Source: Acidobacteriota bacterium (lineage in GTDB: Bacteria; Acidobacteriota; UBA890; WLXD01). Taken from it: a stretch of 64,000 nt of DNA. Positions 1 through 64,000 of the stretch are shown piece after piece. Location of the stretch: assembly GCA_965205505.1 (NCBI GenBank), contig CBDBHB010000004.1, positions 18,206 to 82,205 of the forward strand, read 5' to 3'. The notes under the pieces are model-generated. The model made no database searches. It saw only the letters and a list, made by a program, of their open reading frames with translations, and was not told the DNA's origin. A program made the translations under genes and the position numbers. How positions within the stretch are numbered: position 1 is the first letter of the stretch; every line of letters begins with the position of its first letter.

Positions 1-2
1 AG

Positions 3-1688
3 CGACTCTTCGACATCGCGTTTTGCGCTGGATTGAATCGTCCGATTTTCCACACCTTCGCCCACAATCCTCCCGCGGCCGGCACGCCGGGGTTCGCTTA
101 TCACGCGGGCGAGCACTTCAACGTCAACTCCACCTGGTGGGAACAGGCAGGGCCGCTGGTCGAGTACCTGTCGAGGTGCAGCCACCTACTCCGGCAAGGT
201 CAGTTCGTCGCTGACGTGTGTTTCTACTACGGTGACCAGGCCCCGAACCTCGTCCCCGCGCGTCGCATCGATTCGAAGGTCCCTCCGCCGCACGACGAGG
301 GCGAGTGTCAACACTGTGGCCGACCGATGCCGAACCGCATCGAGAGCCTTGGAGCCGGCTATGACTACGATTACGTGAATCGCGATATCGTAGTGCGCGA
401 CATGAAGGTGCGCGACGGGCGCTTGGTGCTGTCGAGCGGGATGGAGTATCGGCTGATCGCCCTCGCCGATCGTGACGACATCGCCCTGCCCGTGCTGCGC
501 AAGCTGGAACAGCTGGTGCGGGAAGGCGCGACGCTCGTCGGGCGACCTCCGCAGCGTGCGAACAGCTTGGAAGGCTATCCTCACTGCGACGAGGAGGTGC
601 GCCGACTCTCGCGTCTCCTGTGGGGAGAGGGCAACACCGAGGGTGCGCGCCGCCATGGGAAGGGCCAGGTGTTCGCCGATGTTGCCCTTCGCGACATCTT
701 GAGCGGGATGGGCCTACGGCCGGACTTCTCGGTCGAGGCCCCCGTTGAGTACGAGCTCGACTATATCCACCGCCGGACGAAGAGCGAGGAACTCTACTTC
801 GTGGTCAACAGCGCCGACGAGCCGGCGGAGGCGGAATGCTCGTTTCGGGTTGCAGAAGGCTCCAGGCCCTTCCTGTGGAACCCCGAGGACGGCAGCGTCA
901 CGCCGTGCCCCGTCTACCGCCTCGAGGCCGGTGCGGTTCGCGTGCCACTGAAGCTTCCGTAGGTCTCCTCGGTGTTCGTGGTCTTCAGGACTGGGGAAGG
1001 GGGCGATCACATGGTCGATCTCGGCCGCAGAGGTCACGTTTCGCCGAGTCTGGTCGATCGCGACCTCGAGGTACTGGCGGTCACGCCGACTCGTGCGCGA
1101 ATCCGTGTTCAGCAGGCTGGCACGTTCGAACTAGCAACGGCCAGGGGACGGTCCGCGACAGTCGAGATCCCCAATCCACTGGCCGACGTCGTGCCGGCTG
1201 GGCCCTGGATGCTGGAGTTTCCTGAAGGTCACGGCGCGCCTGCCTCCCTCGAGCTGGACGAGCTGAGGAGTTGGACCGAACTCGAACCCGAGGGCGCGCG
1301 CGCCTTCGCCGGAACCGCCCACTACACCACGACCATACAGGTGCCGGGCGCGTATCTGGACGGGAGCCACGCTCTCCAACTGGATCTCGGTGAGGTTGCC
1401 GAGGTCGCCGAAGTTTCGGTAAACGGCACGCCGATCGACATTATTTGGAACCCGCCCTTTCGCGCCGACGTGACCGGGCTGCTGAAGGCCGGAGCGAACC
1501 GCCTCGAAGTGAAGGTCACGAATCTCTGGCACAATCGCATCGTCGGTGACCTCCGGTCTCCCGAGGCAGGCGTCCACGCGCACACCAACCTGAAGCACAA
1601 GTTCAGCGCAAGTATGGAGCTGCTTCCATCAGGGCTGCTCGGGCCCGTCGTGCTGCGCTCGTCCGTCGAATTCGATATGCCGATCTGA
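3..1688 (+). pseudogene. Glycoside hydrolase family 106-like (alpha-L-rhamnosidase-like) protein, 5'-truncated by the window edge, with one in-frame TAG at 960-962
   Basis: The frame is open from position 3. ORFs 33-962 and 972-1688 are in the same frame (CCG TAG GTC TCC TCG GTG). Motifs match GH106 C-terminal regions: 'GYDYDYVN', 'YIHRR...YFVVN', 'LDLGEV.EVAEV.VNG', 'N.LEVKVTNLW.NR', 'LLPSGLLGPV'. Confidence 0.75.
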
Positions 1689-1700
1689 TGAGATAGTAGT

Positions 1701-1823
1701 TTAGCGCTCGATCCGCTGAACCCGATCACCAACGCGCACGCATCGCTCTTCCTGTTCTTCGCCGGTCGCCTCGAGGAGGCGATCGCCAAGGTCGAAAAGC
1801 CACTGGCCTCGCCGGTGTGGTAG
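1701..1823 (+). pseudogene. Orphan TPR-repeat gene fragment
   Basis: Translates to LALDPLNPITNAHASLFLFFAGRLEEAIAKVEK, a typical TPR unit, with no start codon. Confidence 0.5.
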
Positions 1824-1872
1824 GAAGAAAGGAGCGGTAACATTTTCACCACGGCCTGCTAGAGGAGGTAGG

Positions 1873-2316
1873 GTGACGAAAAGAGCAATCACCGTAGCGG
1901 TTGTAGCAGTTGTCGCACACAGTGCGTTGGCATTTGCGCAGAGCACGGAAGCGCTAGAGAAGAACAAGGCTCTGGCACATCGGTTCCACATGGAGGTCAT
2001 TCAGGGGAAGAATCTGGCATTGATCGATGAGATCTTCACGGCCGATCCCGTTATTTACTATGGGTCGCCAGATGTCACAGGGCGTGAGAAGGCAAGACAA
2101 ATCGCGCTGGTAGATCAAAGGGCCTTTCCGAAGAGCATGGATTTTAAACACGACAATGTTGTGGCGGAAGGAAACTTGGTTGCGTTCCATTGGATCTTGA
2201 TTGGGGTCGGGGAGTCTGGAGAGCAGGCGATTTACGAGGGAATCGACATAACGCGCATCGAAAACGGCAAGATTGCGGATTTGTGGATCGAGTTGCACGC
2301 TGTCGAAGGACAGTAG
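1873..2316 (+). CDS. SnoaL-like ester cyclase / NTF2-fold protein with signal peptide
   Basis: RBS GAGGAGG. Motifs 'EKNKALAHRF', 'VVAEGNLVA', 'GIDITRIENGKIADLW'. Confidence 0.75.
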   Translation: MTKRAITVAVVAVVAHSALAFAQSTEALEKNKALAHRFHMEVIQGKNLALIDEIFTADPVIYYGSPDVTGREKARQIALVDQRAFPKSMDFKHDNVVAEGNLVAFHWILIGVGESGEQAIYEGIDITRIENGKIADLWIELHAVEGQ

Positions 2317-2614
2317 CGGCCTCACCGTGGGAGGCGTCCGTCTCGACGACCGTGGGACCGACGCGGGCGCGTTCCAGCAGGCCGTTGTTGATCGCTCACG
2401 CCACGCTGCCACGGGTTGGGGGTGGCTGCGAAGGAATCATCACAACCTCGTGGATCTGCACGCCCACCATGCTATTTTAGACGGTGCGGAACCGTGCTGA
2501 ACCGTGAAGAGGGTCGTGCCTCCAGCCATGCGATCCATGAGTTAACGGATTGAGCTCGGTCATTCCGGGGATCAACCGGCCTGTGGCGGCGCCCGCGGTC
2601 CCCTGAGGACGGCG

Positions 2615-5074
2615 ATGAAGACATTCGCTGCAGGTGCGGCGCTCGTTACGATCTGGCTCGCCGCCGGAGGTCAGCCCGAAGAGAGCGGTGCGGCCGGGCC
2701 GGCCGCAGACCTGTTCGCCGTCGCCCATGCGATCACCGCAACGTCCCCGCCTGCGCCGGCGAAGCTGAACCCGATCATCCGACAGTACTGCGTCCGCTGC
2801 CACAACGACCAGATGCTGCGTGGCAACCTCTCGCTCGAGACGTTCGATGTCGCCGCAGCGCACGAGCGCGCTGCGACGGCCGAGAAGATGATCATCAAGC
2901 TCCGGGCCGGAATGATGCCGCCACCCGGCGAACGCCGGCCGGGCCCCGACACGCTCCGGACGCTCGCCGAGGCTCTCGAGAGCGTCGTCGACGAGGCCGC
3001 CGCGGTGGATCCGAATCCCGGGGCGCGCCGATTCCAGCGTCTCAATCGGGCAGAGTACGAGCGCGTGATTCGTGATCTCCTGGCGCTCGAGGTGGACGCC
3101 ACCCGGTGGCTCCCCGCCGATATCTACCTGGGCAACTTCGACAACATGTCGGACGCGCAAGGGCTTTCGACTACGCTGCTCGAAGCGTACCTGCGGGCCG
3201 CGGCGGATGTCAGTCGGTCGGCGGTCGGCAACCCGGCAGCGCTTTCCAGCAGTGCCAAGTACACCAACCTCATCGAGGTGTCGCAACACGCGTGGGACCA
3301 CATCGAGGGAGCACCTTTCGGGACACGTGGCGGGATGGTTGTTACGCACGAGTTCCCCGCCGATGGGGAGTACGTGTTCTCGATCGAGACCCAGTTCGGG
3401 AAAGGGATGGGAGTCGAAGACATCGACATCTCGATCGATGGCGAAGGTGTGGCTCTCCTGGCTCTGGCGCTGCCACGTGCGGAACGCCGGAGGCCCGGAG
3501 ACGCTGCCGATGTTCCGTTCCGCACCGAGCCTGTCTTCGTCCGCGCCGGCCAGCGCCGCGTCTCGGCGGCGTTCGTCCGCAAGATCGAGGGTCCGTACGA
3601 GGATCGTCTGAGCCCGCATGCGTCGTCGTCTGTCGGGGGTGAGGACTCCGAGGCCTGGGCCAATTATGGGCTCACCGTGTTGCCGCATCTCAAAGTATTG
3701 ATGATCACCGGGCCTCAGCGCCCGAGCGGCCTCTCGGAGACGGCCAGCCGCCAGAAGATCTTCAGCTGCCACCCGTCTACCCCCGACGAAGAACGTCCGT
3801 GCGCCGAAGCGATCGTCTCGCGCCTCGTCCTGGGGGCGTACCGCCGGCCGGCCACGGCGGAAGATCTCGCTGGCCCCATGTCCTTCTATGATCGCGCCGC
3901 CGCAGAGGCCGGGTTCGAGATCGGAGTCCGAACCGCGCTTCAGGCAATCCTGGCGAGTCCGTTGTTCATCTACCGCCTCGAGCGCGAACCCTCCGGCCTG
4001 CGGCCGGGGGAGAGCTACCGTTTGGGCGACCTCGATCTCGCCTCCCGTCTCTCGTTCTTTCTGTGGGCCACCGGCCCGGATCACGAATTGCTCGAGCTGG
4101 CGGCAAAAGGCCAGCTTTCCGAGCCGGGAATCTTGGAACAGCAGGTCGAACGGATGCTGCAGGATCCGCGCTCAGAGGCGCTCGCGACGCGTTTCGCGTC
4201 GCAGTGGCTGCGCCTACAGGACACCGCCGACAACGAGCCCGAGCCCTTTCTATATCCTGATTTCACCGGCCAGCTACGCGACGACCTGGTGCGCGAGACT
4301 CAGCGGTTCTTCGATTACCTAGTCCGCGAGGATCGTAGCCTTCTCGAGCTGCTCACGGCGGACTACACGTTCTTAAACGAGCGCCTGGCGCGTCACTACG
4401 GAATTCCGGGCGTGACGGGTTCCCACTTCCGTCGGGTCAGCTATCCCGACGATATGCGCCGCGGCGTCCTCGGTCACGGAAGCGTCCTGTTGCTGACCTC
4501 GATGTCGGCTCGAACGTCGCCGGTACTCCGCGGCAAGTGGGTGATGGAAGTGCTCATGGGCACGCCGCCACCCCCGCCGCCGCCCGACATTCCGGCGTTC
4601 GAGGAGACCGAGAGCGCCGCGGCGGGCCGCCGCCTGACGACGCGCGAGCGGCTGGAGATTCACCGTGCCAACCCGACCTGCCACTCCTGCCACCGGTTCA
4701 TGGATCCGATCGGCCTGGCGCTGGACAGCTACGACGTGACCGGACGCCTGCGAATTCGCGAGAACGGCGCGCCGCTCGACACGCGAGGCACGTACTACGA
4801 CGGTACGGATGTGAGCACGCCGAGCGAGCTCACAGACCTGCTCATGAAGCGTCCGATCCCGCTGGTGCGGAACTTCGCTGCGAACCTACTCGCGTACGCC
4901 ATGGGTCGACGCGTCGAGTATTACGACCAACCCGAGATCCGGGCCCTTGTTCGTGAAGCAGAGGCGAACGACTATCGGATGTCCTCGTTCATTCTGGGAA
5001 TTGTGAAGAGCGTTCCGTTCCGCATGATGCGATCTGGCGCGATCGCTGACCAACAGGCCGAGCCGGAGAACTAG
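2615..5074 (+). CDS. DUF1592/DUF1588/DUF1587/DUF1595/DUF1585 multidomain protein with c-type heme motifs
   Basis: CVRCH and CHSCH (CxxCH) motifs, plus 'RLNRAEY', 'LASRLSFFLW', 'RTSPVLRGKW', 'PPPPPP'. Confidence 0.85.
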   Translation: MKTFAAGAALVTIWLAAGGQPEESGAAGPAADLFAVAHAITATSPPAPAKLNPIIRQYCVRCHNDQMLRGNLSLETFDVAAAHERAATAEKMIIKLRAGMMPPPGERRPGPDTLRTLAEALESVVDEAAAVDPNPGARRFQRLNRAEYERVIRDLLALEVDATRWLPADIYLGNFDNMSDAQGLSTTLLEAYLRAAADVSRSAVGNPAALSSSAKYTNLIEVSQHAWDHIEGAPFGTRGGMVVTHEFPADGEYVFSIETQFGKGMGVEDIDISIDGEGVALLALALPRAERRRPGDAADVPFRTEPVFVRAGQRRVSAAFVRKIEGPYEDRLSPHASSSVGGEDSEAWANYGLTVLPHLKVLMITGPQRPSGLSETASRQKIFSCHPSTPDEERPCAEAIVSRLVLGAYRRPATAEDLAGPMSFYDRAAAEAGFEIGVRTALQAILASPLFIYRLEREPSGLRPGESYRLGDLDLASRLSFFLWATGPDHELLELAAKGQLSEPGILEQQVERMLQDPRSEALATRFASQWLRLQDTADNEPEPFLYPDFTGQLRDDLVRETQRFFDYLVREDRSLLELLTADYTFLNERLARHYGIPGVTGSHFRRVSYPDDMRRGVLGHGSVLLLTSMSARTSPVLRGKWVMEVLMGTPPPPPPPDIPAFEETESAAAGRRLTTRERLEIHRANPTCHSCHRFMDPIGLALDSYDVTGRLRIRENGAPLDTRGTYYDGTDVSTPSELTDLLMKRPIPLVRNFAANLLAYAMGRRVEYYDQPEIRALVREAEANDYRMSSFILGIVKSVPFRMMRSGAIADQQAEPEN

Positions 5075-5077
5075 ATC

Positions 5078-6502
5078 ATGGAATTCATCACTGGAAAACA
5101 CCTCTCTCGCCGCTCGTTCATCCGCGGCACGGGTGTAGGCGTGGCGTTGCCGTTCCTGGATGCGATGGTGCCCGCGGGGCGGCTCTGGCGAGGCAGTAAG
5201 GTCGAGCCAGGCTTTACGCGGCTGGTGTGCATCGAGGAGTCTATGGGCGCCGCCGGTTGTAGCGACTGGGGCGCCGCCCGCCACCTCTTCGCTCCGGCGA
5301 AGATCGGCCGCGACTTCGACTTCGCTACGGGCAGCCAGCTGGCGCCGCTCGCCGACTTCCGCGAGCACATGACGATCGTGAGCAATACGGACTGTCGGTC
5401 GGCAGAAGCGTGGCGTGCGGAGGAGATCGGCGGCGACCACGACCGATCGACGGCCGTGTTCCTGACCCAGGCGCACCCCAAGCAGACGCAGGGCTCGGAC
5501 GTCTTCCTCGGAACATCGCTCGATCAGCTTCACGCGCAGCGTTTCGGGCGCGACACCGTGCTGCCTTCGCTCGAGCTATGCATCGAGGACACTGACCGCG
5601 GCGGTGGCTGCAATTACAACTACCACTGCGCATACACGAACTCGCTGTCCTGGGCGTCTCCCGACCAACCGCTCCCGGCGATCCGAGAGCCTCGGGTAGT
5701 GTTCGAGCGGCTGTTCGGTGCCGGCGACACGCCGGAAGACCGTGCGGCCCGACGTCGCACGGACCGGAGCCTGATCGACTGGATCGCGACCGAGGTGACG
5801 CGCCTCAAGCGGAGCCTGGGAGCCGTGGATCGTCGGGCGCTCGACCAGCACGTGGAGTACATCCGAGAGATCGAGCGGCGGATCCAGCTTGTCGAGGCAC
5901 GCAACAGCAGTGGCGTGGAGCGCGAGATGCCCGAGGCGCCTTCAGGTGTTCCGGACTCGTTCGATGAGCACATGCAGCTGATGTTCGATCTGCAGGTGCT
6001 GGCGCTACAGAGCGATCTCACGCGTGTCATCACGTTCAAGACGGGAGTCGATCTGTCAAACCGCGTCTTCCCGCAGAGCGGGGTCACGAAGTCGATTCAC
6101 GGGACCTCGCACCACGGCAATGTCTCCGCGGAGATCATGGACTTCCACACGATCAACACCTACCGCCTCGGCCAGCTCGAGTACTTTCTCCGCAAGCTGC
6201 GGGACACGTCGGACGGCGATGCTTCGCTGCTCGACAAGACGGCGATTATCTGGGGATCTCCGATGGCCGACCCCAATCTTCACAACCACCGTAGGGCGCC
6301 GCTTCTGCTAATGGGAGGCGCCAACGGGGCCCTCGAAGGCGGCCTGCACGTACGCGCCGGCGACGGCACGCCCATGGCGAACGCACTCCTGAGTGTGATG
6401 CAGAAGATCGGGCATGAGGAGATGGAGACGTTCGGCGACAGCACCGGCACGCTCTCGCTGGACTACTCGCCCGGGGCTTCGACCGGAGGTGACGCCCGAT
6501 GA
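5078..6502 (+). CDS. DUF1552 (HXXSHH) protein with Tat-like N-terminus
   Basis: 'LSRRSFIRG...ALPFLDAM' and 'HGTSHH'. Lies directly after the DUF1592 gene, its usual partner. Confidence 0.85.
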   Translation: MEFITGKHLSRRSFIRGTGVGVALPFLDAMVPAGRLWRGSKVEPGFTRLVCIEESMGAAGCSDWGAARHLFAPAKIGRDFDFATGSQLAPLADFREHMTIVSNTDCRSAEAWRAEEIGGDHDRSTAVFLTQAHPKQTQGSDVFLGTSLDQLHAQRFGRDTVLPSLELCIEDTDRGGGCNYNYHCAYTNSLSWASPDQPLPAIREPRVVFERLFGAGDTPEDRAARRRTDRSLIDWIATEVTRLKRSLGAVDRRALDQHVEYIREIERRIQLVEARNSSGVEREMPEAPSGVPDSFDEHMQLMFDLQVLALQSDLTRVITFKTGVDLSNRVFPQSGVTKSIHGTSHHGNVSAEIMDFHTINTYRLGQLEYFLRKLRDTSDGDASLLDKTAIIWGSPMADPNLHNHRRAPLLLMGGANGALEGGLHVRAGDGTPMANALLSVMQKIGHEEMETFGDSTGTLSLDYSPGASTGGDAR

Positions 6503-8466
6503 GAGCACGCTCGCTCGTGGCCGTGAGGCCAGTCCTCTTGCCCGCCTTGATCGCGTTCCTATGCGCCGCCGCCTTCTCGCCTGCGATCCCCATCATCGAT
6601 GCGGCGCGCCGGGGAGACGCCGATGCCGTTGGCGCGCTCTTGGAGAGCGGTGCCGACGTGAACGCCGCGCAGGGCGACGGCATGACCGCATTGCACTGGG
6701 CGGCAGAGCGCGGCCAGGCGATCGTTGCCGAGCAGCTGATCTCGGCGTCCGCCGACGTGAGCGCCAGGACACGCATCGGTAGCTACACGCCGCTGCATCT
6801 GGCGGCGCGCAGTGGGCATGGTTCGATAGTCCACCTGTTGCTCGAGGCTGGTAGCGACCCCGGAGCGGCCACTACGAACAGCGGCGTCACCCCCCTGCAC
6901 CTCGCCGCTGCAGCGAGCGGTGGCGCCGACGCCGTCGCCGCGCTCCTGGCTCACGGTGCCGACCCCAATGCCCTGGAATGGTCGGCCGGCCAGAGCCCGT
7001 TGATGTTTGCGGCCGGATCCAATCGTGCCGAGGCCGTGCGGGTGCTCCTCGAGGGCGGTGCAGATCAGGCGATCAGCACGGAGGTCGTCGACGTCCTGCG
7101 GCGCCTAGCAATGGACCGCGAGGCAACACGGCGTTTTCAGGAGATGCTCGATGAGCCGGGGGCCGCCACGGACGGTATCGCGCCGGCGGCTGACCTGGCC
7201 ACTGCGTCCGGGGAGCCGAGCCCCGCCCAGGTGCGCGCTGCCGTCGGCGTCCAGCGGGAGTTCCTGCGGTCGAAACACGATGTCGGGGAGGTCGACCCGT
7301 ACTCCCTGGCGAGGATGCGTTCCGACTATCCTGGCGGCCCGGAAATTGCGCGGCCTCCTTGGCGGGAGACCCTGGTGAGGGTGACCGGAGGCATGACGGC
7401 GCTGCTGCACGCGGTCCGGGAAGGTCACATCGACGCCGCCGTCGCGCTGCTGGACGGCGGTGCGGACGTGAACCAGCCAAGCGGGGGAGATCAAACCAGC
7501 CCGCTGCTGATGGCGACGCTCAACGGTCAGTTCGACCTGGCGCTAATTCTCCTCGAGGCGGGCGCCGACCCTGACCTGGCCGCTTCCACCGACGGAGCCA
7601 CGCCCCTGTTCGCCGTCCTGCAAACACAGTGGGCCCCGAGATCGATCTATCCGCAGCCCCGGGCGCAGGATCAACAGCGGGCCGGGTACCGAGAAGTGCT
7701 GGACGCCCTGCTCGAAGCCGACGCTGATCCGAACGTCCGGCTGACGACCCACCTGTGGTATTGGGAGTACGGGGTCATGAAGATGGGGCTCGATCTGACC
7801 GGCGCGACGCCCTTCTGGCGCGCCGCGTTCGCCCAGGATCTCGAGGCCATGAAGCTGCTGGTGGCGCATGGCGCAGATCCAAACATCCCGACTCGCTGGC
7901 CGGCGATCGGGATGCGCGAGAGACGGCAGCAGGACGGGCGATTGCAGGAGGACTCAGGCCTCCCGCAGATTCCTGAGGGGGCGCCGAACGCCTATCCGAT
8001 CCATGCAGCCGCGGGCGGTGGATATCTCGGGCTCGGTGCCTTCAGCCTACAGAGCGTGCCGGACCAGTTTCTCCCGGCAGTGAAGTACCTGGTTGAAGAG
8101 CATGGTGCCGACGTGAACCTCCCCGACTCCTGGCTCTACACGCCGATGCACTACGCCGCATCGCGCGGCGACAACGAGCTTATCGAGTACCTCGTGGCGC
8201 AGGGCAGCGACGTGACCGTACTCACACGATTGGGACAGTCGGCCGCCGACATGGCGCGTGGCGGTCAGGCAGGCTTCTTCAAGCGCGCTGCGTACCCCGA
8301 GACGGTCGAATTACTCACCAGCCTCGGCTCGACCCTCGAGTGCCTCAACACGCATTTCCTCGGCACCGGAGACGTCTGCGAAGCCGCTGGCGTCAACGAT
8401 CCGTGGGCGCCGACTGCGGAAGGTGACGAGTCTGCGCCATCGGGGAACCCAAAGACACCGCGTTAG
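6499..8466 (+). CDS. Secreted ankyrin-repeat protein
   Basis: Repeated 'G.T(A/P)LH.AA..G' and 'GADVN' motifs. ATGA overlap with the DUF1552 gene. Confidence 0.9.
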   Translation: MRARSLVAVRPVLLPALIAFLCAAAFSPAIPIIDAARRGDADAVGALLESGADVNAAQGDGMTALHWAAERGQAIVAEQLISASADVSARTRIGSYTPLHLAARSGHGSIVHLLLEAGSDPGAATTNSGVTPLHLAAAASGGADAVAALLAHGADPNALEWSAGQSPLMFAAGSNRAEAVRVLLEGGADQAISTEVVDVLRRLAMDREATRRFQEMLDEPGAATDGIAPAADLATASGEPSPAQVRAAVGVQREFLRSKHDVGEVDPYSLARMRSDYPGGPEIARPPWRETLVRVTGGMTALLHAVREGHIDAAVALLDGGADVNQPSGGDQTSPLLMATLNGQFDLALILLEAGADPDLAASTDGATPLFAVLQTQWAPRSIYPQPRAQDQQRAGYREVLDALLEADADPNVRLTTHLWYWEYGVMKMGLDLTGATPFWRAAFAQDLEAMKLLVAHGADPNIPTRWPAIGMRERRQQDGRLQEDSGLPQIPEGAPNAYPIHAAAGGGYLGLGAFSLQSVPDQFLPAVKYLVEEHGADVNLPDSWLYTPMHYAASRGDNELIEYLVAQGSDVTVLTRLGQSAADMARGGQAGFFKRAAYPETVELLTSLGSTLECLNTHFLGTGDVCEAAGVNDPWAPTAEGDESAPSGNPKTPR

Positions 8467-8520
8467 CGCGGACAGCTGCGACGGCACACGGCTACCCCGC
8501 TAGCCACTCAGGGAGAGGCC

Positions 8521-9675
8521 ATGAGGACTCGTTGCGCTCTGCTCGTCGTCGTGTGTGTCTTCGTGGCGGTCTTGCCCGCCTGCGTGGACGAAGACCCGGC
8601 TCCACCGCTTGCGGATTCGAGCGAATCGATTACCAAGGGCGGCGACGACAGGACGGGGCATTACGACGTCGCGGAAGGTTGGTGGAAGGCTGCACCTGAC
8701 CACGACGACGAGTGGTCGTGGGGGCAAGTGGCGGGCGTTGCGGTGGACCACCCCGACCGGATCATCGTGGTGACGCGCGGCGACTGGCCGGCGGACCGAG
8801 CGCAGCCCAGGGAGGGGCGGCTGCGCCGCACCAACTTCATCGTCGTCGCCGATGGAAACGGAAACATCGTCGAGCAGTGGAGCCAGTGGGACTCGATCTT
8901 GACCCTGCCGCATCAGGTCTACATCAGCCCCTACGATCCGGAGCGACACGTCTGGGTCATCGACAGCGGGGGCACTGACGGCCACCACCAGGTCTTGAAG
9001 TTCAGCAACGATGGCAGCGAGCTGGTGATGCAGCTCGGCGAGCGCGACCATCCGAAGACCCGCGAGGCGGCGCGCGCACGGTTCGACTGGGGTCCGCATA
9101 CCTATGGCTGGCCGTCGAAGCTGGCGTTCCTCCCCGACGGCAGCTTCCTGCTCGCCGACGGGTACTGGAACTCACGTATCCTCAAGTACACGGAGGATGG
9201 CGAGTTGGTGGTGCAGTGGGGAGCGCTGGGAGACGGCCCAGGCGAATTCGATCTGCTCCACGGTCTCGCCGTCGATGAGGATCGCGTCTATGTCGGCGAC
9301 CGGCAGAATCAGCGCATCCAGGTCTTCACCCACGAGGGCGAGTTCATCGAGGAATGGCCGAACATCTTCGATCCGGTCAACATCTGGGTCGACGAGAGCC
9401 ATGCGGTCTGGGTGATCGACGCGAGCTTGAACCGGGTTCTCAAGTACAGCCGCGAAGGTGAGCTCCAGTACCACTGGGGGACCTATGGCCAGGCAGCTGC
9501 GCTGGGGCGGGCGACCTGGCCGGGCGGCCTGTCACGTCTGCATCAGCTCGATTTGGATGCGGACGGCAACCTTTACATTGCCTCCTACACCGGCGGCTGG
9601 GTGAACAAGTTCATCCCGAAGCCGGATGCCGATCCGAGCAAGCTCCTGGGCAGGCGGCTGCTGCTCTTGAACTAG
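8521..9675 (+). CDS. NHL-repeat beta-propeller lipoprotein (peptidyl-alpha-hydroxyglycine lyase-like)
   Basis: Lipobox-like LPAC. Motifs 'ADGYWNSRI.KY', 'GPGEFDLLHGLAVD...YVGDRQNQRIQVF'. Confidence 0.8.
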   Translation: MRTRCALLVVVCVFVAVLPACVDEDPAPPLADSSESITKGGDDRTGHYDVAEGWWKAAPDHDDEWSWGQVAGVAVDHPDRIIVVTRGDWPADRAQPREGRLRRTNFIVVADGNGNIVEQWSQWDSILTLPHQVYISPYDPERHVWVIDSGGTDGHHQVLKFSNDGSELVMQLGERDHPKTREAARARFDWGPHTYGWPSKLAFLPDGSFLLADGYWNSRILKYTEDGELVVQWGALGDGPGEFDLLHGLAVDEDRVYVGDRQNQRIQVFTHEGEFIEEWPNIFDPVNIWVDESHAVWVIDASLNRVLKYSREGELQYHWGTYGQAAALGRATWPGGLSRLHQLDLDADGNLYIASYTGGWVNKFIPKPDADPSKLLGRRLLLLN

Positions 9676-9733
9676 GGGCGTTGCTTCAATCCTGTCGCCG
9701 AGGTTGAGGGCAACCCATGTGTGGGCGGGAGCG

Positions 9734-9760
9734 TGACCTCCCCCCCGAACGGATCCAGAT
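9734..9760 (+). mobile_element. Orphan IS3-type left inverted repeat (stump of a related IS)
   Basis: TGACCTCCCCCCCGAACGGATCCAGA resembles the IRL TGACCTGACCCCCCAAAACGGATCCAGA at 9834. Confidence 0.6.
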
Positions 9761-9899
9761 CGGCGAGTTCCCCTGCAATAGTGGCGATCCGTCCGCCCGG
9801 CGCGTTCTGACACTTTCCTTACAACTTCCGAACTGACCTGACCCCCCAAAACGGATCCAGAGGTAATCTCACGATCTGGGTCGAAAAGGGGAGGTCAGA

Positions 9900-10178
9900 A
9901 TGCCGACGAAGAGGCACAGCGCCGAGCAGATCGTACGCAAGCTCCGGGAGGCTGAAGTGGAGCAGGCGCAAGGCGGGACGGTCAAGGATGCCTGCCGCAA
10001 GCTAGCGATCACCGAGCACACCTACTATCGGTGGCGGCGGGAGTACGGGGGGCTGAAGGTCAACCAGGCCAGAAGGCTCAAGCAGCTGGAGAAAGAAAAC
10101 GCCCGGCTCAAGAAACTGGTGGCGGAGAAAGAGCTCGACCTGTCGATCCTGAAGGAAGTCGCGGAGGGAAACTTCTGA
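9900..10178 (+). CDS. IS3 transposase OrfA (HTH)
   Basis: '[14 protein letters not shown]...[20 protein letters not shown]'. Confidence 0.9.
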
Positions 10179-11059
10179 GCCCAGCTCGACGGCGCGAGGC
10201 GGTGGCGCATGTACAGGGGCGGCTGGGCGTCTCCGAGAGGCGGGCGTGCCGGGTACTGAAACAACCACGCACGACACACAGGTACATGCCAAGAGAACCG
10301 GGCGATGAGCAGATGTTGACGGAGCGGATCGTGGATCTAGCCCGACAATACGGGCGCTACGGGTATCGGCGAGTGACGGCGTTGTTGCGTATGGAGGGCT
10401 GGTGGGTGAACCACAAACGAGTGCAGCGTATCTGGAGGCGTGAGGGGCTGAAAGTACCGACAAAGCAGCCCAAACGAGCCCGGCTGTGGCTCAGCGATGG
10501 CTCGTGCATCCGGCTGCGACCACAGCGCAAAGATCACGTCTGGGCGTATGACTTCGTTCATCACCGGACGCACGAGGGTCGGGCTATGAGGCTGCTGACG
10601 ATCGTCGATGAGTACACACGAGAAAGCCTGGCGATCGACGTGGCACGGAAGCTCAACTGTGAGGACGTGCTCGAGCGGCTCGGGTGGTTGTTCGTGCACC
10701 GGGGCATACCTGAGCACATCCGGTCCGATAACGGACCGGAGTTCACCGCCGAGGCGGTTCGCGACTGGCTCGGTAGGCTCGGTGTGGGCACGCTGTTCAT
10801 CGAGCCGGGCTCGCCGTGGGAGAACGGCTACGTGGAGAGCTTCAACGGCAAGCTCCGAGACGAGCTGCTCAACGGCGAGATCTTCTACACGCTCAAGGAG
10901 GCAAAGGTTCTGATCGAGAGATGGAGGCAGCAGTACAACCGCATGCGACCGCACAGCTCGTTGGGCTACCGACCACCGGCCCCGGAGGCGCTGTTGTTGA
11001 AGCCGGCTACGCTCCGCTTCGCCGGCCTCAACAACCCCTTGTCAGCACCGAGTTACTGA
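10166..11059 (+). CDS. IS3 transposase OrfB (DDE), expressed by -1 frameshift
   Basis: 'WAYDF', 'IRSDNGPEF', '[20 protein letters not shown]'. Confidence 0.9.
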
Positions 11060-11093
11060 GATAAGACGTGGTACTAACCGTGGGGTCAGGTCA

Positions 11094-12164
11094 GCACGCC
11101 AGCGCCTTTTCCTGCACGGCGCGGGTCGCGTTCGTGCACTCCTGCGCCCAGTCGCGAAAGCTCGACCGGAATCCATGCGGCACCGCGTCGATGCCGAGCT
11201 CACGCATCAGCTTGGAGTGCGTCGCGTTGGACAGTGGCTTACCGGGCCGCGTGCCGGGAAACACCCAGCCCTCTCCGTCCGACAGTCCCCGTGCCTCGTT
11301 CAACACCTCCACGGCTCGGCTCGACAGCGGCACCCGGTGCTCACGGTTCGCTTTCATGCGCTCGGCCGGAACGGTCCACACGGCCCCCTCAAGGTCCAAC
11401 TCCCCCCATGTGGCCAGGCGAGCCTCGCTCACCCTCGCCGCTGTCAACACCAGAAACTCGAAGCACAGCTTCGCACCCGCCGAAGCGCTTGAAGCATGCA
11501 CGGATGCGACCGCGCCCACCACCTCGGCATGGGGGAGCGCTTTGAAATGGCGCGTCACGTCTCCCTGGCGCCCCAGCGCCTGGCCAATGGCGTCGCCGGC
11601 CGGGTTGTCGGGCCGGTACTCCATCGCCACGGCCCATTTCATCACGGCGCCGATGCGTTGCCGTACCCGTCGCGCCGTCTCGGGTTTCTCGTGCCATATC
11701 GGCTGCAGGGCCTTCAGCACCTCGGACGTGCCGATCTCGCCCACCCGCCGGTCACCGAAATACGGGAACACGTAGCGGCGCAACGAGGACGGCCAGTCTT
11801 TCGCGTGCTTCGGGTTGCGCCATGCCACGCGCTTCTGTTTGAGAACGAGTGCCGCCGCTTCCTCGAACGTCGGCATCCCACGGGCCCTGTGCTTTTCGGC
11901 CAACGGATCACCGCCCTCCCGCGCCAGCTTTCGGTTGGCGAATGCCTTGGAGCGTGCCTCCGCCAGCGACACGAGCGGGTACCCTCCCAACCCCAGCGAC
12001 CGGGGCCGGCCACGAATCACGAGCCGCTGGACCCACTGCCGCGAGCCCGAGGCGTTCACGCGCAAGTTCAAGCCGTGACCGTCGCAATACAACCCCGGCG
12101 GCGCGGTCTCGACAAATCGGGCGCTCAAACGCTGCGTCTGATGTCTCCCGCGCTGTTTCGGCAA
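11094..12164 (-). pseudogene. P4-like tyrosine integrase (arm-binding N-terminal domain), C-terminally truncated at the IS3 end
   Basis: 'PGLYCDGHGLNLRV', 'LTAARVSE', 'HGFRSSFRDWA'. The ORF stops at 'ALAC' inside the IS end, before the expected catalytic Tyr. Confidence 0.85.
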
Positions 12165-12351
12165 CGTTCGATTCCCCTCCCTCTTCGCACAGCTCTATAT
12201 ATACAACATTGTGCCATTTTAAACGCGGATTGAGGTGGAAATCAACGGAGCGTATAGGACATCGTGATCAACGATAAATTACTTAATACATGTAACTTAC
12301 ATGGATAACTTCGGGACAGAGAGGAATTCTACGGAATAGAGGAACTGTGGA

Positions 12352-12363
12352 CGCCGCCTCCAC
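12352..12363 (+). other. Possible att core resembling a tmRNA 3' end
   Basis: CGCCGCCTCCAC after an AT-rich stretch upstream of the integrase. The match is only 12 nt. Confidence 0.35.
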
Positions 12364-12475
12364 ACCTATGCGCTCGACGTCAGCGAGCTGGGCAGGGCTG
12401 ACGGTCTGACGTGGTTCGGAGGTCCGTTCGGTCGGTGCTAGGCTAGGGACTTCGGGTCCTCAGGAGGCTCACCTG

Positions 12476-12677
12476 ATGAAGTTTCCGCGTGCTGATCGAA
12501 CTGGACGAGGACGGCGTTTTCATCGCCGAGGTTCCCAGCTTGCCCGGCTGCGTCACGCAGGGCGCATCGCGCGAGGCAGCGCTCCGTAACGCGCACGAAG
12601 CCATCGGGCTGTATCTGGAGAGCCTCGTTGACAGGTGGCGCTGGATGCGAGAGTCTCTCTCAGAAAGCGAGCGCTAG
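12476..12677 (+). pseudogene. hicB: HicB-family antitoxin with a +1 frameshift near its start; no hicA partner
   Basis: RBS AGGAGG, then ATG AAG TTT C|CGC GTG. Removing one C gives MKFRVLIELDEDGVFIAEVPSLPGCVTQGASREAAL. Confidence 0.7.
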
Positions 12678-13502
12678 CATCCCGGCACCCCAGACGAGCA
12701 AAGCGCCGCCGGTCGCGTAGCCGAGCCAGTGGCCGGCGGGGAAGGTCTTTTCGAACAGGACGAGCAGGGCGAGGCCCGCGATCCAGTAGAGATTCATCAC
12801 GCCGCCGAAGAACAGGAGCCCCATCAGAAACCAGCAGCAACCGACGCAGAAAGCGCCATGTACGAGGCCCATCCGTAGTGCGCCACGCGCGCCCCGTCGC
12901 CAATGGGTGCTAAGGAATGCGAGCGGCGATCTGCAGTGGCGAAGACAGGCATGCGTGATCGGGGTGAACTGATAGGCGCCCGCGGCGAGCAGCAAGACGC
13001 CGCCAAAGATCACGTTGGTCCCCACGAGCGTCGATGAAAGGATACCGGTCCGCGCGAACCCCCACTGCAGGGTCGCCGCGACCAGGCTGAAGCCAGCCCA
13101 AGCGGCGAGATAGCCGACCGCGAATATGCTCGTGGCGACGTGTGGATGGCCGGTTTCGTGCTGCTTGCGATTGACCGTCGCGAACAAGAGGATCATCGGC
13201 GCGGCACTGGGCAGCATCATCGCCACCATCATGACCCACCACATGAGGAACATCAGGACTGCGTAGCCGGGCGTCCAGACCACGGGCGTCATCATCGGCA
13301 TGCGGGCCATGCCCCCTTCGGACATGCCCGCCGCCATCCCGAGCCGTGACATGCGGGTCATCTCGAACGCCGACTTGCCCATGCCGGCACCGGCCAGCAG
13401 ATGTGCCCACGACAGGGCGACAACCGCAGTAAGCACGATGACGACGATCAGGCGATCGCGCCGGACCACTGCCTCGAGTGTGACGTCGACCGGCAATGTC
13501 AC
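12660..13502 (-). CDS. DUF2182 predicted metal-binding integral membrane protein
   Basis: 'MWWVMMVAMMLPS', 'YQFTP...CLRHCRSP', 'FCVGCCW.LM'. GTGA overlap with the DUF1326 stop. Confidence 0.85.
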   Translation of the reverse strand: MTLPVDVTLEAVVRRDRLIVVIVLTAVVALSWAHLLAGAGMGKSAFEMTRMSRLGMAAGMSEGGMARMPMMTPVVWTPGYAVLMFLMWWVMMVAMMLPSAAPMILLFATVNRKQHETGHPHVATSIFAVGYLAAWAGFSLVAATLQWGFARTGILSSTLVGTNVIFGGVLLLAAGAYQFTPITHACLRHCRSPLAFLSTHWRRGARGALRMGLVHGAFCVGCCWFLMGLLFFGGVMNLYWIAGLALLVLFEKTFPAGHWLGYATGGALLVWGAGMLALAF

Positions 13503-14170
13503 CACGCGCCTAGCCACGCGGTGAGCCTTGATCTTTCGTGGACCAGCCCATCCTGATTGAAGTGGTGCACACAATAATGGGCCCATGAATCTTCGAACGC
13601 CATCTCCATATCACCTGTCACCGAGGTCGTACCGAGTCCGATTTCTGCATAGGTAAACTCGAAGCTGCCACTCGGTCGTGCCAGTGCAACGTGGAACGGT
13701 TGGCCATTGAACTCGTTGATCATCGGCTTGCCTCTGCTCCGCATGATGCCCGGTATGTCAACGCTTGCGGTTCTGAGCTCCAAGTTCGCTTCGAGACCAA
13801 TCGGCAGGAATAACGTGTCGCAAAACTCCGAGCATGTGGACGCGAATACGGAGAACATGTTGCTTAGCGGTTCACATGCTTCGCCCGAGATGATCGTTTC
13901 AAGCGCGGCCCGTTGAGCTTCATCAGCGCGTTCGTCGATAACAATCTGGCGTTGGCCATTCCCCTCCGCGATTTCGCCAGGCCACTTGTACAGTCCCGCC
14001 CAGTTCAGACCCGCGAGCGACCTATCGTTGAAATGACCGTCAACGACGTTGCCGACAAAGGCCGACTGACAATAGCCATGGGTGCTCGGTAGGTTGAACT
14101 GGCAACCACAATTCACGGCGCAATTGCAGTTGTCGTAGGTTTCGCTCTTGAAGAGCCATTGATCAGCCAT
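13499..14170 (-). CDS. DUF1326 protein (copy 1)
   Basis: 'CNCAVNCGCQF...GYC', 'IDERADEAQRAALE'. Confidence 0.85.
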   Translation of the reverse strand: MADQWLFKSETYDNCNCAVNCGCQFNLPSTHGYCQSAFVGNVVDGHFNDRSLAGLNWAGLYKWPGEIAEGNGQRQIVIDERADEAQRAALETIISGEACEPLSNMFSVFASTCSEFCDTLFLPIGLEANLELRTASVDIPGIMRSRGKPMINEFNGQPFHVALARPSGSFEFTYAEIGLGTTSVTGDMEMAFEDSWAHYCVHHFNQDGLVHERSRLTAWLGAW

Positions 14171-14388
14171 CTCGCCGATCCTCCCCTAATCTGTTATCTG
14201 ACTGGAGATTTCCCCATCCCGCCCACACCGAGCGGCTCAAGGATCTCGTAATGACCGAGTGTCTTGCCGACCATGGATCGAGCCCGGATCTAGGGATGAG
14301 AAGCGGATCGAATTTATCCGCGGGCCATTCGGGGAAACAACGCAACATCAGGCTTGACGGGCACACCGCGTCGCCAGGTGGCCGATGA

Positions 14389-15030
14389 TCACTTGCCGCG
14401 GACCAAGCCATCCTGGTTGTAGTGGTGGACACAAAATAGCGCCCATGAATCTTCGAACGCCATCTCCAGGTCACCGGTCACCGAGGTCGTGCCTCGTCCG
14501 ATTTCCCCGTAGGTAAACTCGAAGCTGCCGGTCGGGCGTGCGATTGCGATGTGGAACGGTTCACCGTTGAACTCGTTGATGATCGGTCTGCCGGCACTCT
14601 TCATGACACCCGGCATATCGACCGTCGCGGTTCTGAGCTCGAGGTTCACCTCGAGATCGATCGGCAGGAACAGTGTCTCGAAAAACTCCGAACATAAGGA
14701 ACCGAAAACGGAGAAATGATTGCTGAGGGGCTCGCATGCATCGCCCGAGATGATCGTTTCGAGAGCAAGCCGTTGAGCCTCGTCCGCGCGCTCGTCGATC
14801 ACGATCTGGCGCTTGGGGTTTCCCTCCGCAATCTCACCGGGGAATATGCAAAGCATCGCCCAATTCAGGCCCGCGAGCGGCGTGTCGCTAAAATGACCGG
14901 CAACGATGGTGCCGACGTAGGCGAAATGACAATTGCCATGTGTCGTGGGCTCGTTGAATTGACAACCGCAGCTCACGGAACAATTGCAGTTGTCGTAGGT
15001 GTGGCTCTTGAATTCCCACCGGTCAGACAT
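14389..15030 (-). CDS. DUF1326 protein (copy 2, tandem paralog)
   Basis: 'MSDRWEF...CNCSVSCGCQF...GNC'. Colinear with copy 1. RBS GGAGG before the ATG at 15030. Confidence 0.85.
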   Translation of the reverse strand: MSDRWEFKSHTYDNCNCSVSCGCQFNEPTTHGNCHFAYVGTIVAGHFSDTPLAGLNWAMLCIFPGEIAEGNPKRQIVIDERADEAQRLALETIISGDACEPLSNHFSVFGSLCSEFFETLFLPIDLEVNLELRTATVDMPGVMKSAGRPIINEFNGEPFHIAIARPTGSFEFTYGEIGRGTTSVTGDLEMAFEDSWALFCVHHYNQDGLVRGK

Positions 15031-15264
15031 GTTGGCAATCCTCCCAGGGCCGGCACTGCGATTTAGCGCCGAAACCGCACCCACGTCGTGACGCGGCTTT
15101 GCGAGACCTCGGTCCCCGGCGGGAATCTATCCGTTGCTCAGAGAGGGAACAACGGGAGCGTGGGATTGAAGGGCAGGATTCATCGGCACAATTCAGGCAC
15201 AATCGCCCAGAGTGCGGAGGGGAAATCCCCGCAACCCGTTGAAAACAAATGTCGCTGCGAGGAC

Positions 15265-15410
15265 TCCAGAGGCTACGACGTGACGCCTGGGGCCGAATTC
15301 GTGATGGTGGGCGCCGATTCAACTAGCGGGTCCAACGCCCGTCACGCAGATGCACCTTTGTGCTGAACTGACTCGACGAGCTGAAGCGGCTCGTGCCGAC
15401 GGACCCGTAG
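15265..15410 (+). pseudogene. C-terminal remnant of a Ser/Thr kinase-TolB/PD40-type protein
   Basis: Reads 'RGYDVTPG.EFVMV' and, after indels, 'QMHL-VLN*LDELKRLVPTDP'. This matches the common 'YDV.PDG..F.M...VLNW.EELKRLVP' tail with W changed to TGA. Confidence 0.6.
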
Positions 15411-15451
15411 CGGCGGCCCATACTCGCAGGCAGGCGTCGCTTCCTGCGGAC

Positions 15452-15479
15452 CGCGGGTTCAAATCTCGTCGGCCCCGCC
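15452..15479 (+). other. tRNA 3'-half fragment (att-like remnant)
   Basis: GCGGG-TTCAAAT-CTCGT forms a T arm, followed by CGGCCCCGCC. No 5' half is present upstream. Confidence 0.5.
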
Positions 15480-15746
15480 GCTGCATTCCGCCGAATCCCC
15501 GCACCCGACTCGGGAACGCACAAGTCTCGCGCAGAGTTCTCGGTCGGCGCAGGCGTACTCCCTGGATGTTCGCCGCCCGCCCCGATAGGGTCATGGGTGG
15601 GGACGCGCCAACTCCCCAGCGTGGCAGCAAGACTGGACCATTGAGGCGGAGTACTACACGGAGCCCTATAGCAGGCTCTCTGGCTATTTCGCCGCATTGC
15701 ATAGCGAACGCAGGCAAGCCACCAACACCGCCGGCCCTAGGTCCAC

Positions 15747-17669
15747 ATGAGGGATCGAGATCTTGATCTCGGGATGCACCGGGAGATTACCCGTCGCGAC
15801 TTTGTCTCCGGTATCAGCGTTGCGCTGAGCGGCAGTCTCACGCTCCCATGGGCGCAGACGAACGCCTTGGCGAGCCCTGCGGGTCCGGGAGGAGTCTCAC
15901 AGGCCCTCGCCGACACGTATCCACCCATCCGCACCGGTATGCGCGGCAGCCACGACGGCTCCTACGAGGTTGCCCATCAGCTTGTCGAAGGCGTGCGCTG
16001 GGACAACGCGGAGGAGACGGGTGAGCTCTACGATCTGGTCGTGGTTGGCGGTGGCCTCAGTGGCCTCGCGGCGGCGTGGTTCTACCAAGAGGCTGTTTCC
16101 GGCGCCCGCATCCTGATTCTCGACAACCACGACGACTTCGGCGGTCATGCCAAGCGCAACGAGTTCCGGCTCGACGGTCGGATGTTCCTGTCAAATGGCG
16201 GCACGGTCTTTATCTCCAACCTGAACGAGTACGGTGAAGGAGCCCAGCGCCTGATCCGCGGGATTGGCATCGACGTAAGCCGTTACTCCGAATTCGTCGA
16301 TAGCGACCTGTACAGCTCGCTCGGCCTGCGCAGGTCGGTTTTCTTCGACCGCGAGACGTTCGGCACCGATCGGCTGCTGGTAGGCGAAGGCAGGCCCTCT
16401 TGGCGCGAGTTCCTGGCGCGCGCGCCCCTGTCCGAAACGGCACGTGATGACCTTGTAAGACTCCACGAGCCGAACATCGATTACCTGGCGCACCTCAGCT
16501 TGGAGGAGAAGGTCGAGTTTCTTCGTAACACGAGCTACGAAGACTTTCTCTTGAAGGTGTCCCAGGTAGGTCGCGAGGCAATCTCCTTCCTCGAGACCTC
16601 CGGCGGTTGGACCATCGGCCTCGATGGCGTCCCCGCCTGGCTCGGCGCCGGCCGCTGGCCTGGGACCACCGGGCTGGGGCTCGGCGACGACGATGATGAT
16701 GCCGATGATACCGGCGAGGAGCGTGCTTTCTTCCAGTTTCCGGATGGCAACGCGTCGATCGCGCGTCTGATCGTCCGGTCGCTGATCCCAGAGGTCGCTC
16801 CCGGCAGCACGATGGAGGACATCGTCGACGCTCAGTTCGACTATGGCAAGCTCGATCGGGAGGGCTCGGCTGTCCGCGTGCGGCTGGAGAGCACAGCGGT
16901 GCGGGTAGCTCACCGTGGCGATCGGCGATCGGCCGAAGAAGTCGAGGTCACGTACGTCCGCCACGGCCACGCCCGGCGAGTGCGCGCCGGTCGTTGCGTG
17001 CTCGCCTGTTACAACGCCGTGATCCCTTTGATTTGCGAGGAACTGCCGGATCCGCAAAAACACGCGCTATCGACCGCACTCAAGGCGCCCCTTATCTACA
17101 CCAACGTCCTGATCCGCAACTGGACCGCCTTCGCCAAGCTCGGTGTGAGCAGGGTGCGCTGCCCGGGCAGCTATTTCGAGAGCGTTAATGTGCAGCGACC
17201 GATCAGCATTGGGAGCTATCGACACGCGAGCACGCCTGACGAGCCCATGGTCGTGCGTATGTCCCGCATTCCCCTGGTGCCGGAGGCCCGCGGGCGGTCC
17301 GTGCCTGAGCAGTGGAAGGCCGCGCGCCGGGGTCTGTTGGCGACGACGTTCGCGACGTTCGAGCGCAAGATCAGGGATCAGCTCGGCCGGATACTGTCAG
17401 CCGGAGGCTTCGACCCGGCGCGCGACATCGCGGCGATAACCGTGAATCGCTGGCCACACGGCTATGCATACGGCCAGGATCCGCAGACGGGTGAGGTCGC
17501 GTGGAGACCCGATGATCTACCGCCCGAGCGTTGTCCGTGGCTCGTCGCCCGCCAACCTTTTGGCCGGATCGCCATCGCCAACTCCGACGCGGGCGCGTGG
17601 GCCATGACCGAGGTTGCCATTGGTGAGGCGCATCGGGCGGTGACGGACTTGTTGTCGACAACGACCTAG
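15747..17669 (+). CDS. Tat-exported FAD-dependent oxidoreductase (spermidine dehydrogenase-like)
   Basis: 'ITRRDFVSG' Tat motif, 'DLVVVGGGLSGL', 'LDNHDDFGGHAKRNEF', 'TVNRWPHGYAY'. Confidence 0.85.
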   Translation: MRDRDLDLGMHREITRRDFVSGISVALSGSLTLPWAQTNALASPAGPGGVSQALADTYPPIRTGMRGSHDGSYEVAHQLVEGVRWDNAEETGELYDLVVVGGGLSGLAAAWFYQEAVSGARILILDNHDDFGGHAKRNEFRLDGRMFLSNGGTVFISNLNEYGEGAQRLIRGIGIDVSRYSEFVDSDLYSSLGLRRSVFFDRETFGTDRLLVGEGRPSWREFLARAPLSETARDDLVRLHEPNIDYLAHLSLEEKVEFLRNTSYEDFLLKVSQVGREAISFLETSGGWTIGLDGVPAWLGAGRWPGTTGLGLGDDDDDADDTGEERAFFQFPDGNASIARLIVRSLIPEVAPGSTMEDIVDAQFDYGKLDREGSAVRVRLESTAVRVAHRGDRRSAEEVEVTYVRHGHARRVRAGRCVLACYNAVIPLICEELPDPQKHALSTALKAPLIYTNVLIRNWTAFAKLGVSRVRCPGSYFESVNVQRPISIGSYRHASTPDEPMVVRMSRIPLVPEARGRSVPEQWKAARRGLLATTFATFERKIRDQLGRILSAGGFDPARDIAAITVNRWPHGYAYGQDPQTGEVAWRPDDLPPERCPWLVARQPFGRIAIANSDAGAWAMTEVAIGEAHRAVTDLLSTTT

Positions 17670-17679
17670 GCCGCTCTCC

Positions 17680-17972
17680 TGACGAAAACCTCGTCGAGGA
17701 ACCAGGTGTCTCCGGGTCGACCTTGCCGCCGCCGTAGCTTGGCCGCGTAGATGGTCCCGAACTTGGCGCACTAACACCGGATCACTTCATGCGAGACTGT
17801 CACTCCTCGCTTCGCCAGGAGATCCTCGACGTCGCGCAAGCTCAGGCAGAACCGGTGATACAGCCAGACGGCGTGGCTGATGATCTCGGGAGGGAACCGG
17901 TGTCGACGGTAGCGCTGCCGGTCGTTGCTCATCACCGGACTGTGCCAGGCTGTCGGTTCACTTGACAGTACC
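17680..17972 (-). mobile_element. IS6-family remnant (IRL plus 5' part of the transposase, with an internal TAG)
   Basis: IR GGTACTGTCAAG at 17972. ATG at 17932 gives 'YRRHRFPPEIISHAVWLYHRFCLSLRDVEDLLAKRG...IRC*CAKFG...W.LDEVFV', then truncation. Confidence 0.85.
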
Positions 17973-18084
17973 CATGGTGATCCAGCAACGCCGGAGGTTG
18001 CTTCGCGATTGATGCCGGGTTGCGGTCGACGTGCCCCAGTTGTACCCTTAGTTCACATGGTACATATGACAAAGCGAAACCGCC

Positions 18085-18474
18085 ATGGAACTGATTATCG
18101 ACATCGACGATTCCGTCCCTTTGTTTGCCCAGTTGGTCGCGCAGATCAAGAAGGCCGTGCTCTCCGATGAACTATGCCCCGGGGCGCTCTTGCCTTCTAT
18201 TCGGCAGCTTGCGAACGATCTCAGGCTGAACAACAAGACGGTGGCGAAAGCCTACCGATTGCTAGAGCGCGATTCCGTCATCCAAACCAAAGGGTACCGC
18301 GGCACCTTCGTCCACCCCGGCGCCAAGGCCAACAGTACTGTCGATTTGACGGCGTGGGTCATGACGAAATTGCGCGACACCGTAGAGACACTTAGAGGGT
18401 CGGGCGCAACCGACTCGGAGATTCGGATCGCGTTCGGCGACGTCATGAAATCGTCGCGACAGCTGAGGAGATGA
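18085..18474 (+). CDS. GntR-family (YtrA-like) regulator
   Basis: 'PLFAQLVAQIK...LPSIRQLANDL..N.KTVAKAY..LE...GTFV'. Confidence 0.85.
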   Translation: MELIIDIDDSVPLFAQLVAQIKKAVLSDELCPGALLPSIRQLANDLRLNNKTVAKAYRLLERDSVIQTKGYRGTFVHPGAKANSTVDLTAWVMTKLRDTVETLRGSGATDSEIRIAFGDVMKSSRQLRR

Positions 18475-18475
18475 A

Positions 18476-19324
18476 GTGCCAGAGCATGCGTTCTTCTACG
18501 TTATATTCCTGAGCCAGGTCCTTCTCATCTCGCTCTATCTTCCGAAACGACTACTCGGCCGGTTGAGGCACATCGTCGCTCGATATCCGCCATCGGAGTA
18601 TCCCAAGCTCTATCCGGTTCCACTCGATACCGTGGAGAGAGCGCAGCGGAACTACCGGAACTTGAACTCGTTCGCGCTCCTGGTCGGTCTCGCGTTGGTG
18701 CTAGCTGGCGTCTTGGCACCCACGGTCGAAATATTCGACTGGGACAGCGCTGTTCTCACAATGTACTCGGCGATCCAGTGGTCCCCGTTCATCATCGCCA
18801 CAACCGCGGGATTCACCTACTTCAATCTCAAGAGACGGCCCGATTCGAGGTCCACTCGCAGGGCGGACCTGCATCCTCGCCGCCTGTTCGACTTCGTTTC
18901 ACCGGCATTGGTCGGCGCGGCAATCCTGGTGTATTTGGCCTTCGTGTTGCTCATCCTCTACGTCAGACAGTTCGAGTTCCCGTGGTTCGGTGGACACTAG
19001 AACATATTTGCGATGACGGCTGCCAACCTTCTGTTCGCAGGGCTCATTTTCAAGAGCCTATATGGGAAGAGGAAGGATCCGTACAAGGCACACGAAGATC
19101 GCATGAGGGAAATCGAGCTCAACGCGAACCTACTGGTGTGGGTGAGCATTGTCGCCACGTTGTTCGTGGTGATCGCTGTGACTCTCCGAGCCCTCGAGCT
19201 GCCCGACGTCATCCCGGTGGCGCAGAGCTTGTACTTCCAGCTCCTGGCTCTGATCAGCTTCCGAGCGTTTCGAATCGATCACGTGAACTTCGAGGTTTAC
19301 AGGGAAGATCCGTCGGTCGCGTAG
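18476..19324 (+). pseudogene. Multi-pass membrane protein with an in-frame TAG at 18998-19000
   Basis: ORFs 18476-19000 and 19013-19324 are in frame (CAC TAG AAC ATA TTT GCG ATG). Hydrophobic helices lie on both sides. Confidence 0.65.
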
Positions 19325-19388
19325 CTCTGCACGAGCGCTGCCCGGTAGGATCACAGCGGCCCGACGGCTCACAGCGGATGGCGAAGCA

Positions 19389-19703
19389 ATGGAAATAATC
19401 ATCGATATCGACGATTCAGCCCCCTTGCTGGCTCGAGTGATCGGACAGATCAAGGACGCCGTGCTCAGCGGCAATCTATGCCCCGGGGATGCCTTGCCTT
19501 CGAGTTGGCAGCTTGCGAGCGACCTGGACGTCGACAGCAAGACGGTGGCGACCGCCTACCGCTTGCTGGAACTTGACTCGGTGATTCAAACCAAGACCGG
19601 CCGCGGCACCTCCGTTCACCCGGACGCCAAGGCGAACAGTACGCGAGTCGGCTGGAGCTGGTGCCCGTTGGCGCCGAATCCCGCCTTAGGTCAACGCGGC
19701 TAG
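19389..19703 (+). CDS. Second, shorter GntR/YtrA-like regulator (paralog of 18085)
   Basis: 'MEIIIDIDDSAPL...' is colinear with the first copy up to 'AKANST', then diverges. Confidence 0.7.
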   Translation: MEIIIDIDDSAPLLARVIGQIKDAVLSGNLCPGDALPSSWQLASDLDVDSKTVATAYRLLELDSVIQTKTGRGTSVHPDAKANSTRVGWSWCPLAPNPALGQRG

Positions 19704-19919
19704 TCCCTGACGAATCGTACGCTTTGGATCAGGCCGCCTCTAACCTCTTATAATGAGACGCTCCTACCCCCGGCTGCTCCCATTGCGTTCCACCTCCAGG
19801 TACCCGGAGGGTCGGCTGAGATCGCTTTCGGGTACGTTCGGCGATTCGGTGATTGTGATCGCCCGGCGGCAGGAACCAGGCTGCCGTCCTGGTTCAAAAC
19901 TCATCGCTGGTCGCGACCC

Positions 19920-20370
19920 GTGTCTCTGGTAACTACACGTGTCTTCGGTGACGAGACCGAGGCGGTGTCCGCGGTCGAGTACGACGCTGTCGTGCTCGCC
20001 GTGGCGACTCTCGAGCGTGCCGCCTTCGAGATGATGTACCTCGTTCCGGAACGGCAATCCTACGAAGAGGCGCTACAGGTGATGGAATCGCTGACCGCCC
20101 TGCGGCCCCGCGTCTTGCAACGGTTGCTGGAGAGTTGCAGCCAGGTAAAGGCGAAGCGCCTCTTCATGCACACGGCCGAACGCTTCGGTCACCCATGGCT
20201 TGACGCGCTCGATCTGTCCCGCATCGACTTCGGATCTGGCAAACGGATGATCCACCGGGGTTTCGCCGGCATGACCACGCGGCCCATTGAGCTCGCTCAA
20301 CTCGAGTCCGCCAGGGACCGCTTGCTCACCTGGGCCGCTACGGAGCTCTCAGAGAGCGAGCGGCGGTTAC
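19920..20370 (+). pseudogene. Collapsed type IV TA module: AbiEi antitoxin C-terminal part joined to an AbiEii toxin C-terminal fragment
   Basis: 'ERAAFEM..LVP...LRPRVLQRLLESC.QVKAKRLF...IDFGSGKRM' runs in frame into 'FAGMTTRPIELAQLESARDRLL...LSESERR'. Confidence 0.65.
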
Positions 20371-20376
20371 AGGCCA

Positions 20377-21843
20377 CTAGTCCGTCGGGCAAGCTCCCGA
20401 CGCCGGGCGCAGAACGGCCCACACCGCCGGCCCCAGGACCATCCCTCGACGATGCGCACCCAGCCAGGCGGTCAGTGCCTCGTCGGTGCGACCGGACGCG
20501 TGCAGGCCGAGCACCCAGGTGCGGTGCCAGACGAGGTCATCGGCTCCCCCGGCTCGGGCGCGCTCGAGTTGCTGGATGGCCCCCGAGGCATCGCCCGACG
20601 CCAATAGCGCCCTGGCCAGCCCAATGACCGAGCCTACGTCCTGCGGATCGACCTGCAGCGCGGCGCGGTATTCGCGCTCCGCCGCGACCGGATCGCCCGC
20701 CAGACGCAGGTATTCGTCGCCCAGCTCACGGTGCTCGCGCCCGTCCGAGAGCTGCTTAAAGGTGCGTAGGTGCACGAGGCCCTCGGGGTCACCGCGTCGC
20801 CGCAGCACCGTGCCCAGGTCGAAGTGCCCCTGGACGTTGCGCGGTGCCACCTGCAGGAGCGCGCGGGCGACGCGCTCGGCCTCGTCGAGCCTGCCGAGCT
20901 TGATGAGTATCTTGGCCTGGAGCTCCAGCGCACCGACGCGCAACGCACCGACGCCGCGCTCGAGCGTCGTTGAGGCGCCGGCAATCGTCGCGATCGCCTG
21001 TTCGATCACGGCAAGCGCTTCCTCGCCACGGCCCTGATACAGCAGCGCCTCGGTGTAGGGCAGCTGCACCGCAGGGTCGCCGGGCTGCCGGCGCAGGGCT
21101 TCCTGGAGGACCTTCTCGGCGGCCTCGAACCTCTGCACGTTGAACAGGTGATACCCGAGCGCCACCCGCCCGGCCACCACGTCTGGGGCCAGATCGACGG
21201 CTCGCCGGTAGGCCGCTTCGGCGGCCTCGTTGTCGAACGCGGCGGCGAGCGCATCGCCGCGGCGCTGCCACAGCCCGGGTCGATCGGGGGTGATCTCGAC
21301 GGCGAGCGCCAACCACTCGGCAGCCTCACGAGCGTTGCCCGCCTCCGAAGCAAGCTCGGCGGCCCTCAGCTCCGGCCCTGTCCATCGGGGGGTGACGGCG
21401 GAGAGGTTCGCGAGCCTCCGCCGTGCTTCGGAGACGGCACCGATGCGATAACAGACCTCGGCACGTTGGTACTCCGCCGGCCGCAGATCCGGGCGCGACT
21501 CCAGGGCCAGCGTCAGCTCGGTCCAAGCGTCGGCCCATCGGTCTTGTGCGAACCTGACCAGCCCGAGCTGGTATCGCACCGCGCCCGGGTCAGCGCTCCC
21601 CGGAAGCGCCGACTGCAGCTCGCCGGCGGCCCGCTCCAGCTGTCCGACGGCCAGCAGCGCGCGGCCGAGATGAAATCGCGTCGCGGCGCTGTGCGGATCG
21701 AGGCGCAGCGCCGCCTCGAGCTCGACGAGGGCGGCGGTCGCTTGATTTTGCTGCAACAACTCGATGCCGCTGGCCAGATGCTCGGCCGCCGATTGACCGA
21801 GCCCACCGAGCAGGCCCGCGACGAGAGCCCAGCGCAGCATCAT
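20377..21843 (-). CDS. Secreted TPR protein
   Basis: Signal peptide and multiple TPRs ('ALRLDPHSAATRFHLGRAL'). Confidence 0.8.
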   Translation of the reverse strand: MMLRWALVAGLLGGLGQSAAEHLASGIELLQQNQATAALVELEAALRLDPHSAATRFHLGRALLAVGQLERAAGELQSALPGSADPGAVRYQLGLVRFAQDRWADAWTELTLALESRPDLRPAEYQRAEVCYRIGAVSEARRRLANLSAVTPRWTGPELRAAELASEAGNAREAAEWLALAVEITPDRPGLWQRRGDALAAAFDNEAAEAAYRRAVDLAPDVVAGRVALGYHLFNVQRFEAAEKVLQEALRRQPGDPAVQLPYTEALLYQGRGEEALAVIEQAIATIAGASTTLERGVGALRVGALELQAKILIKLGRLDEAERVARALLQVAPRNVQGHFDLGTVLRRRGDPEGLVHLRTFKQLSDGREHRELGDEYLRLAGDPVAAEREYRAALQVDPQDVGSVIGLARALLASGDASGAIQQLERARAGGADDLVWHRTWVLGLHASGRTDEALTAWLGAHRRGMVLGPAVWAVLRPASGACPTD

Positions 21844-23573
21844 TCCTCTGTCCGCACCACGACACCGTAGTGCTCGTCCACCACAAGTCGGCCGGGCTGT
21901 TGCTCAGGCAGCTGCATGGTCTCGCCAGCGGGCCAACGGATCTCGACGCCGTCTGCAACTCCGGATGGGAGGTAGAACAACAGGCGGGCATCGTTGGCGC
22001 CGACGTAACCATCGCTGTCGCGCAGCTGAATTCGCTGCTCGATGGCGCCCGATCGCACGATCACGTCGGCTCCGTAACCGGAGCGGTTCGATCGGCGGCC
22101 GACGAGGGTGATCCTCAGCGCCGCGTGCGCCATCGACGTGTCGTTGCGGATCAATGTGGGGCGCGCATCGATGTTGGTCACCAGCAGATCGAGATCGCCG
22201 TCGTTGTCGAAGTCACCTCGCACCGCGCCCCGCGACGACTCTCGGATCGCCAAGGCATCGCCGGCCACCGCAATAACCGTTGCGAAATCCGCCGTTCCCG
22301 ACTCGCGCAGCTGATTCACATACAGCGAGTTGAGCTGCCGGTACGGCTCGATCCCGCGCGCCTCGACGGCAGGGTGAATATGCCCGTTGGCGACGAACAG
22401 ATCCTGGTCGGCGTCGCCATCGATGTCGAGAAACAGCGCCGACCACCCCATGTACGGGAAGCTGCTGGCAGCCAGCCTGCGCAGGTCGGTCTCGTCCTGA
22501 AAGATGCAATCGCCGAGGTTGCGGTAGAGCGTGTTGTGGTCGTTGTGGAAGTTGGTGACGTACAGGTCAAGCTGTCCGTCACCGTCGAAGTCAGCGCTGG
22601 TCACCCCCATGCCCGCCTGCTCGCGACCGTCGGCACTGTACCCGGCGCCGGACAGTAGTCCCTGCTCGTCGATCTCGCCACCCGGAGTGCGTCGGTACAG
22701 GAGGTTCATCGTCGAGTCGTTGGCGACGTAGATCTCCGACAGCCCGTCATCGTCGCAGTCGATGGCAGCCAGCGCCAGCCCATAGCCGGCAGCCGGATCG
22801 ATTCGATCCGACATCCAGGCCGTAAACGTACCGTCGCCGAGATTGCGGTACAGCAGGTCGCGCTGTCCGACCAGCCCTTCGGGGCCGCAGAATGCCTCGA
22901 CGCCGAGGTACGAGCAGCGACCCTCGCCCCGCGCCGGCACTGAGGTCACCTCGAGGTCAACATAGCGAGCGACATAAAGATCCAGGTAGCCGTCACCATC
23001 CCAATCCGTGAAGGTGGCGGAGGCACCCCAGCCGGGATCCTCCGCCCCGTTGGACCAGACCGCGAAGGTCCCGTCACCGTTGTTGCGATACAGCCGGTCG
23101 GTGCCGATGGCGGCGATGAACAGGTCTGGCCAGCCGTCGTTGTCGACGTCGCCCCAGGTAACGCCGGTGCCCCATACGACCTCGCGTACTCCGGCGGAGC
23201 TCGGCGCCTCGCGAAACGCCTGCCCATCGCCGCGGTACAGGCGGTGTCCCTCACCGCGTCGGCCCGCGGCCAATGCCGGATGCACGCCCGGGTGGGCGGC
23301 CGGCACCTGGATGAGAGCTCCCGCCGACTCGGATAGCGCGTTCACCAGCACGACGTCGAGGTTGCCGTCGACGTCGAAGTCCACGAACGCCGCCCCGGAG
23401 CCAGTCGACTCGGTGATGTAGGACTTCTCGAGGCTGCCGAAGCTCTGCACCAGGTCGAGGCCCGAGTTGGCCACTGTACGGAGATTCAACGCCTGGGCAA
23501 GCAGCCCGGACGGCGCCGCGGTGAGGGCCAAGGACGCCGCTACGAGGAGCCCAGCGCCGCGGCTAGCCGCCAT
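21840..23573 (-). CDS. CRTAC1-family FG-GAP / ASPIC-UnbV protein
   Basis: Repeated D.D.DG..D motifs, 'GMGV..ADFDGDG..DLYVTNF', 'SSRG...GDFDNDGDLD', 'VEIRWP'. Confidence 0.85.
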   Translation of the reverse strand: MAASRGAGLLVAASLALTAAPSGLLAQALNLRTVANSGLDLVQSFGSLEKSYITESTGSGAAFVDFDVDGNLDVVLVNALSESAGALIQVPAAHPGVHPALAAGRRGEGHRLYRGDGQAFREAPSSAGVREVVWGTGVTWGDVDNDGWPDLFIAAIGTDRLYRNNGDGTFAVWSNGAEDPGWGASATFTDWDGDGYLDLYVARYVDLEVTSVPARGEGRCSYLGVEAFCGPEGLVGQRDLLYRNLGDGTFTAWMSDRIDPAAGYGLALAAIDCDDDGLSEIYVANDSTMNLLYRRTPGGEIDEQGLLSGAGYSADGREQAGMGVTSADFDGDGQLDLYVTNFHNDHNTLYRNLGDCIFQDETDLRRLAASSFPYMGWSALFLDIDGDADQDLFVANGHIHPAVEARGIEPYRQLNSLYVNQLRESGTADFATVIAVAGDALAIRESSRGAVRGDFDNDGDLDLLVTNIDARPTLIRNDTSMAHAALRITLVGRRSNRSGYGADVIVRSGAIEQRIQLRDSDGYVGANDARLLFYLPSGVADGVEIRWPAGETMQLPEQQPGRLVVDEHYGVVVRTEE

Positions 23574-25920
23574 CGATCTGCTGGCGCAGCTGCTGGCCTC
23601 GACGCGCCCATTCCTGCGCCCGCGCCGCCTGCCCTGTTCGGTTGTACAGATCGGCGAGCAGAAAATAACCGAGCGCCATGTCGGGCTTATCGAGTTGCTC
23701 CGCGATCGCCCCCTCGACCATCTCGATGGCGCGCTGCAGGTCGCCGCCGCGCCGTAGCATCAGGCGTGCCATGAAGAGGTTGCCCTGTGCAAAGTCGGCG
23801 TCGAGCTCGAGCACGCGCTGCAACTGCCTGTGCTCGTCGTTCTCACGCCCCATCTTTCGGTAGACCATCGCCAGGTTGAAGTGGGCGGCGACGTCGTCGG
23901 GAACGGTCTCGAGCTCCTGCAGATACTCGCGCACCGCTGCCGCCGGCTCGCCGCGCTGGTCGTGAATCTCGGCCAGCACCGCGTGCACCCCGATCAGCCG
24001 ATCGTTGAGCTCGAGAGCGGCACGCGCGTAGCTTTCGGCGTCGTCGAGACGGTCGAGATGGAAGTACACCTGCGCCAGGCCCCCGCGCGACGACGACCCG
24101 TCGGGATTGAGCTCCAGGCATCGCAGGAACGCGGCTATCGCGTCGTCGAGATCGCCCTGGCGCTTGAGAACGTCGCCAAGGAGAAAGTACAGCTGGGCGT
24201 TGTCGCCCACCAGCTCCAGGCCGTCCCGAACGGTCTTCTCGGCCTCTTCGAGGCGCCGCAGACCGACCAGGGCGTCGGAGGCGAAGATGTAGGCGTACGG
24301 ATCATCGGGCTTGAGCGGGATGGAGGCGCTGTAGGCGTCGACCGCCTCCTCCAGGCGTCCCTGCTGGAAGTAGAGCTCGCCCAGCGTGTGGTACGCGTCG
24401 ACAATGCCCGGGTCTTCTGCCAGCACCTCGCGCAGCAGGCGCTCGGCCTCGGCGAACTCGTCGCGGTTCATCGCCTGCCTTGCTTCGAGCGACTTGTTGT
24501 AGATCTCGATCTTGGTGCGCGGGCTGGGCAGATCCGAGCCATCGTCGTCGATCGCCTGGAAGGTCCCGACGTAGCCGAGGCTGACGAGCTTGCGTCGCGT
24601 CTCCTCGTCCAGCTCGCCGGCGGTCGACGGGCTGGCACCGACACTCCAGGTGGCGATCCGCTCTTGCGCAACACGAGTCATCTCGAAAACGACCGTGTTC
24701 AGGGTACCGGCCAGGTCGTGCCGCTCGTCCGGATCTTCGATCAGGTCGTAGAGCTCCGGGTCCGACGACAGGATGAGCTTGTAGCGCTCGTCGCGCAGCG
24801 CCCGCAGATCGCTCCAACCGTAGTGCAACCGTGCGTACCAGCTCTCGGAGTAGATATATCGCTTCTCGGGCTCATTGCCGGGGCCGGTGCCCGGCTCGAG
24901 CAACGGCGCCAGGCTGCGACCCTGGAACTCGAGGCCGGGCTCGATCCCGATGATCTCGAGCACCGTCGGCATGACGTCGACAATCGACACTGTCTCGGAA
25001 CGTCGCTGACCGCCGTAGTTACCGAAGGGGACGCGCATGATGAGCGGCACGTGCGTTGCCTCGTCGTATATGAAGAAACCGTGCTGCGCTTCGCCGTGGC
25101 CCCCGAGGCTCTCGCCGTGGTCGGCGACGAGCACCAACAGCGTGCTGTCGAGCAACTCACGCTGGCGCAGCTCCTGCACCAACCGTCCGACTTGGGAGTC
25201 GGTGTAGGCGATCTCGCCCAGGTAGGGGCGACCGGGGTATTGCGACTTGTAGGGCTCCGGCGGATCGTAGGGGGCGTGCGGATCGTACATGTGCAGCCAC
25301 ATGAAGAAGGGCTGCTCGGAGGCCCGCTGGGAGGATTCCGGCGCCGGCTGATCGAGCCACTCGATCGCATAGTCGACCACTTGGCTCGCTGGACGCTGCA
25401 CGCTGCCCATGGCGATCACCCGCTGGCCGCGCACGTCGAAGTCGTCGACGTAGTGGTCGAACCCTTGATCGATGCGCCAGCGCCGATCGAGGACATAGGC
25501 CGCTACGAAGCCCCCTGTGCGGTAGCCGGCGGCTCCCAAGACCTCCGCCAGGGTCTCGGCCTCCTCGGGGACGAGATAGCCGCCGTTGTCGATGACGCCA
25601 TGCAGCAGCGGGTAGTTGCCGGTGAACAGCGACGTGTGTGCCGGCAGCGTCAGCGGCGTGGTCGAGTGGGCGTTCTCGAACAGCACCCCGTCGCGCGCCA
25701 GGCCATCGATCGCCGGCGTCGAGATATCGCTGAAGCCGTAAGCACCGAGGCGGTCGGCGCGCAGCGTGTCCAGGGTCACCACCACCACGTTGTAGGGGCC
25801 TTCGCCACGTGCATCGGCGACGCTGCCCGACGGTGACCCGCCGCTGCATCCGACGGCGCACCAGGCGAGCAGCGTGACCGCAAACCGAGCCCGGGTTGTG
25901 CCGCTGCGCTGTGACGCCAT
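23563..25920 (-). CDS. Sulfatase-like hydrolase with C-terminal TPRs (lipoprotein-like)
   Basis: 'NVVVVTLDTLRAD', 'PLTLPAHTSLFTG', 'HMYDPH.PY', 'ADHGE'. Start codon uncertain. Confidence 0.85.
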   Translation of the reverse strand: MASQRSGTTRARFAVTLLAWCAVGCSGGSPSGSVADARGEGPYNVVVVTLDTLRADRLGAYGFSDISTPAIDGLARDGVLFENAHSTTPLTLPAHTSLFTGNYPLLHGVIDNGGYLVPEEAETLAEVLGAAGYRTGGFVAAYVLDRRWRIDQGFDHYVDDFDVRGQRVIAMGSVQRPASQVVDYAIEWLDQPAPESSQRASEQPFFMWLHMYDPHAPYDPPEPYKSQYPGRPYLGEIAYTDSQVGRLVQELRQRELLDSTLLVLVADHGESLGGHGEAQHGFFIYDEATHVPLIMRVPFGNYGGQRRSETVSIVDVMPTVLEIIGIEPGLEFQGRSLAPLLEPGTGPGNEPEKRYIYSESWYARLHYGWSDLRALRDERYKLILSSDPELYDLIEDPDERHDLAGTLNTVVFEMTRVAQERIATWSVGASPSTAGELDEETRRKLVSLGYVGTFQAIDDDGSDLPSPRTKIEIYNKSLEARQAMNRDEFAEAERLLREVLAEDPGIVDAYHTLGELYFQQGRLEEAVDAYSASIPLKPDDPYAYIFASDALVGLRRLEEAEKTVRDGLELVGDNAQLYFLLGDVLKRQGDLDDAIAAFLRCLELNPDGSSSRGGLAQVYFHLDRLDDAESYARAALELNDRLIGVHAVLAEIHDQRGEPAAAVREYLQELETVPDDVAAHFNLAMVYRKMGRENDEHRQLQRVLELDADFAQGNLFMARLMLRRGGDLQRAIEMVEGAIAEQLDKPDMALGYFLLADLYNRTGQAARAQEWARRGQQLRQQIDGG

Positions 25921-26012
25921 CGCTGGTGGCCTGCAACAGGGAACGGTGAGTCCGGTGGTCAGGGATCGGGTGTCACCAGCGAGGCGTACCGGGGCCCTGC
26001 CCAAAACAAGTA

Positions 26013-26040
26013 CGGGGGGACGGATCGCTCCGTCCCCCCG
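26013..26040 (-). terminator. Rho-independent terminator / stabilising hairpin after the TonB receptor gene
   Basis: 12-bp perfect stem CGGGGGGACGGA/TCCGTCCCCCCG, followed on the minus strand by TACTTGTTTT. Confidence 0.75.
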
Positions 26041-26077
26041 GTATCTTGCCGCGAACTCGCGGTCAGGCCTAGAAGCC

Positions 26078-28912
26078 CTAGAAGTTCACGATGAATCCAA
26101 GCCGGATGTTGCGCGGGAAGCGTAGGTTCCGGGTCGCCCCGAAGGCACGTGACGGGTTGTCGTTGAAGGGGTCGTCCTCGGTTCGGACCCTCGTTATGGT
26201 ACCGGAGTTGAAGACGTTGAACACGTCCGCCATGACGCGCAGCTGCGCCCGCCCGATGGGGTACCGCCCCTCGACTCGGAGATCGAGGTTGACCTGCGTC
26301 GGAGTACGCCGGGAGCCGCGTGGCTCGACGAAGACGCCGCGGTTACGCCCGGTAAAGTCCACATCGCGGAAGCGGAGACTACGCTGATAGGGCATACCGG
26401 ACTGGATCCAGAAGAACCCGCCGACCGCGATATGGCTGCCGATCCGCGCGCTTCCGGTTGCCTTGATGTTGTGCGGCCGGTCGCCTTGTAACGGGCCGTC
26501 CGCGTTGAAGTGGTTGTTGGGGTTTCTCCAGTTACGCGACGGTCCGAGCGACGATCCGCGCCCGTTCTCGAACGCGGTGTCGTCGGTGCCCTTCGTCCGA
26601 CCGTAGAAGTACGACAGGTTCGCGCTCCAGCCGTCGGAGAACCGCTTCTCGAGGGTCAGGCCCACGCCGTCGTACCTTCGCGACTGGCTGAAGCCGTTGA
26701 AGTCGAACGGGAACAGGATCGGCAGCCGCTCCGGGTTCGTGTTCAGAAAGTCCGATTCGTCCACGTTCGTCTGATCCCACAGCTGGTAGCTCTCCCCGGT
26801 ACCCGAAGGGGTTTGGTCATCGACTCCGGTGAGGTTTCGGAATATGCCGTTGCCCAGGCGGTAGTCCATGAAGTCCTTGGTCCGCCGGTTGATGTAGGTG
26901 AGCTCGACGCCGACCGTTCGGCTCAGCTGGCGCTCGAGACCGACGCTGAACTCGTTGAAGTAGCTCATCCGCAGGTTCGGGTCGATCGGTGTGAGCGGCG
27001 ACTGGAACTCGGTGAACTCGAGCTCGTACTCGGTGCCGTTCCAGAAGAAGCCCTGGAATATCGACTCGCCCGGCGCCAGGTACATGCTGGTGATGATCTG
27101 CGAATAGTACTTGCCGTAGTGTCCCTTCAGGGCCGTCGTACCGTCGCCCAAAAGGTCATAGGTAAGGCCTATACGTGGTGCGAACCCGGTCTTCGGCTTG
27201 AAGGGGGTACCGAAATCATCCGTAACCGCCGGAATGCCGGTGGCGGCGCCCCGATCCGTGACTGCTGAGCCCTGCCAGGAAGTAATGCGTACGCCGGGGT
27301 TGATCGTCAGGCGATCGCCGGCGAGCGTCCAGGCATCCTGCGCGAAGAACGCGATCGTCCGGTTCTTGGGCTGATCGTTCTGGCTCGGCAGCTCGTACTT
27401 GTAGAGCGGCTCGCCGGCATAGTCGACGTAGAACGCCCCGCCGGTGTACCCGGTATGGGTGCGCGTCGGATCGCTCGACGACTGGAACCCCGCCTTGAAG
27501 TCGTGCGAGCCGCCGAGGAACTCGTCGGCGTAGTGACTGATCGAGGCGTTCAGCTGATAGCGGTTCCGGGTGCGATCGAAGAAGAAGCCCGGGCTCTCGC
27601 TCAGCAGGCCGGTGGCCTCGTCGAAGTGAGCAGGAGGCAGAAGACCGGCCGTGTCGGTGTTCGGGTTGATGTCCGTCGCGCCCGGGTAGTCGGAGCTGGC
27701 GTTGGCGGCCAGACCGGCGTGAACCTCGAGCACCGTGTCGGGGTTGAAAATGCGCAGATAGTCGGCGAAGTAAGTATCCCACTTCCCAAACGGCTGCTGA
27801 ACCGACTCCGGCGAAACGAACAGGTCGGCCGGGTCGATTCCGGCCTCGCGCTCGAACGCGATGCTCCCCTGCAGCCTGTCCTTGTCCGACATTTGCCAGG
27901 AAAGCTTGCCGAACACCGCCCAGCGGCGGTTGAACCCCTCGGTGCCGCCCGAGACCTCGGTCGCCTCGGTCGACTTGGAGCGACGATACGAGCCGTAGCC
28001 CCAGAGAGTGTTGGCCGCCAGCGGACCACCGATGTCGATGTGCTGCTGGTTGTTGTTGTTGATTGTCTGGATGAACTGTGGGTCGTCGGAGTTCTGCGAG
28101 TTCCAGCCGTCGGCGCGCAAGAAGTAGTTCGCTGTGCCCTGCAGCCGCGGTCCACCGGACTTGGTCACCAGGTTCATGACCATGCCGCTATAGCCACCGA
28201 CCTCTGCCGGGGCGCCAACACCACCGAACGACGCCTCGGCGACGTTGTCGACGTCCATCTGCATCTCGACTTCGCCACCCTCGGCGGAGTTCACCAGCAC
28301 GCCGTCGTAGGAGAATTGGGTCCCCTGATTCGTACCGCCTAGCGCCGACCCGCCGCGACCTGAGGCACTGCCGGAGCTGCGCGTTCTACCGAGGTTGGCA
28401 CCCGGTGCCATGCCGAGAAAGTCCGACGCACCGCTGTTGCTGCGGTTGGCCGGCAGCGCATCGAGGTACTCGTCGCTGAACGTGGTGGTGTTGGAGGAAG
28501 AGCCCCTCACATCGACCAACGGCGCCTCACCGGTGACCGTGACGGTCTCCGTCACACCGCCGATCTCCATGGTGAAGTTGACCGCCAAGGTGGCGCCCAT
28601 GCTCACCCGGACGTCGTTCTGCTGCATCGGGCCGAAGCCCTCCAGCACCGCGTCGACCGTGTAGAGCCCGGGCGGCAGTGCCGGCGCTCTGTAGCGTCCG
28701 TCGACTCCGGTGACCATGACGCTCGGCGTCATCAGCACCGGGCCGGAAACGGTCACGGTCACACCAGGTAGTGGTGCGCCGTCAGGGTCCGCAATGGTCC
28801 CGTTCAGCGTGCCGGTACGGCCGGTGGCGCCCTGCGCCATGACGTTCGTCGGCGTGGTCAGCAGCAGGACAAGGGCTGCGGTAATGGGAATCAGCCAAAT
28901 AGCGCGTCGCAT
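26078..28912 (-). CDS. TonB-dependent receptor with carboxypeptidase-regulatory-like N-domain
   Basis: 'G.LNGTIADPDGAPLPGVTVTV', 'NLVTKSG', 'FAPRIG..YD', C-terminal F. RBS GAGGAG before the ATG at 28912. Confidence 0.9.
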   Translation of the reverse strand: MRRAIWLIPITAALVLLLTTPTNVMAQGATGRTGTLNGTIADPDGAPLPGVTVTVSGPVLMTPSVMVTGVDGRYRAPALPPGLYTVDAVLEGFGPMQQNDVRVSMGATLAVNFTMEIGGVTETVTVTGEAPLVDVRGSSSNTTTFSDEYLDALPANRSNSGASDFLGMAPGANLGRTRSSGSASGRGGSALGGTNQGTQFSYDGVLVNSAEGGEVEMQMDVDNVAEASFGGVGAPAEVGGYSGMVMNLVTKSGGPRLQGTANYFLRADGWNSQNSDDPQFIQTINNNNQQHIDIGGPLAANTLWGYGSYRRSKSTEATEVSGGTEGFNRRWAVFGKLSWQMSDKDRLQGSIAFEREAGIDPADLFVSPESVQQPFGKWDTYFADYLRIFNPDTVLEVHAGLAANASSDYPGATDINPNTDTAGLLPPAHFDEATGLLSESPGFFFDRTRNRYQLNASISHYADEFLGGSHDFKAGFQSSSDPTRTHTGYTGGAFYVDYAGEPLYKYELPSQNDQPKNRTIAFFAQDAWTLAGDRLTINPGVRITSWQGSAVTDRGAATGIPAVTDDFGTPFKPKTGFAPRIGLTYDLLGDGTTALKGHYGKYYSQIITSMYLAPGESIFQGFFWNGTEYELEFTEFQSPLTPIDPNLRMSYFNEFSVGLERQLSRTVGVELTYINRRTKDFMDYRLGNGIFRNLTGVDDQTPSGTGESYQLWDQTNVDESDFLNTNPERLPILFPFDFNGFSQSRRYDGVGLTLEKRFSDGWSANLSYFYGRTKGTDDTAFENGRGSSLGPSRNWRNPNNHFNADGPLQGDRPHNIKATGSARIGSHIAVGGFFWIQSGMPYQRSLRFRDVDFTGRNRGVFVEPRGSRRTPTQVNLDLRVEGRYPIGRAQLRVMADVFNVFNSGTITRVRTEDDPFNDNPSRAFGATRNLRFPRNIRLGFIVNF

Positions 28913-28959
28913 GTGAGCTCTCCTCGATGGGGCTGCGGGCAACGTTGGTGGAGTGTGAT

Positions 28960-29736
28960 TTACGGGGTTCCGTCTCGGGCGTGCCGGTCGCCCGGATTCT
29001 CGGAGTCCTCTACCGACGCGGTGGTCGGCTCAGGCTCCATCGGCAGGCCATCGCCGGCCGGACGCATCTTAGCGTACAACCAGCTGTTGGTTTGGTACTC
29101 GTGATAGGTCTTCGAACGGTTCTCCTTCAGCACCTCTATGGCACGCTCGAAGCCGCCGGCTTGGATGGCGTCGAGTATCTGGTCGTGCTGCTCGATCGAC
29201 TCGGTCCATTCGCTGATGTGCGAGAACGCCCAGATCTCCAGGCTCTTCACCTTGGAGCGGAGCTCGTCGAGCATACGCAGCAAGCGATCATTGCCCGAGC
29301 CGGCTGAAAGGAGGTGGTGAAACTCGTGGTTCACAGCGATGCCAGCTTTGATGTCCTGCTCGGCGAACGCGTCGCGATAGCTCCGGTTCACTTCCCGAAG
29401 CTCCTCCAGAGCGTCGGCGTCCAGCCGCGGGAACGACTCCTCTGCGGCCAACACCTCCAGCGCGCACATGATCGGGTAGAACTCGGCGAGGTCGGCGGCA
29501 GATTCCTCGGGCACCCGAAAACCGCGATGGGGAATGCGCTGCAGAAACCCTTCGGACGCAAGACGACCCAGCGCCTCTCGCACCGGCGTGCGACTGACCT
29601 GCAGTCGCTCGCTCACGTCTTGTTCCCGAATGAATTCACCAGGCTTCAGGCTCGCGGCCAACACGCGATCTCGGAGGATTTGATAGACCTGATCGGTCAG
29701 CGTAGCGGTACGCAGGAGCGGCCAAGTCTCACTCAA
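28960..29736 (-). CDS. GntR-family regulator (FCD domain)
   Basis: 'LTDQVYQILRD...VSRTPVREAL..L..EG', 'NHEFH', 'EQHDQIL'. Confidence 0.9.
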   Translation of the reverse strand: MSETWPLLRTATLTDQVYQILRDRVLAASLKPGEFIREQDVSERLQVSRTPVREALGRLASEGFLQRIPHRGFRVPEESAADLAEFYPIMCALEVLAAEESFPRLDADALEELREVNRSYRDAFAEQDIKAGIAVNHEFHHLLSAGSGNDRLLRMLDELRSKVKSLEIWAFSHISEWTESIEQHDQILDAIQAGGFERAIEVLKENRSKTYHEYQTNSWLYAKMRPAGDGLPMEPEPTTASVEDSENPGDRHARDGTP

Positions 29737-29978
29737 GAACTGCCCATAGTGTATGGAATATTGTATGCAGTATTCGATTAGCCATAAAGCTAACGAACCT
29801 TAACACCCCATGTAAAGGGGTGTGGCCCGAAATCTTGACGATAATCCTGACGATTGCTAACGATGCGCGTGCGAATAGCGCCGCATGTAGTGGAGTGTAG
29901 CCCGTTCCGTCGTCGCTGCCTGTTGCATACTGACTACCGCGACACTGATGGACTGTACCGGTCCGGCAAACCTGAAGC

Positions 29979-30929
29979 ATGGCGGGGATCAATCTTCGAA
30001 TGGCGGTCAAAATCGGCATTGTCGGCTGGGGGGAGATCGCGCGCCGACACGCCGATCAGGTGCGACGCGCCGGGGCGCGCCTGGCCGGAGTCGTGGCGCG
30101 GCGGCGTCCCGCAGATCTCGACGTGCCGTGGTTCGAATCGATCGAGCAGCTGCTGCCACACGTCGACGGCGTAACCATCGCGGTGCCCAACCACCTTCAC
30201 GCCAGCAGCTGTCTTGCCGCCGTACGGGCCGGGCGAGCCGTCATGGTCGAGAAGCCCCTGTTGATATCCGCCGCCGAGCTCGATGACCTCGAACGGGTGC
30301 TGCCGCGTGCCGACGTGCCCGTTCATGTCGGCTTTCGCCTGCGCTGGAACTCACTGCTCCAGGAGTTGCGCGACACACTACGGAACCCACGACGGATCGA
30401 GTGCTCGTACACGCTCGGAATCAATGAGCTCGCCGCGGGCAAGGACTGGACCCGACGCCGAGACCGCACCGGCGGCGCGTTCTTCACGCTGGGCGTCCAC
30501 GTGCTCGATCTGGCTCGCTGGTTGAGTCGTGCCGACGGTGAGCCGATGGCCGATCTGTGCGCCCGCGCCGACGGGTTGGGCGAAGGCGCCGACTACCCAC
30601 TTCGAGCCACCGTCAGCGGGCGCATGCACGGCATCCAGCTGCAAGCCACGACCGACACTCGCGGCAACCTGCCGCATCGACTCGACGTGCGCACCTGGCA
30701 ACGCACCGGCTCAGTGCCGCACCACATCTCGCTCGACGAAACCCACGAAGTGGTCGAATACGGCGCTTTGCTGCGCGATTTCGTGGAAGCAACGGCGGCG
30801 GGCCGTGTCGATCAACAGGCGGTGACCGAGTACCTGCAGACGCATCGCGAGCTGTTGCACGCCCGCGAGCTGGCCGCCCACCCCGATTCTGCTATCGCCC
30901 CGAAGAGCGGCGGAGTGCCGACCTCGTAA
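29979..30929 (+). CDS. Gfo/Idh/MocA oxidoreductase
   Basis: 'KIGIVGWG.IA', 'VEKP', 'GG....GVHVLD'. Confidence 0.85.
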   Translation: MAGINLRMAVKIGIVGWGEIARRHADQVRRAGARLAGVVARRRPADLDVPWFESIEQLLPHVDGVTIAVPNHLHASSCLAAVRAGRAVMVEKPLLISAAELDDLERVLPRADVPVHVGFRLRWNSLLQELRDTLRNPRRIECSYTLGINELAAGKDWTRRRDRTGGAFFTLGVHVLDLARWLSRADGEPMADLCARADGLGEGADYPLRATVSGRMHGIQLQATTDTRGNLPHRLDVRTWQRTGSVPHHISLDETHEVVEYGALLRDFVEATAAGRVDQQAVTEYLQTHRELLHARELAAHPDSAIAPKSGGVPTS

Positions 30930-32383
30930 TGACGCGAGTATTTCGTGCGATCGGTGGCGCCACGATGCTCGCCGTTGTCGTGTTCAGCCCCGCAGCTACC
31001 GTGGCGACCAGTTGGGCCGAGCAAGGGGACTCGCGACTGGGCGCGGCGCGACGAGCTGTTCTCGACGGTCGAGTCGAGGAGGCGCTCGAGTTGCTCGCCA
31101 GGCTGGCGAGCGAGCGCCCCGAGTCGGCAGAGGTGGCGCTGTGGCTGGGTCACGCCTTGCAACGATCGGGCGATCCGCGCGGCGCGGCGCAGCAGTACGT
31201 TCAGGCGATGCGGCTCAACCCGGCGAATGCCGGCGCGCTCGTTGCGCTAGGTGACATGCAGTCGGACGCCGGCGACCTGGCGAGCGCGCTCGATTACTAC
31301 GAACAGGCGATCGTGGTGGCCCCCGACTTTCCGCTCGGGTACCGGAAGGCCGCCGGTATCGAGGTGCAGATGGTGCTACACCGCAACGCCATCGAGCATT
31401 TGAGCCAGTACCTCGAGATGCGCCCCGGCGATGTCGTGGCGATGAGCCTGCTCGGCATGGAGCAGTACCTGGACGAGGATATCGACGGTGCGATCGCCAC
31501 CCTGGAACGCGTCGTCGAGCTGGATCCGGATCATGTCAACGGCCACTTCGGGCTCGGAATGGCGCTGGCGGATCGGCCCGAGGAGTACGAGCGCGCGTTG
31601 GCGCATCTGGGCGCGGCGGCCGTCGCCGATCCCGACAACGCCATGGCGCATTATCTGATCGGGCGGATCCGCGCATCGCAGGGAGAGCTCGAGCCAGCCT
31701 TGGACGCGCTGAGGGCCAGTTTGGCGATCGACGCCGAGCAACCCGATGCGCACTACCGGATCGCGCTGGTATACGCACGTTTGAGCGACCGGGAGGCCGC
31801 CCGCGTCCACCAGGTGCGATTCCAGGAGCTGTCGCGGGTACGCGACGACGAGGAAGAGCTCCAACGGCGAATCGGGCTACTCACGGAAGCCGCCGGAGTG
31901 GCGATCGGTGCCGAAGACGTAGCCGGGGTGCGAGCGGTGGCCGAGGAGCTGGCGCAGCTGGTGCCCGACGACTTGGATGTTCTCTTGGTGCAAGCTCGCA
32001 TGGCATTGGCTGGCGGTGAGCCGAGCGCCGGGTTGCGCGCCACCGACCGCGCGCTGGAGCTCTATCCCGACCACTGGGAGGCTCACTATTTGCGCGGTCT
32101 ATTGCTACACCGTACCGGCCACTCGGCCGACGCGCTCGGTTTCCTGGAAGCAGCGGTCGAGCTGAACTCGATGTACGGGCCCGGCTACGCCGCACTGGGC
32201 AACGCCTTCATGGCACTCGCGGAGCCCGCGGCGGCATTGGACGCCTATCAGTCGGCGGTGACCCTGCAGCCGACGACGCCAGCTCACTATCTGAACCTGG
32301 CCACCGTCTACGGCGCGCTCGAACAGGGCGAGCTCGAGGCCCGAGCTCTAGCCACCTACCGCCGTTTACTAGCCGAGCAATAA
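30929..32383 (+). CDS. Secreted TPR protein
   Basis: TAATG coupling to the upstream gene, signal peptide, TPR repeats. Confidence 0.8.
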   Translation: MTRVFRAIGGATMLAVVVFSPAATVATSWAEQGDSRLGAARRAVLDGRVEEALELLARLASERPESAEVALWLGHALQRSGDPRGAAQQYVQAMRLNPANAGALVALGDMQSDAGDLASALDYYEQAIVVAPDFPLGYRKAAGIEVQMVLHRNAIEHLSQYLEMRPGDVVAMSLLGMEQYLDEDIDGAIATLERVVELDPDHVNGHFGLGMALADRPEEYERALAHLGAAAVADPDNAMAHYLIGRIRASQGELEPALDALRASLAIDAEQPDAHYRIALVYARLSDREAARVHQVRFQELSRVRDDEEELQRRIGLLTEAAGVAIGAEDVAGVRAVAEELAQLVPDDLDVLLVQARMALAGGEPSAGLRATDRALELYPDHWEAHYLRGLLLHRTGHSADALGFLEAAVELNSMYGPGYAALGNAFMALAEPAAALDAYQSAVTLQPTTPAHYLNLATVYGALEQGELEARALATYRRLLAEQ

Positions 32384-32475
32384 CGCCGACTGCGGCTGGC
32401 GGGGCGGATCGGTCGCTGGTCGAACTGCTGCTGCCGGGAACGGTGATCTTGCACCCTGGCGTCACGTGCCCGATG

Positions 32476-34131
32476 CTAGTGCCCTATCGAGTCGAGCCAC
32501 GCCTCGGCGTGACCGTAGAGCCGCGCGTAGTAGTCAGCGAAACCGGCGGCGGTGAGCGGCTCCCATACATCAGGGACGGCGGGATTGCCCTCGAGAATCT
32601 CGCCGTTCGGCCGAATCGTGTGCCCGATGCTCCACATGAAGCCGATCACCGGCTGGTCGGTACCCGAAAACGCGAGCTCCTCTTCCCACTCCCACGTGTT
32701 CGAGTATCCGCCTGCCGGCATGCCGATGATCGGACCGAGATCGTTGTCCGCGACGATGGAGTTGAACTGATCTAGATGGGAGCCGCCGTGGGGTCCGCTG
32801 ATGACCACCAGCGGGCCGGTGAAGTGCAGCGGCGCCGGCTCGAGCACCCCGTTGGAATCCTTCGGTGCGTGCGCCAGCTTGAAGGGTACCGGCACCGTCG
32901 TCGTGTCGCCGCGCGCCAGCCCCGCGATGACGTCGTTCTGCAGCCAATCCAGTAACCAGGTTCCGTCATCGATCGTCTCGGGGGAGCTGCCCTCGAGCAG
33001 CGCCCGTGCGTCGAGCTCGGCCCGCTTGACCGTAATGAACGGCTCGATCACGTCGGACAGACGCAGCGTGCCGAAGGTGGTCTTGAATGCCCGCGGCTGC
33101 AGTCGTTGCAGGGCGTACGGGCCGAGCGAGCCACCTCGACTTCGTGTCACATCGACGATCAGCGCGTCGTCGAGCCAGCCTTCCTGCTCGGCTCGGGCCA
33201 CCAGCGTGTCAACGTCCTCGACCAGCGTGGCTCCAAAGCCCCACCACACCAAGATGGCGATCTTGCGCCCGTCCTCGGGCCGCAACAGATCATAGGTCGG
33301 CGTGCTGCCGACCCGAGTGAATCCGACGTACGCAGGCTCGGCGAGGTCGCGCCATACCAACGCCTCGGGGTCGTGGTAGCCGAGGGTGACAGAGTAGAAG
33401 CGGCCGTCGCCATCCTCCAGCATCAGCAGCAACTCCTCATCGACGAGGGTGGGGTGCAGCACGCCGGTTCGCCGCGGGATGGTGTTGGCGATCTCCCAGC
33501 GAAGGCCGACGGCAGTCGAGTGGCGGATGTACGGCGTGGCAAGCTCGACGTACTCGGAAATGTGCAAGCCGTTGATCTGCACGATCCGATCGCCGGGCGT
33601 GATGCGGCGTGCCGCTTCGTAGCCGTCAGCGATGTCGCCGACGAAGTAGTCCTGGGATCCGCGGCTGTAATCCGGGAACACGCGGATCGGCGACTGCCGC
33701 GGTATCGCCGTCTCCACCTCGCCCATGGTGGGGAACCCATCGGTGAGCTCCGGCGAGATCCCCCCGGGGATGAGCATGACCGACAGATGCCGATCGCGGC
33801 GCGCGGCGCTCAGCCGCGCCAGCGCGTAGAAGAGCTCGCTCTCGGTCTCCGCCCCGACCACCGCGTCGCGCTCGCCGCGCATGGCGCGGATGGGATCGAT
33901 GTCGAGCGCACTGTTCTTGATCGGCGAGAACGCCTCCCGATCCTTGGTCTTGGAGATAATTGCGCTGAAAAGTGCCACGCGTTGCTCTGCAGTGCCGACC
34001 GCTGACGTCAGCGCTGAGCAGCCGGATGCGCTCAGCGCACCCGCGAGCGCGACGACGAAGCAATGTCGGACGACAGGCAACGGTGCGTTCACCTCCGCAT
34101 CGTACTGTCGCGCGTGGCGCGGCGTCGACAT
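32476..34131 (-). CDS. Putative S41-like peptidase with PDZ-like segment (lipoprotein)
   Basis: 'GDRIVQING', 'LIVDVT..RGG', 'F.GPLVV', 'ILEG....PD'. The catalytic motif is atypical and the start is uncertain. Confidence 0.55.
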   Translation of the reverse strand: MSTPRHARQYDAEVNAPLPVVRHCFVVALAGALSASGCSALTSAVGTAEQRVALFSAIISKTKDREAFSPIKNSALDIDPIRAMRGERDAVVGAETESELFYALARLSAARRDRHLSVMLIPGGISPELTDGFPTMGEVETAIPRQSPIRVFPDYSRGSQDYFVGDIADGYEAARRITPGDRIVQINGLHISEYVELATPYIRHSTAVGLRWEIANTIPRRTGVLHPTLVDEELLLMLEDGDGRFYSVTLGYHDPEALVWRDLAEPAYVGFTRVGSTPTYDLLRPEDGRKIAILVWWGFGATLVEDVDTLVARAEQEGWLDDALIVDVTRSRGGSLGPYALQRLQPRAFKTTFGTLRLSDVIEPFITVKRAELDARALLEGSSPETIDDGTWLLDWLQNDVIAGLARGDTTTVPVPFKLAHAPKDSNGVLEPAPLHFTGPLVVISGPHGGSHLDQFNSIVADNDLGPIIGMPAGGYSNTWEWEEELAFSGTDQPVIGFMWSIGHTIRPNGEILEGNPAVPDVWEPLTAAGFADYYARLYGHAEAWLDSIGH

Positions 34132-34205
34132 GGCGTACCCTCGATCTAGTGTCCTGATAACAGAGGTTCGTTGCATATTGCTGGGTCGAGATGGGGAGGA
34201 GCGAC

Positions 34206-34739
34206 ATGGTGGACGAGGCGAGTCTGGAACGCACACCCGGCGGCACGGTTGCTACTAGCGACGGCTGGTTCGTGTTGCACACCTCTGACGCTCCCTGGAT
34301 GCGCAGCGCGCGCTTCGGAGCCGGTTGCCGCTTCGAGGGCCAGGCACGGTTCCCGCAAGTCGGCATCAACCTTCGAGTCCTGGAGCCCGGAACGCCCGCC
34401 TGCCTCTACCACCGCGAGAACGCCCAGGAGGACTTCTTCGTCATCTCCGGCAAGGGCACTCTCGTCGTCGAAGAGCAGGAACGGTCCCTACGAGCCGGAG
34501 ACTTCGTTCACTGTCCCGCCGAGACGAACCATGTGCTCGTCGGCGCCGGCGACGGCCCCTGCGTGATCCTGATGATCGGCTACCGACCCGATCAGGAGGA
34601 GCTCTGCTACCCGGTGAGCGCAGCCGCCGCCAAGTACGGTGGCTCGGTGGCCGAGGAAACTCCGAGCCAGAAGGAAGCGTACGGTTCGATGGACATCGAG
34701 CCCATTGCGCCCATGTGGCTGCTGTATGGGGCGGACTGA
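34206..34739 (+). CDS. Cupin-domain protein
   Basis: 'LYHRENAQEDFFVISG.GTL', 'GDFVHCP..TNH'. Confidence 0.8.
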   Translation: MVDEASLERTPGGTVATSDGWFVLHTSDAPWMRSARFGAGCRFEGQARFPQVGINLRVLEPGTPACLYHRENAQEDFFVISGKGTLVVEEQERSLRAGDFVHCPAETNHVLVGAGDGPCVILMIGYRPDQEELCYPVSAAAAKYGGSVAEETPSQKEAYGSMDIEPIAPMWLLYGAD

Positions 34740-35649
34740 AGAGCACCTCGTGTGGGCGCGGCGGGCCGAAGCGCTGTCGGTGGCCTCCGTCGCCGAGATC
34801 GTTTCCGAGCGCTTCCGCGACCTTCGCGGGCTGCGTGTCGACTTCCTGGGCGAAGGCTGGGACTACCGTGCGTTCGAAGTGGATTCTCGATGGGTATTCC
34901 GCTTTCCGAAACGCGAGTCGAGCAACGCCCGCCTGAAGATGGAGCATGGGCTGCTAGCGGGACTCGCCGGCTCGCTGCCCTTGCGCGTGCCCCTCTACGC
35001 ATACCTGGCGAGGGTTCCCGGGCACCCGGAGTGGCGCTTCGGCGGCTACCGCAAGCTCCCTGGACCGGCTGCCGAAGCTGCCGATCGTGTCGATTCGATG
35101 GCGGTCGCCCGACAGCTCGGCCACTTCCTGGATCGCCTCCACGCCTATCCGCTCGAGGCGGCGCGCGCCGCAGGAGTCCCCGAACGTCCCGATCTTGCGG
35201 AACAGATGTCGGAGCGGGCGCGCCGGCAACTCGCGCGCATCGAGGACCGCGAGATCGACCTCCCACGGCTTGGCGCCTTTCTCGACGCGGGCGCGCCCGC
35301 TCCTTGCAGCACGCGCCTGACGCTGGTCCACAATGACCTCGGGCCGGATCACGTCTTGGTCGATCCGGACTCGGGGCAGGCACGCGCGGTGATCGATTGG
35401 AGCGACGCGGTGATCGCCGAGCCGGCCGCCGACTTCGCCGGCATCAACGCTTGGCTGGGCGAGCGTTGCGTAGAACGTGCCTTGGAGCACTACACGCACG
35501 AGTTGGACACCGCGCTCATCGCCCGCGCTCGGTACCTGGGAATATGCGTGGCCCTCCACCTCCTCACGCTGTCGCGACAGCTCGACCAAGCTGGGTGGGA
35601 GAGGGTCGGCATGAGGGCGTTGCGACGCGATTTCGCTTCCGAGCAGTGA
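34726..35649 (+). CDS. Aminoglycoside-phosphotransferase-like kinase
   Basis: 'GEGWD', 'VFRFP', 'HNDLGPDH', 'IDWSDA'. Start uncertain. Confidence 0.8.
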   Translation: MGRTEEHLVWARRAEALSVASVAEIVSERFRDLRGLRVDFLGEGWDYRAFEVDSRWVFRFPKRESSNARLKMEHGLLAGLAGSLPLRVPLYAYLARVPGHPEWRFGGYRKLPGPAAEAADRVDSMAVARQLGHFLDRLHAYPLEAARAAGVPERPDLAEQMSERARRQLARIEDREIDLPRLGAFLDAGAPAPCSTRLTLVHNDLGPDHVLVDPDSGQARAVIDWSDAVIAEPAADFAGINAWLGERCVERALEHYTHELDTALIARARYLGICVALHLLTLSRQLDQAGWERVGMRALRRDFASEQ

Positions 35650-35652
35650 GCG

Positions 35653-36327
35653 ATGGGTGACGGGCAGAACCTCGAAGCCGTCCGACTCCCCATCGTCGCC
35701 GTCATCGGCTCCGGATCGCCGCATCATCCCAGCGCTCGCCTCGCCGCTGAGCTCGGCGCCCTGGTGGCTCGTAAGCACTGCCACCTGCTGACCGGCGGCG
35801 GCGGCGGCGTGATGTTCGACGCCTCGCGGGGATTCACCGCGGTGGGAGCGCGCAGCGGCCTGGCGATCGGCGTCATCCCTCGTGCTGCTAGCGGCGACGG
35901 CCCCAAGCCTGGCTATCCCAACGAGCACGTCGAGGTACCGATCTACACCCACCTTGCCGGTGCCGACCCGACCTCGGTGCAAAGCCGCAATCCGATCAAC
36001 GTGCTGACTTGTTGCTGTGTGGTGGCCCTGCCGGGCGACGCCGGGACGCGCGCCGAGGCGCGGCTGGCACTGCGCTACGGCACGCCGATTCGGGCCGTCA
36101 TCGACGTCGGCGCGGCGCCCTCTTCGACCCTGTTCGAAAAAACGATGACGGCGATGGGCGTGGCTTGCGTGCACGTCGAGATGCGTCCCGGCAAGAACGC
36201 GGACTTCGATCTCGGGTCGGTCGAGGCGTTCATCAACGGCTCTCCGGTAAGACCTTGCGACACCGTGAGCGTGAGTAGGACGTCGCCGACAGTCGGCGAG
36301 CATGCGGCTCGTTTCGATCGCCCATGA
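35653..36327 (+). CDS. LOG/SLOG-family nucleotide-binding protein
   Basis: 'LLTGGGGGVM', 'SRN.IN', 'ALPG.AGT..E'. Confidence 0.75.
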   Translation: MGDGQNLEAVRLPIVAVIGSGSPHHPSARLAAELGALVARKHCHLLTGGGGGVMFDASRGFTAVGARSGLAIGVIPRAASGDGPKPGYPNEHVEVPIYTHLAGADPTSVQSRNPINVLTCCCVVALPGDAGTRAEARLALRYGTPIRAVIDVGAAPSSTLFEKTMTAMGVACVHVEMRPGKNADFDLGSVEAFINGSPVRPCDTVSVSRTSPTVGEHAARFDRP

Positions 36328-36480
36328 GTGAGCGCATCGTCGGCTACGACCTGGCACGGGCGCTTGCCGTCTTCGGGATGGTCACGGTGAACTTCAAGGT
36401 CGTCATGACCACACCGGATGCCGGTCCTGCGTGGCTGGCACGGACGGTCGAGCTGCTCGAGGGTCGGGCCGCCGCAACCA
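36324..36480 (+). pseudogene. N-terminal fragment of a DUF418-like membrane protein
   Basis: 'RIVGYDLARALAVFGM..VN...EGRAAAT', then similarity is lost. Confidence 0.6.
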
Positions 36481-36612
36481 ACCTGTGCGGACTTCGGCCG
36501 CCGAGTTGCCTTCGGTCATGCGGCCAGCGGCCGGAGATCCGGTTGCTGTGGGTGTATCATCCGCCGGTTGACCGGGCATGAGCCCTATTGCCGAGGGAGC
36601 TGGGAGAAGCAG

Positions 36613-38652
36613 ATGCCGACGATCGCGCGTTCGAAGCCCACGTGGACGAAACCTGCGATGTGCGCCGCGATCGCGGTCACCCTGTGCTTGATGTCGATGC
36701 CTGCGGTCGGTCAGAACGCCGGATCGAGCACCGGCACCGAGAACGGCGAATGGCGCCACTGGGGCGGCGATACCTTCAGCACACGCTATTCGCCGCTCGA
36801 CCAGATCAACGCCGACAACTTCGAGGATCTCGAGGTCGCCTGGGTGTGGAGGGGCGACAATTACGGCCCTTCGGTAGACAACATCATGCGCTCCACACCG
36901 ACTTATGTGAACGGAGTGCTCTACACGGTCGCCGGTCAGCGGCGCACGGTCGTCGCTATCGACCCGGCCACCGGCGAGACGCTGTGGACCTATCGTGAGC
37001 CCTACACACCGCGTTGGGAACAATCGATGCGGAAGAACTACGGCAAGGGCGTCGGCTACGCCAACATCGACCGGCGCGGTGTGATCTACATGATCTCGCC
37101 GGGCTTCTTCCTGCACGCGCTCGACGCCGTCACCGGAAAGCCGATCGAGCAGTTCGGCAACGAGGGCACTGTAGATCTACTGGCCGACTTCGGCTACGAG
37201 TACGACGCCTACGAGGGTCTCCCCAACGAAGTCGGCTATATCACCAACTCGTCGCCGCCGATGGTGGTCAACGATGTGGTAGTGGTGGGCAACTCCCACG
37301 AGCAGGGGTACCGACAGACGCGCCGCGAGAACGTGCCTGGGCATGTGTTGGCCTATGACGCACGCTCCGGCGAGCACCTGTGGAAGTTCAACGTTATTCC
37401 GCAGCCGGGCGAGTTCGGCCACGACACCTGGGACAACGACGCGTGGTCGTACACCGGCAACGTATCAGCATGGGCACCGATGGCCGCCGACCCGGAGCTC
37501 GGGCTGGTCTACTTCGCCACCGACCCACCGACCAACGATTACTGGGGAGGCCACCATCCCGGCGACAACCTCTTCGCCACCACGATAATTGCCGTCGATA
37601 TCAAGACAGGTAAGCGCTGCTGGCACTTCCAAACGGTGCACCACGACATCTGGAATTACGACAACCCCACTGCGCCGAACCTCGTCGACATCACCGTTGA
37701 CGGCAGGAGGATTCCGGCGCTGGTACAGACGACCAAGCAGAGCTTCGCCTATGTGCTCAACCGTGAGACCGGCGAGCCGGTGTGGCCGATCGAGGAGCGC
37801 CCAGTTCCAAGATCGAAGATACCGGGTGAATACACTTCGCCGACGCAGCCCTTCCCGACCAGGCCGGCGGCGTACGAGATGCAGGGTGTCACCGAGGACG
37901 ACCTGATTGACTTCACACCGCAGCTCCGGCAGGCGGCGATAGAGATGCTCAGCGAGTACGAGCTCGGGCCGCTGTTCAACCCGCCGCTGCACCGCGACAA
38001 CGACCTGGGCCTCAGAGCCTCGGTCCATTGCCCGGGAGGCAACGGTGGCACCAACATCCCCGGTGGCGCGGCAGTCGACCCGGAGATCCAGATTCTCTAC
38101 GTCGCGTCTACGAAGACTTGCTCCGCGCCGACGTTGATTCCAGGCAGCGAGGCAGATGCCAACGATCCCAACCCGATCGGCAAGACGGTCACGGCGTGGG
38201 CCAGCGGACCGGGCTTTGGGCCCGGTGGAGTCCAGGGTTTGCCCTACCTGAAGCCGCCCTACGGTCGCATCACTGCGATCGATCTGAACACCGGCGAGCA
38301 TCTGTGGTGGATCCCCAACGGCGACACACCCGACGCGATTACCCATCACCCGGCGCTTCAGGGCCTCGATATCCCCAACACCGGAAAGCCAAGCCACGCC
38401 ACCAAGGTGATTACCAAGACACTGCTCATCTACGCCGAGGGCCGCCGCGGCGCTCCACTGTTGCACGCGGTCGACAAGCTCACCGGCGAGCGGCTCGGCA
38501 CGGTTGATATCCCGGCGCAGAGCAACAGCGCGCCCATGACCTACATGCACGAGGGCAGGCAGTACATCGTGCTGCCCATAGGCGGGCCGGCCCACTCCGG
38601 TTCGCTCGCCGCCGTGGCGCTACCTACCGGACTAGCCCAACCGGATCACTAG
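36613..38652 (+). CDS. PQQ-dependent dehydrogenase (quinoprotein glucose dehydrogenase-like)
   Basis: 'RYSPLDQIN', 'WHFQTVHHDIWNYD', 'KPPYGRITAIDL.TG', 'PMTY..EGRQYI'. Confidence 0.88.
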   Translation: MPTIARSKPTWTKPAMCAAIAVTLCLMSMPAVGQNAGSSTGTENGEWRHWGGDTFSTRYSPLDQINADNFEDLEVAWVWRGDNYGPSVDNIMRSTPTYVNGVLYTVAGQRRTVVAIDPATGETLWTYREPYTPRWEQSMRKNYGKGVGYANIDRRGVIYMISPGFFLHALDAVTGKPIEQFGNEGTVDLLADFGYEYDAYEGLPNEVGYITNSSPPMVVNDVVVVGNSHEQGYRQTRRENVPGHVLAYDARSGEHLWKFNVIPQPGEFGHDTWDNDAWSYTGNVSAWAPMAADPELGLVYFATDPPTNDYWGGHHPGDNLFATTIIAVDIKTGKRCWHFQTVHHDIWNYDNPTAPNLVDITVDGRRIPALVQTTKQSFAYVLNRETGEPVWPIEERPVPRSKIPGEYTSPTQPFPTRPAAYEMQGVTEDDLIDFTPQLRQAAIEMLSEYELGPLFNPPLHRDNDLGLRASVHCPGGNGGTNIPGGAAVDPEIQILYVASTKTCSAPTLIPGSEADANDPNPIGKTVTAWASGPGFGPGGVQGLPYLKPPYGRITAIDLNTGEHLWWIPNGDTPDAITHHPALQGLDIPNTGKPSHATKVITKTLLIYAEGRRGAPLLHAVDKLTGERLGTVDIPAQSNSAPMTYMHEGRQYIVLPIGGPAHSGSLAAVALPTGLAQPDH

Positions 38653-38692
38653 CGTGCACTAGCAGGCTGGGGGGGCCACCACGGCCTGCTAG

Positions 38693-40664
38693 CTACCCCT
38701 CGATACGCGTCGCCTCGAACACCCCGTTGGGCTGGATGAAACGGGCACCGGTGACAACCGCCGAGTCGTCGAGCAGAAACTCGAGGCTGAATCCGCTCAA
38801 GCGACCGATACCGAATTCGGTGCCGCGCATCGGCTCGAGCGAGTAGACTGGCTGACCCGGCAAGGCAACCCGTAGCTCGGTGCCGTGAAGCGTTACCTCG
38901 GCCCGCTGGCTGGTTAGCTCGTAGACGCCCACGAACTGCGCCAAGTAGTGGGCATCCGAGAGCCGCTCGTAGGCACGCTTGGTGAACACGATCGGGTCCA
39001 TCTGCGACTCGAACGGCACCGCGAGCTCGGCAATCTCGCCGGCGGTGTCGAGGCGGAACAGCACCTTGGTGTCTTCGAACGTGGGATCTTCGCCGTCGTC
39101 CATACCGTTGAAGGTGTTGTGGTGCCAGTGCTCGAGGTTGACGGCCATGTTGTTGTACTTCATTCGCAGACGGCCCTCATCGAGGGACACCTCGACGACC
39201 CCGTACCCCGGCTGCTCATACTTGCCGGCGTACTCGGCCAGCGGATGCGTCGGCGCCGTGCCCGCCTTGCGCTTGGCCTCGGCGTTGGTGCGCGCCTCCG
39301 CCTGCGCTTTCTCTCCTTCTTCGACGGCCTCCAACGCCTCGGCGAGGTAGCCGGCGTCGTCGAGTCCCAGGATGCGATCGATCACCGTCCGCGCCACCGC
39401 CGTGGGCACCGGATTAGCGCCGGCCGCATTCGTGTAGACCACCACGCCGAAGTCGTCCAACGGTAGCAGGGCGACCCAGGAGATGAACCCATTGATGCCG
39501 CCGCCATGCTGCACGAGGAAGTGGCCGCGGTGAGCCTCGATCGACCAACCGAGACCGTAGCCCATGGTCATCGTCCGCGACCCGCTCGGATACTCCGAGA
39601 TCGCCATGTGCGGCGTGTGCATCTCCCGCAGCGTAGCCGCCTCGATGAGGCGTTTGTCGCCGATGGCCCCGCCGCCCAGCTGCATCCGCATCCACTGGCT
39701 CATCTCCGAGACCGACGAGTTGATCGATCCGGCCGGCCCGATGATGTCGATGTTGCGGAACGGGATGAGTTGCGAGGCGCGATCTTCGAGCGCGTAGGGC
39801 GACGCGTGGTCGGGGTCCTGCTGTGAGGCAAGCACCGAGAAGTTCGAACGCTGCATGCCCAGCGGCGTGAAGATACGCTCGCGCACCAGGTCTTCCCAGC
39901 TCTTGTCGGTGATGCGCTCCGCCAGGTAACCCGCGGTCATGAACATGAGGTTCTGATACTGGAACTCCTCGCCCAGGTCGCGGGTGGGCTCCAGATATGC
40001 CAGGCGCGCAAATAGCTCCTTGCGAGACAGCGGCGAGCTCGCCTTCGTCGACCAACGTCCCGAGGATGAACGCGGTAAACGCCTTAGTGGTCGATCCGAT
40101 GGCGAACAGCGTGTCGGGAGTAACGGGTGTGGCGTCGTCGACATGCCGCAGCCCATATCCCTTGGCGAACACCACCTCGTCGGAGGCGACCACGGCGATG
40201 GCCAACCCGGGCACGCCGAAGTCCTCGAGCGCACTCTCGATCACGGCATCGATGTCGGCAAGCGCGGCGCGGGCGTTGTCGGCGATCGGCATGCCGCGCG
40301 TGAGCTCGAAGGGAAACGAGCCGCCCCCTTGAGTGAACTCGCCGCTAATCTGGTCGCCTTCGACGGTACCGTTGAAGATCGGCTCGCCGGGAACACCGAC
40401 GATCGCGAAGCGGACCGAGTCTCCGTCAACAGAGAGCTCGCCCAGCGGCAGGTCGGTGGCGTTCTGCGCCGGGATGCTGATCGTCCCCGCGAGGTCGCTG
40501 CCTGAGTCCGTGAAGTCGAGCTTGACTACCAGCGGCGATCCGGGAATCTCGATCGACCCTTCCCAGTGCCCGGCCAGCGTGGATTGGGCCAGCGCAGCAG
40601 CGGCCGGGAAAGCCACCAGCGCACCGACGAGGAATACAGCATTGACAGCAGCGGTTCGCCGCAT
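38693..40664 (-). pseudogene. Serine hydrolase (class C beta-lactamase fold plus DUF3471-like tail) with an internal deletion/frameshift near 40035
   Basis: SxxK 'STTK' is in one frame; 'YQN' and 'HGGG' are in another. The usual segment between 'VDEGEL' and 'PLSRKEL' is missing. Confidence 0.8.
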
Positions 40665-40711
40665 GACCGTGCCTCCGGGAGAGAATTGCCAGGTGCGCAA
40701 GATTCTACCGG

Positions 40712-42121
40712 CTACGACACTAGGGGTTGCGCCTCGCCTGGCTCCGGTTCCGCAGTGGGCAAGTGCACCGGCAGGAGCACCCGGCCTTCTTGGACGACGA
40801 GCTCGCCGTCTCGTACCACCGAGACCACGTTGGCAAGGTCGCGGATGCGCTCGTCCGGACGACCGTCGACAACAATCACATCGGCCAGCTTGCCAACCTC
40901 GATCGTGCCTAACTTATCGTCCATGTCGAGGATCTCGGCACCGGTGCGCGTCGCCGCTACGAGAGCCTCCGGAATGCTCATCCCGGCCTCGATCATGAAC
41001 TCGAGCTCGCGGATGTACGGACTCGGCAGATAACGGAACCATTCGGCGATCAGATCGGTACCGACGCCGATCTTCACGCCGGCCTCTCGCAACCGGCGCA
41101 GCACGTCGAAGTTGGCCTGTTTGGAGAACGTGAAACGACGCGAGGTGGAACCGAAATAACCACCCGACATGTCGAAGATGTACACATACGGGATCAGTGT
41201 CGGCACCGCCATGGTGCCGCTGTCGACCATACGCTGGATGGTGCCGTCGGTGCGCGGCAGCGGGTGTTCGATGATGTCTACGCCCGCCTCGATAGCCCGA
41301 TCAATGTAGAAAGTCTCGGCGTCGGCGGTAACGCGGATACCGAGATCGTGTGCCTCCTCGACGGCAGCCGCCGCCTCCGCCGTGGTGAAATGGCTGGCGA
41401 TCTTGATCAGGTCTGCCCCGGCCTTCAGCTGCTCGCGCACCGCATTGCGCCAGTCTTCGGGTCCCGAAGCTTCACGGATCGTGCCCCGCGCAGGCGAATG
41501 CTCGTCGACCCCCTCGGCTCCGTGTCCGCCCGTCCCAGTGATCAGCTGTCCCGCCGCGAACACCCGCGGCCCCGGCAGTCGGTGCGCCGCAACCCAGTCT
41601 TTGAGGCGGAAGGGGACGTCGCCGTCCGACCCCGTGTCCCGTACCGAGGTAATCCCGCTTTGGATATATACACGTAGCCGCTCCATGCCGCGCAGCGCCT
41701 GGTCGGCGGGGCTGCGGCCGATCGCCGGGAAGACACCGGGCTCGTCGTACGACAGGTGTACGTGCAGGTCGATGAGGCCAGGCAACACGGTCTTGCCCGC
41801 CGCATCCACCACCACGGCATCTTGCGGCCAGTCGGCGTCGGCCGGGGCGCTGATGCGGGCGATGCGGTTTCCTTCCACCACCACCGTCGCCTGGCGCGCC
41901 GGCGCCCCCGTACCATCGAACACACGGCCCCCGACGATCACCAGGTTGCCCTCCCAGGGGCTGTAACCAGCCGGCATGGGGATCCGGCGCGGATCGTCCG
42001 TGGTGGTCGTCGATCGATCCAGGTGCTGGCGACGCTGTTGCTGCGCCCCCGCACCTGCAGCGAAGGCGCCCACGAGAACCACCGACAGGACTAGCGGAAA
42101 CCGTCCGATGTACGCTCGCAC
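40712..42121 (-). CDS. Metal-dependent amidohydrolase
   Basis: 'PGLIDLHVH', 'IEH', 'GTD', 'GTIEVGKLAD'. Confidence 0.88.
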   Translation of the reverse strand: MRAYIGRFPLVLSVVLVGAFAAGAGAQQQRRQHLDRSTTTTDDPRRIPMPAGYSPWEGNLVIVGGRVFDGTGAPARQATVVVEGNRIARISAPADADWPQDAVVVDAAGKTVLPGLIDLHVHLSYDEPGVFPAIGRSPADQALRGMERLRVYIQSGITSVRDTGSDGDVPFRLKDWVAAHRLPGPRVFAAGQLITGTGGHGAEGVDEHSPARGTIREASGPEDWRNAVREQLKAGADLIKIASHFTTAEAAAAVEEAHDLGIRVTADAETFYIDRAIEAGVDIIEHPLPRTDGTIQRMVDSGTMAVPTLIPYVYIFDMSGGYFGSTSRRFTFSKQANFDVLRRLREAGVKIGVGTDLIAEWFRYLPSPYIRELEFMIEAGMSIPEALVAATRTGAEILDMDDKLGTIEVGKLADVIVVDGRPDERIRDLANVVSVVRDGELVVQEGRVLLPVHLPTAEPEPGEAQPLVS

Positions 42122-42266
42122 GTCGCCTCCTTCTTGCCGGCCGCGTCAATACGCGGCGGGATCTCTGCTCTTGCGGTTGCGCGATGGCCGAGGGCCAAGG
42201 TGTCGTGTTTCTGCCGGACGGGAGCTCCCAGCGGTTCGTTTTGGTGAAGTCGGCGAGCCTAACGGG

Positions 42267-42941
42267 CTAGTCGATGGCGAAGCAGTAGAACAAGCCGTCG
42301 CCGCCGGTGCCTTGCAGGTCTTCCTGGCCGCAGCCACGCGAGCCGTGCGCCGAGTTCCACGACGTGGGGTTGTCGCCGCCGCCGCTGCGATCGAAGTGTC
42401 CCACCAGAGCGCTGCCCTCGCTACGACTAGTCCAGTTGCCGCAGGTGTGGTCCTCACCGTCGGAAAGCAACGTGCCGTCCATCTGAACACCGGTGAGAAT
42501 GTCGTGACGGTTGGGACTGTCGCCACGACCCTTCACCATGTCGCCGTTCTCGGTAAGAACGGTCTCCTTGGTCATGTTGTTGTCGCCATGGAGATTGTCC
42601 ACATCGGTGGCCACGACCACGCCGCTCACATTGCGCCACGGCCCACTACCGATGCGGTCGCCAGCGTTGACCGCCGGCTGGCCGTCGGCCGCGCCGGCAC
42701 CGAGATATGCCCGCCACGTGCTATCCCCTGCACCAACCGCCCGCGCCAGCATCTCGCAACGCGTGTCGGCACCCGCCAGACCGCCCAGATCGGCACCGTT
42801 GCCACCTCCCGAGCTCGTGATGAAGAAACTCATCTCGCTCGCCTGGCGGCTGGGCGCCACCGCCGCGATCGCCTCCAGTGCGGAGTCGGTGAGCGTCGCG
42901 AGCAACATCAAAGCCATTCCCAGGACCACGATCTTTCTCAT
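42267..42941 (-). CDS. Secreted endostatin/lectin-like protein
   Basis: 'FFITS.G.G.GADLGGLAGAD..C', 'HDILTG', 'TC.NWTS', 'GLFYCFA'. Confidence 0.7.
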   Translation of the reverse strand: MRKIVVLGMALMLLATLTDSALEAIAAVAPSRQASEMSFFITSSGGGNGADLGGLAGADTRCEMLARAVGAGDSTWRAYLGAGAADGQPAVNAGDRIGSGPWRNVSGVVVATDVDNLHGDNNMTKETVLTENGDMVKGRGDSPNRHDILTGVQMDGTLLSDGEDHTCGNWTSRSEGSALVGHFDRSGGGDNPTSWNSAHGSRGCGQEDLQGTGGDGLFYCFAID

Positions 42942-43033
42942 ATCCAGCTCCTCATACCGAAGTGCACAGTGTGTTCGCGCCGGAGTCTACGGAAAATACG
43001 GCCCGCCAGCAAAGGCGCGGCTCCCCCGGCCTG

Positions 43034-43789
43034 CTAAGACCTCGCGCCGTTGGCTTTGATCGTCGCCGATACGTACGCCGACAGGCCTTCCGCGTGCTTG
43101 TCGAAGGCCTCTGAGAATCGGTGGTCTGTGACGTACATCTCGGCGAGCCCAGCGTGCATCTGCGGGCTACAAGCATAGAACCAGCGATCGATGTGTTGCC
43201 TGTGCAGCTCCGCTGCCGCCATCGCTGCTTCGGAATCGGGCGGGTCGCCAGCGGCCAAGCGCGCCGCCAGCTACTCGACGATCGCGCCGCTCTCAGCCTT
43301 GATTGCCTTCCAGTCGTCAGACCCATAGTCGCGCGTACGCCGCTGCGCCGCGGCCCAAGCGGGTGTCGTTCCCCACCGTTCCTGCGCCTCGGCTTCGTGT
43401 TGCTCTGACTCGAATCCCTCGAACAGGTCCTCGATGGCCATTGATGTCTCTCCTTCAGGGAAGCCCAGCATGCGGTCGATTGTCGCCACCAGCACCTCGG
43501 TGTCCTTCAAACGCTGCGCTAAGTGCCTTCGGTGCGCGCGCAGCGCGGCGCGGATATCGAAGTCGGGCGCGTCGAGAACGCGGCGGATCTCCTCGAGGGC
43601 CATGCCGAGCTGGCGATGGAATCGAATCTGTTGGAGGCGCTCGATGTCTTGGCCGGTGTAAAGGCGGTATCCGGCTCGGCTGCGAGCCGACGGTCGCAGC
43701 AGGCCGATCTCGTCGTAGTGGTGCAGGGTGCGAACGGTCACCCTTGCGATCCGCGCGACCGATCCCACTTTGTACGTGTACCTGGACAT
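43034..43789 (-). pseudogene. MerR-family TipA-like regulator (HTH plus TipAS) with an in-frame TAG at 43271-43273
   Basis: 'VTVRTLHHYDEIGLL.P...YRLY', 'EAQERWG.T', then GAG TAG CTG, continuing in frame to 'H..LAEMYV.D.RF'. Confidence 0.8.
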
Positions 43790-43804
43790 CGCTTCCTCTG
43801 AAAG

Positions 43805-43836
43805 GATCGTCGTGCCTCACGCAAGGTGAGGGTCAA
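43805..43836 (-). promoter_or_regulatory. MerR/TipA-type promoter with dyad operator
   Basis: -35 TTGACC overlaps the inverted repeat CCTCAC-N5-GTGAGG (43815-43831), just upstream of the regulator start. Confidence 0.75.
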
Positions 43837-43990
43837 GCTTCTGGTCGGAGAATTATAACCCTCGACCGACAGAACCATCGCAACGGCACCATGGCAACGG
43901 CATCGTGCAGACCCGCGATAGTGGACGAGTAAACTGGGCGCATGCTCGAGAGCGACCTCATCCAGGCGGACGCTGCACCCTTGTCGAGTC

Positions 43991-45460
43991 GTGCCTGAGG
44001 CCATCGAACGCTGGCGCTTGGCGTCCGATCTCAACATCTCGCGCGTGCTCACCGGCCTGTGGCAGATCGCCGACATGGAGCGCGACGGCCGTCCGGTCGA
44101 CCGCGCCGGCGCCGCCCGCGCCATGGAACCGTACGTCGAGGCTGGCTTCACCACCTTCGACATGGCCGACCACTACGGCTCGGCGGAGGAGATTGCCGGC
44201 GAGTTCGTCCAGCGGCACGGCGCCGACTCGGTTCAGCTGCTGACCAAGTGGGTACCCAAGCCCGGAGCAACCAGCCGCGATGACGTCCGCGCCGCGGTTG
44301 AGCTGGCTTTGGAGCGGCTGCGCAGCGACCGCATCGACCTGCTTCAGTTCCACACCTGGAACTACGCCGACCCCGGCTACCTGGACACCCTCCTCTACCT
44401 ACAGGAGCTCAAGGAGGAGGGGCTCATTGGCCACCTCGGGCTCACCAACGTGGACACACCGCATCTCAGGATCCTCATCCACAGCGGCATTGAGGTGGTC
44501 TCCAACCAGGTGTCGTTCTCGCTCCTCGATCAGCGCTGTCGCGTCAACGGCATGACCGAGCTGTGTCGGCAGCACGGCATCACGCTGCTGGCGTTCGGCA
44601 CGCTCGCCGGGGGATTCCTCGGCGAGCGCTGGCTGGACCGGCCGGAGCCCGACTGGGAGGACCTCGAGACCTGGTCGCAGATGAAGTACGGCCGGTTCAT
44701 TCGCACCGCCGGCGGGTGGGAAGCGTTTCAGGCGCTGCTTCGTGTGGTGCAGGCTGTTGCCACACGCCACGAGGTCTCGATGGCGAACGTCGCCTGCCGC
44801 TACATCCTCGATCAACCCGCCGTCGGCGGCGTGATCCTGGGGGCGCGCCTCGGCGTCAGCGAACACCGCGATGACAATACCCGACTGTTCGAGCTCGCCC
44901 TCGATGAGGCGGGCCGATCGGAGATCGACGCGGCGGTAGCTCGACTCGACCCAATACCCGGCGACTGCGGCGACGAGTACCGACGAGCACCGTTCCTGAC
45001 CGCGACGGGCGACCTCAGCCACCACATCGAAAGCCTCCCGCCCCCCTACGAGGCATGCCGTGGCGTCGACGGTCGCACCCGGGTGCTCACCGGCACGGTC
45101 TGGGAAGATCTCGCCGGCTTCAGTCGGGCGGTGCGCCAGGGCGATCGGATCATGGTTTCCGGAACCACCGCTACGCACGGTAAGCGACTGATTGGCGGCA
45201 ACGACGCCGAAGCGCAGACGCACTTCCTGATCGACAAGATCGAGGGCGCCTTACAATCGTTGGGCGCGCGGCTCAACGATGTGATCCGAACTCGCGTCTA
45301 CATCAACAACGAGGCCGACTGGGAGCCGGTCTGCCGGATCCACGGCGATCGGTTTCGCCACATCCTGCCGGCGAATACCCTGGTCCAGTCCGGGATCATC
45401 GGATCCGGGTATCTCGTCGAGATGGAGGTAGAGGCATGGCTAACGGCAGATCGACGCTGA
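43991..45460 (+). CDS. Aldo/keto reductase fused to a C-terminal RidA/YjgF domain
   Basis: 'FDMADHYG.AE', 'IDLLQFH'. C-terminal 'FSRAVR.G..I.VSGTT...VEMEVEA'. Confidence 0.85.
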   Translation: MPEAIERWRLASDLNISRVLTGLWQIADMERDGRPVDRAGAARAMEPYVEAGFTTFDMADHYGSAEEIAGEFVQRHGADSVQLLTKWVPKPGATSRDDVRAAVELALERLRSDRIDLLQFHTWNYADPGYLDTLLYLQELKEEGLIGHLGLTNVDTPHLRILIHSGIEVVSNQVSFSLLDQRCRVNGMTELCRQHGITLLAFGTLAGGFLGERWLDRPEPDWEDLETWSQMKYGRFIRTAGGWEAFQALLRVVQAVATRHEVSMANVACRYILDQPAVGGVILGARLGVSEHRDDNTRLFELALDEAGRSEIDAAVARLDPIPGDCGDEYRRAPFLTATGDLSHHIESLPPPYEACRGVDGRTRVLTGTVWEDLAGFSRAVRQGDRIMVSGTTATHGKRLIGGNDAEAQTHFLIDKIEGALQSLGARLNDVIRTRVYINNEADWEPVCRIHGDRFRHILPANTLVQSGIIGSGYLVEMEVEAWLTADRR

Positions 45461-45804
45461 GCGTGGCACTCGTCGTCATCGGGGTGATTTTCCTTGTCGG
45501 CTTGTATCCGCTGACGGTGCTGTGGCCGGCGGGGTTCATGTGGGAGCCTCGGCAGGCCGAGTATGAGCAGATGATCCTCATCACGTTCGCCGTGCTCGGA
45601 GTGTTCTTGCTCAGGGCGTCGCGCAACCCGTCCGAGCACCTCAGCCTGATTGCCTTTACCGCCTGGTCCAGCCTGGCGCATGGGCTGCTGATGGCCTATC
45701 AAGCGTTCAACGACCCGGCGGAGTCGGCCAACCTGATGGGCGATGTCCCGGCGCTCATTTTGATCGGAGTCGTCCTGCTAGTGTTGATGAGGCGTAACGA
45801 GTAG
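45436..45804 (+). CDS. Small membrane protein (DUF6632-like)
   Basis: Four hydrophobic segments; 'YEQMI....LGVFLL.A.RNP..H.SLI.FT.WSS'. Confidence 0.65.
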   Translation: MANGRSTLSVALVVIGVIFLVGLYPLTVLWPAGFMWEPRQAEYEQMILITFAVLGVFLLRASRNPSEHLSLIAFTAWSSLAHGLLMAYQAFNDPAESANLMGDVPALILIGVVLLVLMRRNE

Positions 45805-45807
45805 CGC

Positions 45808-47058
45808 ATGCGAAGATCCTGTGCCGACCGCGTGCGCTACGCTGCGTCGCTGATCGTCGCCACGCTGCTTACGCCGGTCGGCGGAGCGCGCGGCCAGGAA
45901 ATGCCCGATTGGACCAGGATCGCCCCCTCCATCGAGGCAACGGGGTTCGTCGAACGCCTTCCCATCGAGGTCCTGCAAACGAAGCTCTTCCTCGAGCTCG
46001 AGCTTGGCGGGCGCCCTCGGTCGGTGGTGTTCGACACGGGTTCTCCCAGCGTGCTCAGCAAGCCGCTGGCGACCGAGCTCGGCCTGGAGATTATCGATAC
46101 CATCCAAACCCTCGACGCCAACGGAGTGCCGATCGACAACGAGGTGGCGGTACTTGACGAGCTCCGGCTCGGCGGTCTGAGCGTACGCAACATCCCGGTG
46201 ATCATCGCCGACCTCTCGAAGGCGCCGATCGCCAGCTGCCTGTTCGATGTCGTGCTCGGCTCCAACATCCTGCAGGTCTGCAACTGGCAGATCGACGTAG
46301 CCGGGCGAGCGCTGACGTGCGCCGACCGGCTCGAGGACTTGCCGTTTATCGACGAAAGCGCCTCGGTTCCAATACGCGTGTTCGGCTACCCGTACTCGCC
46401 GATCCTCGACACCGAGTTTCACAGCGGCATGACGAGCACCGCGATGTTCGATACCGGCTCGCCCGAGTACGTTGCCCTGACGCACCGCGAGCTCGAGGAC
46501 CTCGAACGCACCGGTGCGATCGAGCGCGGCGCGCTGGTCCGCGGCTTCGGCTCCGCCGGAGAATCGCTCGGTGGCATGGGCCAGGATCGGGAGGCCTTTC
46601 TACTGTCGCTGAGCCGGCTCTGGATTGGCGACCTCGAGCTGGTAGACGTGGTGGCACGATCGCAGCAGGAAGCTCCCACGCTCATCGGCGCCAGCCTGCT
46701 GGAGCACTATGTGGTGACGCTGGCATATCCACACAAGCGAGCTTTCTTCTACAAGAATTCGGAGGCGCCGCTGCGGCGAAGCAGCTTTGGCTTTGGGCCC
46801 GACTTCGATGCGCAAGCGGTTACCGCCAGCTTCGTCTGGGAGGAATCGCCCGCCTACGGAGCGGGAATCCGCCCCGGCGATCGGCTCATGCGCATCGGCG
46901 ATTCCGACTTGACCGCGATCACCCAGCAGAACCGCTGCCCGGTAATACGCGACGTTCTCGAGTCGTTGGATGACGATGCCATGTTGCGCGTCGACTTCGA
47001 GCACGAAGGCGCCGCGACAACGGTCGAGCTCACCCGGCAACCGACACTACAGCGCTGA
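45808..47058 (+). CDS. Double retropepsin-like aspartyl protease with PDZ domain
   Basis: Two 'FDTGS' motifs and 'SPA..AGIRPGD'. Confidence 0.8.
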   Translation: MRRSCADRVRYAASLIVATLLTPVGGARGQEMPDWTRIAPSIEATGFVERLPIEVLQTKLFLELELGGRPRSVVFDTGSPSVLSKPLATELGLEIIDTIQTLDANGVPIDNEVAVLDELRLGGLSVRNIPVIIADLSKAPIASCLFDVVLGSNILQVCNWQIDVAGRALTCADRLEDLPFIDESASVPIRVFGYPYSPILDTEFHSGMTSTAMFDTGSPEYVALTHRELEDLERTGAIERGALVRGFGSAGESLGGMGQDREAFLLSLSRLWIGDLELVDVVARSQQEAPTLIGASLLEHYVVTLAYPHKRAFFYKNSEAPLRRSSFGFGPDFDAQAVTASFVWEESPAYGAGIRPGDRLMRIGDSDLTAITQQNRCPVIRDVLESLDDDAMLRVDFEHEGAATTVELTRQPTLQR

Positions 47059-47099
47059 GCTGCCGAGCCGCGAGCACCGGCAAGGGTATTCTGGAGCTC

Positions 47100-47516
47100 A
47101 TGCCATACAGGCGACTTGCCGCATTCAGCACGTTGGTAGTGACCGCCAACCTGCTCATCGGGGCGGTGCACATGCTGGCTCACCTGCAGCTCGGCGTAGC
47201 GCTTGCCCCCTGGCAGGATATATTCGTGAGCCTGGTGATCGTGACGAGCCCGATCGCGGCGGCAGTCCTGGTGCGTACGCCTTTGCGGCGCATCGGCGCC
47301 GACCTGCTGATCGGCTCGATGGCGGGCGCCTTCGCCTTCAGCACCTACTTCCACTACGTTTTGGTTTCGCCCGACCACGTCGCGCACCTGCCGGAGGGCG
47401 AGCTGCAGTGGCTGTTTCGCCTGACCGCAGCCTCGCTGCTGGTAGCTCAGGGACTAGGGGTAACAATTGGCGTGCTCATGATGCGAGCGATACGGGAGGG
47501 AACATGGCGGACGTAA
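47100..47516 (+). CDS. Hypothetical membrane protein
   Basis: Four hydrophobic helices with His residues ('HYVLVSPDHVAH'). RBS present. Confidence 0.6.
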   Translation: MPYRRLAAFSTLVVTANLLIGAVHMLAHLQLGVALAPWQDIFVSLVIVTSPIAAAVLVRTPLRRIGADLLIGSMAGAFAFSTYFHYVLVSPDHVAHLPEGELQWLFRLTAASLLVAQGLGVTIGVLMMRAIREGTWRT

Positions 47517-47839
47517 CGCTGCGAACCATCGACGAAATGGACGGCTACGAGGGCATGTTCCTCCACGCCGGCAAGGCCCTGGGAGTGACTGCCTGGGGAA
47601 TGAACGTCCTCAAGCTGCCCGCCGGGTGGGACGACTACCCGGAGCACGACCACAACGAGGACGGACACGAGGAGGTTTATGTGACCCTCGAGGGCAGCGC
47701 CACGCTCGAGGCTGAGGGCGAGACCTGGTTGCTGGAGCCCGGGGTCATGGCTCGTGTCGGCGCGGCGCAGAAGCGCAAGATCGTCCCGGGTGATGACGGC
47801 GTGGTCTTACTGGCGATCGGGGGAGCCTCCGAAGCCTGA
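47504..47839 (+). CDS. Cupin-domain protein
   Basis: RBS GGAGG; 'HDH..DGHEEVYV.LEG.A'. Confidence 0.75.
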   Translation: MADVTLRTIDEMDGYEGMFLHAGKALGVTAWGMNVLKLPAGWDDYPEHDHNEDGHEEVYVTLEGSATLEAEGETWLLEPGVMARVGAAQKRKIVPGDDGVVLLAIGGASEA

Positions 47840-48034
47840 GTCGCAGGACGGTGTCCGCGTCCCAATTATCTACCGGCAGCATCATCTACCCGGCAGCTCG
47901 CTGTCGGCGTCAGCGGCCGGTGCCCGCCACTTGTCAAGGCGGGCGCCTTGCCGTTTACTTGGGGCGCTATTCACCGCGACCCCGGTCGGGCGCAGGACGC
48001 CTGCCGAGGCCCGATCTGCTGGAAGGAAGCCAAA

Positions 48035-49070
48035 ATGCCCAAGTTCAGCGTCCTCGCAGTCGTACCGTTGCTCGTAGTCGCCTCAGCCCTCATTGTCGGG
48101 AGCGTGAATTTGACGCCTGCCGGCGCTGCCGACCATCTCGACGGGCCCAACGCATCAGCCGACGGCCGCACCGACATCGGCGACATGTAAATCTTCCCGG
48201 GAGAGGGCTTCTCCACGCGGGCGCGATCGAACACGGCGGCCGGAGACTACACCGTCATGATAATGACGGTGGATCCTTTCGCCGGAATCTTGAGCCCCGA
48301 GACGTTCAACGACGCGGCCACCTACGAGTTCAAGATCGACAATGACGGCGACAACAAAGTCGACACCACGTGGACGGCCGAGTTCAGTGGCTCCAGCAGA
48401 GGCTCGGCCGGCCGCATGACGGTGCGCCAAGACGGCAAGAAGCGCGGCGCCGGCGCCATCGGCAGCGAGATCGCGCTCAAGAGCGGTGGCATGGCGATGG
48501 CAGGTAAGTTCGACGATCCGTTCTACTTCGACGCCGCCGCCGCGGCCAACGGCCTCCAGTTCTGCCCCGGTGGCGTCGGCGCTGATTTCTTCGCCTTCGG
48601 CAACGTCCATGGCGATCGTCCTCGAGGTACCAGCAGCAGCGCTGTTCGGTGGCGCCGCACAGATCGGGATCTGGGGAGCGATACGCGTGAGTGCCAAGCA
48701 GATCGATCGCATGGGCCGACCATTCGTCAACCTGTTCCTGCTGCCCACCAACGCCCTGATGAACAAGTTCAATAAGAGCAAGAAGCCACACCGCGACATA
48801 AAGAAGTTCGGCAACGCCGTGACGGCGGCGCTCCAAGGACTGGGAGCCGACACCGCTACCGCCGCAGCTCTGCTCCCCCGGCTACTACCGGACATCATGG
48901 CCTAAAGCACTGCCGCGCCAGCGGGCTTCCCGAACGGCCGTGGGCTGGCGGACGATGTCACCGACAACAACCTACAGACGCTTACCGGCAACGCCGCCGC
49001 CACCGATTGCGTCGACAGCAACGATAAGGACTTCCCAGGCACGTTCCCGTATCTCGCGCCCGCCCACTAG
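48035..49070 (+). pseudogene. DUF4331-family secreted protein with two in-frame TAA codons and one +1 frameshift
   Basis: 'ADHLDGP...DIGDM*IF', 'YEFKIDNDGD', 'DDPFYFD', extra C near 48608, 'QIDRMGRP', 'LPDIMA*S', 'FPNGR.L.DDV', 'FPYLAP'. Confidence 0.8.
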
Positions 49071-49080
49071 CAACCAGCAA

Positions 49081-50414
49081 ATGAGCGGTCTGAAGGCCGC
49101 GGCGCTGGCGCTTTTCAGCGTCGGCGTCGCGGCCGTGATCTTTGGCACCCTGCTGTCACGACGCACGGCTCCGGCCGACGCAACCGCCTGGGGCGTGGAG
49201 CTTGTCGACGCCACAGCGGTGGCGGCGTTGCCGCCGGCTGATGCCGGCATCGAGACGTTTCGACGGCGCGTCGAAGCGCATCCTGCGTCGGCTCCCGATC
49301 ACAGCACGCTGGGACTGCTTTACATGCGCCGCGCCGCCGAGTCGGGCGACGATACGTTCTACTCGGATGCGGAGCGGGCGTACCGGCGCGCGCTCGCGCT
49401 AGCGCCCGACAACCGGAATGCCCAGCTGGGCCTCGCGTCGACACTTGCAGCCCAACACCAGTTCGCGCTCGCGCTGGAGCTGATCGAGCCGATCCTCGAC
49501 AAGGAGCCCGAGCACCGCGAAGCCCTGATGGCGGCAGGTGACGCGTACGTGGCGCTCGGGCGCTACGGGGCGGCGGCGACCGCGCACGAGACGTTCGCCC
49601 TCCTGGAGCCCGGGCCCGCAGCCACGGCGCGGCTGGCGCACCTGGAGGAACTGCACGGCAATGTCGACGCCGCGTTGGTGTTGTTCGAGAACGCCGCGCT
49701 CGGAGCTCTCCGGGCCGACGCCTTGGCAAGTGATCTGACCTGGTACCTGATACGCCTCGCCGACAGTTATTTCCAGCTGGGTAGCTACGACGCCTCCGCA
49801 CGCCACGCCGAAGTGGCGTATGAGGTATCGCGACGTGCGTATCCTTCATTCAGCCTGCTTGCCCGAGCCCCGCGCCGCACAAGCGCGGTACGACGAAGCG
49901 ATCGAGGCCAGCGAACGGTTGGTGGCGAGATTGCCGCACCCCGAGCTGCTCGGCCAGCTCGGCGATCTGTATGCGCTGGCGGGCCGCCAGGCCGAAGCCA
50001 CGATGCTCTACGGGCGAGTTGTTGCGTTAGCAGCAATGGCCGGCCCCGTGGAGGATCGGCCGCTGGCGAAGTTCCTCGCCGACCACGACCTCGAGCCCGA
50101 ACAGACGCTGCTGCGGGCGACGCGCGACGTCAAGCTGCGCCCCAACATCGAGGCACACGATTTGCACGCCCTGGGCGCTGTATCGTAACGGCCGTTTCGA
50201 AGCTGCCGCCGAGGCCATCGAGCGCGCCCTGCGCCTGGGGACTCGACGTGCCGAATTCTACTACCACGCAGGCATGATCTACGGAGCGTTAGGTGACGTT
50301 GACCGCTCGATCTCGTTCTTGCAGGAGGCGCTGGCGATCAACCCCGGATTCAATCCGCTGCACGCGCCGCTCGCCCGCGAGCACCTGGAGGCACAGCGCG
50401 CCGCACCCAGGTAG
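49081..50414 (+). pseudogene. TPR protein (usual DUF4331 partner) with two frameshifts
   Basis: TPR reading switches frame near 49870 and near 50170 and ends '...ALAINPGFNPLH...*'. Confidence 0.65.
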
Positions 50415-50418
50415 CCGC

Positions 50419-51210
50419 ATGTCATCGTTCACGACCTGGATCGTGCTGGCTCTCTGCGTCGCCCCGGGGATCGCCTGCGGTGGGGCCTCGTCAGATGCGA
50501 ACGGTACAGTGCTGGTGTTTGCAGCGGCTAGCCTGCGCGATGTCCTCCAGGAGGTCGGAACGGCCTTCGAGGGAGAGGCTGGCATCAGCGTCGTATTCAA
50601 CTTCGCGGGTTCCAACGTGCTGGCGCGTCAGATCGAGGCGCGCCCGATCGCCGACGTATTCGTCTCCGCCGACCAGCGCTGGATGGACTACGTCGCGGAC
50701 CTCGACATGGTGACCCTCGGAACGCGCGCCACGCCGTTGGGCAACCGTCTCGTAGTGGTGGCACACTCGGATAGCGGGCTGAGGCTCGGGGAAGTCGCCG
50801 AGCTCGCCGACGCCAATTTCAGCTTCCTGTCGCTCGCCGACCCGGATGCCGTACCGGCGGGCCGCTACGCCAAGGAAACGTTGCAGCGCGTACGAGTAGG
50901 AACCACCGATCTGTGGAGCCAGGTGCACTATCTGGTGGCGCCCGCACCCGACGTTCGGGCGGCGCTGGCACTGGTGGAGGCACGACCTGATGTGGTTGGC
51001 ATCGTCTACCACACCGATGCGCTGACCTCGTCGCGGGTGAAGGTCGTGCTCGACATACCCGTCTCCATGAGCCCACCCATCCGCTACGCGGTTGCCGCCA
51101 TCGGCATGCAGCCGACTGTGGCTACCAGGCGTTGGCTGGAGTTTCTCCGCGCCGACGCCACCCGTGAGACCTTCGAGCGGCACGGGTTCCTGACCTTCGA
51201 CGGCAACTGA
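50419..51210 (+). CDS. modA: Molybdate ABC transporter substrate-binding protein
   Basis: 'FAAASL', 'FAGS..LARQI', 'P.AVPAGRYA', 'GIVY.TDA'. Confidence 0.92.
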
Positions 51211-51212
51211 CG

Positions 51213-51890
51213 GTGGACACCGCCACACTCACGGCCCTCGGCCTGACGCTCCGGGTTGCCGCCACCGCCACCGCGCTCGTGCTCGTGCCCTGCACGCTGA
51301 TCGCCTACGCGCTGGCGCGCTACGAGTTCCGCGGCAAAGCCCTGCTGTCGAGCCTGTTCGGGTTGCCGCTGGTGCTGCCACCGACCGCCGTCGGTTACCT
51401 GCTGCTCAAGACGCTGGGGAGTTCCGGGCCCCTGGGACCGGCAGTCCTCGGCTTCGATCTCGGCATCCTTCTCACCTGGAAGGGAGCGGTCGTTGCGTCG
51501 AGCATCATGGCTTCGCCGCTGGTCGTGCGCACCGCGCGAGTGACCTTCGAGGGCATCGATCCACGTCTCGAGATGATGGCGCGCACGCTCGGCCATAGCC
51601 GAACAGAGGCGTTCCTGCGCTACACGATTCCGCTGGCCACGCGCGGCCTGCTGGCCGCCGCGATTCTCGGCTTCACCCGCGCGGTGGGCGAGTTCGGCGC
51701 CACCGTGATGCTGGCGGGCAACATACCGGGGCGTACACAAACATTGTCGCTGGCGATCTACTCCGCACAGCAGGCCGGCAACGACTCCGAGGCTTACGTG
51801 CTCTTGGGCGTCGCCGTGGCCGTCGGCCTCATTGCAATCCTCGCCTCCGAGAAGCTCTCGCGGATGCCGTCGCGAACCGGCTCGGCATGA
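51213..51890 (+). CDS. modB: Molybdate ABC transporter permease
   Basis: '[11 protein letters not shown]', '[20 protein letters not shown]'. Confidence 0.93.
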
Positions 51891-53056
51891 TGAGCGCCAC
51901 GGGAACGCCCGCCGCCAGTCGGTCTGCCGGCACTGCCACGCCAACGCTGCGGGTAAGCGTGCGACTGCCGCTCGATCACTTCGATCTCGAGGTCGACTTC
52001 TCCACACGGGCCCACGCCGTGGGGGTGTTCGGGCCGTCGGGCGCTGGCAAGACCAGCGTGCTGCGCGCCATCGCCGGGCTCGAGGCCGGAGCGCGCGGGC
52101 GGATCAGTCTGGGCGACGAGGTGTGGCTCGATTCTGACGCCGGCATCTGGGTGCCGCCGGAGCGACGTTCCATCGGCTATCTGCCACAGGACGGGCTGCT
52201 GTTTCCGAACCAGGACGTTCGCGGCAACCTGCTCGCCGGCGCCGCTCGCGCGCGCCGAGAGGGCAGCCGCGTCGAGGAGCTGTTCGACACCACGTGCCGG
52301 CTGCTGGAGCTCACGGCGCTGCTCGATCGCAACGTGGCGACGTTGTCGGGAGGCGAGCGCCAGCGGGTCGCCCTCGGGCGCGCCATCTGCTCGGGCCCGC
52401 GCTTGCTGCTGCTCGACGAGCCCCTCGCATCGCTCGACCTGCCATTGCGCCGCCGGGTACTGCCCTTTCTGCGGCGTGTGCGCGAGCAACTAGAGATCCC
52501 GATGCTGTTGGTGTCGCATGATCCGCTCGAGGTGCAGGCCCTGTGCGACGATCTGGTCGCCATAGAGCGCGGCGCCGTGGTCGCCAACGGCGAGGTACGC
52601 GACGTGCTCACCGACGCCGAAGTGCTGCCATTCAGCGGCCACGGGGGCTTCGACAACGTGGTCCAGTGCACGCTGCTCGAGCACGCTGCCGGCACCAGCA
52701 CGGTGCAACTCGGCGAAGCATGCGCCGCACGGTTAACGGTACCGAAGACAAGTGGCGCAGCAGGCGACTCCCGCCTGCTGCGCGTTCCGGCACGCGACAT
52801 CATCGTGGCAATCGAACGCCCGGTGGGTCTGTCGGCGCGCAACGTCGTGCCGGCAACGATCGTGAGAATCCGCTCCGACGGCGACCTGCGCATGCTCGTT
52901 GCCGAGCTCGGCAACGGCGCCCCTGAACTCGCTGCCGTGGTCACCAGCGAGGCGTGCAGCGCCTTGGGATTGGAGGTGGGGCTGCGCGTCTACATGATCA
53001 TCAAGACGGCGTCCTGCGACCTGTATGAAAGCGCACAAGGAGGCCAGCTCGAATGA
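51887..53056 (+). CDS. modC: Molybdate ABC transporter ATPase with TOBE/Mop domain
   Basis: 'GPSGAGKT', 'LSGGERQR', 'LLLDEP', 'LSARN'. Confidence 0.92.
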
Positions 53057-53574
53057 CCTCCTCCGGCGACAACGGCGCGCCATGCAGCATCAGCCAGGTC
53101 GAGACGAGCGCGATCATCCGCATTTTCGTCGATGCTGACGCCTGCCCGGTCAAGAACGAGGTGTACCGAGTGGCGCGCCGTTATCAGCTCCAGGTTCGAG
53201 TGGTGACCAACTCCTGGATCCGCATACCGGACGACGAAGCGTTCGACCTCATCGTCGTAGAGGGTCAGTTCGACGCCGCGGATGACTGGATCGTCGACAA
53301 CTGTGGCCCCGGCGACGTCGTCATCTGCGACGACATTCCGCTTGCCGCACGAACGCTGCAGCGCGGCGCCCGCGCACTCAGCCCGCGCGGCCGTCCGTTC
53401 ACCGAAGATTCCATCGGCGGCGCACTGGCTACGCGGGAGCTCATGTCGCAACTACGCGACATGGGAACGGTGACCGGCGGCCCGGCACCGTTCGCAAAAC
53501 GCCACCGATCGCAGTTCTTGCAGCAGCTCGACCAGACCGTTCAGGACCTACGCAAGCGAGGATCTCGCCGATGA
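53053..53574 (+). CDS. YaiI/YqxD (DUF188) protein
   Basis: 'IFVDADACPVK', 'DAADDWI', 'DIPLA'. Confidence 0.88.
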   Translation: MTSSGDNGAPCSISQVETSAIIRIFVDADACPVKNEVYRVARRYQLQVRVVTNSWIRIPDDEAFDLIVVEGQFDAADDWIVDNCGPGDVVICDDIPLAARTLQRGARALSPRGRPFTEDSIGGALATRELMSQLRDMGTVTGGPAPFAKRHRSQFLQQLDQTVQDLRKRGSRR

Positions 53575-53954
53575 ACCCCTTCAGTCACGTCGACCTGCGC
53601 GTCGACAGCATGGCGAAATGCCTACCGTTCTATGAGACGTTGTTGTCGAGGTTTGGCTTCGGGAGCCCCACCAACGACGGCGAATGGCAGATCTTCGTCG
53701 GCGACGGCGAGTACCCCAGCGTTGCCTTCTTCTCGATCATCGAAGAGGCGACACATCAGCCAAACGGCAACCGCATCGCGTTTTGGGCTGCGTCGCGTGA
53801 CGAGGTCGATGGCATCGGCGCGCTACTGCGCGAGATCGGCGCCAGGGTCGAGAGCGGCCCGCGGCTGTGCAGCGAATACAACAATGGTTACTACGCAGTT
53901 TTCTTCGAGGATCCGGCAGGAAACCTGCTCGAGGTCGTGCACCGAACGGAGTGA
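53571..53954 (+). CDS. VOC/glyoxalase-family protein
   Basis: 'HVDLRV', 'YYAVFFEDP.GN.LEV'. Confidence 0.85.
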   Translation: MNPFSHVDLRVDSMAKCLPFYETLLSRFGFGSPTNDGEWQIFVGDGEYPSVAFFSIIEEATHQPNGNRIAFWAASRDEVDGIGALLREIGARVESGPRLCSEYNNGYYAVFFEDPAGNLLEVVHRTE

Positions 53955-53957
53955 AAT

Positions 53958-54692
53958 ATGTCCACTGACGCGTCTGCGCTCACCAGCCCATCGCCGATCT
54001 CCGTGCTCTCGCCACGCAAGACCGCGGTGGGAGCGTCAATTGCCGCCTTGTTCCTGCTCGCGACGCCGGTCGGCGCGCAGGATGTCGACCCGCGACTCGA
54101 CGAGGCGATCCGCTGGTACACCGGCATGACCGGCACGGTCGACGACCACCGAGCCCGGGAGCTGCTGCTCGAAGCGCTCGAGGATCCCAATCCGATCAGC
54201 CGCATGTGGCTCGCCCGCTGCTACTCGCGCGGCCGCATGTTCTTCGAGCGCGACGATTCCCGCGCCGATCTGATCGCCGCCGAGGTGCTCGACGAGGTTG
54301 AGCGTCTGGCCCACGGCGGGGTCGCCGAGGCGGCCTTCCTCATGGGTACGGCCAACGACGAAGGCCTCGCCATGGAGGCCGACGCCGCCATGGCCGCCGC
54401 GTGGTTCCACCGCGCCGCCGACCAGGCTCATGTGCTGGCACAGCACAACCTCGGCAACGCCTACTACGGCGGCCGCGGCCTGCCGCAGAGCGACACGATG
54501 GCCGTCTACTGGTGGCTTCAGGCAGCCGAGCAGGGCGACGCCATACCGCAGCGCGAGCTCGCCTCCATGTTCGAGCAGGGGCGGGGTGTCGAAAAGGACC
54601 TGGCTGAGGCGGAGCGTTGGTATCGGGCGAGCGCCGAGAGGGGGAACACCCAGGCGCAAGAGGCCCTCGAGCGGCTGACCAGTCAGCGCTGA
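53958..54692 (+). CDS. Sel1-repeat protein
   Basis: 'AQHNLG..Y..G.G', 'W...AAEQG'. Confidence 0.85.
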   Translation: MSTDASALTSPSPISVLSPRKTAVGASIAALFLLATPVGAQDVDPRLDEAIRWYTGMTGTVDDHRARELLLEALEDPNPISRMWLARCYSRGRMFFERDDSRADLIAAEVLDEVERLAHGGVAEAAFLMGTANDEGLAMEADAAMAAAWFHRAADQAHVLAQHNLGNAYYGGRGLPQSDTMAVYWWLQAAEQGDAIPQRELASMFEQGRGVEKDLAEAERWYRASAERGNTQAQEALERLTSQR

Positions 54693-54838
54693 GCGGCCAG
54701 CCTCGTAGTCAGGCGATCTTGCACCGCCGCTCCGCCGACGATCGACGACCAGACCCATCGGAGCGCGGTGGAGGGCGCCATCGTACGATGGTCAACATCC
54801 GCATCTCGCCCGAGCATCTACCGCATTCTCACCGTGCC

Positions 54839-55765
54839 ATGGAGATCGTCCGACATCCCGATGCCGCCGCGTTTCTTCATCGGGCCGAAGTATGGCTGCG
54901 ACAGGCGGAGGCAGAAAATAACCTCATGCTCGGCATCGCCCGGGCGCTGATAAGCAGCGACCACCCATACCGGGATCCCATCTACCTGGCGACGGTCGAG
55001 GACGTCGGCAAGGTGTGTGGCTGCGCCTTTCGCACGCCGCCCTACAAGTTCGCGCTGACGCGCATGCCGCCGGCAGCGATCGACGCTCTGGTCGACAGCG
55101 TCGCCTCCCTGTATCCGTCGATACACGCGGTTGGCGGGCCGGAGCCTGCCGCAACCCGGTTCGCGCGAGCCTGGGCGTCGCGCCAGGGAATCGAGACCGA
55201 AGTGTCGATGCGCAACGGCATCTACGCTCTCGACACTGTCGTCCGCCCGTCGTCACCACCCGCCGGCTCGATTCGCCAAGCGTCGGGTGCCGACCTGGCG
55301 CGCTTGAGTCAGTGGGGACACCTCTTCGTCGAGGAGACCGGCGTAGAGCACCCAGACCCGGCCGGGCTGGCGGTTCGGCTCCTCGAGCAGGGATCGATGT
55401 ACGTATGGGAGGACGACTCTGTCACCTCGATGGCGGCGGCGATGGACCCCACGCCCACCGGTGTTCGCATCGGCTATGTCTACACGCCGCCAGAAGCACG
55501 CGGCCGAGGCTATGCTTCGATCCTCGTCGCCGAGCTCAGCCAGCTGTATCTCGACCGCGGCCGCAGCTTGTGCTTTCTGTACACCGACATGGCCAATCCG
55601 ACGTCGAACGCCATCTACCAGCGCATCGGCTATCGGCAGGTGTGCGAGGTCGTGGACATCGCCTTCCGTCAGCGCGCCATCTCTCACTGGTGCTTAATCA
55701 GAGCAATCGCTGGTCAACCCGATCGTTCACCGATCGCTGCGACCCATCCTCGGCTCAGTAGCTGA
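54839..55765 (+). CDS. GNAT-family acetyltransferase (two-domain)
   Basis: 'VYTPPE.RGRGYA', 'LYTD..NPTSN.IYQRIGY'. Confidence 0.85.
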   Translation: MEIVRHPDAAAFLHRAEVWLRQAEAENNLMLGIARALISSDHPYRDPIYLATVEDVGKVCGCAFRTPPYKFALTRMPPAAIDALVDSVASLYPSIHAVGGPEPAATRFARAWASRQGIETEVSMRNGIYALDTVVRPSSPPAGSIRQASGADLARLSQWGHLFVEETGVEHPDPAGLAVRLLEQGSMYVWEDDSVTSMAAAMDPTPTGVRIGYVYTPPEARGRGYASILVAELSQLYLDRGRSLCFLYTDMANPTSNAIYQRIGYRQVCEVVDIAFRQRAISHWCLIRAIAGQPDRSPIAATHPRLSS

Positions 55766-57501
55766 CCACTCCGATGCGCGTACCCCACTCGCATTCGTCG
55801 TCGAAGGTATCGACGTTCTTGTTGCTGTCCTCGGCGCTGAGGATGAACGACTTTCCGTCCGCAGGGTCGACGACGATGCTGCTGTAGTCGCCGCTGTGAT
55901 TCGTGTTGTTTCCGTCGACTCCCAGGACACAGCTGATGCCGCGGTCGCCCTTCTCGTAGATTGCGGCCTTGTCGAACTTGTTGTTTCCGGCCTTGCGACC
56001 GGTGAAGCCGATGCCAAGGTGCAGCGCCTTCCCGGCGATCTGGAAGACCGAGGCGATGTCCCCCTGTGTGTTCATCGCCACCGAAGGCGCCCACGCGTAC
56101 TTGTTCTTTCCGAGACCGAGGGTAGACTGCCTCGTGATAGTCGGCGTTTCGCCTCGAGTCGTGGAAAGCGACATCTCGACGATGCGCACGCAGCTCGCGG
56201 TTGCCTTACCGAACTTACAGCCAGTGGAGTGGGACGCGATCAACTGACCGCCCTGAATCACGGCTTCGAGCACGTTCTGGAAGCCAGTGCTGATCTGCGG
56301 CCGTTTCTTGTCCTTCTGCTGGGAGTCGGGCGGAATCGTGTAGATGTCGCCGGTCAGTTGCTCGAATGTCAGCGCCGGAGCGCGGTTCCCGGCCCGAGCG
56401 TCGCCGTCCAGCGTCCAGAAAACATATTGATCCGAGGCGGCGGCGCAGTCAAGCTGGCACTGCGTGCTAAGGAAGTGAGTCGCGCTGCCGGCGCTATCGT
56501 CGAGATGGAAGGCCGGTTGCACCGTTAAAGGCGTGTCGCCGTCGTTGTCGTCCGGTACCGCGAACTTCGATACCTTGAGGTTGGGGCACCCTCCGGCGTT
56601 GGCCGCGATAGCGTTCTTGTCGAAAGCGTAGATGTACGCTCTGGTGAAATCGCCGTCCGCCGTGAAGTCGAAGTTGTTCGCGCTGATCGCTGCCCACTCC
56701 GATCCCATTCCGAGCTGCGGGCGTCCGGCGCCGGACGGGCCCTTCTGCTTCCCTTTGAATCGGTAGGTGCACCAATCGCCGGACGCCCGCTCATCGGCGC
56801 TCGCGGACCTCAACAGGTTCCCGGGGGCGCTGGTGCGCGACACCGAGAGGTGTATCCAGGATGCCTTGGTGTCACTGTTGAATTGGCGACCGGTAAGGAA
56901 GAATCGCTCCGTGTCCGGATCGAAGTGGGTCTTCGTGATTGCCACGAACTGGTCTCCGTTGTCGTTGACCGGCTGTCCGTGATGGTCGTTCTGCGGCGCG
57001 ACGGTGCGGGCGCCACTGCCGCGAATTGATCAGGAGCAAAGCGGCGTTCACGGATTGGAGGATGTGCGTCTTCGACGCGGCTACGGCTGTATCGGGCGCG
57101 AACCAAACCCACAGCAAGTTATCGGTCTCGTTCATCGCTGTTTCCTGGGTCAGCCCTGTGAGTCTTTGGCGGATACCAGGCGCCCCGCTTCGTTCGTTCT
57201 GACTCGCTGCCTCGAGGATTCTTCCCTCAGGCAGGCGCGCGAATGTTGCAGCCCGCGATTTTATTCGCGCAATCTGCCGCGCCGACACAGGGTAGTGGTG
57301 GCGTTGCGATACGACGCGAATCGGCTTGGCTGCCTTTGGCTGTGCTCGTGTCTCCAAAGAAGGCGAGCTGAGATGAGGCCGTACGACAAATGTCTCCTCG
57401 GGCGCAAACCATCGACGGTGCGGTGAGCTCGGCTCGGTGTGAGTCGCGCCGACGCAGAGCCCCGAAACGGCGATCAAAGCAACGATTGGTCTTCCGCGCA
57501 T
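55755..57501 (-). pseudogene. Uncharacterised secreted protein, split by frameshift/deletion near 56950-57030
   Basis: A signal-peptide ORF (56872-57501) and a downstream ORF (55755-56945) overlap in different frames. RBS GGAGG upstream. Confidence 0.55.
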
Positions 57502-57551
57502 CGTCTACACCCTCCGTTTCGCCCGCCTGGGGTTGCGAGTCGCTGCCTGAC

Positions 57552-58762
57552 TGACCCAAACCCCGAAAACGGTGCCAGGTTGATGTTTAGGAAATCGGTG
57601 TACCGTCGTCCTCCAAGCAGGAGGACAGATGAAGCGGAAGAGGTACACGGACGAGCAGATCGCCTACGCGCTGCGGCAGGCACGCCGATCAAGGAGGTGT
57701 GTCGCAAGCTGGGCGTCAGCGAGCAGACGTTGTACACGTGGCGCCGCAAGTTCGCCGGGATGGGCGTGGCCGAACTTCGGGAGCAACGACAACTCCGCCA
57801 TGAGAACCGGAAGTTGAAGCAGCTGGTGGCAGATCTGAGCTTGGACAAGCACATGCTCCAGGAGGTGCTGTCAAAAAAGGTGTGAAGCCGGCGCGCAAGC
57901 GCGAGGTGGTGCGGTACCTGCAGGACGGGTTCCGTGTCAGTGAGCGTCGAGCGTGTCGGCTGATCGAGTTGTCGCGCACCAGCCATCGGTATCAGAGCAC
58001 AAGGACGGACGACCCCGTGCTGCGGCGTCGTCTTGGCGAGCTCGCCGCGGCGCGTCCGCGGTTCGGGTATCGGAGGTTGTGCGTGTTGCTACGCCGCGAG
58101 GGATGGGTAGTGAACCAGAAGCGCGTGTATCGGATCTATCGAGAGGAGGGGCTGGAGGTACGGACCAAAAAGCGACGGCGCAAGCGGGCGAGTCACATAC
58201 GGCTTGTGCTGCCGCCCGCAGAGCGGCCCAACGAGCGCTGGAGCATGGACTTCGTGACCGATCGGCTCGAGAGTGGCCGGCCGTTTCGGGTGCTGACGGT
58301 GGTCGATCAGTTTAGCCGTGAATGTCCGTTACTTGAGCCGGGCGTGTCGATGACCGGCAAGGCGGTGGCTGGAGCACTCGAGCGGCTGTCGTTTGCCGGG
58401 CCGTTGCCACGGGTCATCACCGTCGACAATGGCTCAGAATTCTACTCCCAGGCGATGGACTCCTGGGCGTACCGAAGAGGCGTGCAGTTGGAGTTCATTC
58501 GGCCGGGAAAGCCCGTGGAGAATGCGTTCATCGAGAGTTTCAACGGACGGCTTCGCGACGAATGCCTCAACGCCAACCTGTTCTTCTCGATCGATGACGC
58601 GCGCCGAAAACTGGAGGCTTGGAGGCTTGATTACAATACCCACAGACCACACAGCTCACTGAACGATCGAACTCCTACGGAGTTCGCCAGGGGCTGGCAA
58701 CCGGAGGCTTCGGAACACCGAATCCTAAACCTCTGACTGGTACTGATTTCGGGGTGGGGTCA
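57552..58762 (+). mobile_element. IS3-family element (IS407-like) with a frameshifted orfA
   Basis: IRs TGACCCAAACCCCGAAAACGGTGCCAG / CTGGTACTGATTTCGGGGTGGGGTCA. A6G slippery site at 57873-57879. OrfA 'MKRKRYTDEQIAYALRQA' shifts to 'TPIKEVCRKLG'. Confidence 0.9.
57882..58736 (+). CDS. IS3 transposase OrfB
   Basis: 'WSMDF', 'VDNGSEF', '[22 protein letters not shown]'. Confidence 0.9.
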
Positions 58763-58767
58763 ATGGT

Positions 58768-58814
58768 CCCAGATCGTGTGATTACATCTGGACCCGTTTT
58801 CGGGGGTCAGGTCA
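58768..58814 (-). mobile_element. Left-end stump of an isoform of the IS at 9834
   Basis: Its reverse complement matches 9834-9880 with four substitutions. Confidence 0.85.
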
Positions 58815-59186
58815 GAGGACGCGAGTGCTGATCTCACCCAACGGATCGGGGTCTATGTGGTGGCTGTGGCACTGCCCGTCTTTTCCGACAGTCTGGACGT
58901 CATCCGAGTCGTCGGTGCATGGGTCAATTCAGTGCTTGACGGTGTTGCGACCGCCCTGCAGGGCATGGCCGTCGCGTACGTACTGATGCAGGCCAAGGCC
59001 GTCCACGGTCGCCTCCGGGGCCTCCTGCGAGCATGCACCGCGCAGTCTGCGCATATCTGCGCATACCTGAGTATTGTTGTCCACAGGGGGGGCATCGAAA
59101 GTCAGGGCCGCCTCGCGCCCTGGTACATTTGTAAACAAACGAATCTGCGCGAAATTTCCCACACGATTCCCACAGCGATCCGACAC

Positions 59187-59495
59187 GTGCCGATCGAGCC
59201 AGAAAGCCTCCGCCGCGCGCGCTGGAACCAGCGGTATCGCCGGTGGCGCGCCGGGATCCTCCGGAGCGAGCCGCTGTGCCGTCCCTGCGCCGAAGCGGGC
59301 ATCACGGTCGCCGCCGAGCACATCGACCACATCGAGCCTGTGCACCTGGCGCCGGAGCGCTTCTGGGACCGCACCAACATCCAGCCGTTGTGCCGGGACT
59401 GCCACGAGCGCAAGCACCGCGCGGCAAGGGTCGCGCATTTGCCCAATTTAAAATGTCCCTTAGCCCAAATAATTACCATTCCACAACTCGTGTGA
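59187..59495 (+). CDS. Small HNH endonuclease (phage packaging-associated type)
   Basis: 'PLCRPC...IDHI.P...N.QPLCRDCH..K'. Start uncertain. Confidence 0.75.
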   Translation: MPIEPESLRRARWNQRYRRWRAGILRSEPLCRPCAEAGITVAAEHIDHIEPVHLAPERFWDRTNIQPLCRDCHERKHRAARVAHLPNLKCPLAQIITIPQLV

Positions 59496-59556
59496 GACAC
59501 GCTTATCCTAGTAGGCGATCAAATAGGCAACTATTCCTGTTCGCAGATTGGGGACC

Positions 59557-59679
59557 ATGCAGCCCCTTCCGCCGCTTGAATGTCTGCGCTTCTTCGAAGC
59601 CGCGGCCCGCCGCGAGAGCTTCGCCAAGGCGGCTGAGGAGCTCCACGTCACATCCTCGGCCGTTGCGCACCGCATCAAG
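59557..59679 (+). pseudogene. LysR (GcvA/AmpR-like) HTH fragment
   Basis: MQPLPPLECLRFFEAAARRESFAKAAEELHVTSSAVAHRIK, truncated just before the IS1-like element. Confidence 0.8.
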
Positions 59680-59735
59680 GACGGAAGGCCCGGCGGCCCA
59701 GTCGGTAGTGTCCTAATTTGAATCGGGGATCAGGC

Positions 59736-60035
59736 TTACGACCTATAATCACTTACGATCGCCGCCCGGACGGCCTTCGCAGGAGAATCAACCTGCTCCG
59801 TATGCAGTACAGCGTAAAAGCGGCGATTCTCGGAGCCCTCTACGGGCGACGACCACGCGTAGCAGATCGACGCTGAGGGATGGCCTGAGAGGCTGTAGAC
59901 GTGGACCGCGCCTTCCCACGCCACCTGGCCCTGGAACTCCTCGCGGACGGCTACAGCCTTCTGGTGCGAAGCGTGGCAGCCGTGCAGCCGTTCGACGTGG
60001 CGTTGCAACTCAGTCGTCGCTACTACTTCCGGCAT
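59736..60035 (-). CDS. Hypothetical passenger protein (99 aa)
   Basis: Clean ORF overlapping the upstream ORF's end and stopping just inside the IR. Confidence 0.65.
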   Translation of the reverse strand: MPEVVATTELQRHVERLHGCHASHQKAVAVREEFQGQVAWEGAVHVYSLSGHPSASICYAWSSPVEGSENRRFYAVLHTEQVDSPAKAVRAAIVSDYRS

Positions 60036-60765
60036 CCCCAGCCTCGGAATCCGAGATCAGCGAATCTCGCATCAGCTCGAGGTAGCCGGTAAGAATCTTA
60101 TGGTCCGCGCTGGTGAGGCTGACCGGAGTTCGCAAGGTCGCCAGCCGCTTACCCGGCAGCGGAATCGAGAGATCTCGCTCGGCCGCTTCTGCTTCCATGA
60201 CATTCTCCTGTCGATTCGGCTGCGGAGAGCCAGCGGAGGACTGTCCGAGCGTTGGTTCCTCTAGTTTATCTTCACCACCATTCGATTCTGGCTCGGGAGA
60301 GGTCAGATTAGCATACGAGATCGTTGCCCGAAACTGCTTGATGAAATCTTCGGCGCCGCTCGGAGGGAAGCTCTTGTCACGCTGCAAGTACAACTTGATA
60401 TCAGCGTCTGAAGGTAGCTTACCGGCGTACTTGCTCCACAGTTCCTGGTGGAGTATCGGATTCAAAGCTGCCCTACAGACAGCTTCGTCGCGTTCGGGAG
60501 AATCGGGCCGCTCATCCAGCACAATCTCGAGAGCCAAGGGGCTAAGTTTCGCGTCTTGGCCGCGCCTCTGGTCGATCAGTCCGAACTGACGCAACGCTCC
60601 GAATGCCACAAGCCCGTTGCTGCTCTTCGGCGAGTATCCCCAGTGCTGCAGAACGGTTTCCTTGGCGGAAGAATGATTGAGAATCTGCCTGTGAAGTGTC
60701 GTGGCCAGCTCCACTGCGCGCTCTAAGTCAATTGACGGCTTCCGAGGACTACGCGATTTCGCCAT
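60010..60765 (-). CDS. Hypothetical passenger protein (251 aa, possible winged-helix)
   Basis: RBS AGGAGG. Helical N-domain with 'GALRQFGLI' and an acidic linker. Confidence 0.7.
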   Translation of the reverse strand: MAKSRSPRKPSIDLERAVELATTLHRQILNHSSAKETVLQHWGYSPKSSNGLVAFGALRQFGLIDQRRGQDAKLSPLALEIVLDERPDSPERDEAVCRAALNPILHQELWSKYAGKLPSDADIKLYLQRDKSFPPSGAEDFIKQFRATISYANLTSPEPESNGGEDKLEEPTLGQSSAGSPQPNRQENVMEAEAAERDLSIPLPGKRLATLRTPVSLTSADHKILTGYLELMRDSLISDSEAGDAGSSSDD

Positions 60766-60818
60766 TCGATAGGCCCTCCTGTCGATGCTACACTTATCCT
60801 TCTATGGGACGCTGATAG

Positions 60819-60911
60819 CGGAAGGTGAGGGAATCGAACCCCTTCGCTGCGTCCACAGCGAGCCCTCCGGGTGTAAACCCCGTTACTGGACCATCCAATG
60901 GGTCACCTTCC
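60819..60911 (-). tRNA. Non-canonical 9/3 (or 8/4) allo-tRNA-like gene, long variable arm, apparent anticodon UUA
   Basis: Acceptor GGAAGGTGA/TCACCTTCC; D arm ATTGGA-TGG-TCCAGT; anticodon arm CGGG-GTTTACA-CCCG; variable arm TCGCTG/CAGCGA; T arm GGG-TTCGATT-CCC; G73; CCA not encoded. Confidence 0.75.
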
Positions 60912-60978
60912 GTTGTCCGTCCCACTCCTCGAACAGTTTTCGTATACGAATTAGGCTCGCGTACGAATATGCGCGAAC

Positions 60979-61044
60979 AGTCTCACGTTTAATCTCCCCC
61001 TAGTCAAGCGCGGGGTTGAGAAATAATCCGATATCTGCTAGATT
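60979..61044. promoter_or_regulatory. Divergent sigma70-like promoters between the tRNA and transposase A
   Basis: Plus strand TTGAGA-17-TAGATT (61016-61044). Minus strand TTGACT-17-GAGACT (61007-60979). Confidence 0.45.
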
Positions 61045-61068
61045 GTTCTCCATACTAAGGAGATCAAC

Positions 61069-61899
61069 ATGGCTAACGTCCTGAAGCGAGAGAAGCAAGA
61101 GGCGGTCATCCGGTGCTTGGTCGAGGGTTGCTCGATCCGAGCCACGGAGCGCATGACGGGCGTTCACCGCGACAGCGTCATGCGGTTGCTCGTCCGGGTC
61201 GGAAACGGCTGCGAGGCGGCGATGGATGACCGAATGCAGAACCTTCCCTGTGAGCAGATCCAGGTTGACGAGATCTGGGCTTACGTTGGCAAGAAGCAGC
61301 GCCACCTAAAGCCATCTGATGACCCGCGTCGCTTCGGTGACTTCTGGACGTTCGTTGCGCTGGACCCGGAATCGAAGATCGTCCCAGCCTTTCGCGTCGG
61401 CAAGCGCGACCTAGCAACCGCTACCGCGTTCATGGGCGATGTCGCTTCGCGCCTCGCCAACCGCGTGCAGCTTTCCTCCGACTCCCTGGCCGCCTACGTC
61501 GAAGCGACCGAGCAGGCATTCGGTCCGTACGTCGACTACGGTCAGATCGTAAAGTGCTATGAAGCCGAGCCAATCGGTCCGGGTAGGTACAGCCCGCCGC
61601 ACGTCACGAGCACCCGTCGCAGGGCGATCGTCGGCCAGCCAGCACCAGACAAGATCTGCACCAGCCACATCGAGCGGCAGAACCTGACCATGCGTATGAA
61701 CATGCGCCGCTTCACTCGCCTGACGAACGCGTTCAGCAAGAAGGTCGAGAACCTGCGCGCGGCCGTCTCGCTGCACTTCGCTCACTACAACTTCGTGCGC
61801 GTCCACCAGACTCTGCGAGTCACTCCCGCTATGGAAGCTGGCGTGACGGGCTCACTTTGGTCAATTGGTCGACTGATCGACGAAGCAGGTTCAAATTAG
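61069..61899 (+). CDS. IS1-family DDE transposase A (HTH plus DDE, no zinc finger)
   Basis: 'LVEGCSIRATER.TGV', 'QVDEIW', 'SDS', 'IERQNLTMR...RRFTR'. Stop codon lies inside the IRR. Confidence 0.88.
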   Translation: MANVLKREKQEAVIRCLVEGCSIRATERMTGVHRDSVMRLLVRVGNGCEAAMDDRMQNLPCEQIQVDEIWAYVGKKQRHLKPSDDPRRFGDFWTFVALDPESKIVPAFRVGKRDLATATAFMGDVASRLANRVQLSSDSLAAYVEATEQAFGPYVDYGQIVKCYEAEPIGPGRYSPPHVTSTRRRAIVGQPAPDKICTSHIERQNLTMRMNMRRFTRLTNAFSKKVENLRAAVSLHFAHYNFVRVHQTLRVTPAMEAGVTGSLWSIGRLIDEAGSN

Positions 61900-61935
61900 G
61901 ACACTACCGCCCGGTCGGTAGTGTCTCAGTTTAAT

Positions 61936-61983
61936 TTCCCAGGTTGACGCTTCATCGAGTTCCCAGGTTGACGCTTCATCGAG
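61936..61983 (+). repeat. Perfect 24-bp tandem duplication
   Basis: TTCCCAGGTTGACGCTTCATCGAG twice. Confidence 0.95.
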
Positions 61984-62073
61984 CGTCCCGTAGGCTGCGC
62001 GGCGCACATACACCAGCTAGCATGGCCCGGCGCCTATCGCCGGAACACTCACCATTACCAGGAGGCACCCCGA

Positions 62074-62446
62074 ATGGGACGCCGAATCCTCTGCGCAGTC
62101 ACTCTGGTCTGCGTCATCTTCTCGACTTCTGGATGCGCCACCATTCTGGCAAAGCAACCGGCCGTCTCCGCTAACTCAAACCCGGTAGGCGCACAGGTGC
62201 TTAGTTGATGGCCAGCTTGTCGGCAACACACCGATGCGTGTCGAGCTTGACCCGAAGAACGCCAAGTCGATCACCTTGCGCATGGAAGGCTGCGAAGACA
62301 TAACCGTTCCATTAACCCGCAGCACCGGCGCTGGCTGGGTTATCCTCGATATCCTGACGGGAGTCGTTCCGATCGTTATCGACGCGGTTACCGGAAAGTG
62401 GACCAGCTTGAACCCCAAGGACATCAACGCCCAGATGCGATGCTAG
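62074..62446 (+). pseudogene. PEGA-domain lipoprotein with a +1 frameshift near 62200
   Basis: RBS AGGAGG; 'SGCATI...SNPVGAQVL' then 'VDGQLVGNTP...ID.VTGKW'. Confidence 0.7.
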
Positions 62447-62705
62447 TGAAGAGCTAGTTGCTGGAGAAAGGGCGGGCGCTGTCGAGAAATCGCGCAGTGC
62501 CCGCCCTTATGTCTGTCACTTGGTGCGTATACGCTAGCGTATATACTCTCTCCACCACCACACCCACCCCATCCTAGGCCAAGGAGCACAACCCCTCGAT
62601 GTCGAAGACGAACGGTAGCGTAGGCAGAGCATTGAAGCGCGCTCCTTTGTCTTGAACACGATTTTCCCCTCGACGCACCCCCAAACCCACACCTACGGAG
62701 CATAG

Positions 62706-62954
62706 ATGCCGACGGGACCGAATGGTGAGAAGCGCCCCGGAAGCGTTATCGCTAACGCAGTCCACGTGATGGAGATCGCCACCGGCCAGCGCGAAGAGGA
62801 GTGTGCCGACGTGAAGCCATCACGTTCAGTGCCAGCACGTCGTGCTGGTGGGCTGAAGGGAGGGAAGGCGCGCGCAGCGTCTCTGTCGAGTAAGCGCAGG
62901 TCCGAGATCGCGCGCAAGGCCGCCGAGGCGCGCTGGGGCAGGAAGCTGGCCTGA
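62706..62954 (+). CDS. Small basic protein (KGG/histone-H1-like, nucleic-acid-binding candidate)
   Basis: 'GP.GEKRP..VI.NAV.V..IATG', 'GGLKGGKARA..LS..RRSEIARKAA.ARW'. RBS GGAG. Confidence 0.75.
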   Translation: MPTGPNGEKRPGSVIANAVHVMEIATGQREEECADVKPSRSVPARRAGGLKGGKARAASLSSKRRSEIARKAAEARWGRKLA

Positions 62955-62983
62955 GAAATCGTGGGGGCCGGGAAGACGGGCAG

Positions 62984-63058
62984 AGCCGCCGGCGGGGATC
63001 GAACCCGCAATCAGGGGTTTCCAGCCCCTAGCCTTACTCCCAATTTGGCCACGGCGGC
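62984..63058 (-). tRNA. tRNA with Ser anticodon GGA on a short-variable-loop, U73 (non-Ser) body
   Basis: GCCGCCG/CGGCGGC; D stem GCC/GGC; AGGGG-CT GGA AA-CCCCT; 4-nt variable loop; GCGGG-TTCGATC-CCCGC; discriminator T; CCA not encoded. Confidence 0.85.
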
Positions 63059-63292
63059 TAAGTTTGTGTGCTCCCGGCCCCTCACGTGTTACGCTAGACG
63101 CAATTAGGGCGTTGTTGATTTGGATCCACTTCGGGCTCCACCCCGAAGCGGATCGCCCCCTAATCCGCTTTCGACGGCCCTTTCACCTTTGGTGATCGGG
63201 CCGCTTCCTTTTGCGAGGATACCAGACCTTAGTATGGTCGTCTAACGTCTGGTTGCCACCAGAAAACACACTGAATTTAAACTGATTTATGC

Positions 63293-63321
63293 TTGACAAC
63301 AGAATGGTATTCATGTACCTT
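63293..63321 (+). promoter_or_regulatory. Sigma70-like promoter of transposase B, probably leaderless
   Basis: TTGACA-17-TACCTT, with the ATG 7 nt downstream and no RBS. Confidence 0.55.
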
Positions 63322-63328
63322 TCTGGGT

Positions 63329-64000
63329 ATGAACAAGCTATCGACCGCGAAGCGAGCAACGATCATCAACCTGCTCGTAGAGGGCTCTTCTTTACGGGCC
63401 ATTAGCCGCATCACCGGGGCCTCGATCAACACGATCTCGAAGCTCCTGGTTGACGCTGGCAACGCTTGCGCGGCGTACCATGACGAGCACGTGCGCGAGC
63501 TGCCCTGCAAGCGTGTGCAGGCCGATGAAATATGGGCGTTCTGCTACGCCAAGCAGAAGAACGTTCCCGAGGGCAAGCGCGGTCATTTTGGCTACGGCGA
63601 CGTATGGACGTACACGGGCATCTGCGCGGACACGAAGCTGATCGCATCTTGGCGCGTGGGGCCGCGCGATGTGGGCACGGCTACCGATTTCATGCAGGAT
63701 CTCGCGGGCCGGCTGAGCAACCGCATCCAGCTAACGACTGACGGGCACAGGATGTACCTGAACGCAGTCGAGGATGCGTTCGCGCATGAGATCGACTACG
63801 CGATGCTCCAGAAGGTCTACGGCCCGGACCCGGAGCCGCAGCGCCGCTACAGCCCCGCCAAGTGCCAAGGAAGCCAGCGGCTGCGAGTGCAGGGGAACCC
63901 TGACGAGGCGCACATCAGCACGTCATACGTCGAGCGACAGAACCTGACCATGCGGATGAGCATGCGGCGCTTCACGCGGCTCACGAATGCATTCTCGAAG
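63329..64000 (+). CDS. IS1-family DDE transposase B (3'-truncated by the window edge)
   Basis: [30 protein letters not shown]...QADEIW...TTDG...[24 protein letters not shown]. Confidence 0.9.

Follow-up and report, generated by a model that had tools for sequence, protein, structure and literature searches.

tRNA-like genes carried inside IS1-family insertion sequences at an Acidobacteriota locus

Insertion sequences with passenger genes, called tIS, were reportedly described by Siguier, Gagnevin and Chandler in 2009 for the IS1595 and IS1 families. We know of no reported tIS with a tRNA as its passenger. The 2 elements treated here resemble tIS: the transposase is of the DDE type, inverted repeats form the termini, an 8-bp target is duplicated, and genes with no part in transposition lie within the ends. 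They differ in that the passenger is a tRNA. Naturally mistranslating tRNAs are said to occur in Streptomyces and relatives as tRNAPro variants with Ala, Thr, or Asn anticodons, which reportedly come with a dedicated ProRS paralogue. The likeness lies in a genomic tRNA whose body identity and anticodon disagree, with regulated missense as the prediction; in contrast, no synthetase gene stands beside the tRNAs in our elements, which would have to rely on anticodon-blind host synthetases. Stop-codon-recoded phages carry suppressor tRNAs and use them to read their own recoded late genes. There too a mobile genetic element bears its own nonsense suppressor, but the carrier here is a 2- to 5-kb transposable element and no virus, and the elements' own genes have no excess of in-frame stops and none specific to tRNA-bearing elements.

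The nearest relatives of one of our tRNAs are the 8/4 and 9/3 allo-tRNAs described in Acidobacteria and others, which in E. coli decoded both stop codons and sense codons as Ser or Ala, the 9/3 forms including UAA readers (passages of Mukai et al., Nucleic Acids Res 2017, PMC5389517). The preliminary description of the present locus had put the system forward as undescribed; that is too broad for the allo-tRNAs of Acidobacteria, and stands for their carriage by IS1/IS1595 elements, on which a literature search found no paper. In the passages of PMC5389517 that we draw on, the transposon link is a loose remark and no mobile-element architecture is given, whereas here the tRNA lies within IS1-family inverted repeats and target duplications; the passages searched of a 2024 review of mistranslation (PMC11415595) mention no transposon or mobile element. 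The term tIS is used in passages of PMC7986276.

Anatomy of the 2 elements

The window, meaning the whole 64,000-nucleotide stretch of DNA analysed, comes from an acidobacterium of soil and ends with 2 elements in tandem. The features of the first, with its left flank, are as follows.

59548 to 59703, plus strand: truncated N-terminus of a LysR-type regulator (Pfam HTH_1, E = 6.1 × 10−10), the disrupted target context
59696 to 59703, no strand: left copy of an 8-bp direct repeat, GCCCAGTC, 7/8 identical to 61909 to 61916
59704 to 61908: element 1, IS1-family, complete, 2.2 kb, delimited by 19-nt inverted repeats and the 8-bp flanking repeat
59704 to 59722, plus strand: left inverted repeat (repeat pairing), beginning GGTAGTG, 0 mismatches to the type-A consensus
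59736 to 60035, minus strand: ORF99, an accessory protein conserved in the transposase-1 clade (homology)
60010 to 60765, minus strand: ORF251, a passenger protein, its ATG 54 nt downstream of winA and preceded by AGGAGG
60820 to 60911, minus strand: winA, an allo-tRNA-like cloverleaf of 92 nt, 9/3 (or 8/4) (Rfam, fold, scanner, ARAGORN)
61016 to 61044, plus strand: the sole sigma-70-like promoter match of the region, 9/12 matches, 25 nt upstream of the transposase-1 ATG
61069 to 61899, plus strand: transposase 1, a single ORF of 276 aa (PF03400, 36.2 bits against a cut-off of 24.1)
61890 to 61908, minus strand: right inverted repeat (repeat pairing)
61909 to 61916, no strand: right copy of the direct repeat, GCCCGGTC, directly adjoining element 2

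The second element begins at 61917 and extends past the contig end, its right end lying outside the sequence.

61917 to 61934, plus strand: left inverted repeat, type-B-like, 3 mismatches to the type-B consensus, abutting the 8-mer
61936 to 61983, plus strand: perfect 24-bp tandem duplication just within the left repeat (repeat search)
62074 to 62446, plus strand: putative lipoprotein gene in 2 pieces, 62074 to 62208 and 62234 to 62446 (ORFs)
62706 to 62954, plus strand: ORF82, a small basic protein conserved in transposase-2-clade elements (tblastn)
62984 to 63058, minus strand: winB, a class-I cloverleaf of 75 nt with a tRNA-Cys-like body (Rfam, ARAGORN, scanner)
63320 to 64000, plus strand: transposase 2, its first 227 aa, truncated where the contig stops (ORF; homology)

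The preliminary description had claimed 2 elements with a tRNA-like gene apiece and a shared layout, and all of this is present, with each tRNA on the minus strand upstream of its transposase. The longer repeat arms of element 1 are complementary at 23/25 positions, its two terminal 18-mers agree with the clade consensus at every position, and the transposase 1 stop (TAG) falls within the right inverted repeat. An intact paralogue of the LysR gene occurs at G000:C9:2961540-2962229, with homology to the truncated copy stopping near 59679, and in one contig of run X4 the LysR frame runs on from 59680. Element 1 probably landed at an 8-bp target that directly adjoins element 2 on its left side. 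The single sigma-70-like match compares with 1.3 expected from shuffles, and so is not above them.

Transposase 1 scores 68.5 bits to NF033558, under the cut-off of 100, and homologues about 70% identical to it are labelled IS1 family transposase by their sources. The fragment of transposase 2 gives only 15.7 bits to PF03400 and is 55% to 66% identical to many type-B loci; at 45% identity to each other, the 2 transposases are as diverged as had been claimed. Both elements would belong to the single-ORF branch of the IS1 family, in what we take to be the ISMhu11 subgroup.

A cloverleaf of 92 nt, winA has the loop GUUUACA with anticodon UUA, a 7-bp variable arm, and a discriminator G (G73) at 60819, with CCA not encoded. 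The fold has a z-score of −3.62, with 0/200 shuffles as good. Rfam tRNA-Sec scores 34.8 bits (E = 4.4 × 10−4), not reaching the gathering score of 47; ARAGORN missed the gene at default and called tRNA-Stop(tta) at -ps95, and a custom scanner for a 12-bp acceptor branch recovered it as 9/3 or 8/4. That branch, readable as 9/3, the long variable arm, G73, a non-serine anticodon, and an acidobacterial host all liken winA to the allo-tRNAs. It is set apart from them by an anticodon stem of 4 standard pairs, versus the longer stem described in passages of PMC5389517, and by a D-loop with no clear tetraloop; those 4 Watson-Crick pairs have purine-purine mismatches on both flanks, and position 37 is C.

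The orthologue of winA is L082:1473-1563, at the same place and strand in a 2.3-kb element on another contig with the gene order of element 1 and a perfect 8-bp duplication; in it, G73 is followed by an encoded CCA. Between the 2 elements, the tRNA-like gene is 76% to 84% identical, transposase 68%, ORF99 60%, ORF251 53%, and intergenic sequence about 50%, making the tRNA-like gene the best-conserved part after the repeats.

Rfam tRNA scores winB at 57.3 bits (E = 1 × 10−10), and ARAGORN calls it tRNA-Ser(gga). It has anticodon GGA (Ser), a 5-nt variable loop, a discriminator U (U73) at 62984, and no encoded CCA; by itself it folds no better than shuffles (z = −0.83). The host tRNA-Cys(GCA) is 73% identical to it, and across 400 other genomes the genes closest to it encode tRNA-Cys(GCA).

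tRNA-like genes in homologous elements

A class of tRNA-carrying IS1-family elements exists. Recurrence of odd tRNAs in homologous elements had been proposed as the test of this, and among 160 sampled homologous elements 30, or about one fifth, have tRNA-like genes, 27 of them inside or probably inside the ends and 3 in elements with ends unmapped; the methods applied detected none in the other 130. The proportion is 13/30 in the transposase-1 clade (at least 58% identity to transposase 1). For the 97 loci with both repeats mapped, cargo holds 24 tRNA-like genes in 223,880 nt and flanks hold 6 in 408,149 nt, an approximately sevenfold density (Poisson p = 1.8 × 10−13). Target duplications are present in 64/70 elements with good repeats, and 8/8 duplications surround 15 tRNA-bearing elements. 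As a gauge of chance, the scanner yielded only winA and winB in the window and 52 places in the 5.98-Mb genome.

Most of the recurrent tRNAs are anticodon-mismatched. Class-II or allo bodies bear UUA, CUA, UGG, UGC, UAU, and GCG anticodons, class-I bodies bear GGA, GCU, and CAG, and the G3:U70/A73 tRNAs of L086a and L139 have CAG and UCU, whereas 7 canonical tRNAs just beyond element ends are all class-consistent. The wider set, in IS1/IS1595 elements of soil and sediment bacteria, includes 9/3 and 8/4 allo-tRNAs, Leu- or Ser-like class-II forms, Ala-type (G3:U70, A73) minis, and class-I forms, nearly all with stop or non-cognate anticodons; winA and winB would be members of it. The 8/4 form with UAU in L021 is the commonest type in the relevant passages of PMC5389517, and the 2-tRNA arrays of L024, L086, and L125 resemble the "polycistrons of irregular tRNAs" mentioned there.

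The minis are Ala-type tRNAs of 67 to 70 nt, found at 13 loci at E ≤ 1 × 10−5, six of which were not seeds; the score of every Rfam family stayed below its gathering threshold for them. They retain G1-C72, G2-C71, G3:U70, A73, and a normal T-arm with the D-arm reduced or lost, which likens them to tRNA-Ala minihelices and to the part of tmRNA that resembles a tRNA. They differ from these in possessing a hairpin like that of an anticodon and in lacking any mRNA-like part, and neither winA nor winB is of this type. In their alignment, 96% of cells are paired and 15/19 pairs change on both sides, values reached by 0/500 shuffles, with G:U at 3:70 retained in 12/15 rows while neighboring pairs covary. 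Covariation is strong in the mini family. For the winA type it is not significant: across 2 sequences, both partners differ in 3 pairs, which 61/500 shuffles equal.

Carriage extends to the IS1595 family. In the host genome, an IS1595-family element encloses a Leu-like tRNA whose anticodon is UGC. Among 150 other Acidobacteriota genomes, the mini model matched 5 places in published ones: a canonical tRNA-Ala and 4 non-canonical genes, 3 of which sit no more than 1.5 kb from a gene for an IS1595 transposase. One further match, in an unpublished genome, is not counted.

Candidate roles of the cargo tRNAs

We favor suppression or mistranslation, and put at about one half the probability that elements 1 and 2 are passenger-carrying tIS whose tRNAs are selected mobile cargo, likely charged by host synthetases and misreading codons. 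In its favor are the location of the tRNAs within mobile units, their recurrence, their enrichment in cargo, the anticodon mismatches, the mini-family covariation, and the IS1595 cases. The cargo RNAs would be transcribed, trimmed by RNase P and 3' nucleases, and given CCA. Charging would fall to synthetases that ignore the anticodon; winA would be a substrate of SerRS, and many relatives would be substrates of AlaRS or LeuRS. By sequence, most cargo tRNAs join stop or mismatched anticodons to bodies fit for anticodon-blind Ala, Ser, or Leu synthetases. Low-level decoding of UAA/UAG or of non-cognate sense codons would follow, and winB might put Cys, or another residue, at UCC/UCU. TAA terminates only about 10% of open frames of at least 400 codons in the host genome, so an ochre reader would be the least costly suppressor. 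Charging of winB is doubtful: it comes closest to Cys in identity, and the anticodon is among the features that CysRS recognizes. A pyrimidine at position 37 is unusual for a decoding tRNA, and C37 of winA with its weakened anticodon stem would count against decoding; several minis have C instead of U at position 33 and no D-arm, which argues against ribosomal decoding in bacteria. That SerRS ignores the anticodon and that G3:U70 sets Ala identity is stated in passages of PMC5389517 and PMC7609411. Also in passages of the former (Mukai et al.), allo-tRNA(UAU) variants in E. coli included six inactive and two toxic, and we count this against decoding. Also on that side are the lack of excess in-frame stops in the elements' own genes, the 130 elements with no tRNA-like gene detected, the fold of winB and its want of homologues in the loci and genomes searched, and the non-significant covariation of the winA type. 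If the favored reading is true, each new host would receive a portable suppressor or mistranslator with the element, and the elements may spread tRNAs altering how the genetic code is read.

The main rival, possible but in our view somewhat doubtful, is that the tRNA-like RNAs do not decode and are cis-acting processing or regulatory modules of the element. Such a module would be a structured leader or a "punctuation" site for RNase P/RNase Z. It would separate or stabilize the message that follows it, of the transposase or of ORF251, protect that message against read-through, or tie its expression to the host enzymes that process or charge tRNAs. Position suits it well: 26/34 tRNA-like genes in the loci are on the transposase strand upstream of the transposase, 24/26 of these within 500 nt, and all 13 minis end 22 to 225 nt ahead of the transposase ATG, 11 of them within 70 nt. 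The minus-strand layout noted in the preliminary description is true of both window elements and a minority arrangement among relatives. On their own strand, winA and its L082 orthologue end 54 to 55 nt before the ATG of the next gene (ORF251/ORF271), each with a Shine-Dalgarno site. Reduction of the minis mainly to a 12-bp acceptor/T minihelix points the same way, as do the position-37 C and the non-U33 loops, poor for decoding, and the motif UUACA, conserved across 2 distinct body types (winA, L082, and 8/13 minis), which would be as compatible with a site of binding as with an anticodon. Set against this, winB has no downstream gene on its own strand and converges on ORF82, and some cargo tRNAs are distant from any start (L020, at −1461) or adjoin the right repeat at the far end (L026, L027). 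A processing signal alone accounts neither for G3:U70 and A73 being strictly kept where neighboring pairs covary nor for tRNA bodies of Ala, Ser, and Leu identity that bear stop or mismatched anticodons, and the cargo tRNAs of L019, L033, and L055 score as good full tRNAs (RF00005, 56 to 59 bits).

It is improbable that the tRNAs are neutral hitch-hikers, host genes or fragments captured by chance and decaying, with odd anticodons as pseudogene mutations. This would suit winB, whose essential difference from a tRNA-Cys is the middle base of its anticodon, which lacks homologues in the 160 element loci and 400 other Acidobacteriota genomes searched, and which shares element 2 with a broken lipoprotein gene; the weakened anticodon stem of winA could be read likewise, and an allo-tRNA pseudogene overlapping a transposon-related ORF is described in a passage of Mukai et al. 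(PMC5389517). But compensatory change upholds the mini stems, winA is conserved above every protein gene of element 1, cargo is denser in tRNAs than the flanks, and random decay would not focus anticodons on UUA and CUA or retain anticodon-blind identity sets.

Less probable still is that the tRNAs are decoys, antidotes, or targets in tRNA conflicts, accompanying toxin-antitoxin or defense cargo and guarding element or host against tRNA-cleaving or -modifying toxins: allo-tRNA genes are often near toxin-antitoxin systems in metagenomes (a passage of Mukai et al., PMC5389517), an XRE-HTH plus M78-peptidase gene adjoins the tRNA in the host's IS1595 element, and an Xre-like HTH gene sits beside a mini-type match in L168, but one PADLOC match at E = 0.0039 aside, no cargo protein of the window falls in a toxin, antitoxin, or defense family (Pfam, NCBIfam, PADLOC), and a decoy should mimic a host tRNA while the cargo tRNAs differ from the host's in anticodon or architecture. 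The interpretation offered in the preliminary description, which had ranged over altered decoding, decoys, and regulation, is as a whole partly supported.

Protein cargo

Cargo proteins were said to be unrelated between the 2 elements, but their cargo is not arbitrary. Homologues of ORF99, 47% to 57% identical, are present in 11/13 closest loci; its AlphaFold model (pLDDT 87) has no PDB fold match at E ≤ 0.001, and it has no Pfam, NCBIfam, or PADLOC match. For ORF251, profile searches of Pfam and NCBIfam assigned no family, and weak homologues occur in L002, L004, L006, L065, and L017, with that of L082 at 26% identity. The lipoprotein frames of element 2 overlap at 62195 to 62208, as after a frameshift, and neither piece matched in a Pfam search. 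ORF82 has tblastn matches in 17 loci, most of them closer to transposase 2, and is the first gene past the left repeat in most relatives. In the ESM-Atlas, the clusters nearest to it have the automatic name "RNA-binding protein" (score 0.92), which we take as a lead only.

Two adjacent elements at the contig end

The last 4.3 kb of the window are occupied by two adjacent IS1-family elements, reaching the end of the 82-kb contig. The preliminary description proposed that each of them carries a tRNA gene, and both genes are real, at the coordinates listed here.

59704-61908, element 1
59704-59722 and 61890-61908, inverted repeats of element 1, 19 nt, both 18-mers identical to the clade consensus
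60820-60911, minus strand, tRNA-like gene of element 1 (winA)
61917 to the contig end, element 2
61917-61934, left repeat of element 2
62706-62954, ORF82, a cargo protein gene of element 2
62984-63058, minus strand, tRNA gene of element 2 (winB)

Element 1 is flanked by GCCCAGTC and GCCCGGTC, 8-mers alike at 7 of 8 positions, and the right-hand one directly adjoins the left repeat of element 2, so that, most simply, element 2 was there first and element 1 entered at an 8-bp target next to it. The insertion cuts short a LysR-type gene. Transposase 1 is a single ORF of 276 aa with both the HTH and DDE parts present, read in one frame where classical IS1 uses a programmed frameshift. It scores 36.2 bits against PF03400 (cut-off 24.1) and 68.5 bits against the NCBIfam IS1 model NF033558, under the equivalog cut-off of 100, and its relatives at about 70% identity number thousands of proteins, many labelled IS1 family transposase by their sources. 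Element 1 thus has what marks the single-ORF branch of the IS1 family, namely an IS1-profile DDE transposase in one frame, inverted repeats, and a short duplication, and it is also an insertion sequence with passenger genes (tIS), holding the tRNA-like gene and the cargo proteins ORF99 and ORF251 within its ends. Contigs of run X1 match it without differences, and runs of two other studies contain variants 3-4% different that span ORF251 and the tRNA-like gene.

Transposase 2 shares 45% identity with transposase 1 and is interrupted by the contig end, the fragment scoring only 15.7 bits against PF03400; the right end of element 2 is out of view because the contig ends there. The 5.98-Mb genome has one copy of each transposase, and a search of it for the right end of element 2 gave only a solitary repeat-like 18-mer on contig C9 and a short similarity to the 5' part of the two-piece lipoprotein gene that element 2 carries. 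The 18-mer (C9:2602587-2602604) has 1 mismatch against the left repeat of element 2, and about 550 nt from it C9:2601977-2602041 is 80% identical to the start of the lipoprotein gene; together they may be a transposase-less remnant. By its EF-Tu, the genome has neighbors at 83-87% identity that carry the label Acidobacteriota. Two other features were seen nearby in the window, a perfect 24-bp tandem duplication (61936-61983) directly inside the left repeat of element 2, and, at 57439-58755, overlapping ORFs of 148 and 284 aa between 33-nt imperfect inverted repeats (57560-57592 and 58723-58755), which looks like an IS3-family element.

As for the protein cargo, ORF99, ORF251, ORF82, and the lipoprotein pieces have no Pfam, NCBIfam, or PADLOC match save one weak PADLOC match (E = 0.0039), and of the 219 PDB fold matches listed for a predicted model of ORF99 (pLDDT 87), none reaches E ≤ 0.001. 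ESM-Atlas offers leads only, which are unnamed clusters and DUF5343 at 0.90 for ORF251, and clusters auto-named "RNA-binding protein" for ORF82. Homologs of ORF82 are found in 17 of the loci sampled below; in most elements of the transposase-2 type no gene comes before them, and they lie about 90-110 nt in from the left repeat, which suggests a conserved accessory protein of that clade.

The tRNA genes of the two elements

The preliminary description held that neither gene matches anticodon to body in the normal way, and this is what we find, the body of winB being Cys-like with GGA and winA having the serine identity set with UUA. WinB is an easily recognized tRNA (Rfam tRNA, 57.3 bits, E = 1e-10), called tRNA-Ser(gga) by ARAGORN. 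A bacterial serine tRNA is ruled out, however, because that would have a class-II long variable arm and G73, and the variable loop of winB measures 5 nt, its discriminator being U73; the host does have a tRNA-Ser(GGA) elsewhere, a normal one of 90 nt with the long arm. A plain tRNA-Cys is rejected as well, since U73 fits but the anticodon is GGA instead of GCA. The nearest host tRNA is nevertheless tRNA-Cys(GCA), at 73% identity, and among 400 other Acidobacteriota genomes it is canonical tRNA-Cys(GCA) genes that match it best; by these relatives winB seems to be a tRNA-Cys body altered at the middle anticodon base. Elsewhere in the genome, ARAGORN reports a "tRNA-???(agca)" at C9:617574-617648 with a tRNA-Cys-like body, an 8-nt anticodon loop, and U73, and 1.3 kb from it there is an IS1-type repeat-like 18-mer with 3 mismatches (C9:618957-618974). 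A decayed element is one possibility here, a frameshift-suppressor-like tRNA another.

WinA is absent from default ARAGORN output and appears at -ps95 as tRNA-Stop(tta); against Rfam tRNA-Sec it scores 34.8 bits, under the gathering score. Its fold is far better than that of shuffled sequences (z = -3.62). Our own scanner, which asks for a T-loop and a perfect 12-bp acceptor branch, finds only the winA and winB places in the window; genome-wide it finds 52 places, the majority of them ordinary tRNAs. For winA it gives both 9/3 and 8/4 readings of the 12-bp branch, all pairs standard. There is a 7-bp variable arm, G73 (the G at 60819), a D-stem of 5-6 bp with a loop of 3-5 nt, and an anticodon loop GUUUACA; the long variable arm and G73 fit the serine identity set (G73 or U73). 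The (9/3) allo-tRNAs described in PMC5389517 have a long D-stem closed by a tetraloop, together with an extended anticodon stem, and include readers of UAA. WinA has in common with them the 12-bp branch, the long variable arm, and G73, whereas its anticodon stem is shorter than described there.

An ortholog of winA is found in L082, a 2.3-kb element on a metagenome contig with the same order as element 1: left repeat, ORF99, an ORF251-like gene, a minus-strand tRNA-like gene, transposase, and right repeat. The L082 element has a perfect 8-bp target duplication, at a site other than that of element 1, and the tRNA-like gene ends 54-55 nt before the next ATG in both.

Identity between element 1 and L082, by part
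tRNA-like gene: 76-84%
Transposase gene: 68%
ORF99: 60%
ORF251: 53%
Intergenic DNA: about 50%

The L082 gene encodes G73 followed by CCA. In both sequences, the 9 + 3 acceptor-branch pairs are 100% paired and the acceptor, anticodon, and T helices are fully paired, the anticodon stem consisting of only 4 standard pairs plus two purine-purine oppositions. Compensatory changes between the two are seen at acceptor pair 4 and the first anticodon-stem pair, and since there are only two sequences this covariation falls short of significance, with 61 of 500 shuffles doing as well. A covariance model of winA and L082, searched against 163 sources, gave no further clear 9/3 member; the next-best scores were 32.7 bits (L001), 30.7 (L021), and 29.7 (L103).

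Recurrence and kinds of cargo tRNA

To ask how often transposases of this kind come with a tRNA, we sampled the best 80 of 573 relatives (576 candidates) on genome contigs and the best 80 of 596 (600) on metagenome contigs. Ends were set by two repeat consensuses, both ends being mapped in 97 of the 160 loci, and tRNAs were sought with ARAGORN (default and -ps95), our own scanners, and two covariance models. Nearly all sampled elements have 1-3 kb of extra DNA, and 64 of the 70 with good repeats have target duplications (8-10 nt). Odd tRNAs do recur, the outcome that the preliminary description named as support for its claim: tRNA-like genes are inside or probably inside 27 loci, which with 3 loci of unmapped ends makes 30 of 160, with 34 genes.

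Loci with a tRNA-like gene, by clade
At least 58% identity to transposase 1: 13 of 30
Nearest transposase 2: 6 of 44
Remaining loci: 11 of 79

In the 97 fully delimited loci, the non-transposase DNA inside the ends amounts to 223,880 nt with 24 tRNA-like genes, versus 6 in 408,149 nt of flank (Poisson p = 1.8e-13, with kin counted that are not independent). In 15 tRNA-bearing elements, target duplications that agree at 8 of 8 positions enclose the tRNA. Mobile units carry the tRNA genes as cargo, in a pairing that recurs and is not random. Just outside the element ends, there are seven canonical tRNAs, all ordinary (Phe, Leu twice, Met twice, Thr, and Glu); an eighth match scored outside, L156b, is an odd Ser-like class-II form with a GCG anticodon that adjoins a poorly matched right repeat. 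The ends in L054, L060, and L077 are 63-77 nt upstream of canonical tRNA genes, two tRNA-Met(CAU) and one tRNA-Thr, a hint that insertion may favor sites upstream of tRNA genes.

The largest group is that of the Ala-type mini-tRNAs, found in 13 loci. These minis are 67-70 nt with G1-C72, G2-C71, G3:U70, A73, a normal T-arm, and a D-arm that is reduced or absent. They are on the transposase strand with the 3' end 22-225 nt, mostly 32-70 nt, before the ATG, and the loop motif is UUACA in 8, CUACA in 2, UUGCA in 2, and UUGACA in 1; the minis of winA's own clade have its loop motif. None of the 13 reaches an Rfam family at threshold. A covariance model of the minis recovers 13 of 13 at E ≤ 1e-5, six of them non-seeds. 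In the alignment, which is fitted to that model and so leans toward pairing, 96% of cells are paired and 15 of 19 pairs change on both sides, with no shuffle or slid register coming close; G:U at 3:70 is kept in 12 of 15 rows. The covariation expected of a real fold is present in the mini family and short of significance for winA and L082.

Forms of cargo tRNA besides the minis (locus, anticodon)
Allo forms: winA and L082 (9/3, UUA); L021 (8/4, UAU)
Class-II Leu-like, A73: L019 (UUA), L055 (CUA), L027 (UGG), L033 (GGA)
Class-II Ser-like, G73 or U73: L103 (UUA), L111 (UAG), L153 (UGC), L156b (GCG)
Class-I with Ser or Leu anticodon: winB (GGA); L020, L069, L101, L154 (GCU); L086a (CAG)
Class-I with G3:U70/A73: L086a and L139 (CAG or UCU)

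Six further class-I cargo tRNAs were left out of this classing. The commonest anticodon-like triplets are UUA and CUA, and BLAST among the cargo tRNAs gives no cross-similarity past T-arm words. Most of these genes escape tRNA finders run at default settings and fall below Rfam thresholds, and are therefore under-annotated. At L024:3757-3911, L086:3790-3950, and L125:482-629 there are tandem pairs, in which 8-22 nt separate a mini from a class-I tRNA, a short way upstream of the transposase gene; they resemble the "polycistrons of irregular tRNAs" of soil metatranscriptomes.

Carriage extends to a second transposon family. A third odd tRNA of the same genome, Leu-like class-II with a UGC (Ala) anticodon (G000:C9:2962668-2962755, which is L161:3669-3756), is inside the 35-nt inverted repeats of an IS1595 element (L161:3329-6888), which also holds genes for an IS1595-family transposase and an XRE-HTH plus M78-peptidase protein, as well as a 251-aa ORF. 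A target duplication was looked for at this element and none was seen. The LysR gene next to it is a paralog of the one broken in the window. Searching 150 other Acidobacteriota genomes with the mini model gave 6 matches, of which one is a true tRNA-Ala and one, in an unpublished genome, was left out; IS1595 transposase genes are within 1.5 kb of 3 of the 4 remaining, and none of the matches adjoins an IS1-type transposase.

Possible decoding or control in cis

The boldest reading, to which we give roughly one chance in three, is that IS1 and IS1595 elements are natural vehicles spreading code-altering tRNAs across bacterial phyla, which would suppress nonsense codons or decode missense and, having Ala, Ser, and Leu identity sets, could be charged by any host's synthetases whatever the anticodon. 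The cargo tRNA bodies do fall largely in three identity classes with anticodon-blind synthetases, Ser, Ala, and Leu. The Leu synthetase is anticodon-blind under bacterial identity rules. The Ser and Ala synthetases likewise do not read the anticodon, according to PMC5389517 and PMC7609411. With such identities, a tRNA carried by a transposon could be charged in every host and would then read stop or non-cognate codons. Several allo-tRNAs are active in such decoding in E. coli, and Ser (or Ala) charging with ribosomal activity is known there for other allo-tRNAs (PMC5389517). In the source genome, TAA terminates only about 10% of long open frames.

A serious rival is that the tRNA-like genes act in cis, in processing or control, because several features count against decoding. 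Position 37 is C in winA and the minis, position 33 is C and the D-arm is missing in several minis, conservation of the loop motif resembles that of a binding site, and the genes are at a fixed short distance before a start codon. Six allo-tRNA(UAU) variants were inactive in E. coli, and Cys, the apparent identity of winB, is anticodon-dependent (PMC5389517). Decoding and a cis role need not be mutually exclusive. Signs of suppression in the elements themselves were also sought. An internal stop is present in 9 of the 160 transposase alignments; 3 of these are from tRNA-bearing loci, and several of the stops are simply natural ends. Read-through of TAA or TAG merges ORFs equally often in controls (105 of 178 trials) and in suppressor-bearing elements. 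A promoter scan of the element region gave one promoter-like and three terminator-like sites, a count no higher than in shuffles, and found no promoter for winA or winB. Neutral decay of the cargo tRNAs fits poorly with their conservation and covariation.

Allo-tRNAs (PMC5389517), mismatched bacterial tRNAs, and insertion sequences with passenger genes (PMC7986276) are already known. On a link between tRNA and transposon we found one remark in Mukai et al. 2017 (PMC5389517), repeated in a 2020 review (PMC7609411), and the searched passages of a 2024 mistranslation review (PMC11415595) have no mention of a transposon or mobile element. In a mostly open-access literature we found no paper on tRNA cargo of IS1 or IS1595, and the supplements to PMC5389517 may already show some loci. 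If the carriage is as we describe, allo-tRNAs and other mismatched bacterial tRNAs gain a genomic home and a route of spread, and tRNAs join the known passenger repertoire of insertion sequences, which suggests that suppressor or mistranslating tRNAs are passed horizontally among soil bacteria in nature. If the elements are indeed vehicles for code-altering tRNAs, then the tRNA would be a selectable or self-serving payload, perhaps able to rescue nonsense alleles, to make the proteome more diverse under stress, or to adjust expression of the element itself, and allo-tRNAs and the irregular tRNA polycistrons would be largely transposon cargo. Since every element is a compact unit of 2-5 kb that lends itself to cloning and assay, the question can be tested directly, and anticodon-blind, host-independent designs are ready-made candidates for genetic-code engineering.

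One sampled IS1-family element has a structured RNA of another kind. At L006:1634-1716, about 110 nt from the left repeat, there is a c-di-GMP-I-GGC riboswitch (RF03167, 70.8 bits, over the gathering score), and therefore structured regulatory RNAs are also cargo.

Follow-up and report, generated by a model that had tools for sequence, protein, structure and literature searches.

A conserved (9/3) allo-tRNA with a UUA anticodon is carried by a probable IS1-family insertion sequence of Acidobacteriota

The (9/3) allo-tRNAs are the closest described systems to the gene reported here. In Mukai 2017 (Nucleic Acids Res 45:2776; PMC5389517), a long variable arm and G73 or U73 are given as SerRS determinants, and the UAA stop codon is listed among the codons matched by 9/3 species. 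The (9/3) allo-tRNAs in that study were processed, charged and used by E. coli ribosomes with insertion of serine, and the serine-inserting set included variants with the wild-type anticodon UUA. Six allo-tRNA(UAU) species associated with transposons or toxin-antitoxin (TA) genes were inactive in E. coli, and an association of allo-tRNAs with transposable elements and toxin-antitoxin genes is proposed in the same paper. An engineered 9/3 tRNA, allo-tRNA(UTu1), was solved on the ribosome by cryo-EM, and its single contact from the linker to the variable arm, C8:A45, already slowed translocation (Prabhakar et al. 2022; PMC9561287).

With the species of Mukai 2017 the gene described here shares the 9+3 branch, G73, the long variable arm, a D arm of Sec-like form and an anticodon that is not a serine anticodon. 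It was found in the window, i.e., the whole stretch of 64,000 nucleotides that was analysed, which is placed at the end of contig C4 of an Acidobacteriota genome (5.98 Mb, 64% G+C, 9 contigs, 96% complete). The gene is single-copy in this genome, and its parts were located as follows.

60819..60911, minus strand: (9/3) allo-tRNA gene, recognized by direct reading, an Rfam tRNA-Sec match of 34.8 bits, our own models and covariation over 6 homologs
60911-60903, minus strand: 5' strand of the acceptor stem, GGAAGGUGA, by direct reading
60828-60820, minus strand: 3' strand of the acceptor stem, UCACCUUCC, by direct reading
60878-60872, minus strand: anticodon loop GUUUACA, by direct reading
60876-60874, minus strand: anticodon UUA, by direct reading

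The gene is 93 nt long including the discriminator, with the 5' end at 60911 and the discriminator G73 at 60819, and CCA is not encoded. The acceptor stem, GGAAGGUGA/UCACCUUCC, is perfect, i.e., composed of 9 Watson-Crick pairs, and its 5' strand is followed by the linker CCC. The D arm, AUUGG(A)-UGG-(U)CCAGU, has 5-6 pairs and a small loop with GG, and is joined by AA to the anticodon arm, CGGG-GUUUACA-CCCG, which has 4 pairs and a 7-nt loop. After GAGGGC comes the variable arm, UCGCUGU-GGAC-GCAGCGA, with a 7-bp stem and a 4-nt loop, and AG connects it to the T arm, GGG-UUCGAUU-CCC, with a 3-bp stem. The elements read by the first-pass annotation (9-bp acceptor, 3-bp T stem, long D stem, long variable arm, G73 and GUUUACA) were all present on the minus strand.

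The minimum free energy of the fold was -43.8 kcal/mol (z = -3.05), and one of 200 shuffles was equally stable. At permissive thresholds, Rfam tRNA-Sec (RF01852) matched the gene from end to end with 34.8 bits against a gathering score of 47 (E 5e-5 in a search of 801 nt, 8.9e-5 in the whole genome), and in this alignment UUA falls where tRNA-Sec has UCA. The host's own tRNA-Sec, encoded elsewhere in the genome, scored 68.2 bits. Our covariance models R1 and R2 gave the allo-tRNA 120 and 113 bits. The gene was not called in the window by ARAGORN, whose sole call was another tRNA at 62983-63058, and Rfam at gathering thresholds reported only the same tRNA (62983-63058) in the window. Among contigs from four sequencing runs of DNA or unknown type, one of X7 (record 25) extends over 60305-60923 and one of X4 (record 11) over 60304-60869, both with few differences from the window. 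Two plus-strand ORFs, 60785-61003 and 60825-60992, overlap the tRNA; the plus-strand reading was rejected, as these ORFs are unsupported and the models match the minus strand.

Five homologs were found. The one in genome G005, which belongs to the same genus, was 95% identical. A copy on a metagenome contig (L138:1087-1178, 76% identical) was found by a 3'-end pattern, and a copy on a 323-kb IMG/VR contig (L250:365-458) was 72% identical. The remaining two, L263 (genome G085) and L264 (genome G040), come from other families of the phylum and were found by covariance model. The covariance-model search covered 151 sampled genomes at E <= 1e-5, and four of them matched, G000 counted. In the host's own class, the allo-tRNA was present in two of the 26 genomes (G000 and G005).

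A BLAST search with the 93 nt in 401 genomes of the phylum gave a full-length match in G005 only, and the remaining 14 matches were 3'-end matches within ordinary tRNA-Ser genes and tRNA arrays. The 3'-end pattern led to a list of 80 metagenome loci, and at about 73 of them a tRNA was read in which the first seven acceptor pairs close; these were mostly ordinary 7/5 tRNA-Ser with a few other irregular long-arm species, and only L138 among the 80 had the 9/3 fold together with the UUUACA loop. A second pattern, for viral contigs, gave 12 further loci and no homolog. No homolog was found by model search with default filters at the best 80 of 238 loci of related transposases, and at the 15 closest of these loci, searched with filters off, the best model score was 17.5 bits.

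The six copies are 70-95% identical. Their alignment was fitted to the model and thereby favours structure; RNAalifold, run independently, recovered the same helices. Standard pairs were present in 93.8% of 161 cells, and both sides had changed in 14 of the 28 pairs. For four measures (percent paired, the covariation score, and the numbers of pairs and of cells with changes on both sides), none of 500 column shuffles reached the observed value; the fifth measure, further pair types, was not significant (the observed value was reached in 135/500 shuffles). In a control with partners slid by 1-3 columns, 0-4 pairs were changed on both sides. Taken together, the fold, the Rfam match and the homologs with compensatory changes make the allo-tRNA more than a product of chance. 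The tRNA gene is genuine, has the rare 9/3 shape and has been maintained in evolution.

The 9 acceptor and 3 T-stem pairs, i.e., all 12 pairs of the branch, are standard in six of six sequences. Four sequences have A-U at acceptor pair 9 and the other two have U-A, and both G-C and A-U occur at the first T-stem pair; the branch is therefore 9/3 and not 8/4, which confirms the class assigned in the first-pass annotation. The 8/4 register (G70-U84) was ruled out by the covariation of pair 9, and in L263 this register places G opposite A. The D stem has 4-6 pairs, of which 3-4 covary, and a loop of 3-5 nt in which GG is always present. The variable stem has 5-7 bp with four pairs changed on both sides and 81.6% of cells paired. 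G73, G1-C72, G2-C71, A3-U70 and the long variable arm were found in all six copies, and the D-loop GG and T-loop UUCGA are kept in the homologs. The linker CCC (10-12) and the GGG before the variable stem are invariant and were paired by both folding programs; as neither varies, the CCC:GGG pairing is neither supported nor rejected by the alignment.

In functional tRNAs, position 37 is almost always a purine, and suppressors ending in A36 need A37. The loops of the six copies are GUUUACA (window and G005), CUUUACA (L138, L263 and L264) and CUCUACA (L250), and U33, A36, C37 and A38 do not vary. Five copies have the anticodon UUA and one (L250) has CUA (amber), so that a check of the triplet at positions 34-36 in homologs returned stop anticodons throughout. 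The change from UUA to CUA is a single substitution, hence weak evidence for selection on stop reading. The 4-pair anticodon stem is kept in six copies, with a C-C opposition at the loop-closing pair of L263. Its outer pair is C-G, G-C, A-U or U-A and thus covaries, which indicates that the short stem is maintained. The two positions above the stem are A/A, A/G or C/A oppositions in all six copies. The annotation had regarded G32 and C37 as atypical and the gene as possibly degenerate. C37 is indeed atypical, as a fixed trait of the lineage and not a sign of decay; G32 is restricted to this genus (window and G005), and the other four copies have the usual C32. The canonical loop CU-UUA-AA, which had been considered for homologs, was carried by none of them. 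The atypical loop, with C37 and A38 in every copy, is thus conserved and not decayed, and the 4-pair stem, kept in six of six copies, likewise speaks against degeneracy.

The allo-tRNA gene is placed inside an insertion sequence. This IS1-family mobile setting was absent from the first-pass annotation. The parts of the element other than the tRNA were located as follows.

59704..61908, no strand: IS1-family insertion sequence with cargo, 2205 bp, recognized by the block common to G005, inverted repeats (IRs) and target duplications
59696..59703, plus strand: left target-site duplication GCCCAGTC, 8 bp, matching the right copy GCCCGGTC in 7/8 bases
59704..59722, plus strand: left terminal inverted repeat, GGTAGTGTCCTAATTTGAA, by repeat search (25-nt arms, 92% complementary)
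59736..60035, minus strand: ORF99, small conserved protein of 99 aa, by tblastn and a 20-sequence alignment
60010..60765, minus strand: ORF251, cargo protein, from the ORF list, with AGGAGG before the ATG
61069..61899, plus strand: DDE transposase, 276 aa, probably of the IS1 family, by Pfam, NCBIfam and annotated plasmid relatives
61890..61908, plus strand: right terminal inverted repeat, by repeat search, containing the transposase stop codon TAG (61897-61899)
61909..61916, plus strand: right target-site duplication GCCCGGTC, directly followed at 61917 by the left end of another, related element

The order of the element is IRL, ORF99 (minus), ORF251 (minus), allo-tRNA (minus), transposase (plus) and IRR. 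The block common to the window and G005 is exactly 59704-61908, and the flanks are unrelated. The terminal IRs begin with GGTAGTG, and the termini as in the window recur in G005, L138 and 18 of 80 related loci (the best 80 of 238). IS1 makes target duplications of 8-9 bp. Perfect 8-bp duplications were found in G005 (AGGTCCCG) and L138 (CACGAACG), and the duplications at the three sites, including that of the window, show that the whole element was inserted three times independently. The allo-tRNA travels between genomes as cargo of an IS1-family element.

The transposase matched Pfam DDE_Tnp_IS1 (E 9.3e-9, 36.2 bits against a cut-off of 24.1, only 35 residues covered) and NCBIfam transpos_IS1 (E 7.1e-19, 68.5 bits, below the cut-off of 100), and relatives on plasmids carry the annotation IS1 family transposase. 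A search over one genome per species gave 238 relatives, of which the best 80 were analysed. An IR pair within the 3-kb flanks was found at 18 of the best 80 of 238 loci, with perfect 8-bp duplications in 16 of these 18, and the 18 elements bounded by IRs are 2.4-3.9 kb long. The IR pairs and duplications around related elements of this length point to an IS lineage that carries cargo. Some tRNA-like gene is placed 46-781 nt upstream of the transposase in 14 of the best 80 of 238 loci. Several of these genes are too irregular for normal charging.

Two cargo proteins are encoded on the same strand as the tRNA. ORF251 starts 53 nt downstream of the tRNA 3' end, and this spacing is identical in L138, where the spacer itself is only 52% identical to that of the window. 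Homologs of ORF251 were found in G005 (69%), L138, L038, L050, L086 and L116. The alignment of ORF99 (20 sequences) has invariant W40, G42, Y59-A60-W61 and R90. A gene of the ORF99 family adjoins all six allo-tRNA copies in three arrangements. In the window, G005 and L138, ORF99 is upstream of the transposase and divergent from it; in L263 and L264, the ORF99-like gene follows downstream of the transposase and converges with the tRNA; in L250, it is beside an IR-like end, with no transposase in view. ORF99 was also found in at least 14 related elements where the allo-tRNA was not found. Neither ORF99 nor ORF251 had a match in Pfam, NCBIfam, PHROGs or PDB sequences, and the Atlas matches of both were clusters of hypothetical proteins only. 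The L264 copy of the allo-tRNA is adjoined by a Gp49-like/HTH pair.

In a scan for one promoter type, no sigma-70-like promoter was found on the tRNA strand. No terminator-like site was found after the tRNA on its own strand, and co-transcription with ORF251 is therefore plausible. Pairing of the anticodon loop with the 53-nt spacer before ORF251 was compared by eye between the window and L138, and none was conserved. No gene interrupted by UAA for the tRNA to rescue was found within the element. The transposase ends with TAG inside the IR and ORF251 with TGA. ORF99 ends with TAA, where read-through adds one residue before TGA, and its L138 homolog ends with TGA. By a crude count over 2959 long ORFs of high GC3 in the genome, the stops are TAA in 8% (242), TAG in 39% and TGA in 52%, in agreement with the earlier statement that UAA is a minority stop here. 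The L250 copy (CUA) adjoins a tRNA array on the 323-kb IMG/VR contig, and the standard code leaves the long ORFs near it uninterrupted.

It is reasonable to consider the allo-tRNA as a weak ochre suppressor, i.e., a maintained (9/3) allo-tRNA with a UUA anticodon that is cargo of an active IS1-family element and reads UAA weakly as serine. This reading is given about an even chance. What is observed is a cloverleaf of the 9/3 type that is conserved and covaries, a stop-type loop that is likewise conserved, and the mobility of the whole element. The tRNA would be transcribed from the central intergenic region, probably as the leader of a tRNA-ORF251-ORF99 unit, excised by RNase P and a 3' nuclease, and then completed with CCA. 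SerRS would charge it with serine through G73, the long variable arm and G1-C72/G2-C71/A3-U70, and EF-Tu would accept it because of the 12-bp branch. UAA, and possibly UAG by U34 wobble, would then be read as serine at low efficiency. Both the serine charging and the UAA read-through are deduced from sequence features.

A pyrimidine at position 37 weakens decoding, and classical ochre suppressors also read UAG by wobble. Low efficiency is expected from the pyrimidine 37, the short stem and the possible contacts of linker and variable arm; suppression would be held at a tolerably low level by C37, the 4-pair stem and perhaps a CCC:GGG clamp at the core. A weak suppressor would be tolerable in a genome where TAA ends about 8% of long ORFs, though TAG ends 39%. 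If U34 also reads UAG, these 39% of genes are exposed, which argues against strong activity.

The main rival is a tRNA-shaped RNA that stays outside decoding and serves the mobile element, with the UUUACA loop as a recognition motif and not an anticodon. This possibility is less probable but serious. Such an RNA could be a processing signal for RNase P/Z that sets the 5' end of the ORF251-ORF99 transcript. It could also act on ORF99 or on toxin-antitoxin genes nearby, as a ligand, as a decoy or in the manner of an antitoxin. In favour of this rival are the 53-nt distance to ORF251 that is the same in the window and L138 over a spacer of 52% identity, the ORF99-family gene beside all six copies in three gene orders, and the Gp49-like/HTH pair of L264. 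Against it, ORF99 is also present in at least 14 related elements where the allo-tRNA was not found. The invariant C37 and the short anticodon stem are in keeping with a role outside decoding, and the invariant UUUACA loop could equally be a binding motif. The tRNA-like genes upstream of the transposase at 14 of the 80 related loci (best 80 of 238), several of them irregular, add to this, as do the regulatory or TA-associated roles proposed, and the inactive allo-tRNA(UAU) species reported, in Mukai 2017 (PMC5389517). However, the elements of an L-shape compatible with SerRS and EF-Tu, i.e., G73, the GGA start, the variable arm, the GG/UUCGA elbow and the 12-bp branch, are conserved, and the sole triplet change that was seen leaves a stop anticodon.

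A decaying tRNA pseudogene, i.e., a functionless relic of a tRNA-Ser or tRNA-Sec captured by the insertion sequence, is very improbable. It would suit the failure of standard tRNA finders, the atypical loop and stem, the 3' half common to ordinary tRNA-Ser genes, and an allo-tRNA pseudogene overlapping a transposon gene that is described in Mukai 2017 (PMC5389517). In the comparison of the window with L138, however, no other DNA segment of the element is as well conserved as the tRNA: it is 76% identical, and the transposase gene (68%), ORF99 (61%), ORF251 (53%) and intergenic DNA (49-52%) all fall below it, which makes a decaying pseudogene unlikely. Compensatory changes in 14 of 28 pairs over six copies of 70-95% identity, a perfect acceptor stem in all copies, and atypical features that are common to the copies and not scattered are also against it.

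The least credible explanation is a second selenocysteine-type tRNA, serylated, converted by the host SelA and inserting Sec at UAA via EF-Tu. In its favour are the Sec-like D arm, tRNA-Sec as the top Rfam match, a host that encodes SelB, a true tRNA-Sec and, at two loci, SelA, and the use of engineered 9/3 allo-tRNAs in that way. Against it, the branch has 12 bp and not 13, the score is under the Rfam cut-off, the element moves between genomes irrespective of Sec machinery, and the idea draws solely on analogy with engineered systems.

The weak-suppressor reading can be widened to the element as a whole. IS1-family elements may be vehicles of a module for stop-codon read-through, in which a weak suppressor allo-tRNA (UUA/CUA) would work with the always-adjacent ORF99 protein; the module would spread by transposition among genomes and at least one huge viral contig, and the IS lineage would also move serine-type or irregular tRNAs with the mismatched anticodons UAU, UAG, GUA, ACU, GCU and GGA. 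Taken jointly, these statements are speculative and rather unlikely. If they are all true, ambiguity of the genetic code in soil bacteria would have a natural source in mobile elements.

What allo-tRNAs do in nature has been an open question since 2017, as most of them were known from metagenome reads only. A near-complete genome with Sec machinery and one intact allo-tRNA copy is now available. Six covarying homologs have maintained the odd anticodon arm, with its 4-pair stem and C37, together with a stop-type anticodon, and the vehicle is now identified: an IS1-family element that bears the marks of transposition, with a protein gene that always accompanies the tRNA. With the genome, the homolog set and the defined vehicle, the question of a suppressor or an RNA serving the element becomes directly testable. 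The results point to insertion sequences as carriers of suppressor-like tRNAs from one bacterium to another. If the allo-tRNA decodes, it would be a natural, mobile ochre suppressor; if it does not, it would represent a new class of structured RNA encoded by an IS.

In full-text literature searches, no paper joining "allo-tRNA" and "IS1" and no paper on ISMhu11 was found, and nothing relevant to a suppressor tRNA as a passenger gene of an insertion sequence was among the matches listed. UAA-matching (9/3) allo-tRNAs and a loose association of allo-tRNAs with transposons or TA systems are already published (PMC5389517). The IS1-family vehicle with target duplications, the ORF99 partner and the anticodon arm with conserved C37 and short stem were not met in the accessible part of the published text, and sequence identity with a published species is possible.

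Compared with the species of Mukai 2017, as described in the text of the paper, several details differ. The consensus D loop there is a tetraloop, and the present homologs have 3-5 nt. The anticodon stem of that group is longer than canonical, whereas here it has 4 pairs flanked by purine-purine oppositions; the short stem is treated as a peculiarity of the lineage, as the defining 9/3 branch is present. The tested UUA species had G3:U70, and A3-U70 is found here. The conserved C37, the IS1-family carrier with IRs and target duplications and the constant ORF99 also set the present group apart, a distinction drawn from the text of that paper only. Like the solved 9/3 allo-tRNA (PMC9561287), the gene keeps the D-loop GG and T-loop UUCGA. 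UTu1 has one C8:A45 contact, whereas three invariant C face three invariant G here and may form a 3-bp clamp.

The long acceptor, long D stem and long variable arm are shared with tRNA-Sec (RF01852), but the branch is 12 bp instead of 13 bp, the anticodon is UUA instead of UCA, and the score is 34.8 bits against the cut-off of 47. The gene also differs from canonical tRNA-Ser, as it is without the 7/5 branch and the serine anticodon, though in its 3' half it is similar to tRNA-Ser genes. Suppressor tRNAs are carried by phages with recoded stop codons, and the L250 homolog (CUA), beside a tRNA array on an IMG/VR contig, is comparable to these. Unlike in such phages, the surrounding long ORFs are intact in the standard code, so recoding is not indicated. 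Among mobile elements, the closest likeness is to IS1-family elements with passenger genes, with which it shares terminal IRs and 8-bp duplications, and its DDE transposase has matches to the IS1 models of Pfam and NCBIfam; it differs from them in its cargo, i.e., a tRNA-shaped gene and two uncharacterized proteins.

The allo-tRNA element, i.e., the IS1-family element at 59704-61908, is located at the contig end within a stretch of mobile DNA, as an IS3-family element and an HNH endonuclease ORF lie directly to its left. On its right, a second, related IS1-like element begins after a gap of 8 bp. The surrounding features were as follows:

57439-57885, HTH_Tnp_1 ORF of the IS3-family element
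57882-58736, rve integrase-core ORF of the IS3-family element
58857-59495, HNH endonuclease ORF between the IS3-family element and the allo-tRNA element
61917-64000, second IS1-like element, with its left end, GGTAGTGTCTCAGTTT, at 61917
62983-63058, minus strand, class I tRNA of 76 nt in the second element (Rfam tRNA, 57.3 bits)
63293 to contig end, transposase of the second element, 45% identical to that of the first

The tRNA of the second element was well-formed, with a GGA (serine) anticodon, a short variable loop, and U73. It is positioned upstream of the transposase, at a distance of 235 nt and in divergent orientation. Because its serine anticodon comes without a long arm, this tRNA should not be a substrate of SerRS. 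Its homologs were searched for in the retrieved loci and the rest of the genome, and none was found.

Upstream tRNA-like genes were surveyed in related IS1-like loci, i.e., the best 80 of 238 transposase relatives. In 14 of these 80 loci (L049, L050, L058, L063, L066, L068, L071, L072, L081, L089, L091, L096, L103, and L116), a tRNA-like gene shared the strand of the transposase and preceded it by 46-781 nt. ARAGORN predicted 12 genes of this kind in the segment upstream of the transposase versus six in the remainder of the loci. Among the 14 genes were long-arm G73 tRNAs, whose anticodons were UAU in L066, UAG in L068, and GUA in L071; class I tRNAs bearing ACU, GCU, UGU, or CGU; and tRNA-like RNAs of 69 nt. 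The gene at L096:2138-2220 was a class II tRNA with A73 and the canonical ochre loop CUUUAAA. In L063, L066, and L081, the tRNA was enclosed by an inverted repeat pair and a target duplication.

Compared with G005, a genome of the same genus, the window carries a 32-nt insertion at 60926-60957, between the transposase gene and the minus-strand allo-tRNA and thus upstream of the latter. The insertion contains an internal inverted repeat (TTCGTA...TACGAA), and the region upstream of the allo-tRNA is therefore not fixed. Within the allo-tRNA, positions 10-12 (CCC; 60902-60900) and 47-49 (GGG; 60865-60863) were invariant in all six homologs and were paired by both RNAfold and RNAalifold. If real, this pairing would add a 3-bp helix around the D and anticodon arms, giving a five-helix junction.

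Elsewhere in the genome, two partial tRNA-Sec copies, each the 3' two-thirds of the gene, were detected at C9:1047616-1047715 and C8:443625-443738. These look like attachment-site remnants of elements integrated at tRNA-Sec. SelA was matched with identical scores at C6:10616-11695 and C6:191418-192497. In a crude whole-genome count, TAG ended 39% (1165/2959) of long high-GC3 ORFs, which seems high for a bacterium of 64% G+C.

An amber (CUA) homolog of the allo-tRNA, adjoining a homolog of the element's 99-aa protein, was found in a 323-kb IMG/VR contig (L250:1-6000 region). RtcB RNA ligase was encoded in its vicinity (Pfam, E 6.6e-87), as was a protein of 718 aa that carries a Cas12f1-like TNB domain and has repeats in front of it; seven ordinary tRNAs were placed farther along. 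The long ORFs around this homolog were intact under the standard code.

Immediately adjoining the homolog in genome G040, Gp49-like (DUF891) and HTH_3 ORFs were found (L264:328-1330), in the same layout as the usual HigB/HigA-type toxin-antitoxin pair. This agrees with the proximity to toxin-antitoxin genes described as frequent for allo-tRNAs in Mukai 2017 (PMC5389517).

Follow-up and report, generated by a model that had tools for sequence, protein, structure and literature searches.

Introduction

Few natural tRNAs are built to depart from the codon table. Allo-tRNAs, tRNAProX and the selC* tRNA-Cys have changed views of the rigidity of the genetic code and have provided tools for genetic code expansion, and tRNA-Other is a tRNA-like small RNA, possibly charged, that acts outside normal decoding. 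Allo-tRNAs and a further group of "irregular tRNAs" were described in Acidobacteria by Mukai et al. in 2017 (PMC5389517). The irregular tRNAs are encoded in soil bacteria near transposon-related genes, combine an anticodon with identity elements that do not match it, carry U73 in some cases, and are suspected of being missense or nonsense suppressors or non-translational RNAs. The closest published case in that report is an irregular U73 tRNA that was not charged by the GlyRS or ThrRS of E. coli; others of the group accepted an amino acid yet took no part in translation (PMC5389517). tRNAProX, which is accompanied by the synthetase ProRSx in Streptomyces and Kitasatospora, is a natural bacterial tRNA with a 7/5 acceptor/T architecture that joins the identity of one amino acid to the anticodon of another (PMC11415595). 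The selC* tRNA-Cys and the tRNA-Sec with a Cys anticodon are likewise hybrid in identity; they are cysteine-related and recode particular codons (PMC11415595).

The DNA analysed here, referred to as the window, is a stretch of 64,000 nucleotides from an Acidobacteriota genome. It contains the following tRNA gene.

62984..63058, minus strand: GGA tRNA gene, a 75-nt class-I tRNA (ARAGORN, Rfam and covariance models)
63020..63022, minus strand: anticodon GGA (TCC on the plus strand), reading UCC/UCU (sequence and ARAGORN cloverleaf)

The GGA tRNA extends the irregular tRNAs of 2017, from which it differs in its canonical 7/5 acceptor/T branch, short variable loop and Cys-type body. Allo-tRNAs have a 12-bp acceptor branch (8/4 or 9/3) and a long variable arm, neither of which is present in this 7/5 tRNA. 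In the text of PMC5389517 that was searched, the string "GGA" does not occur, and neither does a link to a single IS1-like transposase family; its supplementary figures may show similar tRNAs. In the literature searched, including PMC13092985, no report naming a short-arm GGA/U73 tRNA was found, again with the proviso that those supplementary figures may hold one. In contrast to tRNAProX as described in PMC11415595, the GGA tRNA has neither Pro determinants nor A33 or A34, has U33, G34 and U73 instead, and is linked to a transposase rather than to a dedicated synthetase, of which there was none nearby or genome-wide and, in particular, no extra class-IIb-type enzyme to stand for a co-encoded ProRSx. 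The selC* types are tRNA-Sec-like with 8/4-type branches and use SelB or a special CysRS (PMC11415595), whereas the GGA tRNA is an ordinary short cloverleaf. It also differs in organism, structure and genomic context from the tRNA-Other of Bacillus cereus mentioned in PMC5389517.

Results

An intact class-I tRNA with a serine anticodon

ARAGORN made a single tRNA call in the 64-kb window, at 62983-63058 on the minus strand with the anticodon gga. The Rfam tRNA model RF00005 matched 62984-63058 on the same strand over model positions 1-71 of 71 with 57.3 bits (E 5.9e-11), above its gathering score of 29 bits, which places the gene in the tRNA family. The predicted cloverleaf consists of a 7-bp acceptor stem (GCCGCCG/CGGCGGC), U8 and G9, a D stem (GCC/GGC) flanked by an A13.A22 mismatch, an 11-nt D loop containing GG, U26, an anticodon stem (AGGGG/CCCCU) closing the loop C-U-GGA-A-A, a 4-nt variable loop (GAUU), a T stem (GCGGG/CCCGC) and the T loop UUCGAUC, followed by the discriminator U73 at 62984; the CCA end is not encoded. 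All 20 of the 20 stem pairs are Watson-Crick, and ARAGORN drew U26.G44 as a sixth anticodon-stem pair, leaving three variable nucleotides. The universal nucleotides U8, A14, G18G19, U33, G53, U54U55C56, A58 and C61 are present. The 15:48 pair is A15:U48 as against G15:C48 in the tRNA-Cys of the phylum, so the tertiary pair is kept.

The minimum free energy fold is not the cloverleaf (-34.3 vs -32.7 kcal/mol), and the folding z-score against shuffled sequences was -0.99. Thermodynamics alone does not set this RNA apart; the evidence that it exceeds chance is the covariance-model score.

Serine identity in bacteria depends on a large variable region and G73, and also on G2-C71 (PMC9976931, Table 1). 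The window tRNA carries the serine anticodon with neither the long extra arm nor G73, and has C2-G71 in place of G2-C71. The five real tRNA-Ser genes of the genome are 90-98 nt long and include a canonical 90-nt tRNA-Ser(GGA). Because it lacks both the long arm and G73, the window tRNA cannot be a bacterial tRNA-Ser. The preliminary description of this DNA had reported a paired 7/5 cloverleaf with a CU-GGA-AA loop, a 4-nt variable loop and U73, and had regarded its anticodon as discordant with its body. The fold was confirmed by ARAGORN, Rfam and the complete stem pairing, and the discordance was borne out by the published serine determinants. The gene is an intact, foldable class-I tRNA gene with a cysteine-type body and a serine anticodon.

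The body most resembles tRNA-Cys

Within its own genome the nearest tRNA is tRNA-Cys (57 of 70 positions), and identity to tRNA-Cys is ~65-81%. In a ranking of all compared tRNAs with the anticodon masked, the first 25 places went to tRNA-Cys (61-70%), and the best non-Cys tRNA reached 58-59%; one tRNA-Cys of G047 was included in this ranking and left out of alignments A2-A4, and no claim depends on it. Isotype covariance models were built from relatives for Cys, Thr and Gly, the other isotypes being compared by sequence identity alone. The Cys model gave 61.6 bits for the window tRNA, 101.5 for a true tRNA-Cys and at most 52.5 for non-Cys controls, a deficit of 40 bits relative to real tRNA-Cys. 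Scores with the Thr model (48.1 bits, against 91.7 for real tRNA-Thr) and the Gly model (45.0 against 97.6) were lower, the Thr score lying 13.5 bits under the Cys score. On masked identity and these three models, the body appears nearest to tRNA-Cys.

Features shared with canonical tRNA-Cys(GCA) are U73, G1-C72, C3-G70, A13.A22, G34, A36 and the T loop. The mismatch A13.A22 (GCCA...AGGC) is common to the window tRNA and every aligned tRNA-Cys of the phylum: GCCA...AGGC is found in 20 of 23 aligned tRNA-Cys and CCCA...AGGG in the other 3, A13 being invariant. The window tRNA differs in having G35 where tRNA-Cys has C35, C2-G71 and C5-G68 where it has G-C pairs, a variable loop of 4 instead of 5 nt, a longer D loop, A15:U48 and the lower Cys-model score given above. 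Cys determinants include U73, C3-G70, C35 and G2-C71 (PMC9976931, Table 1), and U73 is by itself enough to give minihelices cysteine identity (PMC9976931). The window tRNA has U73 and C3-G70; it has C2-G71 where G2 and C71 are invariant in 23 of 23 aligned tRNA-Cys of relatives, and its anticodon reads G34 G35 A36 against G34 C35 A36.

The Thr determinants are G1-C72, C2-G71, G4-C69, G5-C68, G34, G35 and U36 (PMC9976931); five of the seven are present, the exceptions being C5-G68 and A36, so that by simple count Thr (5/7) is at least as good as Cys (4/6). The Gly determinants are U73, G1-C72, C2-G71, G3-C70, C35 and C36 (PMC9976931), and here C3-G70, G35 and A36 depart. Measured against the published lists, no synthetase has its full determinant set in this tRNA. 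The earlier view that U73 and the GCC..GGC D stem make the body Cys-like was upheld by the masked ranking and the Cys model, and its remark that G1-C72 and C2-G71 fit Thr or Gly agrees with PMC9976931, where both pairs belong to both sets.

The same design recurs on divergent bodies

Four distinct short-arm GGA/U73 tRNAs, in five genes, were found: the window tRNA, type a (two copies) and type b of G003, and one at the metagenome locus L123. G003 is a sister species, and L123 is a metagenome contig. In an alignment fitted to the structure of the model, 79 of 80 stem cells were paired and 13 of 20 pairs had changed on both sides. The loop CUGGAAA recurs on all four divergent bodies, and the Cys model was the top scorer of the Cys, Thr and Gly models for each (4/4). 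C2-G71 is absent from the other three, and Thr identity would therefore be no property of the group.

The window tRNA itself is not conserved in three of the four other genomes of the genus. BLAST of its 75 nt against 61 related genomes recovered, besides the query, just a partial match of 31 nt in G020, and BLAST against plasmids and phages returned no match; within the genus, the G003 type a tRNA matched its own two copies and nothing else. A pattern search of genome contigs for the acceptor stem GCCGCCG...CGGCGGC-U gave no homologue among the matches listed, which were mainly archaeal tRNA-Thr. A generic scan of viral sequences gave at least 116 sites and 13 ARAGORN calls, with no intact GGA/U73 short-arm tRNA among the matches listed.

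Several candidates were set aside. Most of the 13 viral calls were tRNA-Pro(UGG) with the pattern inside the loop, and a tRNA-Cys-like 3' fragment from the first viral scan carries GCA. When the genome's tRNA-Cys was compared with relatives by BLAST, the secondary matches proved to be tRNAs of ordinary type for Gln, Phe, Trp, Met, Lys, Thr and Ser.

The searches yielded no close homologue whose anticodon agrees with its body, and the three divergent tRNAs of the same design all carry GGA. As far as these sequences can tell, the anticodon is neither an error nor a one-off. That a tRNA-Cys or tRNA-Thr gene was misread or misassembled is conceivable, GGA being one base from both GCA and GGT, but extremely improbable: the genome already has a normal tRNA-Cys and three tRNA-Thr genes, identity to tRNA-Cys is low, and tRNAs of this design have GGA in other, independent assemblies too.

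The tRNA belongs to a set of irregular tRNAs beside an IS1-like transposase

The neighbourhood of the GGA tRNA contains the following features.

63329..64000, plus strand: IS1-like DDE transposase copy B, cut off by the contig end, 45% identical to copy A
62706..62954, plus strand: 82-aa ORF converging on the tRNA 3' end, no family match (Pfam/NCBIfam)
61069..61899, plus strand: IS1-like DDE transposase copy A, 276 aa (Pfam DDE_Tnp_IS1, 36.2 bits)
60820..60911, minus strand: irregular tRNA-like element with a 9-bp acceptor stem and a long extra arm (Rfam tRNA-Sec, 34.8 bits)
60010-60765, minus strand: 251-aa ORF, family unassigned, downstream of the tRNA-Sec-like element on the same strand
59736-60035, minus strand: 99-aa ORF, family unassigned, also downstream of that element on the same strand

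Every complete copy of a GGA/U73 tRNA lies less than 300 bp from an IS1-like transposase gene. In the window, the ATG of copy B and the 5' end of the tRNA are 270 nt apart, the two genes being divergent, and copy B is 62% identical to the transposase beside the type b GGA tRNA of G003. Against the NCBIfam IS1 model, copy A scored 68.5 bits and copy B 56 bits, both under the cut-off of 100. The two copies are the only transposases of their type in the genome, and each has a tRNA or tRNA-like gene 157-270 nt upstream. Across the phylum, an irregular tRNA-like element was found within 1.5 kb of the transposase at 9 of 30 loci (the 30 include L206 from G166, which has ordinary tRNAs only and on which no claim depends). 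For another IS of the genome, used as a control, a tRNA lay within 1.5 kb of none of 17 measurable copies (18 were examined, one being on a contig with no tRNA). The orientation of the GGA tRNA relative to the transposase differs between copies, so that the tRNA may be either cargo or a target for insertion; terminal inverted repeats defining the ends of the IS1-like element were sought and none was found.

The tRNA-Sec-like element lies 157 nt upstream of copy A, divergent from it and 2 kb from the GGA tRNA. Its anticodon loop, GUUUACA, contains UUA, complementary to the stop codon UAA. Its tRNA-Sec score is under the gathering score of 47, and ordinary class-II tRNAs score similarly. Its minimum free energy fold is a four-arm cloverleaf (z -2.62) that looks 9/3-like. 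G003 has a conserved counterpart that differs at 5 of 92 nt, each change lying in a loop or producing a G.U pair. A tRNA-Sec-like type with a 9-bp acceptor and UUA is among those listed in PMC5389517. Further members of the irregular set include tRNA-Sec-like elements with UUA, UAG or UCU anticodons.

The 99-aa and 251-aa ORFs form a two-ORF segment (59736..60765, minus strand). At 8 further loci a copy-A-type transposase is likewise accompanied by the 99-aa ORF, whose Atlas clusters are most often from Acidobacteriota; homologues of the 82-aa ORF occur near copies of the same transposase family in genome G005. Pfam and NCBIfam identified no toxin, nuclease or antitoxin family among the neighbouring ORFs. 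The GGA tRNA sits in an IS cluster at the contig end, and in G003 a degenerate tRNA-like gene is found near a transposase fragment. These data make the GGA tRNA a member of a small set of irregular tRNAs that lie beside an IS1-like transposase in this lineage.

A need of the neighbouring transposase for Ser-to-Cys recoding was considered and rejected, as no alignment column held a UCC/UCU serine shared by the GGA-linked copies at a residue conserved in the family. The same comparison on the 82-aa ORF was uninformative.

Discussion

Our leading explanation, tentatively held and a little short of an even chance, is that this Cys-type GGA tRNA of the transposase-linked irregular set is a weakly cysteinylated Ser-to-Cys missense tRNA. 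Structure, likeness to tRNA-Cys, recurrence and the transposase link can be read directly from the DNA; for expression, charging and decoding we infer the following course. The tRNA would be transcribed, processed and given its CCA end like any other tRNA. SerRS would pass over it because it has neither the long arm nor G73, and the single CysRS of the genome would charge it weakly through U73 and features of the acceptor and core, despite the absence of C35. It would then compete with the normal tRNA-Ser(GGA), placing some cysteine at UCC/UCU codons, which make up ~22% of serine codons and ~12.6 per 1000 codons overall. Besides this CysRS the genome has five class-IIb-type synthetase matches, none of them dedicated to the GGA tRNA. 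A scan of the tRNA strand found no sigma-70-like promoter or terminator, and contigs from three RNA runs of one study covered, within 62400-63400, only 62516-62869 and 63275-63397, at 90-99% likeness, leaving the tRNA uncovered.

A role outside translation is nearly as likely, although on its own it is given rather less than an even chance. The tRNA-shaped RNA would work for the mobile element, or for an addiction or defence module close by. It could, for example, act as a regulator, or as a decoy or sponge that occupies an enzyme recognising the anticodon loop of tRNA-Ser(GGA). It may carry no amino acid, or carry one and yet be excluded from the ribosome. Selection of CUGGAAA as a recognition site would account for its presence on four divergent bodies as well as decoding would, and the close association with the transposase and with small ORFs unassigned to any family, together with the incomplete determinant sets, is consistent with such a role. 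Many irregular and allo-type tRNAs of Acidobacteria are held not to be used in translation, and such tRNAs go with transposons or toxin-antitoxin systems (PMC5389517; PMC7609411). However, Pfam and NCBIfam recognised no toxin, nuclease or antitoxin among the neighbouring ORFs, and the full universal core and unblemished acceptor stem exceed what a decoy of the anticodon loop would need.

A wider proposal, which we consider speculative and unlikely, is that the IS1-like family brings with it, or homes to, a collection of tRNAs that bend the code, including the Cys-type tRNA reading UCC/UCU and tRNA-Sec-like and Ala-type tRNAs reading UAA. The mobile element would then spread regulated mistranslation or read-through between genomes, with the GGA tRNA as a Ser-to-Cys missense decoder borne by a transposon and maintained by selection.

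Less probable still is a functionless hitch-hiker, a diverged copy of tRNA-Cys whose anticodon mutated in an IS-rich junkyard and whose decay is still to come. The IS cluster at the contig end, the poor conservation within the genus, the negative promoter scan and the degenerate gene in G003 would all fit; the intact pairs and core nucleotides, the co-varied 15:48 pair and the recurrence of the anticodon across four divergent bodies whose stems show compensatory changes argue against it.

Charging by ThrRS through G1-C72, C2-G71, G4-C69, G34 and G35, which would place threonine at UCC/UCU, is quite unlikely. Five of the seven Thr determinants are present, the genome's own tRNA-Thr species have U73 and acceptor stems starting GCC or GCU, and the exact acceptor stem with U73 was otherwise mainly that of archaeal tRNA-Thr among the matches listed. 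Against this stand the missing U36, the Thr-model score well below that of the Cys model, a variable loop of 4 nt where 35 of 35 aligned tRNA-Thr have 5, and the confinement of C2-G71 to one of the four GGA tRNAs.

Whether read as a Ser-to-Cys missense tRNA or otherwise, the case combines an ordinary 7/5 cloverleaf, a Cys-type body, a serine anticodon, divergent versions and a single transposase family. The GGA tRNA may mistranslate serine codons or have a job outside translation. If it is charged with cysteine, it would introduce a reactive thiol at ~1% of codon positions by means of a gene movable between genomes; if it is uncharged, it would point to a non-translational use of the tRNA shape by mobile elements.

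A complete cloverleaf with a serine anticodon

The preliminary description had placed a serine anticodon on a non-serine tRNA body at 62984-63058, and ARAGORN, Rfam and a reading of the strand bore out its structural account in all details. ARAGORN called a single tRNA in the 64-kb window, at 62983-63058 (-) with anticodon GGA, and the Rfam tRNA model spanned 62984-63058 end to end (57.3 bits, threshold 29, E 5.9e-11). Read from the sequence of the minus strand, the gene contained:

acceptor stem: 7 bp, GCCGCCG/CGGCGGC
positions 8 and 9: U8, G9
D stem: GCC/GGC, closed by an A13.A22 mismatch
D loop: 11 nt, G18G19 present
anticodon stem: 5 bp, or 6 bp counting U26.G44
anticodon loop: C-U-G-G-A-A-A
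variable loop: 4 nt, GAUU
T arm: 5-bp stem, loop UUCGAUC
3' end: discriminator U73, CCA not encoded

All 20 cloverleaf pairs were Watson-Crick. The minimum-free-energy fold differed from the cloverleaf and stability was unremarkable (z -0.99); the case for a tRNA therefore rests on the covariance-model score and on conserved core positions rather than on thermodynamics.

The genome (5.98 Mb, 9 contigs, 64% G+C), of which the window is C4:18206-82205, contained 55 tRNAs by ARAGORN, among them a normal 90-nt tRNA-Ser(GGA). Four more tRNA-Ser genes have the long arm, tRNA-Thr has three genes and tRNA-Cys(GCA) a single one. The window tRNA is an extra gene and not the serine tRNA of the cell. Bacterial serine identity is listed in Table 1 of PMC9976931 as G73, G2-C71 and a large variable region, in agreement with the earlier statement that a bacterial tRNA-Ser needs the long variable arm missing here. 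Because the window tRNA instead carries U73, C2-G71 and a 4-nt variable loop, SerRS is predicted not to recognise it.

Identity of the tRNA body

The closest tRNA in the same genome was tRNA-Cys, identical at 57 of 70 positions in a pairwise alignment. Genes for tRNA-Cys were gathered from related genomes, with identities verified by ARAGORN. Once the tRNAs had been aligned together and the anticodon masked, each of the 25 nearest to the window tRNA was a tRNA-Cys (61-70%), the best non-Cys tRNAs reaching 58-59%. Clade-specific covariance models were built from relatives for Cys (n=23), Thr (n=35) and Gly (n=31).

Bit scores on the clade-specific covariance models
Window tRNA(GGA): Cys 61.6, Thr 48.1, Gly 45.0
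True tRNA-Cys (control): Cys 101.5, Thr 61.1, Gly 58.4
True tRNA-Thr(GGU) (control): Cys 52.5, Thr 91.7, Gly 64.2
True tRNA-Gly(GCC) (control): Cys 46.7, Thr 75.2, Gly 97.6

These scores indicate a body that is Cys-like, yet far from an orthodox tRNA-Cys, and an isotype discordant with the serine anticodon. The tRNA-Cys-like body proposed in the preliminary description was thus upheld by alignment, masked ranking and covariance score alike. Its further suggestion that the first base pairs fit Thr or Gly was borne out: by the determinant sets taken from PMC9976931, the window tRNA has five of seven Thr determinants (without G5-C68 and U36) and three of six for Gly. The Thr and Gly models both scored below Cys. 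Four of six Cys determinants were present (U73, C3-G70, G34 and A36), G2-C71 and C35 being absent.

The A13.A22 mismatch was retained, A13 being invariant in 23 of 23 aligned tRNA-Cys of the phylum. The tertiary 15:48 pair, G:C in tRNA-Cys, was A:U in the window tRNA, so that tertiary pairing is still intact. Housekeeping tRNA-Cys was 100% identical throughout the genus, which rules out a recent duplicate of it as the source of the window tRNA. The genome has a single CysRS, and five further hits were to synthetases of class-IIb type; it therefore has no spare synthetase.

Recurrence of the GGA/U73 design

No close homologue of the window tRNA was found in 61 related genomes, plasmids or phages. 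When metagenomes were scanned for the anticodon arm, one contig (L123) came up; its 73-nt tRNA has GGA and U73, the variable loop is 4 nt long and CCA is encoded. In 401 genomes of the phylum, the pattern CTGGAAA, 12-13 nt, GGTTCRANNCC matched at 14 sites spread over 11 genomes. Only four of these sites are tRNAs: the window tRNA and three genes of G003, a sister species in the same genus. Of the three, two are identical (type a) and the third differs from them (type b); GGA, U73 and a short variable loop are common to all three.

The four distinct GGA sequences were as dissimilar as unrelated tRNAs; the window and L123 tRNAs, for example, were 59% identical. In an alignment fitted to the model, and so biased towards structure, 79 of 80 stem cells were paired and both sides had changed in 13 of 20 pairs. 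The Cys model was best for all four (margins 13.5, 11.8, 2.4 and 10.5 bits).

The transposase neighbourhood

Most of the window consisted of ordinary chromosomal genes (e.g. PQQ dehydrogenase, amidohydrolase, ABC transporter), and mobile DNA was piled up from ~57.5 kb to the contig end:

57552-58763, rve-type insertion sequence (IS), present 18 times in the genome at lengths of 900 bp or more
58764-59704, HNH-endonuclease-containing repeat, directly after the rve-type IS
59736-60035 (-), 99-aa ORF, adjoining copy-A-type transposases at eight other loci
60820-60911 (-), 92-nt tRNA-Sec-like or allo-tRNA-like element, without an ARAGORN call
61069-61899 (+), IS1-like transposase, copy A
62706-62954 (+), 82-aa ORF next to tRNA(GGA), with homologues near transposases in genome G005
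63329-64000 (+), IS1-like transposase, copy B, cut by the contig end

Parts of the HNH repeat recurred near several tRNA genes, including an odd long-arm tRNA at C9:2962668.

The two IS1-like DDE transposase genes were 45% identical to each other, fell under the NCBIfam IS1 cut-off and were the only copies of that type in the genome. Two ORFs of no known family (99 and 82 aa) accompany the transposase units. Each copy was preceded by an upstream tRNA-like gene in divergent orientation, the ATG of copy B lying 270 nt from tRNA(GGA) and copy A 157 nt from the tRNA-Sec-like element. All G003 GGA tRNAs adjoined a transposase of the same family: type a lay 230 nt upstream in the same orientation, inside a repeat of at least 2559 bp, and type b ~275 nt past the 3' end, convergent. 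On L123, an N-terminal transposase fragment lay ~570 nt from the GGA tRNA. Orientation and side of the tRNA thus varied between copies, and a search for terminal repeats of the IS1-like element found none. The tRNA may be cargo, or its position may reflect a preferred insertion site.

In genome G004 (C2:990-6903), three transposase copies of the family stood in tandem with a 2555-bp period, close to the length of the G003 repeat holding the GGA tRNA; no tRNA was detected in the first tandem unit (L219). A prolyl-tRNA synthetase gene with editing, core and anticodon-binding domains (L123:3737-5017, -) stands ~2 kb from the GGA tRNA of that metagenome contig and probably serves a housekeeping function.

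Irregular tRNA-like elements across the phylum

The IS1-like transposase family was present in 72 of the 401 genomes. Irregular tRNA-like elements lay within 1.5 kb at nine or more of 30 transposase loci examined, nine being a lower bound because the unfiltered model search was run on eight of the 30:

L199 (the window), GGA tRNA and tRNA-Sec-like element
L200, tRNA-Sec-like element, found by alignment
L207, L210 and L222, tRNA-Sec-like, 30.7-42.6 bits; anticodon UAG in L222
L212:2561-2633 (-), short-arm tRNA, A-starting anticodon AGC, U73, and G3-C70, hence without alanine identity
L214:3250-3338, long-arm (class-II) tRNA, anticodon UGC
L213:2390-2460 (-), weak tRNA-like, 28 bits on the Cys model, G3:U70, A73, loop CUUUAGA (UUA)
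L209:1179-1246 (+), weak tRNA-like, 18.9 bits, loop CUUCUAA (UCU)

The L213 and L209 elements were directly upstream of other transposase copies; L206 had ordinary tRNAs only. The rve IS served as a control: of its 18 copies in the window's own genome, 17 were measurable, and none of these had a tRNA within 1.5 kb (nearest 2.3 kb). Given 9 of 30 loci against 0 of 17, the association of the IS1-like family with odd tRNA genes is real. The L212 tRNA stood ~120-260 nt upstream of a same-family transposase bearing an N-terminal zinc-finger extension.

The element at 60820-60911 combined a long extra arm with an acceptor stem perfectly paired over 9 bp, and its anticodon loop was GUUUACA; its anticodon, UUA, is complementary to the stop codon UAA and would read it. 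It scored 34.8 bits on the tRNA-Sec model, under threshold, and since ordinary class-II tRNAs reach similar scores, this value alone means little. It self-folded as a four-arm cloverleaf (z -2.62). Over the 92 nt, its G003 counterpart carried 5 substitutions, each of which fell in a loop or produced a G.U pair, in a region 91.6% identical.

Other odd tRNAs were observed. A Cys-like tRNA at C9:617574-617648 of the window's own genome (L246:175-248) combined U73 and a GACA/AGUC D stem with an anticodon loop of 8 nt, CUAGCAAA; with its flanks, including an upstream hairpin, it was 73% identical to the G003 type-a locus, the anticodon arm being wholly different. Long-arm tRNAs with the alanine anticodon UGC occurred at C9:2962668-2962755 of the window's own genome (L247), in G003 (L196:5724-5810) and at L214; one in G003 was 1.6 kb from a GGA tRNA. 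Rokuibacteriota contigs L049 and L074 carried long-arm tRNAs (UGC/UGCA, U73) with the acceptor stem of the window tRNA. An Arg-like short-arm tRNA beside a transposase fragment (L231:1319-1393; G003:C2:1401818-1401892), with a damaged anticodon stem read by ARAGORN as CGA (Ser), looks like a decaying tRNA. On viral contig L327, a tRNA-like gene at ~10915 had an 8-bp acceptor stem, a D arm of Cys/Gln type and an 8-nt anticodon loop CCUGGAAA. Sub-threshold tRNA-Sec-model matches in the window's own genome, at C9:1047616-1047715 (35.8 bits) and C8:443625-443738 (28 bits), without ARAGORN calls, may be further irregular elements.

Discussion

The window tRNA combines an intact fold, a Cys-type body and a serine anticodon with a recurring design and transposase linkage; the finding is real and its first interpretation was broadly right. 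The gene may be a missense tRNA or an uncharged decoy; on the favoured reading it would be expressed and weakly charged with cysteine. CysRS would act through U73 with acceptor and core features, as U73 alone is reported to confer cysteine identity on minihelices (PMC9976931), and the absence of C35 and G2-C71 argues against such charging. The charged tRNA would then compete with the real tRNA-Ser(GGA) and place some cysteine at UCC/UCU, which account for ~22% of serine codons and, in long ORFs, for 12.6 of every 1000 codons. Any activity is expected to be low or conditional, given the cost that efficient charging would impose. A promoter was looked for upstream and not found, a further point against this reading.

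A role outside translation, linked to the mobile element, has almost the same likelihood, and the irregular tRNAs described in PMC5389517, which include non-decoding ones, speak against decoding. Recoding of the neighbouring transposase was rejected, a test for a Ser-to-Cys requirement being negative. Charging with threonine is less likely, even with five of seven determinants: position 2 is G2 or A2 in three of the four GGA tRNAs, which leaves the window copy alone with the Thr-like C2-G71, and G5-C68 and U36 are missing. Less likely still is a functionless remnant; the recurrence of GGA on four divergent bodies argues for selection on the design. An assembly error is for practical purposes excluded, as independent assemblies carry that same anticodon on divergent bodies.

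The closest precedent in print is the study by Mukai et al. 2017 (PMC5389517), whose text describes Acidobacteria allo-tRNAs of 8/4 or 9/3 structure with mismatched anticodons, including for the UAA stop codon, and "irregular tRNAs", of which a part have U73. Such genes lie close to toxin-antitoxin genes and to a transposon-related ORF. In E. coli, serine or alanine is inserted by some of these tRNAs; others accept an amino acid and are unused in translation, and one U73 species was uncharged by E. coli GlyRS or ThrRS. "GGA" was absent from the article text, and no paper that the literature search turned up names a tRNA of Cys type with anticodon GGA, though supplements may hold more. The tRNAProX/ProRSx system (PMC11415595) is likewise described as a natural 7/5 case, but differs in identity, anticodon-loop peculiarities and possession of its own synthetase. 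The window tRNA is best filed with the identity-mismatched tRNAs already known from soil bacteria, to which it adds the recurrence of a design with the same anticodon and a location beside one IS1-like transposase family.
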